This document shows positions 1 to 64,000 of a stretch of DNA of 64,000 bases, piece by piece; within the stretch, counting starts at the first letter, position 1, and every line of letters starts with the position of its first letter. Source of the stretch: Camelus dromedarius (Eukaryota); contig NC_087436.1 in the NCBI RefSeq assembly GCF_036321535.1, forward strand, positions 9,300,001 through 9,364,000, read 5' to 3'. The notes beneath the pieces are model-generated. The model worked only from the letters and a program-made list of their open reading frames with translations, was not told where the DNA came from and searched no databases. Both the position numbers and the translations under genes were made by a program.

Positions 1-1874
1 AGAAATATGGATGAAATGAAGAGGGAAGACACACACAGTAATTACCACTGATGTCAACGCATACTTAGTACTTACATGACCTGTGTAAATCCTTATAAAA
101 CTGAATAGAGCTTTTGCTGGGCTGGCCTAATATGAACATATTTATTGGATATAAATATATGTAAACTAGTTGAAAAAGGCTTGACCAGATAAAGGGAAGT
201 TTGTATTTGGGTGCAACATAGAGATTGCATTGGAGGGAAAGAGTAGTATAGAGTAAGCCCGAATCAAGTAGGTATTTTGAAGAACAAAAGCGTTTCGTAT
301 AAACAAGCCTGAAAAGTAGAAGATATTAAGGATTTTATGTAAATTATGCTTTACGTTTAATATTGATAACCTGGAGAAAATTTGCCTCTATTTACCTAGC
401 TGACTGGACATGTGAATTGTTTGATATACCACTCAGAACAGTCTCCTCACATAAGAAATTTTGCCGCACTCCAGATTTTATAGCAAATTGGCACATAATA
501 AATGGAAAGTCTAGGTCCAAACGAATGAAAGATCTGTGGTAAGTAGGTAGAATAGTCTCTTCATTTGTCTTTGTATTAAGTGCTATAAAACTCATTTCAC
601 AGTTTCTCCATGAGACTAATACTGTTTACATTACTGCCTTTTATTTACAAAATTGTTTAGGTAAATCCTACATCAAGTTGTGCAGAACAGTCATTTTGCG
701 GAAAAATAAAATTTTCCCATTCTGAAGAGAAAACACTGAACGTGGAAAATCCATGATCTTTAGTTTGCATTCTGCAAGTTTTCATGCAAAAAATCGTGTT
801 ATGTGAACAAAGTTTATATTGCTTATAAATCATTTCATTTAAGCAGATTAATCAGGTCCTATTTTTGCATTCATATATTTGAAAATGCATATTAAATGTA
901 TATGCTGTCAGTTACACTCAGATTTAATAGTTGGAAAATATTAATAAGCAGATGCCATATCTTTTTGGTACAAGTATGTTACCAAAACCATATTTACCGC
1001 TCATCAACTCTCTTTCCTCTCTGTATCTGTTTGGCACACTTGACAGATTAACCAAAGCTGTGTGGATACGCAGTGCGGACTGAGTGCCATTTCTAAGTTT
1101 GTGTATTATCATGAATAAGCAAGCCCTGTACTGTTACTCTTTTTTGTGATTATTAACAATGCTCTGAAGAATATAAAGACTGACTAAAGTAAAAATAAAT
1201 CGAATAAGAAACAAAACAAAGCAGTAAACAAAAACCTTAACTCTCTGTATTAAAGAAAAATCATCAAACTAACATGCATATTGTTCTAAAAAGATGCAAA
1301 ACTTCTGAGGTCTCTTGAGAGCCATAAAATAGTTGTTTTTTTTCAGGTAAGAAAAATTTTGAGAGGATATGTGTATCTAAGTTGCATCAATTGTTCCAAA
1401 TTATTTATCACCGTAACCTCATTCCATTATGCTCATATAAGACATTAGGTAGCAAGTGGTATCTTTGATTAAACTAAAGCATGTGTCAATTAAATTTTAA
1501 TAACTTTTTATTAATCAAAACATATATCATTTAGAAACTCTGATCACTAGAGAAATTCTGTCTCACCGTGAAGTTAATATAATTGCAACTAAAATAAATA
1601 AAAATGAAAAATGTGAAAGTTCGTGTTTTTTAAACAACATTGTGTTTTATAATATGCTTATTGAAATATCAAAAAATTTCTGAGAATACCTATTAGTCTT
1701 TTAAATGACTTGTATAGGACCGTGAAGACTCCAGGCTAGAAACCACTGAGATCAGAGTCATCTGCTTGGATAAGCACATTCAAATATTTAAGCTCTGTTA
1801 TCAACTCCCTGTGGTCTTTAAATAATTCTCCAATCTATTGCATCAATTACAGCAGGCTCATAAAAAAAATGTTT

Positions 1875-4800
1875 TTAAAAATTATTATTATAGAAGTTTC
1901 AGGTGCACAGCATTATAATTCAACATCTGTATACACTGCAAAGCAATCATCACATGTCTAGTTACCATCCATCACCATACGGGTGACCCCTTCACCCATT
2001 TTGCCCACCCTCTCAACTTCCTTCTCCTTGGGTAACCACTGATCTGTTCTTTGTATCTATTCATTTGTTTTTGTTTTATTTTGCTTGGTTGGTTTATTTT
2101 TGTTTATTTTGTTTTCCCACAAATGAATGAAATCATACAGTATTTGTCCTTTCTGTGTCTGATTTAGTTCACTGAGCATAATACCTTCAAGCTCCATCCA
2201 TGTTGTCACAAAGAACAGGATTTCCCTCTTTTATATGGCTGAGTAGTATTCACTTGTATTTATAAATACCACACCTTTATTGTCCATTCATCCATCCATG
2301 GATACAAGTTGTTTCCATATCTTGGCTATTGTAAATAATGCTGCAGTGAACATGGTGGTGCATGTATCTTTTCGAATTAGCATTTGTGTGTTTTTTGGAT
2401 AAAGACCCAGAAGTGGAGCAGCTAGGTCATACGGTAGTTCTAGTTAGGACGTTCTGAGGAATCTCCATATTGTTTTCCAAAGTTACTGCACCCGATTACA
2501 GTCCCACCAACTGTATACAAGGGGTTCCTTTTCTCCACATCCTCTCCAACATTGATTATTTATTGTCTTTTTGTTATTAGCCATTCTAACATGTATGTGG
2601 TGATATCTCATTGTGGTCATTTTAATTAACATTTCCCTAATAATTAACAATGTTGAACATTTTTTCATGTGTCTCTTGTCCATCTGTATGTTTTCTCTGG
2701 AAAAAAATGTCTTTTCAGATCCATGCACTCATCAATACAAATGAGTTCTTTATATATGTTTTTTATATTGACTCCTTACTGGATACATGATTTGCAAACA
2801 TCTTTTCCCATTTAGTAGGTTGCCTTTTCCTTTTGTTAATGATTTCCTTTGCTGTGTAAAAGCTTTTTAGTTTAATGTAGTCCCATTTGTTTCTTTTTAC
2901 TTCTGTTGCCCAGGCCTTTAGAGTTATAACCACAAAAACATCTCTAAGACCAATGTCAATGGGGTTACCACCTATATTTTCTTCTAGGAGTTTTATAGTT
3001 CATGTCTTACACTTAAGCCTTTTTAATTCATTTTGGGTTTCTTTTTACATATGGTATAAGAAAGCGGTTCAGTTTCACTCTTTTGCATGTAGTTGTCCAG
3101 TTTTCCCAACACCATTTATTGAAGAGACTGACTTTACAGTCTTGGACCTTTGTCATAAAATTAATTGACCATATAAGTCTGGCTTAATTTCTGGGCTCTC
3201 TATTCTGTTACACTGATCTGTGTGTCTGCTACTGCTCCAGTATCATGCAGTTTTGATTGCTGTAGCTTTGTAGTATAATTTGAAATCAGGGCAGGTGAGA
3301 CCTCCAGGTTTGTTCTTCTTTATCAAGATTGCCTTGGCAACTTGGGGTCTTCCTTGGTTTCATACAAATTTTAGAATTGTTCGTTTCTGTGGGATTGCAT
3401 TGAATCTGTAGATTGCTTTGGGTGGTATGGACATTTTAACAATATTAATCCTTTCAATTCATGAATGATATCTTTCCATTTATTTGTGTTGTCTTCAATT
3501 TCTTTCATCAGTGTCCTAGAGTTTTCAGAGTGCAAGTCTTTTACCTTCCTAGCAAAATGTATTCCTAAGTATTTTAAATTTTGATGCAATTATAAATAGA
3601 ATTATTTTTAATTTCTCTTTCTGATAGTTCATTAATAGTATAGAAATGCCACAAATTTCTGTGTATAGATTTTGTTTCCTTTGAATTTAATGAACTCATT
3701 TGTTAGTTCTAATAGTTCTCCTGGTGATGTCTTTAGGATTTTCTATGAATGGTATTGTGTCATCTGCAAATAGTGACAGTTTTACTTCTTTTCCCAATTT
3801 GTATGCTTTTTATCTCTCTTGTCTGATTGTAGCTGAGACTTCCAATACTGTGTCGACTAAAAGTGGTAAAAGCGGGCATCCTTATCTTTTTCGTGATTTG
3901 AGGAAAAAGCTCTCAGTTTTTCACCATTGAGTATGTTAGCTGTGGGTTTGTCACACATGGTCTGTATTACGTTGAGGTATGTTCCCTCTATACCCATTTA
4001 GTAAGAGTTTTTATCCTATAGTTGTTGAATTTTGTCAGATTTTTTTCTACAACTATTGGCATGATCATACAATTTTTAATCTTCATTTTTGTTAATTTGT
4101 TGATTTGCAGACACTGTACCATTCTTGCATCCCTGGAATAAATCCCATCTAATCATAACGTATGATCCTTTTAATGTACTATCAGATTTTGTTTGCTGGG
4201 ATTTTTGCATTTATATTGATCAAGTTTATTTACCTGTAATTTTTTTTTTTTTTTTTGGTTGTGTCCTTTATCTGGTTTTGGTACCAGGGTGACATTGGTT
4301 TTATAAAATGTGCTGGATATTTTCCTCCTCTTCAATTTTTGGGAAAAAAATGAAAAGAATAAGTATTAAATCTTCTTTGAGTGTTTCGTAGAATTTGCCA
4401 GTGAAGTAGTCTGGTCCTGGGCTTTTGTTTATTGGGAGACTTTTAAGTACTATTTCAATTTCATTACTAGTAATTGGTCTAGTCAGCATTTTTTCATGAT
4501 TCAGTCTTAGAAGATTGTTTCTAAGAATATCCCCAATTCTTCTAGGTTGCTCAATTTTAGAGTAGTCTCTTATTGCCCTTTGTATTTCTGTGGTTTCAAT
4601 TGTAACTTCCCCCTTTTCATTTCTGATTTTATTTATTTCAACCCTCTTCCATTTTTGGTTAATCTAGCTAAAGGCTTATCAATTTTGTTTATTTTTCAAG
4701 GAGCTAGCTCTTAGTTTCATTGATCTTTTCTACTGAGTTTTTTAGTCGTTCTTTTAATTATTTTTTACTCTGATCTTTATTATTTCCTTCCTTTTTACTA

Positions 4801-5345
4801 ATTTGGGGTTTTGTTTGTTCTTTTATTTCTAGTTCCTCTAGGTGTAAAGTTATTTATTTGGGATTTTTCTTGTCTATTGAGGTAGGCTTATATTGCTATG
4901 AACTTCCCTCTTAGAACTGCATTTCTTCATCCCATAGATTTTTAATGTTCCTTGTTTCTATTTTCATTTGTCTCTAGGTATTTTTTGATTTCTCCTTTGA
5001 TATCTTTGATGACCCATTAGTAGTTCAAGAGCATGTTGTTTAGTCTTCATATTTTTATGATTTTCCCATTTTTCCTTTGTGATTGATTTCTACTTTTATT
5101 CCATTGTAGTTGGAGAAGATGCTTGATATGATTTCAAAATTCTGGAGTTTATTGAGTTTTATTTTGTGACCTAACATGGAATTAATCCCAGAAAATGTTT
5201 CATGTGCACTCGAGAAGAATGTGTGTTCTTTGGTTTTAAAAATGGAATGTTCTATACATATCTGTTAGTTCAATTTGGTATAATGTGTCATTTAAGTATG
5301 AAGTTTCCATATTCATTTTCTGTCTAAATGATATATCCATTGATT
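1875..5345 (-). mobile_element. LINE-1, 5'-truncated and decayed (ORF2 from the endonuclease region to the 3' UTR)
   Basis: Minus-strand ORFs give L1 ORF2 peptides: RPITSNEIEIVLKSLPINKSPGPDYFTGKFY (4301-4489), KYLGIHFARKVKDLHSEN..LMKEIEDNTNKWKDI (3371-3589) and the Cys-rich [18 protein letters not shown] (2483-2728). Typical L1 3' UTR at about 1880-2300. Many stops and frameshifts. Confidence 0.95.
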
Positions 5346-5550
5346 TAAAAGCAAAACAAATTTTTAAGGATTTAAAAACAAACAAACAAACAAAAAAGTA
5401 TGTCCAGGAGAAAAAAAAGAGATTCTAGATTTACAGATTTTTTTCCCCAATCTATCACTCTTATTTATAATCTCAAATAACATGTCATTTTGTAACTTTG
5501 ATTTTTAATCACTCTTTTTCACAGCATCTTTTCTTCTTTATATTAAATAG

Positions 5551-6560
5551 AACTTTACTGGAGTATAATAAGCATATGAAGAAATTTACTCATGTGTCTA
5601 CATAATTCACAATTATGATTGTGATTATTAGTAAACTGGCAGAGTTGTGCAATTATCAAAACAATTCAGTTTGTCTTTTTCATCACTTTAAAGAGATTAT
5701 TTCAGATTATTTGCAATCTTTCTCATCTGCTTCCCCAGGAATCCAATAATCTATTTTCTATCCCTATAGATGTACCTTTCATATAAATGGAACCATGCAG
5801 TATGCCATCTTTTAAGTCTCGTTTCTTTTCTGTTAGCATAGTATTTTGAAATTCATCCATACTTGATTAAATGTCAGTAGTGCATTTCTTTTTGTGCCTG
5901 AATGGCGTTTTATTGTACCAAATTGTATTGGTTTTCTAAGGCTGCAATGACGAAATACCACATACTTGGTGACTGGAAACAACAGACGCATTCTCTCACA
6001 GTTCTGGAGGCAAGAAGCCTAAAATCAAGGTGTTGGCAGAGCCATGTTCTCTCTGAAGATTCTAGGGGAGGATACTTCCTTGCCTCATCTTAGCTTCTGG
6101 TGGTTGCCAGCAAGCCCTCATGTTCCAGGGCTTATAAATGCATTACTCCAATCTCTGCCTCCGTCATCACATGGGGCTATTCCTTTTTTGTCTTTTTGTC
6201 TCTCCTATATTCTTTTAATATAAAAATATCAATCCTTGGATTAGGATCCAACTTATTTCAGTATGTTACCAGTTACATCTGCAAATACCTTATTTCCAAA
6301 TAAGGTCAGATTCTAAGTTTCCAAATGAACACAGATTTTATGGGATATAGTATGCAACTAGCATACAAATTTTGTTTGTACCGTTCACTAGTTGATGGAA
6401 ATGTACATATTTGCAGATTTTAGCTATTATGACTAACACTGCTATGAATATTTGCCTGCATGTTGTTATGTAAATATAGTTTTCATTTCTCTTAAGTAGA
6501 TATCTAAGTGTGGGATTGCTGTGTAGTATGAGAAATTTATATTGTACTTTAAAACTTTTA
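5551..6560 (-). mobile_element. Old L1M (L1MB-like) 3' end, split by an MLT1 LTR
   Basis: Antisense L1M 3' UTR motifs (agagttgtgcaattatc, catataaatggaaccatgcagtatg, ttcatccat) run to 5923 and resume at about 6366 (ttcactagttgatggaa...gctatgaatattt...gggattgctg). Confidence 0.75.
5924..6365 (-). mobile_element. MaLR solo LTR (MLT1B/C-like)
   Basis: tgtattggttttctaaggctgc...ttctctcacagttctggaggcaagaagcctaaaatcaaggtgttggcag matches antisense MLT1. 5-bp TSD caaat at 5919-5923 and 6366-6370. Confidence 0.9.
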
Positions 6561-6569
6561 GGTACAGAA

Positions 6570-6665
6570 AGAGCATTTAACTCTGAAAGGTATCATACCA
6601 GGCAATATGCTAAACACGTGTGTGCATTATCTCATTTAATGCCTACGGAAACCCCATGCAATAGA
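6570..6665 (-). mobile_element. MIR SINE fragment
   Basis: ccaggcaatatgctaaacac..gcattatctcatttaatgcctacggaaaccccatg resembles the antisense MIR core. Confidence 0.6.
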
Positions 6666-6666
6666 C

Positions 6667-7290
6667 TGTTGAGACTCCAGTGTGCTATAACCAAGTCAAA
6701 AATCAAACTGAAGCACTGTCGTCTGCAGGAGGCAATCAGAGAGACTGTTTTAAGGGAGAGAAATGTTACAGAAACTGAAAATAAGAGTGAGGCTGATTCA
6801 TGGGGAAGGCACCTGAGGCAGGAAGGTCAAGCAACTTTCATGGGTCTGGGCAAGTTGAGATACAGGTTTGTAGCACTAGTGAGAAGAAAGCAACAAGTCA
6901 GCTCTGACTCAAAATGAATGCTTTATGTTTCTTTTTCTTTTTTTTTTTTAAAGACCCAGAGCCCAGAAGCTATCACTTGTTTTATTTTCAAATGACCTCA
7001 CATGATTAACCTGCTGACTAAGATCTACTTGAGACATATCAGGAGGTTCTTATCATATTTGTCTATGCTTCCTGGAGACCAGCAGAAAAATTTTAAAAAC
7101 TGTAAAAAGCTAGCTTGACTGTGCAGCCTGGGGCCACAGGATATAGTCTAGTACCTGATTCACAGTACCCTTTGTTTTAACACTGTATGCCTGTGCTCTG
7201 ACTACATAAAAGAATTCATCTTACATCGTATGATGGCCTTTTATGCTGAAGTTCTAAGACTTTCTTTTTATTGCATAAACTAACTAACAT
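6667..7290. mobile_element. Possible unclassified LTR
   Basis: Starts with TG exactly where the MIR breaks off, is about 600 bp long, and has TATA-like and polyA-like motifs in LTR order. Family not recognised and right end uncertain. Confidence 0.3.
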
Positions 7291-9169
7291 TTCAGCGTCC
7301 TGATTTCTATCTACATACAATATCTTCATGCTAAAAAGTACTGCTGGAAGATAAAAGCAAATGAGAACTTAAGTTGATACAGTTAAAATCATAAACTCAC
7401 CATCCTTTAAGTTTCTCTTATACTAATGAAGTATTTTATTTATTTAATTCTCAAGTTCAGTGTGTTAAATAGATTGATTAATACTACAACTTGAATGTTC
7501 AGAGAAAGACTTCCCACCTTTTACTGATGGAACAAAGATAGACAACAAAAAGTACTCAGAAAAACATTTAAAATTTCAATAATGTCCCGTAATAGCTTCT
7601 TTTTCCAATTGTCATGGTTTCTAGGAACTTTAATTCATATAATGATAAAAGTTAATACTTTAATTTAAAATTCTTATTTCAAGTTATCTACTATTTAAAA
7701 TAAACAAATTAATATCTGATTTGGTTTTTTTTTATTCTAATACCTAAACCCTATGAATCTTTTCTTTTCCAGGGTAGCTTCCTGGCCAGAAAAACTTGTG
7801 TGTCCATCTGACTATACCATGACCTCTATCTGACTTCTGAGTTCTGTACCCACAACCTTCTCTCAGCATTCTTTCCCTAACAGGCTTGTGTCCCAAGACT
7901 CTAGTGTTTCTTCATTTGGCACTTGTATTTGACTCAGCTTCATTTTTCCTCTCAGATTATGAATTGGTTTTATATTAGAAATTCCCTTTTTCATTCTCTA
8001 GACATACGGATGACTTTTGCATGAATGTCCTGTAAACTACTCCACAGAATTCTCCCTCCACTCACGTATTCCTTAAGCCAGTATACTACCTGTTAAATGC
8101 TGGTGCTAATAATGCCAACATGGAACTCAGCATAGACAGTTCCTTACAGATCAAAGTCTCAAATGCTCAATCACGAGCATATATAGTACCTGATGTATGG
8201 TCTTTCTCTTTTGGAAAATTATCTGTAAAAGAACTTTGTGAATTGAAATAATCAATTTTTTTTTCATGAGCTATAAAAATAAATAGAATAGTCATGGTAT
8301 GTTCCATCAGGCAGAAAATCTACTGAATGAAGCCAATGATATTGGGTTCCACTTCAACACATTCTGGAAAATTACACAATAGAGCTGTCAAAAACAAAGT
8401 CCGACTGAACTGTCATGATTGTACAAAAGCAACAATCTGAAGGACAAAGTGAGTCTTGCCTAACCCTATGACCTGCCAGGCCAAGCTTCACGTGATTTAA
8501 CTGCAGACCGTCAGGGATGAATCAGCTTTCGTGTAACGTTAACCTTCTATGACACAAGGAAGAAATGAATGCAAGGACTGTGTCACTGATAACGCAATAG
8601 AAAGCATAAAGTTGGCGTATTTTTACTATTTTCTCTAATGACAATTAAAACTAAATCAAATTTCCTTTTATGCAATGAATGAAGAAGTCAACTTCTAGTA
8701 AATTACCTGGAATAATTGATTTCTAAAAGCTGGCTTGAAGGAAGAAAGGGTATACATTTTTTATTCCAGTTTTAAGCATGCCAACTTGATTGTCTCCTTG
8801 CCAGACAGTGGCTTCAATCATCTAGGAAGCTTTGTGGGAAGCTTTACTTTGCTCTAAATTTCCATCCATTGAGGGAGAGTCAGACTGAGGCACCGGCCAT
8901 CTGACAGTTCCTTATTCCCCCCAGTTCACTACTCCTGTTGGTACAGAACTCATCCCCCTTTTATTCTGCTCTATGTTTGGTCTTTGGATGCTGATCTGTA
9001 CAGCTTGCTGAGTTGGACTTCTGCCTGCCTCTTCCTGCATAAGCTCTTGTTGCATAAGATTGTTTGAATCATCCAAAACTGCCTCAGATGTTCAATGCCC
9101 AATCTCTTGATTTCCTATTATAAACCCAGATTCATATGACAATAAAAATAAAATGTCTTTGCAGCACTT

Positions 9170-9270
9170 TAAGGGCAGGAATTTTTGTACATTTTATTCC
9201 CTGCTTTATCCCCAGTATGTAGAAAAGTACCTGACATACCTATCTATAAATATTTGTTTAATAAATGTGT
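9170..9270 (+). mobile_element. L2 3' end
   Basis: agggcagga...ctgctttatccccagtatgtagaaaagtacctgacata...ataaatatttgtttaataaatg is the L2 tail pattern. Confidence 0.75.
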
Positions 9271-10953
9271 TAACCTTTTTTCTAAATTTAGTTACTGCAT
9301 AGACTTAAATACATTCGCACCAAACATGGTATGTTCAGGATTTACCTAATAGTATCCAATTCTTGTTTCAGTTACACTTGGCCTGGCCCAGAACAGCCCA
9401 ACATCATCTGTTATGGACATAGGAAGAGAAAATTATTTTCTAAGGGTAAAATACCAGTTTAAAAAGTATGAAAGACACTAAAGTTCTAAAACCTTGACCT
9501 TAAAACTTGTAATTGAAGAAAATAAAATAAATCACACAAGAAAGATTCTTGGCGACAACTCAGGCTATACTTCTAGCAAAGGTATAAATATATCTTCCTA
9601 TTAATTCGCATTTTATCACATAATTTACACTTGGAGATTAATTTGGAAACAAAAATAGTTCAGTTTAATATTACAGGAACTAATATCAACAAGAAGTGTT
9701 TTTATCTAAAAACAGAATTATGACTTATCGGTGGATAAAACTATCCATTCTTTCCATATCTCTTATGGTGTTGATGACTATGTGTTTTAGATGAAAAGGG
9801 CATGTTTTTCAGAGAAGAATATTTAAAAGGAGATCTGTGGTAATTACCCTTATATATTCAAGACCATGGATTCTTACAGTGACTTGGAAGTTTTCATAGA
9901 TAAATGCTGGTGCAGCTTAAGTAACATTTTCTTAACTCAATAAGGTCCTCGTTTTACATGTCTAGGTAGATTTTTTGATTCTTCTCTTTGATAAGGACGA
10001 CTTCACCTCTATCATAATTATCTCATATCTGAGAAAGTAAACAGAGCAAAATAAACCAGCAAAATGCTTACCAGGGCAATTTAAACTCCCCCTCTCCTTC
10101 AGAAACCTCAAAAATGTACCCTTTAGGGCCAAGTGTGTTCTACTGACTCTTATTTGGTCAGAGTCTCTCAACCTTGCGTATGGTTTGAAATTATCCTTAC
10201 TTATCTCTCACTCTTTATTTCTCTTTTTTATTAATCTACAAAACCATTAAAAAAAAAACTGAGTGCTAATAAAATCAAGTACTGTCGACAGTTGTTCATA
10301 TTAATATTCATGAGATTCATCTTCATACTAACTAGTTTAGTTTTCATCAGATTAATGTATACTTTCTATCTTAGGGAAGAAAACATTGACAATTGGCAAA
10401 AGAAAGTGATTTTTTTTTCCCCAAACCACTTGTTTCATTAGGGGAACTGGACTTGAAGCCACCCAATCTTTAAATTATTCTATCCCTTTGAAAAATCTCC
10501 AGTGGTTAGCACAGTGACCAGTGTACAGGAAGAGATTAAATCCATGGTCAGGTAAGCTATTAAATAGATGGATGTTTGAGTAAATATTTCTGAAGTTGGT
10601 ACTTTTTTTTTCAGTAAAACATGCCTCATGTCATTGTACTGTATATATTTGCAGAGATTCATTAAATATTTTAAGTGATCAGTTTTGCTAGTGTGTACTG
10701 GAACAGGAAGAATAAGTTAGTAGAAACTCAAAAAAATTTCAACTCAAAAGGCTTTGTCATTTTCACAACTATTAATCTATTTTCCATATTGATTGATATT
10801 CAATGTGGACATTATCTAGATTACACTGGGTTATTCTCTAGTATGCTAAGGAGCAACTTTATCTGATGAAATACATGCTTACTATGACTTTATTTTGTTT
10901 GATTTATTTATATTAGTTGCACTTATAATAGTACCACATAATTTAAAGAAATA

Positions 10954-12245
10954 CAGGCATACCTTGGAGACGTTGCAAGCTTGATTCCAGACAACGGCAA
11001 TAAAGCGAATACCAAAATAAAGGGAGTCACACAAATTCTGGGAATTCCCAGTGCATTTAAAAGTTTACCCCACACTATAGTCTTAGTGCAGTAGCATTGT
11101 CTAAAAAAGCAATGTATATATCTTAATTGAAAAAATACTTCGCTAAAAATGCTAACCATCATCTGAGCTTTCAGTAAGTCATAATGTTTTTGCTGGTGGA
11201 ATGCCTTGCCTTGATGCTGATGGCTGCTGACAGATGGCGGTGTTGCTGAAGGCTGGGGTGGCTGTGGCAATTTCTTAAAATAAGACAGCTTGCCCTCCTC
11301 CTTAGTCATGGCGTCCTGGTGCTGCTAGGACTCGAACACTGGGGCATTCGTGTTGCTCTCAGCCTAGGTGAACTCCATTTCATCCAGCCCTCACTGGTGC
11401 ACCATGTAGGAATGCCTTGTGCTGGACATGACTGTGAACTTCTCAGAGAGTACTGAATGTATTCTTCTGGATGGCCAGGCTGTTATTGCCGATGAAGGTG
11501 GTGGACTTTCTTCACAGCTGGGGTGGGATGTCACAGATCACTGCTTTCACACAGTTGGGGATCTAGTTGACAAAACAGCTGTTCTTGTTTCAGAGTTAAA
11601 CACCTATACACATCTTCCTCCTGCATGGATATGTGGCCAGCCACTGAACGGGGCAGCCAACATCAGTTAGTGGTTGTGATGGGGATCACAGGCAGACATC
11701 ATGCTCTTGGAGTGAAACATCTGCAGGATGAGCTCGAGCACCTTAAGGGCCTGGTACTACTGGCTACCCCTACTGATCAGTGGGGTGAAACCAGGCATGA
11801 AGAAATGCAGGCAAGGGAAGGGCACCATGTTCACATTGTGCTCACACAGATCAGCACCAAGTTGTCCCAGGAAGTGCAGGTGATGTGGTTGGCTTTAGGG
11901 TTTTGGGGCAGATGTTATAGAAGGCATTGTTATCAGTGCAATAGGTCTCATCTGTGGTTTCTAAGAGCTGGTGGACTGAGAGGGTGCATTGTAAGGCTCC
12001 ACCACTAGTGGGAACACTTGAGCAAGGGCACCACATTGAAGGTGTGATCACTGAACACAGATGACCATCACAAATAAGATATCGACAAAAAGGTTGAAAT
12101 ATTCTGAGACTTAACCACAATGGGACACAGAGACAATGAGCAAATGCTGTTGGAAAAATGCTCGATGCCATGAACATTCAATTTGGGAAAAAAAATAGTC
12201 TGTGAAGCAGAATAAAGTTTAACACAATAAAAAGAAGCATGCATG
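10954..12245 (+). mobile_element. Tigger1-derived non-autonomous DNA transposon (TcMar-Tigger) with a beta-tubulin insert
   Basis: TA|caggcataccttggaga... Tigger1 left arm at 10954-11287. Right arm at 12046-12245 (gatcactgaacacag...aataaaaagaagcatgcatg|TA). TA dinucleotides at 10952-10953 and 12246-12247. No transposase core between the arms. Confidence 0.9.
11288..12044 (-). pseudogene. TUBB: Beta-tubulin coding fragment (about residues 166-433), heavily decayed
   Basis: The minus strand translates in shifting frames to [108 protein letters not shown], collinear with beta-tubulin. Contains stops, frameshifts and a deletion near 11880. Paralogue not resolvable. Confidence 0.95.
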
Positions 12246-13249
12246 TAGTACATAAGCCAATGGAGGGAATGAGAAGTGAAAGAATATGATTGTTTATTTT
12301 AAATTCTGTCCGTTTTGCAATTTCTGTTGGTTCTGTGTTTGCTTCATAAAGGTAAGTTACTAAAATATAACTAAATTTAAGAGTAGGCCAAAAGATAAAT
12401 TATTAGAAAAAATAGAAATATAGAACCATAATGATTTCAGATTACTTTGCCATTGTCTTTAGAATAACACTTACCTTAGAGAACTCAACTGAATATAGTA
12501 GGTGATGTTCCACGAGTGTAATTTATAAACGAAAGATGAAAAATGTTAGTCATTATTAAGATCACACCTACGGGAAAATTGACTCTACATAAAAGATTAT
12601 TGAATGAATGTACTTTTTTATGTTTTAAATGTAAGAGCAATGCTAATGATATATAGTGTAATTTTGTTAATGATCTGCCTGAGCCAATGCTTTACCTTAA
12701 CCAGCCAAGTATTGATCCCAATGAACATGAAACAATAATGCCTAATAACATACATAAATTGGAATATGAGAGGCTAGGTTTAAGATAAAAGAGAGTAATG
12801 GAAGTAGAGAACCCATTTAAGAGCCTTGACTTTACAGAGTAAGGACAAGTGGTGTGCATCAAAAATTTAATAGAATCAGATTATAAAAATGTGAGATCAC
12901 ATTAGATGATCTTTTGGGGACAATTTTGATTCTGTAAGTACAGGAAAGCAAGCCACTGTCTACTGTAGTATATAAAATAATGTGTAACCAAATATGTCTT
13001 TTTTTTCTCTAAGGAAAGTAATATTAAAAAAAACAAAAACTGGAAACATAAGGCTGCCTATGAGAATGGAATCAGCTAGAAAGCAAGGTGCTTGTGCGTA
13101 ACTTTGTAAATCAGACACTATTGTCAAATGTCTCTCTGTTCTGTGTGTGACAAAAAATAAATAAAGAATTAAGACCAGCAGTTAATCCACCAAGTTAAAA
13201 TTCTGTGTAAGCTCAGATCGGACCGTGCTTTGTTTATCCACATTTTGCA

Positions 13250-13521
13250 CATCACTCTCCCGTTATTATCTGCCGTCTACGGTGGTGACGTAAGGACATT
13301 CTTACCGTCAGACCTTGTTATTCCCTAGCCCTGTAACTGCTATTTCTATATTCCCTAGAATTCTCTTTATCTTGTCTCTTTGCCTTTCTATCCTAGTAGG
13401 CAATCATGTTGCTAGTTAACAGTACTCCAGTCCTGTTAATCATCAAATAATCTTTGTATTAAATGTTCCTTCTTCAAATTCCTGTGTGATTTCTGTTACT
13501 GACGGGACTCTGATTGTTACA
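13250..13521 (+). mobile_element. Ancient ERVL-class LTR 3' part (LTR33/LTR41-like)
   Basis: Ends attaaatgttccttcttcaaattcctgtgtgatttctgttactgacgggactctgattgttaca, like ERVL LTR termini. Confidence 0.45.
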
Positions 13522-14001
13522 AAAGTGGACTCTCCTTATCACCAGTGAAATCAATACACAAGCCCTTTCTCAGAGTTTTAGCATGATGCATTTCAACTCA
13601 CTGTAAGTTGTTGGACTGCTACTTCACAGAAGTTCTTTCAAATACTAGAACAGAATTAACTACAAAAATAGTTCTCTTTTTTGCATAGTTACATTACAAA
13701 CATTTTTCTAAGTGAGGTTTATGTGGGAAGAACATATTTATTATGCAATTGTCATTGATAGGAATTTTATTCAGATATAAATTGAGTGTGGTAAACTGTG
13801 CACATTTAACATAAAAAATGTGATGAGTTTTTAAAATTATATACTGCTATAAAATTGTCCCGGAATCAAAATAGAAGACATGCCCATTTCCCCTAAAAGA
13901 TCCCTTGTAAGATTCTTTATTAAAGTTCACTTTTCTCTTCATCTCCAATCATAAGCAACCACTGATTGTTTTTTGGCCACCATAAATTAGATTTTATTAT
14001 C

Positions 14002-14099
14002 TAAAATTATATATATATTAATTATATATAATTATAATAATATATAATTATACATAATAATTATATGTAATTAATATATATTAAAATTATATATATATA
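14002..14099. repeat. TA-rich low-complexity tract
   Basis: About 100 bp of almost pure A/T, bounded by two copies of taaaattatatatatat. Confidence 0.85.
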
Positions 14100-14571
14100 C
14101 TGAAAGAAGTCACATATATGATTTCTTTCAGTCAGTGTAATGATTTTGACATTCATCCATGTTCTTGCTTGTTTCAGAGGTTTGTTACTTTTCATTGCTA
14201 AGTATTATTCTATTGGATGGAGATGCCATAGTTGGTTTATCCATCACATCAATCCATACACACAGGACGTTTTCAAACCGAACTGCTATGAATCAATCTT
14301 TTATGAACATTCAGTTATAAGTCTTTGTTTAGACTTATCTTTTCATTTCCTTTGTGTAAATAACTTGGGACAAAATTGTTGGGTAATATGGTAGGTGTTT
14401 AACATTTTAAGAAACTGCCAAATCATTTCTTAAAATCATGTGTAATTTATATTCTCATTGACAATATATGAGTTCCTGTTTCTCCACATCTGCATCAAAT
14501 TTTCACTGCCAGTTTTAAAATTTTCACTTAAAGTAGATTTTAACAAAGACTTCATTAAATTTCTTAAGAAC

Positions 14572-14772
14572 TGATAGCATATGTAGAATAGATAAACAAG
14601 ATTATACTGTATAGCACAGGGAAATACATACAAGATCTTGTGGTACTCACAGCGAAAAAAAAAATGTGACGAATATATGTATGTTCATGTATAACTGAAA
14701 AATTGTGCTCTACACTGGAATTTGACACAACATTGCAAAATGACTATTACTCAATAAAAAATGTTTAAAAAC
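14572..14772 (+). mobile_element. Young 5'-truncated L1 3' end
   Basis: tagataaacaagattatactgtatagcacaggg...ctcaataaaaaatgtttaaaa. TSD atttcttaa(g/a)aac at 14559-14571 and 14773-14785. Same 3' type as 42774-43451. Confidence 0.9.
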
Positions 14773-14968
14773 ATTTCTTAAAAACAAATGATGTCCAACA
14801 TCATTACATGGGAAATGCAAATTGTAACTATATTAAGAAATTACTACCAAATGTTCACCAATGAATTGATTTAGCATTTTTGTTGACCAAATAAATGGGT
14901 ATACTCTGGCTTCTATTTGGTTCTATCAGTCTATAGGTTTAGCCTTTTGACAATTCCACAGCCTTGAT

Positions 14969-15152
14969 CAGAGTCACCAAACAATGACCCACAAGCAAAT
15001 TGGGCCTGCTGCTATTTTTTATAAATAAAGTTTTATTAGAACACAGGAATCTGAATTGTTTACATAATTATTTATTCAGCTTTCATGCTACAGTGGCAGA
15101 ACTCTGCCATTGTAAATGTGAAGAGACCAAATGCGTGGCCTACAAATGCTAA
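14969..15152 (+). mobile_element. MER58-like hAT-Charlie MITE
   Basis: ataaataaagttttattagaacacag...gctttcatgctacagtggcaga...gagacc..tggcctacaaa matches MER58A. Confidence 0.8.
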
Positions 15153-15439
15153 GAAAAAGTATGTGAACATGGAGTCTTGATTACTTTAAATGTACATGTA
15201 GAAATTGGGTACTTTTTTTCCAAATTTATTCTTTCATTTAAATTTACTTTGTAAGTTTATGATTCCTTATCAAATTTGGACTTGATCTTTACATGTTTTT
15301 CAAAAGTGTGCTTTACTTTGCCATAGTTCCATGTATAAATATTTGTTTTATATACAAGTATTTGTCACGTGTATATTTTATATATATATATAGTTTATAT
15401 TTATATTCATCCACATGTTTACCATTTATTATATTCATT

Positions 15440-17350
15440 ACTCATTCTTAAAGATTAGAATTTTCCTCTGGAATAATTAATTAAATTATGTTTATTTAAC
15501 ATTTCTCTCTTTTAATGGGGATTTGATATCAACAGCTTCTCCTAGATTTTCTTTATTTAAATCTACTTCACCTTAGTTGTTTTTTTTTAATTTTAGTCTT
15601 AAAAATGTTTTTCCAGTCTCTTTGTCCTGCATGGTTTCTGCACAGAAGTCAGAGGTCATTATAATAATTGTTCCCCTATATTTAATGTGTATTTTTCCAA
15701 TTTATTTCAAGCATTTCTATTAATATTGGCTTTTCAAGCATTTCTATTAACTTTGAGGTACTTGGGGGGGGTGTTTTTATTTACCCTGTTTTGATGGGCC
15801 TCTTGAATCTATAAATCTGTTTTTCTCTCATTTGGGGGATATTCAGCTATTATCTGTACGAACATTTTATTTGTTCAATTCGCTCACCTTTCTTCTTTTG
15901 GCATTTCAATTACCTGTATGTAGAACAATGAGTGAATAAAATGGGAAATAATATGCCACATATCTCAGGGGCTCTGACCATTTTTTTCATTAATTGTTTC
16001 TCTCTTCTTCAGATTGAATGATATTATAATTAATCTATCTTCCAACTTCCTAAACCTTTCCTCTGGCATCTCCTTTCTGCCATGAATCCCTGCCTCTCAA
16101 TATTTCACTTCAGAGATTACATTTTTCCCATTCTAAATTTTCCATTTAAAAATATTTTCTATTTCTTTGGTGAATTTTCTAAATTTAAGTCATTTTCCTC
16201 AATTACAAATATTAAGAACTGCTTTGAAGCCTTTGTCTGATAAAACCCACCTCTGGGTCACTTGGTGTCTGTTGATCTTCACTTTCTTGACAGAATTATG
16301 CCATGTGTAGTAGGGAAGAAGACATCTGACTCCACATGAGACCTGTTCCGTTAGCTCTAACCCTGGGCTCTGTTTCCTGGGCTCAGTCATGCTGGTTCTG
16401 CACCTTTTGTAAAAGGATGTTGCCTGGAGCCTGAAATAGACAGAAGTGCCCATTCTCAAGGCTCTGACCTTTAAAGGGATAACAATTTCCCATTCATATA
16501 GAGATAAAAGGTTGCAGAATAGAAAATAACATTTGTCTTGTTGGAGGTTTACAGGGACACTGTGACCTGACCTATCAGACAGCTGCAAGAATGAAGGAAT
16601 CTGACACTAAAAGTTTGCAGCAACCAAACATACCCCCTCTCCTTTTTCAGTATAAAAGGGGCCTGAATTCTGACTTGGTGAGATGGTTCTCTAGGATATT
16701 AGTCCCCCATCTTTTTTGGTCTGCTGGCTTTCTGAATAAAGTCGTTATTCCTTGTCCCAGCACCTCACCTCCCGATTTACTAGTGTGGCGAACAGAATGA
16801 GTTTGGACTCGGTAACACATTTACTTTACTTTTTATGTGCCATATAACTTGTGACTGTGTCCTAGACACTGAAAGCCATGTACCATGGACATTCTGAATT
16901 GTTTTACATTGTTTTGAATGGAGTTGATGTTTTTGTTTAGCAAAATCTAGGTTGGACCAAAAGTCTGCTGTACCTTTGGTAAGTGGGAGCTCAGATCTCC
17001 AATCGGTTGGCTTTTGGCTTCTCCTGTGCATGCACACAATCTTAGCAAACTCACATGTAGAGTTTGGAGTTTCTTTCTCTGGTTCTTTCATTCCCAGGGT
17101 TTGCTGATTCCTGCCTGGTGACCCTGATTCTCCAGGCTCCTTTTCTTTGGTTCTTCCTTCTAGAAATACAGCTGTACTTCCTTTTGGTCCATCAGCCACT
17201 CCAGCCCTAAAACAGGAAATGCATTCATGTGTGCCACTTCCTTTCAGGCTGAACTCCTCCAAATTCTCCCTGTATGTATTCACTCATCAGAGCCCCCATC
17301 AGATAGTTTTATTCCATACTCTGTCCAGAGTTTATAGCTGTCCTTTTGTT
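15440..17350 (-). mobile_element. Old L1 5' UTR/ORF1 remnant, interrupted by a solo LTR
   Basis: Antisense ORF1-type motifs (ggtttctgcacagaagtcag, attcagctattatct, caattacctgtatgtag, ttcagattgaatgat, atctatcttccaacttcc). Confidence 0.55.
16306..16817 (+). mobile_element. ERV (ERV1-like) solo LTR, 512 bp
   Basis: TGTAG...TAACA termini, TATAAAA at 16651-16657, AATAAA at 16735-16740, and flanks catg/catt (4-bp TSD with one mismatch). Confidence 0.85.
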
Positions 17351-19039
17351 GTCTAAAATAATTATGAGGTTTTTAAATGTCAGAATAATTCGTGATCACT
17401 TTAGACAGCAATACAGTCAAAGTTTAAAATAAATAACAAATGATCATTGATCTCTTAACTAATAAAGAACATTTACTTCAAAATTAACATTCTTATTTTG
17501 TATTCATGACTTAAATGTTCACATGACAAAATATTAGATATAGAATGCTTATCTTGGCATATTTTCTTTTAAAATCACGTGAAAATTTAGCATAAGTCTG
17601 ACTCTTGTAGTTTTATTATTCATTCAGAATTCCTAGATTTGAGGTCTGAATTTTATTTTTCTTTTGATGACAACAGTTATTTGCTAATAGTCCTTATAGT
17701 TTAATATATAGTTCACATTAGGTTATGCAAATAAATTTTATTAAAAACAATTCAGTTATAAATTAAATGAGCATCTACCTTTCTTCTGAGAATACTAATT
17801 TACTGTTAAAATAATGCCTTAGTACAATATGTATTGAATGCTATAAAGTACATACATTTTCACTTCAAGATTTTATTTTCAAAGAACATAAAAATATGAA
17901 ACTGCCTCATTTACTGTATGTTACTTTTTTTTAAAGAAAGACCTGTAAGACTTGTTCTTGATACTGCTTCTGAATCGTATACTCATTTCCATAGCGTTTC
18001 ATATTTTACTGTAGCTCTCAAATACATAACCTTTGCCAAATACCAAGCTTAGTTCAATCTCCCTCAGTGGTAATGCTAAACTTTCTTCCTAAAGCCTTAA
18101 ACTGTAACTTAATATCCCATTGTCTTGCTTCTCTGCACCGATTGGCTGTTCCCAAACACTCAAATGTCAGGTGTTTGAGTTTGGTAGCTGGGAGGGCTTT
18201 TCATCTTATTGTGGCTAGTGTGTTGCCCATTATTACCTGCACTTCTTTTTATGGGCAGGATAATGATATTCATGGGAAACTGTCTGCTAGGGAACTAGGC
18301 GGAACATTGCAGCAAATCTGCATCACAATGCACTGCCCTCTTTTTACTACTGTGAGATAGGAGTAGAACGTGGAGGACATTTCCTATGACCTTCACTGTT
18401 AAGTTCATGTAGAAAATCAGTTTGGGATCTGATTATTTAGGAGGACATGGCACCAGAATATTAATCAAGTAAAGGCATGCACAATTTGGAACCTGCCTTT
18501 TTTTTATTCCTCCTCAACCCCTCAGCTTCTTTTTTCCTCTTCTTTTTAAATAAAATATTTCCATTTTGAAAATTAAATGGAAGAAACAGGTCAGATTGTA
18601 GAACAATAACTTTTACAGGGACATATGAGGATCCTGTACTGACATAAAGCAGTGGATAAAGCAGTGGTTTTAGGAAGAGGCAATGTGAAAGAAAAGAGAA
18701 AAAAAAATTGATTATATTCTGACCTGGTATAATCACAGGCGAGTAATCTTGTAATGATAATTCTCTAGGTTATTGGGGGCCCACACACCCAGTTTCAGAA
18801 CCTCAGTCACTGTTGTAGACATCATGGTATACAGGTAGCTGTGAACAGGTACCACACCAGTAAAAGCTGAAGATTATTTTTCAGGCAAAATATTTATCAG
18901 CCCATATTTATTTGGAGATTTCCAAGCAATTTATTATGGCCAAAAATTCAGTGGTGGATGAAACCACTGAACCACGATAAAAAACTTGGAGTCATGTGTG
19001 GTAAATGGAAAGTAATTAAGTAATGCTAAATTGTAAATT

Positions 19040-19186
19040 GTAAACTATAATAAGTGCTATGAAAGAAAAGCATAGGGAGTTATGTGGCCGTATAACCAAG
19101 GGATCTAATTTAGCCCTAGTCTTAATAAAGTCTCCTTTAAGGAAGTAACATTGAGCAGTGAACTGAAGGTCAAGCAGAAACTAATC

Positions 19187-19219
<33 letters not shown>

Positions 19220-19990
19220 AGTATCATCTCCGTAGAAGACGGTTCAGTTTTATAGGGACTTGAAGTGTCACTGGTCACAGCATTTTTGAGAATATGCTAA
19301 AAGGTTGTTGTAATTGAAACCAAGAGAACACATGGAAAATAAACTCAAATGGGCTAAATAACACAGGACTTTGAAACGATGTTAAGGTTTGACTTTGTTC
19401 TACGAGCCATGAGAAATCTTGGAGGAGCTAACAGAAGAGCACTGGCAAGCTCAGATTTGCCTTTTGGATGTGATCTCTGGGGCCGGGCTGGGGTGATCAT
19501 TTTAAACGAGAGATGTAGGTATGAGGGAATTAATTAGAAGATGATCTGCTTTAGGAGGAGGTTTGCCTTGATGGAACATTGGACTAGTGTAGCGGTATCA
19601 TGAATGGAAAGACGTTAATTATCTGAGAGAGATTTAGTAAATTAAATAGAGTGGACCTGATGAGAGACTACTCCTTCTGTAAGCAGACCATCATCAAGGT
19701 TATACGGTTTCTGACTTGAACGACACTTGGCTGAGGATACTTTCACTGAGATGAGAAACAGCCTCAACATCCTTTTGTCATAAGCACAGCTTTGACTATG
19801 GTCAATGTAAGGTCCTGTTGAAATATGCTGGAGATAAGGTGGAGGAATCCATTGACTATGTAAGTGTGGAACTCAAAAGAGAACCCTGGGGTCAAGGTAC
19901 AAAGTTGAGAGACATTTATGTATAGTTGGGAAACAAAGTCATGAATATGAATAAAATCTGTTTCAGCATCCTGTCTCATATTCAAGAATC
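19040..19990 (-). mobile_element. L2 remnant with an internal poly-A run at about 19187-19212
   Basis: taagtgctatgaaagaaaa...ggaagtaacattgagc...gccatgagaaatcttggagg...ggtttctgacttgaac...ttcactgagatgagaaac are antisense L2 motifs. Confidence 0.7.
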
Positions 19991-20278
19991 AGGCCTTAAA
20001 AGGAATTTTAAGAAAGAAACAAGTGAGAAATAATGGGTCCTATAATGTATGAAAATGCACTTAATTTTCTTGCAATTATATGTAGTAAACTGAAGAAACT
20101 GGTAATAGTGATATAAAACTCAGACCAATTCTTCTCCTCGAAATATTGTTTTGTATATATATGTATACATTTTTCATTGAGTAATTTTTTTCTATTTTCC
20201 TGGAAATCATTTGCTTTCAAACCAATGGCTACCTTTGTAAAAAATTTTTGAGTTTTAAACATATTTAAACCTAATAGT

Positions 20279-20370
20279 TTTTTTTAATTGAAGTATAGTT
20301 GATTTACAATATTACATTAGTTGCTGGTGTACAGCAGAGTGGTTTATTTATACACATATATATTCCATTA
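20279..20370 (-). mobile_element. L1 extreme 3' end
   Basis: ttttaattgaagtatagttgatttacaatatt..ttagttgctggtgtacagca. Confidence 0.8.
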
Positions 20371-21202
20371 AAGATGTGTGTGTATATATATAAATATAAG
20401 TATGTAATATAAATATACATATATAAATTGTCAAGGTGTTTTTTTTTTTTTGAGTATGTACACAACACTGTAAGAATGGCAAACAACAGGTGACATTTTT
20501 GAAAATCCAGTAGACAAAATTCTAATAGGTTCATCTTCTTCCTCAGGGAGGAATGGACCATGCTGCTCAGATAGTCTTCTTATTTCACATCAAAAAATAA
20601 AACCACCTAGAAAGTAAAGGACCAAGTCTCCCCATAGGCACAAATAGATAAATAAATGGGTAGGTAGATAAACTGGTGATGTTTCTAACAACTCCAGAGT
20701 AGTTTTAGGTACATTTGAATTAAGGGACTGGAGTCCAGAGATGACCTGACACACTCAGTAGGCAGTTAAAATGCAGTAAGAGGACATGTAGATGAAATTG
20801 TTATGCTGGTAATTGGTGAATAAGTTTTTTTTTTTCCATTTTGTTCAAATTTTCCATCAGCTCATTAAACCCTATTTCTTTTCTGCTTAAAAATGGCTAA
20901 TATCTTTTATACTATTAGAGTAAAATTCAATGATGAGTAAATCATTCAGGCATTAAATTCTTTTATTCTAGATTGTATTTATCAACATGCTACTGTCATT
21001 CCCACTGTACATAAATTAATAGGCATCAAATCCAATTAGTACTTTTCAATTTTAATATTAACTTTTAGATTATCTATGTTGATATGTTTAAATAGGTCTG
21101 TGGTATGCTACATAAAATCAAGTAAGAAAGCATGATTTGATTTTTTTCTTAATTGTATTTAATTAATGTCAGGGATTAAGTTTTACAAATACATCTAGGT
21201 TG

Positions 21203-21622
21203 TGCAGCAACATGGATGGACCTAAAGATGATCATACTAAGTGAAGTAAGTCAGACAGAGAAAGACAAATATCATAGGATATCACTTACATGTGGAATCT
21301 AAAAAATGTTACAAATGAATTTATTTACAAAACAGAAACAGACTCACAGACATAGAAAACAAACTTCTTGTTACCAGAAGGAAGAGGGAGGGAAGGGATA
21401 AATTATAAATACAGGATTAGCAGATACAAACAGCTATAGAATAGATAAATAACATGATCCTACTGTATAACACAGGGAACTGTATTGAATAGTGTCTAAT
21501 AACCTATAGTGGAAAAGAATCTAAACAGGATATATATATGTTTGTATAACTGAATCGCTATGCTGTAGAGCAGAAACTAACACAACTTTGCAAATTAACT
21601 GTACTTCACTTAAAAAAAAAAA
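21203..21622 (+). mobile_element. L1 3' UTR with poly-A (artiodactyl type)
   Basis: gcagcaacatggatggacct...ctaagtgaagtaagtcagacagagaaagacaaatatc...cagaaactaacacaac...poly-A. Confidence 0.92.
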
Positions 21623-22299
21623 TCCCTTGACACATAAAAAAATAAGTCATCCTGGGTTACAAATATAAAGAATTTAAATTATGTTTAAATATTAAGATAC
21701 ATTTCCCACAAGTTTTTTGATTTGATTACAAGAAAAGAATAATTTTCATGCTGGCAAATGTGTCACACTTGTCATATTGTAAAATGTTTGCTATAAAATC
21801 CTTGATTGTCTTCTATGATACTATACAAAAAAAAATCAAACAAAGGTTATTTCCTTTATTAATCTACAATTGCTTTATCATTTGGCATTTTTCCAAATAC
21901 AAAGAATGGCGTTAAAGTCAATAATCTGCTCCCCAAAAATCAGATGGGCCGCACAGAACACAGCTACAGCTACTAGCCATTGTTTCCCGTGGGGAAGATT
22001 GTAAAAGTGCCATGTCAAGCTGGACCCATCAGACGATTCCTTAAAACTTGAGTGAAACACACCTATAGAAAACATCTACCATCCGAGGATGCAAAAAGAC
22101 TCTTTAAAAAAGAATCACTTTCTGTTCACTAACCATTTGATATGATTGTTAACGAACAATGGCTTTCTAATTCTGTAACACTGATGATTTTTTACCAGCA
22201 ATGTAAGACAATAAGCAAGTAAATTATATAAACAAAATAATTACAGGGAGTAGCAATCTAATAAGAAAACAGAATTGGTCAGTGAATAAAGAAAAGATT

Positions 22300-22522
22300 A
22301 ATATGCAGATAAATAAGTCATGGAGATGTATTACACAGCATAAAGAATATGGTCGATAATATTATAATAACTTTGTACTGGAACAGATGGTTACTAGATT
22401 TATTATGATGATCATTTTGTAATGTATTTAAATGTCAAATCTCTATGTTGTACACCTGAAACTAACATAATATTGTGCACCAACTATATTTCAATAAAAA
22501 TGAATAAATAAAATAAAATAAC
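22300..22522 (+). mobile_element. L1 3' end (older type) with A-rich tail
   Basis: aaataagtcatggagatgta...ctatgttgtacacctgaaactaacataatattgt...caataaaaa(taaaa)n. Confidence 0.85.
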
Positions 22523-23129
22523 AAATATTGAGTAGCTAAATTTCATTTTAAAAAATACAAATGACTGTTAAAAAAAGATATCTGAAGAGCTAGGAGAGAA
22601 GTTACCATTTAATGAGGACTACACTTTAGAATTTTAATCAGAACCATTCTCTGGATTTATGGTACATCCTTACACATACTGTCTTACTGAAGTTACATAA
22701 TACTTGGAGAAAGAGAATTACTTTACAAGTGAGGAAATGGAGGCACAGAGAGATCATGAAACTTTTCCCTGTATAAACCTTCCTCAGAAAAACAGTTTTG
22801 TTGGAAATAAGATATTGAAAGAGCTGAAACTATACCGAAATATCTTAAAAGATTCCAGAGGGGAAAACTGTTTAAAAAAATTTAAAAAATTAAAAATAAG
22901 ATCCAGAGTGGAAACTTTGGAGTACACAGTTGAAGTGGAATGAAAGTGAAAATTACTGATACTGAAAAAAACATCAATCAAGCCTGGTGTTTTTGATGTG
23001 CTGTACCATATATTTTGAAATTTATGTAATTACGACAGTAATTGGTTTTAAGAGGAAGCCAATGAACCACGTAGATAAATATCAACTGAATCTTGGAAAT
23101 CAAAAAACATAGAACCTGGGGGAGTAAAA

Positions 23130-23395
23130 GACATAGAATGTAAGCTCTGAAACCAGTTTTTCTAGATTCACATTTGACTTCATCATTTAATTACGTGACC
23201 ACGCCATTTACTCACTCTATTCTTCAGAGTCTGCATTTACAAAATGGGCACAGTAACCGTGATTATTTCCTGGGCACAGTGCATGAGATTATGAGATTAT
23301 ATAATAGCGATTATTAGTAAATAGTGATTAAGTGAATCAGTATGTGTGAAGTGCTTAGAATTCTCCCCAGATTAATATCAGGCACTCAGTTGATG
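23130..23395 (+). mobile_element. MIR SINE
   Basis: gtgacc..catttac..catttacaaaatggg...gtgaagtgcttagaa. Confidence 0.55.
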
Positions 23396-24254
23396 ACAAT
23401 GATGTTGTCAATGATGACGAGGTCAGAAGAATTCCAAGGAGAGGACTTTGCTTGGAGGTTGTAACATCAATCAGTGGTTGAGAAGCAGGATGAGAATTCT
23501 CCTCCTGGCTCTATGCTAGGAAACATAAGAATGAGTAAAAATTCCTACTGGTGTGGGATTAAAAGGAAGTGGGTTCTTTAAGATAAATTCAGGTATCAGC
23601 TAGGGATATACACACATCTTTTTAAAAAAAAATCAAAAACATTTAGCACGTATTGCTTTAAATAGTAGGAGAATATATAAAGAGGTGAAATTCCCAGGGG
23701 CCAAAACTAAAGATGGTGCTGAAAGTTACAGAGCTGAGTACCTGACCACCCCTTAGCTGCCTCTTGGGGATTTTGCTGGTCATGGATTGGCCATGCAGGT
23801 ATGGAAGGCAATGCTTTGGAACCACCTGAGTCAAAGTGGTGGTCCTCAGCGGCTACAGGATGACTGAAAGGAGGATTACAAAAGAAACCTGCCCACAGGA
23901 AAAGAGATGTGAAATCAAAGCAGCTTCTCTTTTGACCTGAGATCGTAGTAAGGGGAAAAAATAAATCTCCTCTAAGAAGTCACAATCTCAGACCCATCTC
24001 CAAATGGTCTTGGGTTTCCATGTTATAGCATCTGTGTGATCACTCCAACAAAAGGCTAGAATATTAGCATCAAAATGTAGTAACCTACCACTTAATCACT
24101 AGATCAGATTGCCTGCAAGCAAACGTCTGGCTGCCAAAATATACTCTTCAAACTGAATCTCAAAGGATTTCCATAGATTAAAGCAACAAAATACAAGGAC
24201 ACAATTCTAAATTACAAAATGAACAATAAAACAAACCACCACAAAAGATAATCA

Positions 24255-24388
24255 GGGGAGGAGCGGATGGTATAGCTCAGGGGTAGAGTGTGTGCTTAGC
24301 ATGCAGGAGGTACTGGGTTCAATCCCCAGTACCTCTGTTAGGAATATATAAATAAATAAACAAACCTAATTACCTCCCCCTCCAAACC
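24255..24388 (+). mobile_element. tRNA-Ala-derived SINE (camelid Vic-1 type)
   Basis: A-box tatagctcaggggtagag, AGC anticodon arm gcttagcatgc, B-box gggttcaatcccc, tail aaataaataaacaaacctaattacctcccc. TSD aaagataatca at 24244-24254 and 24389-24399. Confidence 0.9.
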
Positions 24389-24781
24389 AAAGATAATCAA
24401 GGGAAACAAACAAACAAACAAAAATAGCTGAATTAGAACGTTGTGAGACTCCAGAATATAAAACTATTAGCTATAGATGAAAAATGTAAATGTATAAATA
24501 TTGGGGGAAATTTAAAACATGATAAAATAATACACCATTAAGTGGTATACTTTAAAAAGAAATACAATTTCTAAATATTATATTAATAATTGAAATTCAA
24601 AGAATAAAAGGGTTAATCATCTGTTTAGGTATAACAGGCGATAATTAATACATTAGGAGATAGATCTGTAAACTCTTTCAGAATAGAACACAGAGAAATA
24701 AAGGAGTTGGGGAAAATGTAAGCGAGCTTAAAACCAAAGTAATATGAAATGAAAGAAGTAGAAAATTCAGAGGAAAGATTA

Positions 24782-24842
24782 AAAAAACCCAAAAAAACAA
24801 ACAAACAAACAAACAAAAAAACCAAAAAACCAGAACAAAACA
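24782..24842 (+). repeat. (AAAC)n/A-rich simple repeat
   Basis: Directly visible. Confidence 0.85.
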
Positions 24843-27804
24843 ATGGATAAGGAAGGAAATATTCAAGAGAAAAAAATAACGTATATCACCAGATTCAGGA
24901 AGCGTCACAAATCCCAAACATGATAAAGCACCTAAACGCATTGAAATTAAACTGCCGAACATCCAAAATAAAGAAAAAATTCAAAATAAAATTTTCAGGG
25001 AAGCATACAAATAATTGCAGTTACACAGAGTAGAAGACTTTGAAAGAGGAAAAAATGAGTTAGAGTTGAAAATGTTCTTCAAAGTTCTGAGCAAATCTGC
25101 CAGACCTGAATTTTGAACTTGGTAAATGGCTGACCAAGGCATGCTTGGATTAACAAAAGTTAAAGAATTCTTCACCGATAGAGTTTCACTGAAATAATTT
25201 CTAAAGAATGCTCTTCTGGAAGAAGAAAATTGAATGTAGGCAAAATGAAACATAATAAAAATGACTATATAAAAATTTTAAACTTGGAATTAAAATACTG
25301 AAGACAATAGTGTTAAATGACCACAGAGTAATCTCATTAAATTGATTTTAAGGTTCATCTGTTATTCAGATAGAAGAAAGAAATAGTGATTAACTTGACT
25401 ATATTGTTGAAGAAATCCTATATATATTAATGATGAAAACTAAGAGAGAGAGAGAATAATGGATATTTTAGATAAAGCATGTAACCAGAAAGCACAAAAG
25501 AAATTATATAGAAATGTTCTAAAATGTCTTATTTTAAAAATCATGGCAATTAAATAAACAAGAGAGAGAAAGAGTATTATGTACTTTAATAAGCACTCAC
25601 TAAAGACAAGAAAGAAAAAGTGGGAAAACAACCAAAAAAGAGCACAAATAGCTTTATTAAACATAGACATGAAGAGAGAGTGAACCTTACTAGTGTTATA
25701 AAACTTTACACGACAATCAATTGTTTTATCAGCTAATATTTGTGTTTCAAATAGATAACATAACAAAGAAAAGGACACGGGGGGGGGGGGGGACTAACAA
25801 ATTAGCTTTCAGAATGGGAGCTATGAATACACCTTTCTCTGTAGTGATTGATCAAATCAATCAAAAGGCAAATGAAAAGTTTAAAAAAAACACACACACA
25901 AATTAAGCAAATTTAATTTCCCAAAAGTCAAAAACAGAAAAATGCATCCTCAAATTTGAGAATACACAGTTACATGTCAATTTAATAGATATGGATCAGG
26001 TACTAAGACTCAAACCATGTTAAAAAATTGATGATTTTCAGACTGTTTAACAACTGAGAGTCAAATTAAAATTTGAACACAAAAAAGTTGACAAATAGTC
26101 AATAGAAAAGCAAAGAGATTCCATAGGGGAAGATGTGGGATTGGGGTGGGATAGGAACAACTAGGTAAAAACACATCAGAAAATCAGAAAGGGGAGGAGA
26201 GGCCATTTCCTTGCTCTAGGATGTGACCAGTAATTACGGAGGGAGAGACACAGTGGGGACTGCCTAGTCTCAAACACCCCTTTCAGCACAAGGTAACTGG
26301 TATCAGAAGAGACTGCTGGATGTGGATGACTCCAAGGAAGGCTTGCTGGAAGCTGGTTTCCCCCTGGAGGGTAGTGAGGAGGGACGGTCTGAGGCAGTGG
26401 GGAGCACTGAAATGCGCATTTCAGAGTGTGAGTTGTCCAAACGCAAATGAGGGAACCTGGCGAAAATAGAAGCTATGTTTTGGGTGCACAGATTGTGAGT
26501 ACTGCGGTCTCATCAGGGTCTCTCTTACAGATGAAGGAAAGAGTCATGGGGTCATATTCCTGCTCCTTATTAACGGGTAAGGAGCTCTGGGTTTTCAGAG
26601 GACTTAGCATATTTTTTTCTCAAGTGCCTGATTGTGCACTAAAACAGTGCGAGAAGCTTCGTATATCCCCCAAGTACATAATCAAATTCAGAATCTATTT
26701 TACATTTCCTTTGACCACCATTTAGCTGTCTTTAGTCTTATGCCTTCTTGTTATGTTTTAAGACTATACTTTCACTGTCTCTGATTTTCATGCACATGTA
26801 AAAGAAGGAAGCACGTGGGATGCATTGTTAAATTAACGTTCCCTGCTACCCTGACAAGCACAAGCTAACACTGAAAGCAATTTTTCCAGCAGACCAGATC
26901 TATCACAAGACCTTATATTTGTTTGAAATAAGATAGATAAGTAAATAATCAGAGGTTCAAATAAAACAGCACTATTTTACAGCAAAGAATATTATATATC
27001 ATAACCCAACTCTCCAAATTTTCTGTCCTATTGCATCCCCCAAAAAACAAAAAGCCAAAACCTTACTCCACGTGTAACGTATATAGCACATATGTCTAAT
27101 TTCAAAATTCCTATGAAGTATTTAAACCTAAATATATAGCACAGCACGTCAGTTGTACATATGCAGATATAGTATACACAATATTTAAGGCTCAAACTTA
27201 CAGCCTGGCCCTTGAAAAACAACTTATTTTATATTTTCTTTAGAATAGATATTGGCTTAAATAAGCTATTTTCAATATATAGCAATGATAAATTTGATTA
27301 TAAATTTTAACTCCCCTGCATTAAAGTACAAAATAATATATTTATAAGGTAAAATAATTTCTGAAATTAACTTACTTGAGAATTTAAAACTTGATTTTAA
27401 TTGCCCAATTTATAATCATGCCCATGAATCTTGGCTTCTTGGAAGGTGGTTAAGTTTGAATGCACAGCCCAAAATCTGTGTTTCATAAAGTGATTTACAG
27501 TTTTAAAATATTATAAATAAAGGCTTTAGGATGGATAAATGTTGCTCACTTATATTAACAGTTTTGCAAATAATTGCTTAAAAGAATATATTTTTAAAAA
27601 TAGTATGAGATTTGAGATTTGTGGGCAAGGGTCCAAATTAAAAAAATAACTTTCTCACAATTTAAATTTTTAATTTAAAATTAGTAAAACATCTGGACAA
27701 GTTTAAAGATGAATAAATAGCAAATAAATAAATAGTGACTTTTTGGAGAGACAACATTGCCTTCAAAAGTTAAAGAATTAGGATTTCACGTATTCTGACA
27801 ATTC

Positions 27805-27935
27805 CTGTATCAATATCCTCATCTGTGAAATGTCGATAATAATAGTATCCACTTCATGCAGTTCTTCTATGGATTAAAAGAGTTAATGTCTGAGAAAAGT
27901 ACTGCGTGTTCTCTAGCGGAGAGTAAATGCTGAAG
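27805..27935 (+). mobile_element. MIR SINE
   Basis: tcctcatctgtgaaatgtcgataataatagtatccacttcat...ggattaaaagagttaat is the MIR core. Confidence 0.8.
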
Positions 27936-28097
27936 GTAATGCCTGATGTAATGCACAAGGCAAGCTGTGTAGGTAAATGATTATATCTTTAAAATAAAGC
28001 CTTCTGCTACAAAAGGGCACAGAAAAGGAGTCTGAACAGTTTGCGTTTTGGTTTCGGTGGTAAACCCATGAATCTTGAGTAATAAGATTGCATAGAA

Positions 28098-28098
<1 letters not shown>

Positions 28099-28134
<36 letters not shown>
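28099..28134 (+). repeat. (CA)18 microsatellite
   Basis: Perfect CA run. Confidence 0.97.
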
Positions 28135-28136
<2 letters not shown>

Positions 28137-29779
28137 AGTCAGTGCCTCTAAAAACTGATGAATTCTGAATAAGGTCTACAGACTGTACCAACATCAGTTT
28201 TTCAGTTTTGATGCTGCTCTCTGGTTCTGGAAGTTGCTGCCCCTTCGGGGAGCTGGGGGAAGCACACATGTAAAGAGAAGAAAGAAAGAGATACTGGGGT
28301 ATGTCCTTGGGATTGATGCAACAGCTGTGGGACATAAATAGTCCCGTTGTAGGACTGTGTCCTTGGAACCAAGGAGCCAGCTGCGGGATAAGAGAAATGT
28401 CCTGCTTTTCATCAACCTGGCACTGTCTTCCCCTCCTTGGAAGCCAGTCAAGGGGCAAGTAAAACTGTCTAATCACCTCTCTCAGCCCCACTGCATTTTG
28501 GGTCCATTTTACCGACAAGGACGATATTGAAAGATCACGGATGTCTTAGTTGCAGCCCCTTTGATGATTTCAAATATCTTAAATGAGATTTAGATTTAAA
28601 TAATAAACATTTGATAGCTTTTTTTAAAAAAATGATAATAATAAAGTTAAGCCTCCTATAAATGTAGCTGTCTCTGGGCTTTTTCCTCATCTGACTTCTT
28701 CCGTTTTGAAACAGACAGACCTCAGGGACCCTCGATCTTCTGTTCCTCCCTTTTGTACCTGACAGCCAAGGTTAGTTGGGGGGATAACACATATTTAAAA
28801 TATTTTACTGTTAATTACCAGATACATAAAGCCAGGTCACATCTTCTCTAATTCTGAGACATACATGCAAACCAACACTTTCAGTGAACACATCTTCAGG
28901 TATCAATATTAAAAAAAAAACAACTGTGAAACAATGCAAGAATGAATAACTCCCACTCAACCCTTTTTTTTTTTTTTTTTTGGTTCTTTTTGCCTAGCGG
29001 CAAAGATTGTCAATTCCACTCCAGAAATACTCTCTTCAAATACATAAACTTTACGCCAGCATACAGAATTCAATGAAATGTCAGAAAGCATGCAAATGGG
29101 TGTACGGTTACTTAACTCACTTACAACATTCTGTTCACTGTGAAATATACACATTGAGCATCATCTAAGAGATACTTAATTCCAGAAGCACCAAAAAACC
29201 TTGTGTTTATGCAAGTCCAAGGAAATCTTATTAACAGGCTGAAACGTATGTAGTTTGTGTCTAAGTGCACATCTAGTAAATGGGTAAGGCACACAGGACA
29301 TACTGACCCGCATTTAAAAACTATTCATTTTTGTCTTATTTCCTTACAATGGGTCTAAATTATTTAAAAACTTTATTAAATTGTATAAATGATTTGCTTC
29401 TTTTATAACATTTAATATTTTCTTTCAGATTGACCCTGTATAATCACTTATTTGATCACATTAATTTGAACCTGTTTATAGAAACACTTTGTCAACTACC
29501 TTACATTGTAGAAGATATGACAGAAAAAGCTGTTTGTATTTTTGTAACTGTATCTGTATAAAATCACTGATTGGATTTTTTGGAAAATTGGCCTTTATAG
29601 CAATGCCATTTGAGAAAAAATAAGCTCTGGGTCGAAGCTCTTTAAAAGTACAGCCATTAAATTAAATGAAAAATAAATAAAAATACTACTAGTATATACT
29701 GTGTACGTTTCTGCTTGTCAATGAGTATATAAAATTATTGTCAGCATTTTGATCAATGTACCTTTCCTCTTAAATATAC

Positions 29780-30990
29780 TAAGCTTAATTTGACCAGTCT
29801 CCTACTGAAAAGCATTTAAGTCGTTCCAACTTTTCACTAGTATAAACCACTCCGATGCATTTTTATACTCACACCTTTACACACTTGCCCATTTAAGCTG
29901 CAGATAAATGGCGGAAGTGAATTTGCCAGAACAAAGGCCGTGAACTTTGAAGGCTTGTGATGTTAAATGGGACTAAATAAAGTTGATGCTTCTGCACTGC
30001 AACTTATGACAGTGCTCCACATCATTTGTAACAGAAATGCTGCAGGTAGAAATTACATCTCATATGTTTCTTTGATTTGCTTTTGTTTGCTTACCAGTGT
30101 GGTCAAATATTTCACATTTGCTTATTTGCCTTTTACATGCTTTCTTTTTGAATTAATCTCTGCCATTTCTATGCCATTTTTCTTTTATCATGCATAAACT
30201 TTTCATGTTGATTTATAAAATCTCCTTATTTGTTTAAGATGTTAAACTGATCTTTCACCTGTGGGACTGGCTGTGATGCACTTGATTGCTTTAGTTAGTT
30301 TTTCTTATTTTACCTTCAATTTCCCTTCTTGCATTTTGATGATAGTAGCTTTTTGCTGTCAAACCTACCACTTACACTCTTTGTGTCTTTTTATTTTTGG
30401 TGTTTTGCTAAGGAGCGATCTTATGGCCTCGTAACAGTAACAAAAATACATCAAAATTCTTTCTGATGATTATGGGGTATAATTTCCATTTTATAAATAT
30501 TCTTTCACTTTGATTCATATTGAACTCATTTTGGTGAAATCGAGAAGAAAGGGTGCAACTGTTTTAGATCCAAGTCTCTAACACTTGCCCCAGTTTCTCT
30601 TTTGAATATTTAAGTTTTTCTTCTATTGATGCCAGACTTGTGGTTTGTAGATTCTCCTTTTTGTTGCTTTGATCTCAGTTTTTATTCAAGGGACAATTGC
30701 CACACTTGCCTAATGCTGTAGGGGTATTTTTTTATTAATTAATTTTTATTTATTTAAAAAAATTGAGTTTGTATTAACAAAAAATTGTTAATACATAATT
30801 AGGTTTATGTATTTTATTTTATTTTTAATGGAGGTGCTGGGGAATGAACCCATGACCTTGTGCATGCTAAGCATACATTCTACCACCGAGCTACACCCTC
30901 CCTCCTGAAGGGTATGTTTTAATATCTGTTAGGGCTCTCTCATTTCTCTGCTCAAACACAAAAAGCTGGTCTAGTACCATGTATTTATTT
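29780..30990 (-). mobile_element. Ancient L1M ORF2 3' remnant
   Basis: Decayed antisense L1 motifs (ttccaacttttcactagtataaac, gatttgcttttg..accagtgtggtcaaatatttcacattt). Confidence 0.5.
30728..30904 (-). mobile_element. tRNA-Ala-derived SINE (camelid Vic-1 type)
   Basis: Antisense ggagggtgtagctcggtggtagaatgtatgcttagcatgcacaaggtcatgggttcattccccagcacctcc plus the aaacctaatta tail. Degenerate TSD ctgtaggggtat/ctgaagggtat. Confidence 0.9.
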
Positions 30991-31541
30991 TTCCAACACA
31001 TGTTGTCAGAAAGAGCCTCTTTTTGGGTTACACAGCTTCTGAAAATGTAGAATTACAAGAGATTATTTTTTGCCAGAATGTTTTTTTTTTTTCACTCTTC
31101 TGGGACTCAATAGCATAATAGTATAATTTCCAAATTAATTTCTCATTCAAACACATGTCTGTTTAATATAAAGTGAACTATTTGGGAGATAAAAAAGTAA
31201 TCATAAAGTTTACATAAAAATAAGTGAATATGAGTATTTATTGTATACTTTACAAAAATGGGTTGAGCTTAGTGCAGGATTAAAAAAAAATAATTGTTGA
31301 GAAACAACATTTAGAAAAATGGTCTGAACTCCAACCACATAGGACATTAAATTATCTCAAGTAACTCAGAATCTAATTATATAAACCTCAGTGGTAAACT
31401 TAGCCAGGTCTATGGAATTCATGTGTATCATTTTCACCCAGTTTCAGATATGTCACTTTGAAACAATATTACATCCATTGAAGCATATATTCCCTCTAAG
31501 GATAAATTAAAACTTAGAGAGCAAAAATTACTACGTGAGAT

Positions 31542-31640
31542 AAATTTTCATATGAGGGGTCGGAGGTCTAGAGAAGTTAAGTGACTCTCCCCAGAGCACA
31601 ATGATACTCAAGTGCTCAGCAGGGAGTGGGGACCAGTTCC
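31542..31640 (-). mobile_element. MIR fragment
   Basis: attttcatatgagg...gagaagttaagtgactctccccagagcaca. Confidence 0.6.
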
Positions 31641-33789
31641 CTTAATCCAGGTGGTTTTTGTTACACTTCCCAGGTCTTTTCCACTCAATCTTTTATATTA
31701 CTTTTTTCCACGAGTTTTACGACAGCCATGCTGAGGATAAGTACTTTTTTTTTCTCACCAAGATAATTCCAGTACAGCTGGGCGAAGAGGACAGAATCAT
31801 GTGTGATTTGATGCCTCCGGGACTCTGCTAGCACTATTATATCTGCTTGCTAGATAGAAAAACACTTCCCTGTGACAAATAGAACCTTGTGGAGCCAGAA
31901 GTACAATTCTAAAGAAGGCTGATGAATTCTTTTGAGCAGTATGCTAAGAAGACATCCCACTGCATTCTTACATCAACGCCTTGAATTCTTTTAAACTTTA
32001 TTCCTAGTCTGTTTAAAATGATCAATTTTTATCAATTATAATCTCAACAATAGGGAAATAATTAAATGATACCTATTATATATTTTTTGAGACCATTGCT
32101 CAGATTTAAAAATTATGTTTTGCAAAAGACATTTAATGGTATAGGGACATATTTTTGATAAAAACCTTAAATGAAATAAAGTTATATAACATGATTTTAT
32201 TTTTCAGAAGTGTATATATGTATATATATATTTATGTATATACGTATGCTTTTGTACATATTTACGAATACAACCAGAAACATATAGATGATTGTTAACC
32301 TTGGTAATGGTTAGATATTTTCTTGTTGAGTCTCTTTTTTGTATTTTCTGAGGTCTATAATTGACATAGAGTTTCCAATCATATGAAAAACAATGTTGAA
32401 AAAAATGTTTCCTCAGTTGTTTCACAGCAAAGCTGAAATAATACCTTGAGAATGCTTAATTTTGAATACAATTTAATGTTTATAAAAGTTTTCATGTATG
32501 CTATACATACTAAAACTGAAAAAAGATTAATCATTTTACAAATGGCACTGTCATTACTCTAGGTAAGTCAGCTAAATCTTAGTAAATGAATTAAAAATAG
32601 TCAGAAAAATAAATTTAGTCTATAGATGGAAAACTAGATCTGACTTAAGAGACATGGTGTAGCAGTACAGAGTTCAAATACTAGAAAAGTAAATTGTTTT
32701 CCTCTCATTTCATATAAAATTTTGCATGGTTCTTTTATTTTAATTGCCTGAAATGGTAGAAATCAGGTTTTAGAAAAAGCAGTCAGTGAATGCAAAAGCT
32801 AGATACTGCTTAAGAATAATAATCATAATCAGTAGACCTTAAATCAATGAAAAGATTAGTAAGTAAATAGGAAGTAAATCAGAAAACCCAGTATTCACAC
32901 AAACTTTAGGGGAGTTGGATTTTTATCTACATATTTCAATGTAGTCCAGAAAGTAATTCTCCTAAGGAAATTGATTACTTCCTTGTTGCATCAATTTCAT
33001 GTGATTTGGGGGATAATTAAGCAAGTCAATGAATATAAATTGCTTATCAGAATACCCAGCACATAAGTTTTCAGCTCAACACATTAGGCTACCCCTAGCA
33101 TTACCATCAATATTATTATCCTGTGTGTGGGTAGTCACTGTACTATTTTTACTGAAGCCGTAATAATCTTGACTGTTTCACTGTTTATGTTATTTGTGGG
33201 GGAAATCAATCATGTAAGATAGATTGTATCAAAATATAGATTATTTATCCCAACAGATTTGGTTCTTAAATATCAACAGTGTCAAATAAATGTACCTGTT
33301 ATTTGAGCATCATCTTTGTGTACTAGTTTTGACAGTTTATAATTGGATTATTCCCCTTTTCAAACCTGAATTGTTGTTCCACTTGGTATTGTATCTAATC
33401 ACCTTGTCTACTGGTATCATACCTTACTTTTGATAATTCGTCTCACTGAGCCTCATCCCTGTATTTCAAGATCTGATTGCAGGCAGCTGGACATTTTTTT
33501 CAGATTTTTCTTCTGTTATAATTTAATTAGTGATTCAATAAGCAATTATTAGATATATTCCATGATCACTCAACATCATGTCTTTTAAGATAAGCATGGG
33601 CAGCTCTGAGTATTGTTTACCAAAGTTTTCTTTCCATATTAAAATTAATATGTTTTAAAGTTTATCTGTTTAAAAGACACAAAAACATGTGTCTGAAATT
33701 AAAGATATAATCAAAGTGAATAAAAAATTTAAGATGCAAGAGTGACTACATTATTATCTACTAGAGGAGATGTCTAAGCAAAGAAAAAA

Positions 33790-35270
33790 AAATTAGATAC
33801 AAAAAGGATTATTATAATGCTAAAAGAAACAATCCATCAGGAAGACATAATCAACTTAAATCTGAATACATCAAACAATGGACCATCAAAATAAATAAAG
33901 AAAAAAAGGATAAAATGTAAAGGAGAAACAAAAAAATCTATAATTATAATTAATAGAAATACTAAGCAGAAAATCAGCAAGGATATAAAATACCTGAAAA
34001 TGCAGTCAATCAATAGGATCTAATGGACGTATATAAAAGATTCTACCCAACATCAGCAGAATACACATAGTTTCAAGTGGCCACAGAACATTTACCAAAT
34101 ATACCAATACCCTGGGTTATAAAACACATCTCAAATTTAAAAGAATTGCTATCATAGAATGAGTTACCTATTATGCAATCAAAGTAGAAATAAAAAAAAA
34201 TAACAAATACAAGAGGAAAATCTCTAAGCACATGGAGATTAAACAGTGTACTTGTAAATAACTCAAGAGTAAAGAAGTCTTAAAGACAAATTTTAAAAAT
34301 CTGTAAAAATGAGTATTAAAATAAATAGTATGCAGCTAAAGCAACATTGAGAGGAATATTTATAGGATTAGTGCTTATATTAGACAAAAGAAAATTGATC
34401 AAATCAAAAATCTAGTTTTCCATCTCATGAAACTAAAAAAAAAAGAGAACAAAATATGGCAAAAGCATTCAGAAGGAAAAAATAAATCAATGAAATTGAA
34501 ATTAAGAAAACAGTAGAGAAAAAGTAGTGCTAAAACAGCTAATTCCTTGAAAAAAGTATCAGTACAAATGATGAGCCTTAAAAATGACAAAAATTTTAAA
34601 AGTGAAGACATAAATAACCTACATCAGAAATGAAATAGGAGATATAACTACAGATCTTGTAGCCATTTAAAAAATGATAATAAGAAATGACTATTCCATT
34701 TCTTGGAAAAAATGGGTCAGCGCTTACATGAAAGCCACAAACTGTGAAAACACAACTAAATTAAGATAGGTAGTCTCAATATCCCTATTATTATCAAATA
34801 AGTTAAACAAATAATTTTAAAACTCCAGAAAAATAAATTGATAGACCCACTGATGAGTTCTACCAAACATGTGAAAAAAAAATGAATAACAATTATGCAC
34901 AATTTCTTCCAGAAAATATAAAAGGAAATAATTTTTATGGACTCATATGAGATCAGTATCATACTGATACTCAAATCAGACAAAGACATTAGAAGAAAAG
35001 AAAGCTGTTGAACAACACAGATAAGATTCTTCAATAAAACACTAGCAAACCAAATCCAGCAACATACAAAAAAGGATTATACACAACTGAGTGAGATTTA
35101 TTTCAGACATGCAAGTTTGTTTTACACTCTAAAATCAAACAATGTAGTAAAAGAAGAAAAACCATATGACTATGTCAATTGACACAGAAAAGCATTTGAT
35201 AAAATTCAATACTCATTCATGATTTTTAAAAAATCCTGCATTACAGCAACCTGATAAATAGCATCTACAA
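33790..35270 (+). mobile_element. Older L1 ORF2 segment (EN to start of RT), decayed
   Basis: caatccatcaggaagacataa, cagcagaatacaca, gacacagaaaagcatttgataaaattcaa. No long ORF remains. Confidence 0.85.
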
Positions 35271-38200
35271 GGAGAATAAAGAGCAAAGGGTATTGAAAAG
35301 GTATTTGAAGAAATAATGAATGGAAACTTTCCAAACCTTAAGAAGGAATCACATATTTAAGCACAGGAAGCACAGAGGGTCCCCAACAAGCAGAACCCAA
35401 ACAGACCTATACCAAGACATATTATAATCAAGATGGCCAAGGTTAAAGACAAAGAAATTATTCTAGAGGAAGCAAGAGAAAAATAAAGAGTTAGTTACAA
35501 GGAAACCCCCCATGAGGCTTTCAGCTGATTTCTGTACACAAACACTGCAGGCCAGAAAAGTCAGCAAAAGCAGGAAATAATAAAGATCAGTGAGGAAATA
35601 AATAGAGATTTTTTAAAAATAGAAAAATCAAACCAAGAGCTGGTTTTCTGAAAGAGTAAACAAAATTGACAATCCTCTGGCCAGGCACACCAAGAAGAAA
35701 AGAGAGAGAACACAAATAAACAAAATAAAAAAGGAAAATGGAGAAATCAGAAGCAATACCCCAGACATACAAAGTATCATAAGAGAATATTAAAAACAAC
35801 TATATGGAAACAAACTAGACAACCTAGAAGAAATGGGCAAGTTTCTGAAAACATGTAGTCCACCAAGACTGAATCAAGAGAAATAGACCACTTGAACAGA
35901 CCAATCCCTAGAAAGGATATAGAATTAACAATTAAAAAAAAAAAAAAACAACCTTGCAAACAAAAGTACAGGGCCAGATGGCTTCACTGGGGAATTCTAC
36001 CAAACATACAAAGAAGACTCAAACCAGTCCTTCTCAAACTCTTCCAAAGGATTGAAAAGGAGGGAATACTCCCAAACTCATTCTATAAAGCCACCATCAA
36101 CCCTGATACCAAAACCAGACAAAGACACTACCAAAAAGAAAATTACTGGCCAATATCACTGATGAACATAGATGCAAAAATCCTCAACAAAATATTACCA
36201 AACAGAATCCAACAGCACATAAAAAAGACCATACACCATGGTCACGTTGGATTCATTCCAGGGACACAAAGATGGTTCAACATAAGCAAATCAATCAGTG
36301 TGATACACCACATCCACAAAAGAAAGAACAAAAACCACATGATCATCTTAATAGATGCAGAAAAAGCATTTGATAAAATTCAACACCCATTTATGATAAA
36401 AACTCTCACCAAAGTGGGTATAGAGGAAACATATCTCAACATAATAAAAGCTCTTTATTACAAACCTACAGCCAGCATAGTACTCAGTGTTGAAAAACTA
36501 ACAGCCTTACCACTAAAATCTGGAAGAAGACAAGGATGCCCATTCTCACCACTTCTATTCAACAGTCTTGGAATCTCTAGCCACAGAAATCAGGCAAGAA
36601 AAAGAAGTAAAAGATATTCAAATTGGATGAGAAGAGGTAAGATTGTCCCTATATGTGGATAACATGATACTATATATAGAAAACACTAAAAGCTCCACCA
36701 AAAAAAAAAAAATTACTAGAGCTAATAAAAGAATTCAGCAAGGCAGCAAGATACAAGATTAACATACAAAAATCAGTTGCATTCTTTACACTAACAATGA
36801 TTTAGCAGGAAAAGAAAGTAAAGAAACAATGTCTTTTAAACTTGCATCCAAAACAATAAAATACTTAGGAATAAACCTGACCAAGGAGGTGAAACAATTA
36901 TACATGAAGAACTACAAAACATTGATTAAGGAAATTAAAGATGACTTAAAGAAATGGAAAGATATTCCATGCTCTTGGATTGGAAGAATCAATATTGTTC
37001 AAATGGCCATACTGCCCAAGGCAATCTACAGATTTAATGCAATTCCTATCAAATTACCCAGGATATTTTTTACAGAACAAGAACAAACTATCCTAAAATT
37101 TATATGGAATCACAAAAGACACAGAATTGCCACGGCAATATTGAAGAAAAAGAACAAAGCTGGAGAAATAATTCTCCCAGACTTCAGACAATACTGTAGA
37201 GCTACAGTAATCGAAACAGCATGGTACTGGTACAAAAACAGACTTATAGATCAAAGGAACAGAATAGAAAACACAGAAATAAATCCACAGACTTACGGTC
37301 AATTAAGTGTCAATAAAGAAGGCAAGAATATATGATGGAGAAATGATAAGTCTCTTCAGCAAGTGGCATTGGGAAAACTGGATAGCAGCATGTAAATCAG
37401 TGAACACTCCTTCACTCCATATACAAAAATAAACTCAAAATGGCTTTAAAGATTTAAATATAAGACAAGACATGATAAATATCCTAGAAGAAAATAGGGG
37501 CAAAACATTCTCTGACATAAATCTTAGCTATGTTCCCCTAAGACAATCTACCCATACAATAGAAATAAGAGCAACAATAAACAAACTTATTAGCTTGTGC
37601 AGAGCAAAGGAAGCCATAAGCAGAACAAATCAACAACCTATGGAATGGGAGAAAATATTTGCAAATGATGTGACTGACAAAGGCTTAATTACTAGGATGT
37701 AAAAACAGCTCATACAACTTTAATAACAACAACAAAAACCAAACACCAACCCAAAAATGGGCAGACCTAAACAAGCAATTCTCCAGTGAAGACATACAGA
37801 TAGCCAATAAGCACATGACTGAATGCTCAGTATCACTAATTATCAGAAAAATGCAAATCAAAACTACAATGAGGTATCATCTCATACCAGTCAGAATGGC
37901 CATCATTCAAAAGTCCTTGAATGATAAATGCTAGAGAGAGCGTGGAAAAAGGGAAACTTCCTACACTGCTGGTAGGCATGTAGTTTGGTGCAGTCGTTAT
38001 GGAAAACAGTATGGAGATTTCTCAAAAAACTAAAAACAGACCTACCATATGACCCAGCAATTCCACTTCTGGGTATATGTCTGGAGGGAACTCTATTTTG
38101 AAAAGATGCATGCACCCCAATTTTCCATAGCAGCATTGTATGCAATAGCCAAGACATGGAAGCAACCTAAATGTCCATCAGCAGATGAGTAAAGAAAGAA

Positions 38201-38559
38201 CCTGTGGTATATTTATACAATTGAATACTATTTATCCACAAAAAAGAACACAGTAATGCCATTTGCAGCAATGTGGATGGACCTAGAGATCATCATTCTA
38301 AGTGAAGTAAGCCACAAAGAGAAAGAAACATACTATATGATATCACTTATATGTGGAATATTTTTTTAAAAAAGAGGCATTATCAACTCATCTACAAAAA
38401 CAGACTCTCAGACATAGTAAACAATCTGGTTACCAGGGAAAGGGAGTGGGAAGGGATAAATTTGGGGATTTGAGATTTACAAATGTTAGTCATTATATAG
38501 AAAAATATATTTTTAAAACGTTTCTTCTGTATAGCACAGAAAACTGTGTTCAATATCTT
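35271..38559 (+). mobile_element. Younger L1: ORF1 piece fused to post-EN ORF2 and 3' UTR; inactive
   Basis: 35271-35560 encodes ORF1-like sequence (EAQRVPNKQNPNRPIPRHIIIKMAKVKDKE..RLSADFCTQTLQAR). ORF2 RT motifs lie in 35892-36662 ([43 protein letters not shown]) and 36829-37335 ([26 protein letters not shown]). The catalytic motif reads YVDN at about 36652. Frameshifts and stops present. Confidence 0.96.
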
Positions 38560-38584
38560 AAGAAGGGGTGTGGGAGGGCAATGC

Positions 38585-39020
38585 AAAAGGTTAATTTCAT
38601 AATATGTGATTGTCCTTATGCTATATTTTTGCAATAATAAGTTCTGAGAAATGAAGAAGAGATTAATTAATTTCAGCAGGTAGGGGGGACAGGGATAGGG
38701 TGTTAGGGTAGGCATGGTTATAAAAGAGCAACACAGGGGATCCTTCGGGTGATGGAACTGTGCAGTATCTTGACTGTGGATATATGGACCTAGATAGTGA
38801 TAGAATTGTACAGGACTTACACACACACACACACACACACAAGCACAGATTAGTGCTATTAAGCTCAGTAGAATGCATCAATGTCAGTATCTTTTCTGTT
38901 ATATTATAGTTTTGCAAATTTTATTGGTGAAAACTGGGTAATGTGTATGCAGGATCTCTTCATATAACTTTTTACAACTGCATGTGAATTTACAATTGTC
39001 ACATTAAAAATTTCAGTTAT
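38585..39020 (+). mobile_element. L1MC-like 3' UTR containing a (CA)n tract at about 38819-38841
   Basis: gcaacacagggggatccttcgggtgatggaactgtgcagtatcttgactgtgg...acaactgcatgtgaatttacaatt. Confidence 0.8.
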
Positions 39021-39754
39021 GTGTATACAATAATTCCTATACATATATATATGTAATATATATATATCTTAATAAATATAAATATTTGATGAAATGCTGA
39101 CCCCCTTGTCCAAAAACCAACATCTATTTATTAGACCCCAGAAATTACAAATTTTCTTACAAAGTTACCAGGGGAAACCACCCTTTAACAAACAAGGAGC
39201 ACATATTATCTAATGAATATATATGTAGAGAGAGACTCACTTCATACACTCAATTTAGGGAAATTTTTCTCCCATTAAAATTCCACAACTACACAATCTT
39301 GACTATTATGGACTACAAGAAAGTAAATAAATGGGTGGTTTCTGCTACCAACTATGTTAGTAATAATAAAATGTTCTAAGAAGTAAGCAATCATCCTTAT
39401 TAAACAAGATTCTTGTCTTTTCAGTGGTTTAGAAAAGCATCTTTAAGAGAAATGACTTATTTTGGATTGAAAATTCAGGAAAGAGACTTCTAGTTTTTCA
39501 TCCAAATAACATAATCCTACAAGTTTTCCCATGTATTTTGACACTTCCCAGCGTTCCAGGTGTTTCTGAGAGCTACCTCACAGCCATTAATAAATCACTG
39601 GGCTTTGTAGAGGGACCGTGTGCTGGCCTGGTGGCTCTGACTACATCTGAGTCTAAAGAAAGAAAATGACAACCTCAAAGTGCCACGGTCAGGAAGAAAG
39701 AGTGCCTTCAACATTTCTAATTAAAAAATTTTTTGCATACAGGCTCAGGGCCAA

Positions 39755-40138
39755 TGTAAGGACTGAAAGTTTGTGTCCCCCTAAAATTCATATGTTGAGC
39801 CCTAATCATCAATACAATGGTACTTGAAGTCGGGGTCTTTGGGAGGTCACTGGATTAGACTAGGGCATGAAGGTGGGGCTCTCATATTAAGATTGATGCC
39901 CTTAGTAGAAGAAGAGACAGAAAAATCCTCTCTCTCTCTGCCTCCCTCTCTCCAGTACATTCACCAAGGAAAAGCCGTGTGAGAAGGTAACAGGAAGACA
40001 GCCACCTGCAAACCAGGAAGAAGGCCTTCAGCAGACACCAGGTTGGCTGGTCCCTTGATCTTGGTCTCCCACCTCCAGAACTATGAGAAACACATGTCTG
40101 TGGTTTAATTGTTACAGTAACCTTGCAAGACTAAGACA
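39755..40138 (+). mobile_element. MaLR solo LTR (MLT1A-like)
   Basis: tgtaaggactgaaagtttgtgtccccctaaaattcatatgttga...cttgatcttggtctcccacctccagaactatgagaaa...gactaagaca. Confidence 0.9.
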
Positions 40139-40584
40139 ATACACTTGATACAGCCAAATTTCCAACAGTCCAGCCCTACAGTTTGCTGAACTTAAAAACT
40201 CTGTCCCAAGAGTAATGAGGAAAATTTCCTGATTAGTAACTGAGGGAACAATGGACATTGCTCAGATCAGCTTCTCATAAATTTCCTTTTTAAAGTGGTG
40301 CTACTTCCACACTTTGCTTCTCAAGTCAAGGTTCCTACTGAGGGAGAACCTGGATGGATGTGTAATCCTGATGGGAACCCATAGTTGACATACTATTTAT
40401 TTGGCACCTCCCAAAATGCCCCAAACACTGAAAGGAACGCAAGTATTTTCCACTCTATATAGAGTATATATATATATATAAAGATTATACTATAGTCTGA
40501 AAGTATAAGATCAGGCCATATTTGTGGATAAATTAGCCAAAAAAGAAATATGGATTCTCAAATGGTCTGATATTCACTTGTTTG

Positions 40585-40847
40585 TTTTTTCCCATTTTAA
40601 ACTGAAGTATAGTTGATTTATAATGTTGTATTAGTTTCTTGTGTACAGCATAATGATTCAGATATATATATGTATATATATATATATTCTTTTTCATATT
40701 TTTTTCATTACAGGTTGCTACAAGCCATTGAATATAATTCCCTGTGCTACACAGTAGGACCTTGTTGTTTATCTATTCTGTACATAGTAGTTTGTATCTG
40801 CCACAGGGATCAATTGGGAGTTTTCAATTGGCAGGTACAAACTACTA
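40585..40847 (-). mobile_element. Short L1 3' end with 5' inversion
   Basis: Antisense L1 tail to 40803, then a sense-oriented upstream piece at 40805-40847. 17-bp TSD tg(a/g)tattcacttgtttg at 40568-40584 and 40848-40864. Confidence 0.9.
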
Positions 40848-41499
40848 TGGTATTCACTTGTTTGGTTGATTGGCACTTGGACTTCATGTTGGCCTAGAGT
40901 AAAATTTAATTTGGATGCTAAAAATTTATTTACCTTATGTAATGGGAATAAACAAAGCAGCTAGAAATGTAGGAGGAGCTGTACCACATGATTCCTACTC
41001 AATCCCAGCCTACCTCTGCCCTGAGAACCCTCATGGGTAACTCTTGGAAAACTCTGCTGGTAAGGGAGGAACAATATGCAAGAACTTCCTCTTCGTCATT
41101 GTTCTATGTGGTCTGAGACTACAGGCAGGAGATTCACTCCTGAGTAGGATCTCCTGATCTCTATGAGAAGGTTACGATTCTCAGGTGGCAGGGACCAAAT
41201 ACATCAGTTATTATAATAACAATTAAATAATGAAAATGGTCTAATCATAGGAACTTTTAAGAGAATGAGGAAGGCATCTCTAGAACAATTGCTCCTAGGT
41301 TGATAAACTGAGGAAACTGTAGGTCTGGGGACTTGAGTTCTTACCAAAGCCACTACAGCAGAGAGTTAGAGCCCTTCTCTTTCTCCAGGTGTGAACCACG
41401 AACACTGAGTGCCTTGGAGGGAAGTGATGTCTGCAGACTCTCCAGGAAGGACTTTGCTCTCAAGTTCCATGTATACATTATGGTATATTAATAAATGGA

Positions 41500-42120
41500 C
41501 AAGGAGGCCTGAGTCTACCTCTGGAGCGGAACAGTGAATTCACAGAATCATTAGCCTTCAACTTCTGATTGCGCAGTTGGAATAGATATTTGAAGTAAAC
41601 ACAGAATCCAACTATTGGTTCCATGATCCTTGGCATAAATGTTTTGATTTGAAGGGCGAAGAAGATGTACTTAGAAGTTACTTTCTATATCAAAAGAGTA
41701 AGAAAAAATTGTTATACCCTGGGACAATCATGATGGTAGAACCACATCAAAGATTTGAAAGTTTTCCAGGTGATTATTGTCTCCCTATTTGGACTCTGGA
41801 AAAGGTGGATAGGTCTTAAAAGTAAAAGAGGACAGTTATAAACTTAATAAGGTTTCAAACTGCAAATTTTTTCAACTATGCTCTCTTTATTGGAGCAGAG
41901 CGTATATGCATTCATACCTGAGGTACAGTCATCTATCAGAAATCATAAGCAACAAACAGAAGAAAAGCTTGCCTTCTCCTGCAAAGAATAGCAATGCTCA
42001 TTGTCTATCCTGACTCCAGGATATGCTAATTCTCTATCTGTGTCCCACAACCCAGTTGAAATAGATACCAATTCTCATCAATTCGCAAGACTTCCCACTG
42101 TCTCACTACCTAGAGTAAAC
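41500..42120 (+). mobile_element. ERVL internal remnant (protease to RT)
   Basis: Decayed VGIDI..QNPTIGS, IKDLK, SPIWTLEKVDRS, SYKLNKV, SLLEQ, LAFSCKE and TPGYANS in ERVL pol order. The remnant may extend from about 40960 to 42430. Confidence 0.7.
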
Positions 42121-42773
42121 ACCAACACATAGCTGGGATGAACGCTAACATCCTTGACCATAAGGTAGAGAGAGGGTGATCTTCACATAGGAACACAGCA
42201 GTTACGTCCGTCCCCAGCCTGCTTCTCTCCACCTCAACACTGTGTTTCTCTCACTTCATTTCTAGAATTTTGTGAAGAGGTCACTTATGATGTGTTGACC
42301 GAGGATGAATAAAACTGGTGATAGTTCCAGGTGGATCTGCCTAATATACTGGCAACAGCCAGAAAGGAGGGGTGTCAGATCTGCTCAGTGGTGGCTTGAA
42401 GGGAAGTGGAGAAGTTACATTAATCCAGGGAATTTAGTTGCATTTCATGTGGTCTACTTTGTTTGGGAAGCTCAGCACCTTAAGTATCTGTAGACTTTAA
42501 GTTCAACTCCTATTGGAGATTTTCCTAAATATACTGATGCAGCTATCACATCCTCAGCAATTATAGATGGAAATTATATTTAAAATGGTCAATTTATGTA
42601 TTGAGTTGATATTTCAAAGTGGATCAAAAACAATGCTACACTGATAATGAAGATTTGATATTACTTATTATTGTTACAGCAGCTTTTAACCTTGGTATTT
42701 ATTGAAAAAAATCAGATTGTGTTTAATTCTAGCAATTTTATTTAGGATCTATGTCAACAGAATGTCATTTTTA

Positions 42774-43451
42774 TTATTTATTTATTTAATTTTTTAAACA
42801 TTTTTTTACTGATTTATAATCACTTTACAATGTTGTGTCAAATTCCAGTGCAGAGCACAATTTTTCAGTCATACATGAACACATACACATTCATTGTCAC
42901 ATTTTCTTCTCTGTGAGATACCATAAGATCTTGTATACATTTCTGTGTGTTATACAGCATAATCTTGTCCATCTATTCTACAATTTTGAAATCCCAGTCT
43001 ATCCCTTCCCACCCCGCCCCCACCCCACTGGCAACCACAAGTTTGTACTCTATGTCTATGAGTCTATTTTTGTTTTGTATTTATGCTTTGTTTGTTTGTT
43101 TGTTTGCTTGTTTTTATATTCCACATATGAGAGATCTCATATGGTATTTTTCTTTCTCTTTCTGGCTTACTATCACTTAGAATGACATTCTCTGGGAGCA
43201 CCCATGTTGCTGCAAATGGCATTATGTTGTCGGTTTTTATGGCTGAATAGTGTTCCGCTGTATAAATATACCACATCTTCTTTATCCAGTCATCTGTTGA
43301 TGGACATTTAGGCTGTTTCCATGTCTTGGCTATTGTAAATAGTGCTGCTATGAACATGGGGGTGCAGGTGTCATCCTGAAGTAGGGTTCCTTCTGGATAT
43401 ATGCCCAGGAGTGGGATTCCTGGGTCATACGGTAAGTCTATTCCCAGTCTT
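42774..43451 (-). mobile_element. Young 5'-truncated L1 (ORF2 C-terminus plus 3' UTR)
   Basis: ORF 43064-43357 [33 protein letters not shown] is the L1 ORF2 C-terminus. Perfect 16-bp TSD cagaatgtcattttta at 42758-42773 and 43452-43467. Confidence 0.97.
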
Positions 43452-44384
43452 CAGAATGTCATTTTTAAATTGTTGCCTTTACCTACATTATTAAAGAAAT
43501 GGGAAATATATTAAATGTTATTTACATCTTAACTACTTTCTTAATATTTGATGTTACTTATACTGTGAAGTACACATGTAAAATAAATAAAGCCAGATGA
43601 GAATTGACAAAGGTGTCATTTTATATGATTATAATACTGTCAGGTTAAAAAATTACCAGAGAACAATTTGGATCACCTGTTTTTAAGGTTATCCAACATA
43701 CAAGAAGAAATACGCTAATTCATGACTCAGCTTTAATACCATTCACTCTTGTTCAATATTGGCAGCAACTTTTAGAATTTGATACCAAGGAACGCTTTCA
43801 ATTCTCAATGTGAAAAAGAGAATCATTTGTCCTTATTGAAAGTGGGTGGTTGGGACAGAATTATTTATAGGGTATTATTAGAAGGCACCTCAAAGGCATT
43901 TCTGACACACAAGCCACAGCATAAACTTACTTTGCTTGCTCCTGGCTTCTTTGTTATGTTCCCAGAGAAGCAAATAAAAGGCTTTCAAATCACTTGGTTT
44001 TCAGAATTCATTCAGCCTATTTTCATAAATCACATGTAAAAGGCCAGATACTTTTAAACTTACCAAGGAAAATCCACTCATGGGTTTCATAGACCCAGAA
44101 GGAAGGCAATCTCCCTGTGCCCTGGGTGAACACTTGTTTTATTCCTTTCACGTAACTCTAGTCTTCCACCAGGACGAGCAATGAGCTAGGACTAAACACA
44201 GGTTTCCATCAATTATTCTCATTCCAAAAGCCTCACCTTCAAGTTCGACACTTGGTCAAGGCATCAGTTCAATTTAAACAAAGAATAACGGAAACCCCAG
44301 AGGGAAAGTGATAAGGCATAGCTGTTAAGTGATGTCGTTTTGGGGATAGGACTCCTTCCTGATGACCGTCTGTCCCCACTGTCC

Positions 44385-44540
44385 ACTAGCTTCAGAGATC
44401 AGGCAAGTCAGTGACCCTCTCCACCTTAATCTCCTCTTCTGTGAACTAGGAGAATAACAGTCCCACATCAAGGGGTTGTCGAAAGGATTAAATGAGATAA
44501 TGCATATCAACAACCTGAGGCAGAACTCAGTATTAAAAAT
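44385..44540 (+). mobile_element. MIR SINE
   Basis: ggcaagtcagtgaccctctc...ggttgtcgaaaggattaaatgagataatgcat. Confidence 0.8.
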
Positions 44541-45482
44541 CTACTTTCCCATTACATTTTGTAGAATGGTATACAAGGAAAAAAATATATTATCTTTTTT
44601 TTAAAAAATAGTACATTTTTCAGCATGCCACTTAGGATCATGATACAGATCTAATAAATTGCCATTTTCTTAATTATAAGTTTTTCTGCAAAAGCTAACC
44701 TTTAAAGCTCTTTTAGTGTTTATAAGCATGCTTAGTTAAAATATGTTGAATTATTCATGATAACTGAAACTGTGGCTACTCTGTTAAAATTTGAATACAT
44801 CATAGTTTTATAATAAATACAGTCTTTGTTAATTATTAATCAAACTTTGTAAGATGACAATGTTTTGGCCTGATTGGGTAAATGAATCAATACAGGGAAA
44901 AATTAAACAATGCACATTTTATGATCCTCAAGATTAAACCACAGTCATCACATATCACTCTGAAGAGGAGAATGATTGCATGTAGACCTTCCTTCATCAG
45001 CTGAATATCGTCCTCACTGAGATCTTTATTGTTTTGTAGAACTTTGTAGATATTTGATTATATTCATTATATATATATATATATACACAAAAATGTTATA
45101 TATATAACTATATAAGTAACTATTTGCATATATAACCATGTAATTAAGTATATTGTACATATCTATCTACATATAGAGAGACAGAGACACAGAGAGAAAA
45201 AGAGTGTGAGGGAGGAGCCTAAATAGATGTATCTTTACTAAGTTTGTTTTGTGAATAGGGATTTGGCAGTGCCATTTTAATAGGATGGAAAGTGGGGAAA
45301 ATAATTCATGTTCACCAATAATCATTGATAAATAGTGTCCTAGAGCAGATAACCTCAAGGATGTTCTTACCTTCTCAACTACTGTGTGTATGACAGACTA
45401 ACAGAGCTCATAAATCAGCTCTTTCAAGACTTGGCGAAACCTCTGAGAGTATCAGCATTCTGTGATGTCCAGCTTCTTTTGA

Positions 45483-45690
45483 TTTTTATTTTTTATTGAA
45501 GTATAATTGATTTACAACATTGTGTTAGTTTCCAGTGTACAGTTATTCAATTATACATATATATATATATTCTTTTTCAGATTCTTTTCCATTATAGGTT
45601 ATTACAAGATATTAATATACTTCCCTGTGCTACACAGTAGGTCCTTATTGTTTACTTATTTCATACATAATAGTGTGTATATGTTAATCC
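45483..45690 (-). mobile_element. L1 3' end (artiodactyl type)
   Basis: ttttattgaagtataattgatttacaa...ccctgtgctacacagtaggtcc; same type as 40585-40803. Confidence 0.9.
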
Positions 45691-45879
45691 TATTTTGCCT
45701 ATTTTATTGGTTAAGAGCAACATTTTGATATGTGCAACTTACTGTACAGTGGAGATCATTATCTTGTTTATGCCTTTAATGAGAAAAAGTCCATTATTTT
45801 ACCAGTAAGAATGATATTTCTGAAAGATTCCTTACGGATATCACCTTCATGGTAAGGATGTTTCTCTCTATACTAAAAG

Positions 45880-46070
45880 CGCTACACTGCTAGGTAATTT
45901 TACAAACGTTACTTCACTTAGTTGTCACAGCAATCAGTGTCATTATCCCTAACTTCCAGATGAGGGAAATAAGACTCAGGAAGATTAATGAGCATCAGGA
46001 CCATGAGACTAAGTAGGTAGGGGGCCAGAAACCAAACCAAAGGCCATGAAGTCCATGAATTTTACTATAC
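45880..46070 (-). mobile_element. MIR SINE
   Basis: cattatccctaacttccagatgagggaaataagactcagg. Confidence 0.7.
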
Positions 46071-46379
46071 TCCAAAGCACCTTCCTACTCCATTGTTTGT
46101 GTCTCTAGTTTACCGTTTTTATCACCCATCCCACAACTCACGGCCACACTGATCTTTCAGAAGTAGCACTTCCATCATTTTATTTCTTATTTTCAGGAAT
46201 CCCCAGTGACTCCTGTTACTATTTATCCTGAAGCATTTTATCACCATATCAATAAACCCACTTGTTTTTGTACCCCAAAGCACCAAAATCTATTCACTTT
46301 TATTACCTATTGGAAATTCTCAGCCCATTAGGTCTCTATGGCATGCATACACAAGTTCTGTTTTGTAAACATATTGATA

Positions 46380-46825
46380 ATGACACTTTTTTCTATGCTT
46401 TTGCTCCCTTCTACAGGGCTAAATGTTTAAAGACTTGACTTTCTGTGTGCCCTTGCAGCTAGAGGTGGCTGTGGGACATAAGTTTGGCCAATGAGGTTTA
46501 ATCAGAAGTTTTTGAGAGGAAGTTCTGAGACAACCATTTAATAAAGACAGACTCAGTTGGCATTCGTTTCTCATGTTTAGTCTCCAGGTCTTAACCTTCT
46601 TCTCAGTTGGAATGTTTGAGCCAAACCTAGAAGTGAAACAGATGTACTGCAGCCATGAACACAGTTACATCTCCAGGCAGATAGAAAGAGTTTAAGGGAT
46701 TGATAAAATGAACTGCTGTACTGATTTACCTCTGCCTAATTCTGGACTTTAAATTAAGGGAAAAAAAAGGAATATTTAAGAATTTAAGCTACTGTTATGG
46801 AGTTTTCTGATACAAACAGTTTTTA
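46380..46825 (+). mobile_element. Ancient MaLR LTR (MLT1I/J-like)
   Basis: cccttgcagctagaggtggctgtgggacataagtttggccaatgag...tctggacttt...tttaagctactgttatggagttttctg. Confidence 0.65.
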
Positions 46826-46829
46826 TCTG

Positions 46830-47939
46830 ATTTTCTTTCCCCTTTCTTTCTAATATCCATTTCCACTCCTCACTTCCATAGGGATTAATCTAATGTGTTC
46901 AGTGCATGTCCTTCATCTGCAAATGTTATTACAAAATACTTGCTGTTGTTTCATGGATGTGTTAATTTAATTTATACAATGGTATTAAGCTTTAAGACGT
47001 GTTTACTATTTTTCTCCTTCGTCCATAGATTTTTGGGATCCATCCATGGTGCTACATGTATTTTGGTCTCTTTCCTTTTAACTGCTTCTACCTTTCCATT
47101 GTAGTTCCCCATTTCTTATCTATATACTTAGAGATAGACGCCCTGCCACAGCAAGTAAAGTTTCCATAAATATCTTGTTACTTGTCTTCTCAGGTCCTTT
47201 GAGAAAATTTCCCCCTTTTGGGAATGGAATACTCAGAGTAGGATCACTGAATCTTAAAGTATATACATGCTTAGTTTCCGTAAGTGCTGTCAAGGATTTC
47301 CTTCTTTTGTAACCTTGTCACCAGTAGATTGCATCTACATTTCTAAATTTTTTCACTCTGGTGTATTAATTTGTGTTTTTTTTTTTTCCCGATTACTTAT
47401 GAAGTTTGCACAGCCATTGGGCTACAACATTAATAACCTTCTTGTTCATTTCTTTGTCAATTTTGCTGTTGAAATATTTTCTTTTTATTCTGTAATTAGA
47501 GCTATTTCTGATTTGTATTATGAATTTTTTTGGTTTACTTTTAGATTTTAGGAGATATTTAGGAATATCTTTCACTGGTTGTTTATCTGTCTGTGACTTT
47601 GGTTACAGAGACTATCAGTGAAGATACGTTGTGTGTGTGTGTGCCTGAGTGCATGTGTGTGTTGTCAAATCTGGTTTTCATTTTCTTCTTTGTGCTTTTT
47701 AGATCTCATTCAAGAAGTTTTACTTTCCCCTTGGCCATAAAAAAAGTTCTTCCCAGTTGTCTTCTATTATCTTTGTACTTTTTCTTTTCTTGTACCTTTA
47801 GGGCATTAATGCATTCTGAGTGCAACATTATTTGGAAAAAGGAGTGCTATAGCTGTGCTCTTCAAAGCGTTGTTAGTTTTCTCAATATTGCCAACTAAAT
47901 AAACCATTTCCCCATTTGTGATAAACCATTTCTCATTCA

Positions 47940-47970
<31 letters not shown>

Positions 47971-48850
47971 CTGTGCCTTCTATTTTGTTTCCTAAATCAA
48001 ATTTCCTGTTCTTGTACCAGTTTAGTACTATGGTTTCTTAATACATAGCAATATTTGCCAGGGGAAGTCCTCTTATTTTCTTTATTAAAGTTGACTTGGA
48101 CATCTCTACAACTGAAATCTTTCATTTGCATTTTAGAATAAGATTGTCGCATGTCTCAGAATGCTCATCTGGAAAACTTACATTGATTGTATTGATGATA
48201 TGTCTTATTGTGGAGGAAATTGATGTGTTTGACATTTAAATATAGCTATTCATTCCTGTATATAGTATATATTTTCATTTGCTTAAATTTACATTATTTT
48301 ATTTATTCATTTTATACCTATATTAGTTTATTTTATTTATGTATTTTATTCCTATATTATGTTTATGCATATTATTCTTCATTACAGTTATAATTTACTG
48401 TATAAAATGTTAGCTCTATATGTTGGTTCCCAGGTACTTTACATTTTAGTTGTTATTATGAGTGATATTTCTTTACTATAACATTTGTTGATTGATTGCT
48501 GCTGCTACCAAGAAGCGCAGTTTATGGTCACAAGCTGATCTTTATCCAGTCACCCTGACGGACTTTCTCATCTTTTAATTCTCAAGCTGTTTATATGATA
48601 ATAGCACATTTAAAAAAAGAATCTTCTTTTCCAATTCTCATACTCCATATGCATTTTCTTAATAGCTTTACCCACCCTTTCCAGTAATGCTAAACTTTAG
48701 AAGTGATAGAAAGTATCACTGATAATGTATTAAGTTTAATTTATTAATAGGAATGTGCATAAAGTCTTTTAAGTACATTATTTGACGTGTCTATCAGTGG
48801 CATACCTTTTATAAAAGTAGATAAAATACCATATAGTCTTCGTATTCATA
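46830..48850 (-). mobile_element. Ancient L1ME-like remnant with a (TA)n/T tract at about 47940-47970
   Basis: Scattered antisense L1 3' UTR and ORF2 motifs; T-rich strand. Confidence 0.5.
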
Positions 48851-48989
48851 AATTACATGATCTTTTTCTTTCTTTTTACTTAACTGGCTAATAAAATCAG
48901 TGGAACAGTTGTTCTAATATCTCTTTTTTCCTGTAATCACTTAAACGCCTTTTGCAAGATAATGATTATCTGTTCATTACAAATATGAT

Positions 48990-50005
48990 GGATCTTACCT
49001 CTAATGTCATGTACAATGAATAATAGAGCCCCAAATATTAAGGAAATAGTCAAATGTTAAACTGTGCTTGTTACATCTCTAGGAAGTTGATATGTAGACA
49101 GTAAATAAACAAAAATACATAAAATTTTAGCAGTTCAGGAAACCACAATGGAAAAATTGTAAATGTTTACCATGAAGTAATCGACAAAAAGTCTTATTTT
49201 CCCCCAAAGGATAAATAGCATACAAAACGTATTCTCCATTCACAATGCAATACAATAGAAATTAATAATTTTTTAAAAATGACAAAAGAAATGCCAATTT
49301 TTCCAAATGAAATAAAATTCAACTTATAATAGAAATGACTATTTTTAAATGACAAAAGAAATATCACTTTTTTCAATACTAAGTAAAATACAATTTCCAT
49401 ACTAAATAAAATGCTTATTAAAAGAGGAAATTATAAAATAAATTAAAACTACTTAGAGATGAATGCCAGTGAAAATGTTAGATGCCAAATTTTACAAGGT
49501 ACAGAAAAAGACATGTAGAGAGAACTTTACAAATAAGTCACACGAGAGAAAAAAAATTAGAGAAATAAAACTAATGAGCCAGCAGCCAATTCAAGAAGAC
49601 GGAAAAGAAATAATAGAAGAAATTGAAAAAGGGATAAAAATAAGTATTAAATAATAATATAGAAAACAAAGAATACATAAATAAGGCTTAGAGAACCAAC
49701 AGCAAGTTTTTGGAAAAGATTAACAAGAAGGGAAAACATCCAGGAAGAAAGAAGGAGGAAATATGTGAATTAAAGCGTTAAATATGTACTAACATAATAA
49801 AGGTTTAAAATAGTGATTACAGAGTAGTATGCATGTCTAAGTGCTAATTAATTTCATCAACATCAGAACAACTGAGGAATTTTTACAAATATGCTAGAAT
49901 TGGGCAAAGAAGAATTAGGAAATTTGAATAGACAGATGTAAAGTCTGAAATGAAATAAAAGACCCTTCTCTTAATTTTCTTTAAGCAAATATGACAAAAG
50001 TGACC
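48990..50005 (+). mobile_element. Ancient L1 ORF2 (EN/linker) remnant
   Basis: cacaatgcaatacaatagaaattaataa, aaaactacttagagatgaatg, ttttggaaaagattaacaa. Confidence 0.55.
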
Positions 50006-50560
50006 CATGGTAGGCAGAATAATTGTCCCCCAAAGATGTCCAAGACCTACGCCCTGGAAGCAGTGCATATGTTACTTTACTGCTCAAAAAGGAATTAAGT
50101 TGCTAATCAGCTGACCTGCGAAGGATAATCCAGGTGGAACCACTGAAATCAGTCGAATGAGCCTGGGAAAGCAGAGGGGAAGCAGGAGACCCAGTCAAAG
50201 ACATGTGACAACGAAAGAAGAGACAGAAGAGAATCTGGGTGTGCAGGCACTTGGCCCACTATTGCTGGCTTTGAAGCTGGAGGGACGAGGTCACCAGCTG
50301 TAGGCAGCACTGGGATCTGACAGGCGTCCAGGAGACAGGACCACAGTCCCACCACCTCAGGAGGCTGATACCTGCCAGCAATCCCAATGAGTAAAGACAT
50401 GAGCTCCCCAAGAGCCTTCCATGAAGAAAAGCAGCCCTGCCAAGACCTTGAATGAGCCTCGGAGTCAGACTTCGGAACTGCAGAATTCTGAGATAAGAAA
50501 TCACTGTTGTCTCTTCACGTTTGTAATAATATTTTGCAGCAGCAAGAACAAGCTCATATC
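50006..50560 (+). mobile_element. MaLR solo LTR (MLT1D/E-like)
   Basis: tggtaggcagaataattgtcccccaaagatgtcc...ttgctaatcagctgacct...ttgctggctttgaag...cagccctgccaagaccttga...gagataagaaat. Confidence 0.88.
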
Positions 50561-50834
50561 TGATCTGATCTTATTTCAACCTTTATTTCTTGCTCCTCCA
50601 CAAAAATTCTGTGCTTCAACTATATTCATTTACTAGCAATGTCACAGGTCTTCATAGATAATGAGTTTTAAGCTTGGGCACTTTGAAAAGATATTTTTTC
50701 GTTTCTCTGGAATTCTGTTCTGTAGGAGCCCTACTTTATTATCAAGCAGAATAAAAAAGGACTCTTCTCCAGAAAGACTTCTCTGACTCCATCCTCTGCA
50801 CCTTTGCCTTTCTTCTCTCCTCTTTAGTGAAAAC

Positions 50835-50947
50835 AATAAGACTCTTAGTTTGACAGGACAACGGCTGTATCTTATTTAACTTTCAATTTCTGACTCAGAA
50901 TCTCCCACGTGGGAAGAAGGAACAAATACTTGTTTTATGAATGAATG
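50835..50947 (+). mobile_element. L2 3' end
   Basis: Ends aaatacttgttttatgaatgaatg. Confidence 0.55.
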
Positions 50948-53085
50948 GCATGCTGGCAGGAAATCTGACTTCATACAACTGGGGAGTCAATCAGGATCCA
51001 AACCAGGAAATAAATTTCACATAGAGACCCAGAAAAACATAGAAATAAGGCTTTGGAAACATTTTGTAACCACCCAAAACTGAAAAAAAAAAAAAAAAAA
51101 AAGACGGGATAATGTTTGGATGTGCATGCCCACCCCCACCCCCCCGCCCCTCGCCGCCCTGGAAATCGTCTTTCTGTTGACCCAGGTTTCAGTCAATTCA
51201 CGTTGACTAATAGCCTACTACATCAATAGTGACATATCACTAAACTCTGGTGCACATTTTGGACCAGAGGAAACAGCTTTGAAATTATTTCCAGGATTGC
51301 CTGACTACCTCCATGTCCCCATCTTTTAAATATTTTATTTCTGGTGTCAGCACAAATGTTATCAATTGCTAAAGGAAAATTCTCAAGGGTAAACACCAGG
51401 TCTATATTTGATTCATTCCTCAGTACTTTTTTTTTTTTTAATATCATGTAGCAGAGTATGCTGCACCTTGTATGCATTCAAATGATCTAAATCTTTTATT
51501 TTTAATTTAGGAAGTGAAATAAACCTGATTTCACTCCTCACTGGATTTTTCCTTATTAGACAAGTGAGTCAAGCTGCTTCTGTCTGTGCCGGGGCTGTGC
51601 ACACACCAAAAATCATTGCTCCAACTCAGAGCACTCCAGATGGCTTTCCAATTGTGAAACCAGGAGTCTGGTCAGGCTTATCTCTTGGTGACACTTGATT
51701 CTGGGCTGCTGAGATATTTAAATGACTGGGCGCCATCCAAGGACACCTCAAGACATCTCATGTGCTCTATTTTTGATAATTCATATCATTTGTTGAAAAT
51801 AATATCTTATTGGGAATGGGGAAGAATCAATATGAAGTTGAAAATCATCTTAATTTCTTCCTCCAAGTGTTTTTTTCCAGATCATTCATAAAGATTTTTA
51901 AAAAGGCTGTTTCCCTGAGTTGGATAAATCACTAAAGAATGAATTGACAAATAAAAAAATCTATCTTTAACGTCCAATGTGCAAAAATGAATGGGAAAAA
52001 AAAGGACTATTGATTTCAAATGAAACTACCCATTTTAAGCAATTTATCACATTAAAAAAAATCACTGTATTTCAGAACTTTACAAAATAAGACCAGATAT
52101 AAACTCAAAGTTCAGTACAACACTGATCAATCTTTGACTTTTTCCAAAGTCTTTCAAAATCTAGAATCTGACAAAGACACTAATTTACATAAAACACCAA
52201 TATTTATTTTGACTCATTATGACATTAACCTGGAAAAGCAACATGATGATAATCATGACATATTTTTAATTAGCCGTCGTTATCTTTTGAAAGTCAGAAA
52301 ACTGATGCTTACAGAGGTTAATTATCTTAAAATAACCTCGCTTATCTCGGTCAGAATTCAAATTCTTATCTGTTTACCCCAAAGGCAAATAACATAGCTA
52401 GGATTCTGTTTCCCTTTTATCTAACTGATAAACATATATGTGACTGTCTTTTATTTAGCATGTACAAGTTTCAGAGAATAGTAACTTTTTATGTATAAAA
52501 TAGTCTTCATTCTTCGCAGGAACTCATGCATGATTATTCCTACAGAAAGCACTGGATACAGTATCTCCTACAATTAGTACTCAATGTTAGCTTCTCATGT
52601 TGCTAGTTTTATTCTGATTCTCTTTACCGTTTCTATTTTAGAGATTAAAAAACATGAACTCCATAGCCAAATAAACTCCCCCAAAGTTATACACATGGTA
52701 AGTGGCTGGGTAGGAATTTGAAAGCAGTGCTTTTTTTTTTTTTTTCTTGTTCTATTTAGTAGTATTTATCAAACCAGATCTGCCAAGTATCACGTGCACA
52801 CTTCCAAAATCATAGCATCCTGAAACATTCTTGTTCTCAGATCTTGAGTGTCCAGATAACAACATACAAACACCCTAATGATGTTTGGCCTCTAAATAAG
52901 ATCCTTTTGACATGATGTAAAACAGATTCCCTACCTCTCTAATCAGGTTTCGCAATTAATCTGATAACCCCAACAGCTTTGTTCCTGGGCATGTTATTTA
53001 CTTTTATGTACTTACCATACCACCAGAAATACGTCAGATTAAAAATATAACGTTAATTTCCATTTGTACAAAACGCTGAATGGCT

Positions 53086-53230
53086 TTTATGTTTGGTATC
53101 TTGTAATATCCTTTAATGAAAAAGAATATATGTATGTATATGCATGACTGGGACATTGTGCTGGACACTAGAAATTGACACATTGTAACTGACTGTACTT
53201 CAATAAAAAATAATGAAATAAAATAAAATA
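53086..53230 (+). mobile_element. Short L1 3' end with A-rich tail
   Basis: atcttgtaatatcctttaatgaaaaagaatatatgtatgtatatgcatgactgggacattgtgctg...cttcaataaaaaa. Confidence 0.85.
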
Positions 53231-54297
53231 TGTTAATATTTTCATATGAATTCTCACTGAACCCTTATAGCAACCATCTGAAAAACCCTGTGAGAAAAGA
53301 CACAAAATGTTTCACAGCATTCATCAAAGATGGACAATACACAAGATTATGCAGCTAGGAAGTGGCAGAGAAGCCACTAGTATTATTGCTTTTATATGTG
53401 ATCTTTTATATGTGATTCCCCTTTTTTTTTTATCTCACCACATTCTCCTGATCTCCTCACTGATCCTGCTTCACTCCTATTTCTTCATGTGCAGATTCTG
53501 GATTCAAAAAATGCACTAAGTTGTCTCAAAAACAGATGATGGAGTTCCACAGATATTTGACATTTTCTTCTGAAATTCTTTTCTTTTAATTTTTCTTCTA
53601 ATAAGGGACCACATTAAATACAAGAGAAGAAATAAAAATATTCAAAGAGCTCTTTTATTGCTAATCATTTGTTTCACAGTCACTGGAAAATAAAAAAAAA
53701 AATATGGTAAAACTTCTTTAAATTTTGGTGAGAAAAACCTCTTCTATGAAGTACTAGCAACTGTGGACACTGCTGGTCGAGTTTCCCTTTGGTGCATCCT
53801 TTTCCACCTATGGTGTTAAACACAGATGTTAAAAAGAAACACTATTGTGTTCATTTCACAATGGTATTGAAAGTAAAATTGCTAAAGAAATTGACATCCA
53901 GTGATCATTTCTAACTTGTGGTCAGTTAGACCTCTTGCCTCGCCACCATGTAATCTGTTAGTCTTACTTTCAGAACAATTAACATTTTTAGTCTTATATT
54001 TTAGTAAATTGAAAGTCCTGTCTTCACATGAAGAGTATATTATTTAAACTTAGTGTAATGCCATTTGACTTTTACATGGGAACTCATATTAAATAACATC
54101 TGTATGGAGTAGAGAAGAAATAATGTGAGTGTCAATTAGCTACTATTTTATTAATTCCCATTCATTTAAAATGTCAAAAGTAGAGGAAGCAGTTAATCTA
54201 AAGCACAAAGTTAAGTTCAAGAACCTAAGGACGTGTGATGTGATATTATTTAGAAAAAAAAATTGTATTATATAAATCTATAACAGTTTCTGCCATG

Positions 54298-54419
54298 ATT
54301 TTAAAACCTTTATTGTAAAAATTATAATGCTTTAATTTTCTTAACTCTTGGCTGATAAATTTTAAAACCTTTATTGTAAAATTTATAATGCTTTAATTTT
54401 CTTAACTCTTGGCTGATAA
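54298..54419 (+). repeat. Tandem duplication, 2 x 61 bp
   Basis: 54298-54358 and 54359-54419 differ at one base. Confidence 0.97.
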
Positions 54420-54789
54420 TTTTTTTAAAAGAACCAATTTTTTTTTCTAAAAACAAAAAAGCATTTTCTATTTTACTTAAATGTTTTATTTTGCCCAGCC
54501 TCTAAAATCAGCTATCCAAGAATGTATGTGAGCCCATGTACATTGGCTATGTATTCTTCATCATTTGTAGTATCTGTCCTATTCCAGGTAATGGCTTCTC
54601 CAAGTCTGAGTGCATATTTGATGTCCCCTGTGATTCAAGATTGAGAGTTAGAATGTCAGTGGACCCTGATTGGGTTGCACCATTTTTAATTTTGCTCTTG
54701 GAGTTTGTTTCTTACATAATTTTTTAAAGAAATGTTTGATCTGTAAATAGAAGATAGTATAATGAAGCCACTGAATGTAAACATTTTCA

Positions 54790-55514
54790 TATTTGGCCAG
54801 AATTCCCTTTTTGAGGACAAAAATATCACAGACATAGCTAAAGACATGGGTAATCCTCCACAAGACAGATATTCTCACCCATTTTCATTCGCAATAACTA
54901 CCCAGTCAAATCCAAGAGATCCAACAGCTTCCTTCATTTTTTCCCATCTCTTTCCCATTCAGTTTAGATTTGGCTGTTTCTGCTTGTATAACCCTAAAAA
55001 ACTCTTTTTAAAGAAATAGTCCAGCCACACCCTTGTTGTTATCCTCAGAATATGCTTTCTCACTCTTTGCAGTATAAATAGACTAACATTTTTTTTTTCC
55101 AATTATTGAATTCTGCTTCCTTTTTATTTGACCAGTTCTCCTTCAATTCATCTCTGTTCTTTCACATTTTCCTCCAAGTGGTCAGGAGGAATCACGGCAT
55201 TCCTTCTGCACTTTGCTTAGAAGTCTCCTCAGTTAAATATCAAATTTCATTACTCACACATCCTACATTCCACAAAACACTAGAACACAGTTCAGGCAAG
55301 TTCTTGGCCACTTTATTACAAAACTCATCTTTTCTATGGTTTCTAAAATTAAGTTCCTCATTTCCATTTGAGACTTCAATAAAATTGCCCATAACAAACA
55401 TACTCTGAGCATGCACCTCCAAACCTTCCAGCCTCCACCCATTACCCAGTTTCAAAGCCGCTTCCATGTTTTTAGGTATTTGTTACTAAGTACCCAACTC
55501 TCACGACCAAAATC
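54790..55514 (-). mobile_element. MaLR internal region (MLT1-int) 5' part
   Basis: The minus strand starts gattttggt..gagttgggt..gtaacaaatacctaaaaacatggaagcggctttgaaactgggtaatggg. ORF 55240-55467 (EAALKLGNG...CNKVAKNLPELCSSVLW) resembles the MaLR internal ORF. Confidence 0.85.
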
Positions 55515-55859
55515 TATGTTAGTCAGCTTGAGCTACCATAACAAAATACCATAGATGGAGTGACTTCAGCAACAGAAATGCATTTTCTCATAATTTCAGA
55601 GACTAGAAGTTCAAGACCAGGGTAGTAGCATGATCTGTTGCGGTGAAGGCTCTATTCTTTGGTTATGCTGTCTGGTTGTGTCCTTACATAGTAGAGAGGG
55701 TGCCTCTTTAAGGGCACTGACCCCACCATGAAGACCCCACCCATGCAACCTCATATAAATCGAATAATCTCCCAAATGCCCCAGCTCAAAATAACATTAC
55801 ACTGAGTTTCGGTTTTCCAAGGTAGGAATTTGGGGGTGTTCACAGTTCAGTCCATAGCA
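55515..55859 (-). mobile_element. MaLR 5' LTR (MLT1A-like)
   Basis: ttagtcagcttgagctaccataacaaaataccatagatgg...cagttcagtccatagca directly abuts the internal region. Confidence 0.9.
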
Positions 55860-55899
55860 CTGAGTACTGGGCAATGGGAAATAATTAGACTTTTTTGAA

Positions 55900-57660
55900 A
55901 TTGTACAGTCTCAAACTTACAAAGGTTTTTGGACACCAAAACACCACAGTGGTCCACCAGTCAGACGAGGAGTAGATGACGTTCAAGTGATCCATCTAAG
56001 TTTTGTCTAGAGTTTGTCTCTCAGTGAGTTGAATGCATTCTTGGTCATATCTTGTGATTATCCCAATTCTGAAATGCTTAATAGGAATAGATATACACAT
56101 CAATTGTCAAGATTCTTCTGCTAGTTCCTTAATGATAAGCATGAAGCTAATCTCGCAGTGAAAACCCAACAGAAGCCACAAGAACTTCCTCCACCTGCCA
56201 AAACAGTACATCAAAGCAGACCCGCATTCCTGGGAGAATTACAGATATCAGGGCCACCACCGAGGTCTTGACAGAGGTAGGGGGTAGAAAGCCCTATCAC
56301 TTCACATTTGATGTGCCTCTTGAGCTGTGCAGAGAAGACATGCGTTTCAGATACTGATGGTGAATTATTATAAACTTAAAGAGGTGAAGACCTCTTCACA
56401 GTCACGGTTGCTATTCGGGATACAGTTTCACTGCTTGAACAATGAACGCAGCTGGTGCGTGTACTCAGCTACTGAACATGAATACATTTCTTTTTTCTCT
56501 GTGTCTGTGAATGAATATCATCAGAAACAATTTGCTTTCAGCTGGTATGCTCAGCCATACACCTTCACTAACTATCGTGCCTCAGGGCTGTATCAGCCAG
56601 CCAGACCGACAGCATCATCTAGTCACAAGGAATTCTGTCACATCTCCAGTCCAATCAAGTTGGTGCATTAAATTGATGGTGTCATGCTGTTTGGACCCTG
56701 ATGAGCTGGAAGTAGCAACGACAAAAGGCACATTGGCATGACACAGGCATGCCCGAATGTGGGAAACAAACCCACAAAACACAGCATCCCGTCACTTAAT
56801 GAAATTTCTCAGTGTCCCATGATCTAATGGGCAGGGTTTGGAAAACTATTTTTTTAAAGTGGAGAATAGTAAATATTTTAGGCTTTGCCACACATTTCTA
56901 ATACAACTACTCAATTCTGCCATTATAACGTGAATCGGCAGGGGCAATATGTAAAGCAATGAACGTGGCTATTTTTTTTTTTCAATAGCTTTCTCTCAAA
57001 AATAGGATTGGGTTTGATCCACAGGCTGTGGTTTACTGACACTTAGTATAGAGCATATTGAGAAATCTCTTCAAAAGAAAGAATATTTTGCTGAATCTGC
57101 TCCTTCCTACAATTGAGAATGCCTTATGGTCTTTTTTGCATCTTTGAGGCAATATATAATTTATTTCTGTGCACTCCCGTCACCCATTTTGGAGTGGCCT
57201 GATGGTTTTGAGGAGTCCCACGGCAAGTGAGTAGCTGCTCCAGTTCTGGACGGCCATGGAGTTGGCTTGGCCTCGTGGGCCACATGACTCAGGAGATTCA
57301 GTGCTGCCTGGAGTCTCTATGGCAGAGAGAAATGCCATCATGAAGCCTTTGAGAAGTCACCGTGGGTGAATCACAGCTCAGCGGAACACAGACCCTTAAG
57401 GTTACGGGACAGGGCTCTCCCATCCTCTGTTGAGAAGGCTTAGTACTAGACTGCAGGAAAGACTAAAGGCTTGGTCAGTGACAAGAAGACACAAGGCAAC
57501 CTGAGTTGCCCATCATAAAAAGTAGCATCTTACCCAGCAAACCATCCATTTGGGTATTCTCGTGGTAGACACCCCTTTTTAATGAAGATGAACTATATGT
57601 GAATGACATCAAGAATGACCTGAAAAAACAAGTCACATGCCCACGTGACGCAGGTATGGT
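55900..57660 (+). mobile_element. ERVL pol remnant (protease, RT, tether), split by MER58
   Basis: ORF 56327-56671 contains MVNYYKLKEV and HQKQFAFSWYAQPYTFT (ERVL RT HQKQFAFSWQGQQYTFT), followed by VPQG in another frame. Upstream IGIDI and RIPGRITDIRAT. Confidence 0.88.
56832..57045 (-). mobile_element. MER58-like hAT-Charlie MITE
   Basis: cagggtttggaaaactatt...atagtaaatattttaggctttgc...caactactcaattctgccatt...ggctgtggtttactgac. Confidence 0.8.
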
Positions 57661-57734
57661 TCAACAGATAAGAAGTGGACCCCAGACAAAAATCCATATA
57701 TTTGATTCTGAGATTGGCAGCAATTATTTTGGTA

Positions 57735-57870
57735 TCTTGTCATAATTTACCACATTTTAGAATAAAATGAGCAAGTTTAGATGACATCTCAATACAAATC
57801 TAGTAAGTGGTAGAGTTGGAATTTAAAATAGGTTTGTCTTACTCAAAAGCCTCTATTATTAGTGATTATA
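57735..57870 (-). mobile_element. MIR fragment
   Basis: ctagtaagtggtagagttggaatttaaaataggtttgtcttactcaaaagcc. Confidence 0.65.
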
Positions 57871-59619
57871 CCAAAATTGCCTCTGTGTTAATATAAACTA
57901 AGGTTTAGAACTGGGATCATTGTTATGACATTCTCACAATTGATATCCCATCTTTTTGCTTTAAAGATTACTTTGATATTTATATTTAGTTGTAAAAATA
58001 TATTAAATATTCAGTGGAATACATGGCTTATAAGCAATCATTTTTTGCAATGTCATCCCCACCCTGTTCTTAAAGTGTAGATTTAGATCCAACTTTCCGA
58101 CAGCTTATATGTGTGTGCATTTATGTGTGTGTGTGGTCTTTGTTTATATGTACTTATATAGGCTTATATATTGTTTTTCTGGTTAACAAGAAGCATGTAT
58201 GATAAAATTTCTGAGTCATTTAATTACCTCAAGAAGTATTTACACGATTTTGGAAACTGGACTTTTTTAAACACAAAATTCTCTGGCTCAAGTTTCTTTT
58301 CATTAAAAGTTTCTAATGATTTTTAATCACTATAGAGAGACCTCTGACTTTGTTGTAATGTTTTTGTTTAATGTTGGTTTTTTGAGGGCTCAGTGACTGC
58401 AGAATTTGTTCATGATTAGGATAATGTTAAAACTTTTCTTTATAGAACATTTCTTGTTTGTATAATTTATTTATTTTTGCTATAATCTTATGATACTGTT
58501 TTTCTAGTATTTCTCATTTTTTAAGAACAATCAGCATATATTTTCCTTTCATAATTTATCGTTCATGCAGTTTTTCCTTTTGTAACCCTGTTATCTTTTT
58601 ATCTCAGCATGCCCTCTTGAACTTTCAGTTTTCTTATGACTTCCTGCCTTTTTAAAAATTAAAATTAAGTTTGGATTTTTTTTTTTTTTGGTTTCTATTG
58701 TAAATGATTTCCAGAGTTATGTTTTTCAATTGACACAGGACCTGAAGGATGACCTACTGATCCTGTTTCTGCAGGAATTTTTTCTATAAATCACATGCTT
58801 GGAAACAGTCTACCCAGAATCAGTGTTGAAACAGAAAGGATTTGTGGGAAATCACACATCTTTCATCTCCTGACCTATCTCTTGAGTGATGTTTTAATTC
58901 ACTTCTTAGATCTACAATTTCATGTTTGCAATTCCTATTAGCCAGTCATCATTTATCAAGCACTGTCTAATTTTACTGAGATGAGATCTTTGCATCTTCA
59001 CAGTTTCTGGATCTCTGCCAGGGAGAAATGATAGATTTTTTTGTGTGTGTGCAACAAAAAACCCCCAGGATTGTATGGTTCCTGATGCATTTCCTGTTTA
59101 TAATTTGCTCACAGCATTTTACTCAAGTGGCAGGAATGTGGAAAATCAAATGCATAGCAGTGTGCCCTCCACAGTCTCCTGACTCCTCCTCATTGCATGA
59201 CTGCTTTGATCCTCTAAAAATTCTTAGTAAAGAACAGAAGTCATTACTGCATTCCCCTCAGAAGCAAAACCTATGAATTAAGATGTTTCATATGTTTTCT
59301 GGTTGGAACACCCAAGGTTTGAGAGCCTAGAGACAGAGAGCATGCATAAGACACAGGTAGGGGAGTGGAAGGGAAATAACCTTACTTTCTTTCCATCGAA
59401 CAGTGTTTCATACATCTAATCAAACTCAGATCTATCATTCAGTCACTGTGCAATTAAATGATCCCATAGAGATTGAGGGACATTGGAATTACTCTTAGAT
59501 CCAGACAACAGAACGCATGACTCACACAATCGCAAGTCATCCCACCTGAACTTTCAGCAGCGTTTGTAAAGAGAGATTGGCATCTTAGTCTTGAAACCCT
59601 TTTCTTTTCAAAGTTAGAC

Positions 59620-60350
59620 TCCAGAATACCTTTCTCAGTTCTCATGCCTCATCTGTTGCTCCTTTTCAGTTCACTTTTTCTGGGTCACTTGCGTCGCTGC
59701 GACCTGTTAATGTTGTATTTCAGCAGGGTGAGTGCTAACATATTTCTCTTCTCTCTGTAACTTGACTCTTGATGGGATCTTAGCCTATTTTATTGCTCTA
59801 CTATGTATAAATACAGTTCCAATCCTATTTCAAACTCTGTACTCTTGATTTATATATGTTAAAAGTTATATACAACTCTACATCTAATTGTCATCTGGTC
59901 GTCATTAGTAAGATTTCCAAAACCTAAGTTTTCTCACAGACATTCAATTTGGATAAAGGGCAACGACATATTTTGGCTCACATCACGATTCTTAAGGTCA
60001 TCCTTTTCCTTTTTTCAGAACTCCCACCTCCACTTAATATACCACCAAATACGCATAGCTCTACCTTCAAGATAGACCCAGAATCTAACACGTACTGTCA
60101 TCTCTAATGCTACTACCGTATGCAAGCTGCCTTTCACGTCAGCCACTGCAATAACCTCCTGACTGTGTATCTCCCTTATCTCCCTGAAATTAACTCTCCA
60201 CCCAGGAGCCTGAGAGCTCTGTTTCTTTTATTTTAACATAAGGCACAATACATCACACCACTGGTGAGATAAAACTCACCAATAATTTTCCATCTCCCTG
60301 TATTATAGCATACACATGTGGCTTATGATGGTCTACAGGTAGCAACATTT
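59620..60350 (+). mobile_element. L2 remnant
   Basis: ctctaccttcaagatagacccagaatctaac...ctgcaataacctcctgactg...ctctccacccaggagcc. Confidence 0.7.
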
Positions 60351-60599
60351 CACTGCTTCTAATAAAGTGTGGAAACCTCATTTCTATTTAAGACCTTTTA
60401 CTATCTCCAGTTTTAAATGCTGTCTTGAGGATCATATAGAATTTTATTTTCATTCCAGTAATCAAGTATGACTTAAAAATCATATACTTACATGCTCATC
60501 TATAAACTTGTAAGGAGCATTTTATATAAGAACTCACTTAAAATTCAAGAAAGGGTCTCTTGTTTGGACCCATACGATACGACATGAAAAACACCTTTA

Positions 60600-61140
60600 G
60601 CTAGTTTTTAAGGGGAGGCCTGCTATTTACAAATTTTCTTCATTTTTCTCTGCAAGAAAATGCTTTTTTTTCTATGTTTCCCTCCTGAAAGATAATTTCA
60701 CCCAATATAGAATTCATGGTTGACAACTGTTTTATTTCAGAACATAAAAATAATCATGCCACTTTCTTCTGGCCTCCATGGTTTCAGATGAGAAACCAGA
60801 TCTCATTTGAACTGGATTTTTCCCCCACAAAAATATATATTGTTTCTCTGACAGCTTTCAAGATTTTATTTTTGATAAACAACAAAGACCTACTGTATAG
60901 CACAGGGAATTATATTCAATTTTTTGTAATAACATATAATGGAAAATAATCAAAAGAAAAAATATATATGTCTGTATATGTATAATTGAATCACTTTGCT
61001 GTACGCTTAAAACTAACATGGCAAAACAACTACACTTCAATAAAAAATAAAACTGAAATTTTTTTTTTGTCATTAGTTTTCAAAAGTGTAATTATGATGC
61101 ATTCTGGTGTGGTTTTCTTTGAGTTTATCTTGTTTGTCAC
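60600..61140 (-). mobile_element. Old L1 ORF1 remnant, interrupted by a younger L1 tail
   Basis: tgaaagataatttcacccaatatagaattc...ttcttctggcctccatggtttcagatgagaaa...gctttcaagatttt. Confidence 0.7.
60874..61052 (+). mobile_element. L1 3' end (artiodactyl type)
   Basis: gataaacaacaaagacctactgtatagcacagggaattatattcaa...cttcaataaaaaataaaa. Confidence 0.9.
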
Positions 61141-61388
61141 GTAAATTTTGAAGACATAACTGCTAGGGAACGACCTATTTATATGACATAGTACCACCAT
61201 TGGTTTGATAGGAATAAGATCATGAAAATGGTAATGGAGAGATCAAAAAGGATGTCAGAGGCAGTGTCATATAAAATGTTAATAAATTCCACATCAATAA
61301 AGTGACTTACTATAGATCAAGAGGTATTTTAAAATTACAGACTGAAATATGAAATTTGAAAAAGAAAGGTTAAACAAGAAATAAATGG

Positions 61389-62160
61389 TGTGGACAGAAT
61401 TCCTATTGTATAGCCAAGAATTTGGCTGGTCTTTGTCTCTGGTTCCTGGGAGGGAGCTTCCAAATCTCCCAAGTGATGGAAAGGTCTTTGTTATTCGTGG
61501 TCTGTTCTAATAATGAATGCTAATGATGGACCCCTAGACAGTTTATTCTAAAAAGGTGATTCAGGATGGGGGCTGGCCATTCCAGAAAGACCAACCATGT
61601 GATTAGAAGGTTGGGACTTTGAGCCGTTTGATATCAACACAACATTCAGGGAACGAAAGGGGATACAGACTGAATTCAATCCCATGGCCAAAGATTTAAT
61701 CAATCAAGTTTATGCAATGAGACCCCACTAAAACCTCCAGCCACCAAAGCTCAGGTGGGCTTTGCTGTGGAACAAGAGCCTGTGTGTGTTGCTACATGTT
61801 GCTATGCGAGAAGGGTGACCAGTTGTTGGGGACATAGGAGCTTCATGTTTGGAACCCTCCCAGACCTCACTCCAAGCATCTCTTCTTTGGTTGACTCTGA
61901 TCTGTATCTTTGTTGCTATGAAGAGACTGCATTTGTAAGTATAGTACTGTCAGCAAATTCTGTGGGTCATTTTAGTGAATTATTGGACCTAAGGGAGAAG
62001 CAGGAACTCTCCCATTTGTGGCCAGCTGTCCAGGACTGTGGGTGCCTGGGAACCCCAAACTTGCAGCTGTTGTCTGAAGTAGGGCGGTCTTGTAGAGAAA
62101 TGTCCTTAACTTGTGAAGTCTGGCCTAACTCCAGGCGGTGACCCAAGTCATTGTGACCTA
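61389..62160 (+). mobile_element. MER21-like LTR
   Basis: ggttcctgggagg...ggggctggcc..ccagaaagaccaaccatgtgattagaaggttgggactttgagcc...atggccaaagatttaatcaatca...gaaccctcccagacctc. Confidence 0.8.
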
Positions 62161-64000
62161 GTTATTGATGGCATTTTTGTCAATGTTATTAGAATAAATC
62201 CTGAGGTCGCATTTTTCCATATCTGCAGACCAAGGAAGATTTCTTAGTAATTCACATTTTTTAAATTTTGCATTATAGCATGTACTTTTTATCTTCTATT
62301 TTTAAGGAAATTTGCCTTAAATGTTGCTTGAGAGTATAATAAAGAATAAATTGTGTCTGCAACAATCTTTAACATGTATTTCATAATTTATATTACATGC
62401 TTTTTTTCTATTTTCAGTTAAGCTTAGGTTTTCAGTGGTGGTAAATGGCCGATAGACACAAAGCGTTTTTAATTTGAGTTTGAAGGTCTGCTTACATGAA
62501 CTGAATTGCATTGTGAGACATAATCTTTGTATTTTAATTAATTAATTAACATATATATGTATGTATGTCTGTATGTTTATTTTTGTGTGGTGTGTTCCAC
62601 ATTGCATTACCTTAGGTTCTTATTTTTCTTAGTATTAGCTTTTAGGGGGGGAGTAGAATAGTACTTTTACTGCAATAATTTAGAAGAGAATTTTCTAAAA
62701 TGTTATTCATTCTGCAATTTGACTGTAATTGTGGTGGGGGTTGGAGGCATTGATTCAAAGTAGAATTTGAAGATGTATTATGAACAGTGATGCCCTGGAT
62801 CTTTTTGTATTAAGGTCATGATTAGGGCTGGAATGCTGAGGTTGGTGTCACAGCATAATTCCCAATGGATTCATGCTCGAGAACTATGGAAAATAGGTAG
62901 ATGATAGAGTAAAAAATAAAAATAAATAAATACAGGAAAGAATGTCTGAGTAAAACTGTATAAGACAAGGTACAGCACATACTTCTTGTGAATGTCTCTA
63001 AATCTCATGGAATGTAGTATCAAAAGAAAGATGCATTCTCCTGTACTTTGTCGGCTGCGGAGGGACACAGCATGAGGACCGCTGCCACCTCAAGGCATTT
63101 CTGGGGCTGTTGCAAAGGGGATGACACCTGCAGCAGCAGGAGAGACGCCCCAGTGCTCAGTACAGCAGTGACAGCACCTGTCAGAGTCTGTACTTCCCAA
63201 GGCAGCATCCGTAAGCGCCTAACAGCACAGTGAAGATGCTGACAGGGAGAAAGACCCTCAGGAGAGCGCCTGTTCCATCAGGTAGAACCCTGCAGTGCCT
63301 GCGGAAAAAATGGTCAAACCAGCAGGGAGCTGGCAGGTTACAGCCCCCAGAAGTCCGTGTAAAAGGCGAGCAGGGCACCTCGTGGCCCTCCAAAAAAGCC
63401 CTGAAGCATGAATAATAGAGAAATATCTGAGGGGAAATATGAAGGATCCTAAGAACCTCAGTGATAAGGTGCAGGAGTTCATGGATTGTGGAAGTAAAGC
63501 ACAGACAGTTGAAATCTGGGGAAATTAAGATGATGTGTCCTTAACACTTTTTAAATGATTTTTGCTATGAGATAGTAAACTTGTAATTGCCAAAGAATAG
63601 ATGGTTTCTTAAACAAAATATATTTAAGTCCTTCAATAATTTTCTGAGCAGCTGTTACCGCTGACTCATAATTTCTGAAACACATTTTAAAGTATAACGG
63701 GAAATATTTGAAAAGTTACATTATGGAGATGAAGCAAAAACTTCGCCATTGCTTTAAAGTCTTACCATCGCCCAGGAAGAATGATGAATAATTTATCTGG
63801 AGTAAATCCAACAATTTTCTGTAATGTACATAAAACACTCTTATGAAAATGTCTCCTCCTTCAGGGAGAAGAGATTTTCTTTGCTTTTTCATGCAACACA
63901 AATGTTTTGGAGACACGATTCTGAAAAAGATGTGGTCCAAGGGTTCGTCTTTGATAAGCCCAGTCCTCAGGTTGTAAATGAGCTGTGCACCAAGAGTTCC

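Follow-up and report, generated by a model that had tools for sequence, protein, structure and literature searches.

The segment from 10,954 to 12,245 of the window analysed here (64,000 nucleotides of Camelus dromedarius NC_087436.1, at 9.30 Mb of contig C1) is confirmed to consist of the arms of a single Tigger1-type (pogo, DDE_1) transposon, one from either end, around a decayed insert of beta-tubulin coding sequence. The composite is a single copy in the 2.3-Gb assembly of 171 contigs that was searched, and nothing points to its amplification or to a Pack-type family. We give a probability of roughly 0.45 to the reading that it is the one-off product of double-strand-break repair after excision of an active Tigger1, and not a transposon family.

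The left arm occupies positions 10954..11289 (336 bp, plus strand), begins at the terminus CAGGCATACC, and has 71–77% identity to all seven of the other copies with which it was aligned. The right arm, at 12046..12245 (200 bp, plus strand), reaches the opposite terminus and aligns to 11 of 11 other copies, an alignment in which it also displays a 28-bp deletion of its own. Between the arms, at 11290..12045 on the minus strand, lies the 756-bp TUBB4B-like fragment of beta-tubulin exon 4, which was recognised by blastn, tblastn, Pfam and a phylogenetic tree. A TA dinucleotide, read directly from the sequence, adjoins each outer side of the composite, at 10952..10953 (half of the TA target-site duplication) and at 12246..12247. 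The original prediction had described Tigger1 arms with TA at both outer ends, and this is borne out by the homology to the seven left and 11 right copies as well as by the sequence itself; the part lengths that it gave (335, 760 and 200 bp) were correct within a few bases.

The terminal TA on the right side is visible in seven of the 11 aligned copies (L023, L024, L025, L027, L028, L030, and L032), while for L026, L029, L031, and L033 it is not visible in that alignment. Target-site duplication of TA and short terminal inverted repeats are given as hallmarks of Tigger elements (PMC9219625). Of the 37 inverted pairs that a repeat search detected in the composite, the 25 longest include no terminal one of the roughly 20 bp typical of Tigger elements; by eye its two ends have eight of their first 11 bases in common, the right terminus being mutated. 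Decay has put the composite's terminal inverted repeat beyond the reach of the repeat search, and the termini were set by homology to other copies. The arm searches returned 666 (left) and 622 (right) first-look candidates, which identifies the arms as the ends of an abundant repeat. The subfamily is taken to be Tigger1, in keeping with the pogo-type features.

A full-length relative was located at 6.0125–6.0153 Mb of contig C10. It is 2,758 bp long, has TA on each side, and contains both arms colinear and co-oriented, with a DDE_1 transposase open reading frame (PF03184, 77.9 bits, E value 9e-22) on the strand opposite to the arms; it is a sample of one, and seems to have about 340 bp beyond the 2,418-bp consensus. 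The tubulin insert and the transposase gene of this relative share a strand. Thus the tubulin sequence, originally called antisense, is so relative to the orientation of the arms, but it runs on the same strand as the transposase gene that was lost. A chance juxtaposition of two unrelated Tigger fragments beside a tubulin pseudogene was considered and rejected, because the arms are colinear and co-oriented, both reach a terminus with TA, and the interior is absent.

The surroundings are AT-rich, with 34.5% GC over the window and a GC fraction of 0.28–0.35 in the flanks as compared with 0.46–0.51 in the insert. No Rfam family was found within 9000–14500. RVT_1 was the only Pfam family encountered when 60 of the 92 stop-to-stop open reading frames of at least 75 amino acids in the window were profiled. 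No host gene around the element was identified among these same 60 of 92 reading frames.

By comparison with five intact paralogues, the insert is minus-strand beta-tubulin coding sequence corresponding to about amino acids 165–437, and it lies wholly inside the last exon (exon 4). The results from blastn of the insert against the genome, in which all 10 first-look candidates were scored, include nine other tubulin places at 67–75% identity, with E values down to 1e-85; upon re-alignment, the same places have 64–69% identity. In tblastn, a TUBB4B-like exon-4 reading frame matches the insert (E value 1e-42) in two frames with in-frame stops. The six-frame genome search with Pfam Tubulin_C (PF03953) gives 44.2 bits at the insert against a cut-off of 26.6, with two stops inside the match; no Pfam family matched two short in-frame stretches of the remnant. 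The similarity scores, as computed from the sequence, place the predicted tubulin relationship far beyond chance.

The closest gene is L010 on contig C10 (69% identity, 396 bits), with several paralogues scoring nearly as high (369 bits). Its C-terminal tail, which ends in EEEGEFEEEAEEEVA, is presumably of the TUBB4B type, the paralogue names being assigned from C-terminal tails. The TUBB3 and TUBB4A genes were not among the matches, and 'TUBB4B-like' accordingly designates the closest among the sampled genes. Relative to L010, the insert has seven deletions (one of 56 bp) and three insertions, together with stops and frameshifts; it retains six CpG dinucleotides where L010 has 52, and its GC content is 50.6% as against 60.7%. 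In a maximum-likelihood tree the insert adjoins L010 (support 90/93); its terminal branch measures 0.41 changes per site, as compared with 0.11 for two other beta-tubulin pseudogenes. Other beta-tubulin retro-pseudogenes do occur in this genome, namely the intronless L015 and the decayed L016. On contig C1, the DNA and Pfam searches found no other tubulin-like sequence, and the parent of the insert therefore lies in trans.

At the left border, all seven of the other copies part from the composite directly after ...AAGACAGC. The other copies continue as ...AAGACA(A/G)CAATGAAG into the transposon interior, while in the composite ...AAGACAGC is followed immediately by TTGCCCTCCTCC. The tubulin genes read ...AACTCGCCCTCCTCC at this point, so that at most one base (C, 11289) is common to both sources. 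The right border is blunt, with tubulin homology extending to ...GAAGGTGT (12045) and Tigger homology starting from GATCACTG (12046). Microhomology is thus minimal (1 nt at the left joint, none at the right one), and it is uninformative with respect to template switching. The alignments with the seven left and 11 right copies place no base of the transposon interior beside the insert on either side, which upholds the earlier view that the interior was replaced and not interrupted. Poly-A or poly-T and 3' UTR are likewise absent at the insert, and the last approximately nine codons and the stop codon are missing, with Tigger sequence directly abutting. That the insert has neither poly-A nor 3' UTR and ends inside the coding region at both ends, as first noticed from the letters, was seen again in the sequence and the alignments.

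Against the 2,418-bp Tigger1 consensus (length from Supplementary Data 1 of Tan et al. 2021, PMC8277862), about 1.83–1.88 kb of interior is missing (76–78%), with breakpoints at about 0.14 and 0.92 of the element length. In the C10 relative, 2,167 bp lie between the points that match the two breakpoints, in a copy that is about 340 bp over the consensus. Junctions of internal deletions are present in seven of the 11 right-arm loci, six of them with an identical junction, and in L005 a deletion begins about 10 bp from the left breakpoint of the composite. The Tigger1-type family has therefore demonstrably produced and amplified internal-deletion derivatives. The left arm of the composite extends about 95 bp farther inward than the common deletion junction, which indicates that the composite came from a long element and not from the short deletion family.

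Copy number was assessed from both sides of the junctions. Genome-wide, the left junction (121 bases) is spanned by the composite itself and by none of the other 39 among the 40 scored of 666 candidates, which match the Tigger part alone; for the right junction (286 bases), with 40 scored of 622 candidates, the composite is again the only one to span, the match beginning with the Tigger part in the remaining 39. In searches of this kind, short perfect Tigger matches could outscore a second copy of 70% identity, and for this reason the tubulin side was also searched. A genome search with Pfam Tubulin_C, in which all 75 candidates were scored, yielded 60 matches, 59 of them to places other than the composite. 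These 59 fall in 46 loci (L034–L079) and three places already among the DNA-search loci; for three of the matches, the exon concerned adjoins the examined locus of the same gene but lies slightly beyond its limits. Sensitive blastn with the whole element, applied with 1.5–2.5 kb of flank, found Tigger arms at none of the nine DNA-search tubulin places and at none of the 46 Pfam loci. Because the DNA search reached tubulin pieces of 67–75% identity, a sister copy of similar age should have shown. The suggestion in the original prediction that a Pack-type element was mobilised and amplified in trans is not supported by these results, in which the scored junction candidates gave only the composite itself and the arms were at none of the other tubulin loci examined; occurrence of the junctions at this locus alone is the outcome that the prediction itself had named as a refutation.

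The composite is not a product of misassembly. Of 150 31-mers sampled from 10800–12400, 94–97% are present in 19 of the 23 sequencing rows listed, which derive from nine studies and carry two organism labels, and these shares rule out an assembly chimera; one of the 19 rows may be the source sample, and independent presence is judged from the word shares.

The relative ages of insert and arms were estimated from their decay. The divergence of each arm was measured against the leave-one-out majority of the other copies. By this measure the left arm of the composite differs at 48 of 320 sites (15.0%), as compared with 10.7–14.6% for the seven other left arms, and the right arm differs at 31 of 181 sites (17.1%), as compared with 1.8–12.8% for the 11 other right arms, the ages being rough in that the arm ancestor derives from seven and 11 copies chosen by similarity to the query, with CpGs already lost. 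The arms of the composite are at the old end of the sampled copies, and it follows that the family was still moving after the composite's copy arrived. For the insert, the ancestral state was taken from columns invariant in the five paralogues, with CpG sites excluded, and 110 of 551 (20.0%) of the non-CpG sites have changed. Because the insert began far richer in G+C than its AT-rich surroundings, the comparison was split by base type. At ancestral A/T sites, the changed fraction is 39/255 (15.3%) in the insert and 45/321 (14.0%) in the arms; at ancestral G/C sites, it is 71/296 (24.0%) in the insert and 34/180 (18.9%) in the arms. For both base types the difference between insert and arms is within about 1.3 standard errors. 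On this rough dating, insert and arms have undergone equal decay, and the capture is not detectably, and certainly not by much, younger than the transposon copy. The excess at G/C sites of the insert (24.0% against 18.9%) may reflect a source that was already decayed or a slightly different history.

Structures of this category were described in 2021, when Tan et al. (Nat Commun 12:4280, PMC8277862) reported 370 Pack-TIRs, mostly single-copy, from 100 animal genomes of which 57 were mammalian. A Pack-TIR is defined there as host sequence of 100–5,000 bp between two parts of one TIR transposon, and 115 of the 370 are in TcMariner elements. In Supplementary Data 1 of the same work, 26 rows match 'Tigger1', the transposon being Tigger1 in 21 of them and Tigger17a in five; the species in these rows include alpaca, bushbaby, gibbon, macaques, and lemurs, and a human RAB6A-Tigger1 case is named in a supplementary figure legend. 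The novelty of kind that the original prediction had contemplated is thereby weakened, as Pack-TIRs, those of Tigger1 included, had been catalogued in that publication. Tan et al. conclude that most single-copy Pack-TIRs arose via transposition-independent gap filling, on the evidence that the gap has a median size of 4.6% of the transposon, that breakpoints are skewed toward the interior, that 56.9% of cases are at most 15 kb from the parent, and that 22 of 33 human cases originated after the transposon had been silenced (PMC8277862). A transposition-dependent route is allowed in that text for 'a small proportion' (PMC8277862).

The camel composite resembles the animal Pack-TIRs of that catalogue in being single-copy, in its TcMariner/pogo class, in its mammalian host, and in the gap-filling origin proposed for them. 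The catalogued examples are young (parent identity of at least 90%), mostly in cis, with small gaps, and mostly formed after transposon silencing, whereas the camel composite has about 69% identity to a parent in trans, has lost about 77% of its transposon, and contains an insert as old as its shell. Structurally, its 756-bp insert is enclosed by arms that both reach the termini, where at least 10 bp of each of the consensus terminals was required, and the ratio of insert to parent length (757/812, or 93%) falls inside the 80–120% range used by Tan et al. The filter for a unique parent of at least 90% identity stands against a value here of 69% with close paralogues, a shortfall that arises through age and not through structure; as a consequence of this identity requirement, an old case such as the camel composite could not have been listed (PMC8277862). 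With regard to the retroduplicate criterion, the fragment is inside exon 4, where intron positions are uninformative. The camel composite is thus an unusually old and unusually deep-gapped example of the category. Among the titles and abstract openings returned by a literature search, there was no report of a Tigger1–tubulin composite.

Comparison with other systems is also instructive. As in plant Pack-MULEs and Pack-CACTA elements, the termini enclose a fragment of a host gene, and for those elements capture is ascribed to template switching in repair; the plant elements, however, belong to a different superfamily and are mobile, often multicopy, with target-site duplications at several loci, whereas the camel composite is single-copy with no evidence of movement. 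Abortive gap repair also generates deletion derivatives, such as the MER2-type derivatives of Tigger1, Ds-del elements, and deletion copies of P or mariner that contain filler DNA. The composite is like these internal-deletion derivatives in that it retains both termini without the interior, but in place of nothing or a few filler bases it holds 756 bp of foreign coding sequence. It also recalls an L1-mediated beta-tubulin processed pseudogene in being decayed, intronless in appearance, derived from a highly expressed gene and situated away from its parent, whereas the insert lacks poly-A, 3' UTR and its own target-site duplication, breaks off within the coding sequence at either end, and replaces its target.

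Several origins have been weighed against this evidence, and the earlier proposal of gap repair with template switching is the one that fits it best. In the sequence of events that we favour, a full-length Tigger1 copy would have been resident at a TA site, and, with the family still active, this copy would have been excised from one chromatid and the gap re-synthesised inward from the sister copy at both ends. Synthesis would have stopped early, having covered some 340 bp from the left end and some 200–240 bp from the right, and the nascent ends would then have been bridged by about 810 bp copied or captured from a TUBB4B-like exon 4. The template would have been the gene on another chromosome or its cDNA, joined nearly without homology; as the fragment is wholly within exon 4, DNA and cDNA templates are indistinguishable. 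The product would have kept the termini and TA flanks but not the transposase or the rest of the missing 77% or so of the element; never amplified, it would afterwards have decayed neutrally in gene-poor surroundings rich in AT. Four features together point toward such excision-coupled abortive repair: a very large gap, near-terminal breakpoints, a parent in trans, and insert and arms of equal age. The same product could also have been formed independently of transposition, through a spontaneous break in a resident, immobile Tigger1, long or shortly after its insertion, followed by resection of about 1.8 kb and patching with tubulin DNA or reverse-transcribed mRNA by end joining or template switching, and we consider this possible without thinking it probable. 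A fragile site or a replication problem would have caused the break, at the same level of possibility, and the outcome would qualify as a templated-sequence insertion or, by the definition of Tan et al., as a single-copy Pack-TIR. Most single-copy Pack-TIRs of animals arise in this way, and in 91 of 97 primate cases outgroups have the orthologous transposon but lack the duplication (PMC8277862); the single-copy status of the composite agrees with such an origin, the near-blunt joints are compatible with end joining, and in humans breaks have been described that received insertions templated from distant loci (PMC5110952). It accounts less well for the loss of 76–78% of the element as against a median of 4.6% in that class, for breakpoints that are near the termini and not inward, and for a parent that is not in cis, given that 56.9% of the cases of Tan et al. 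are at most 15 kb from theirs (PMC8277862). Moreover, the insert has decayed like the arms, so that the event would have been needed early, within the period of Tigger1 activity. At a single locus, a spontaneous break with long resection in an inert copy gives an identical product.

A further alternative is retrotransposition, in which L1, by its ordinary or its endonuclease-independent route, inserted a TUBB4B retrocopy into the interior of a Tigger1, and later independent deletions took the 3' end with the poly-A, the 5' part, and the flanking interior. Beta-tubulin retro-pseudogenes are present in the genome (L015 and L016, above), the fragment is wholly in the last exon, as is usual for 5'-truncated retrocopies, and the composite has suffered other deletions, one of 56 bp within the insert and another of 28 bp within the right arm. 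This origin is nonetheless unlikely, as it demands at least two extra large deletions, each running exactly to the border between tubulin and Tigger, with zero bases of the approximately 1.8 kb of interior remaining, and as 3' UTR and poly-A have gone along with the stop codon and the approximately nine codons before it. The original prediction had already argued against an ordinary L1 retrocopy, and the absence of poly-A, 3' UTR and residual interior sustains that judgement. A single replacement event is favoured because an insertion followed by at least two border-exact deletions is less parsimonious. The composite might, on the other hand, be a genuine Pack-type element, non-autonomous and moved in trans by the transposase of Tigger1, with a family that exists or existed. 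Both termini and the TA flanks were kept, the composite arose while transposase was probably still available, and shorter deletion derivatives were amplified, one junction being common to six of the 11 right-arm loci. Against this, no second copy was found in 2.3 Gb by a search that recovered tubulin pieces of 67–75% identity, and the arms are absent from all 46 Pfam loci and the nine DNA-search places, which is near to a refutation for this genome and makes such a family highly improbable. A single cut-and-paste move of the composite, with no gain in copy, may have occurred.

Taking excision-coupled repair as the preferred reading, the composite may quite possibly be a fossil of transposition-coupled capture in an early placental mammal, by a template switch onto a TUBB4B gene or cDNA in trans while the family was still moving; as such it would be among the oldest Pack-TIRs recognised and a rare transposition-dependent case, perhaps one that moved once without leaving a second copy. 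The composite itself is dead and neutrally decayed in a gene-poor, AT-rich region, and no function is expected of it. Its value is that of one dated data point on the origin of Pack-TIRs. If the capture was coupled to excision, mammalian pogo/Tigger transposons could acquire host coding sequence in their own gap repair, as is thought for the Pack elements of plants, in contrast to a merely passive, later role as fragile sites, and the age range of such captures would reach back to the time of Tigger1 activity.

The coding content of the window, which has a GC content of 34.5%, was examined with Pfam in the 60 longest of its 92 open reading frames of at least 75 aa. The sole match was an RVT_1 reverse-transcriptase domain (E value 3.7e-25) in an open frame of 267 aa on the forward strand (35859–36659), which is presumably the remnant of a LINE, and no host exon was recognised among these frames. 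The left junction of the composite element is spanned by a stop-free frame of 133 aa on the reverse strand (10926–11324), which extends from the tubulin remnant into the Tigger arm. Pfam gave no match for this frame, which in view of the decay is probably fortuitous.

Two other beta-tubulin pseudogenes were recovered from the same assembly. The intronless L015 (C26, 16.155 Mb) has an N-terminal signature which we take to be TUBB3-like, while L016 (C18, 32.86 Mb) is placed in the tree with a TUBB-like gene (support 100/100). Tigger arms are absent from both, and their branch lengths of 0.11, compared with 0.41 for the composite, mark them as much the younger. The genome also contains eight tubulin-like Pfam matches in seven places, spaced 30–70 kb apart on a single contig (C29, 2.885–3.204 Mb). 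Most of these have in-frame stops, and the array looks like a tandemly duplicated block bearing a tubulin pseudogene.

Alignment of 11 loci fetched from the camel's own genome with the right arm revealed an internal-deletion junction common to six of them (L025, L028, L029, L030, L032, and L033), in which position ~240 of the left arm is joined directly to a point ~17 bp upstream of the composite's right breakpoint. This junction marks a short form of the composite's transposon that has been amplified, and we assume this form to be MER2-like. In the same alignment, L024 has a different internal-deletion junction again. A further Tigger1-type copy, L005 (C30, 17.657 Mb), has an internal deletion whose start in the alignment lies ~10 bp past the left breakpoint of the composite; from there the copy continues in another part of the interior, within which short repeated motifs occur. 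The proximity of this deletion start to the composite's breakpoint may reflect a recurrent break region around position 340.
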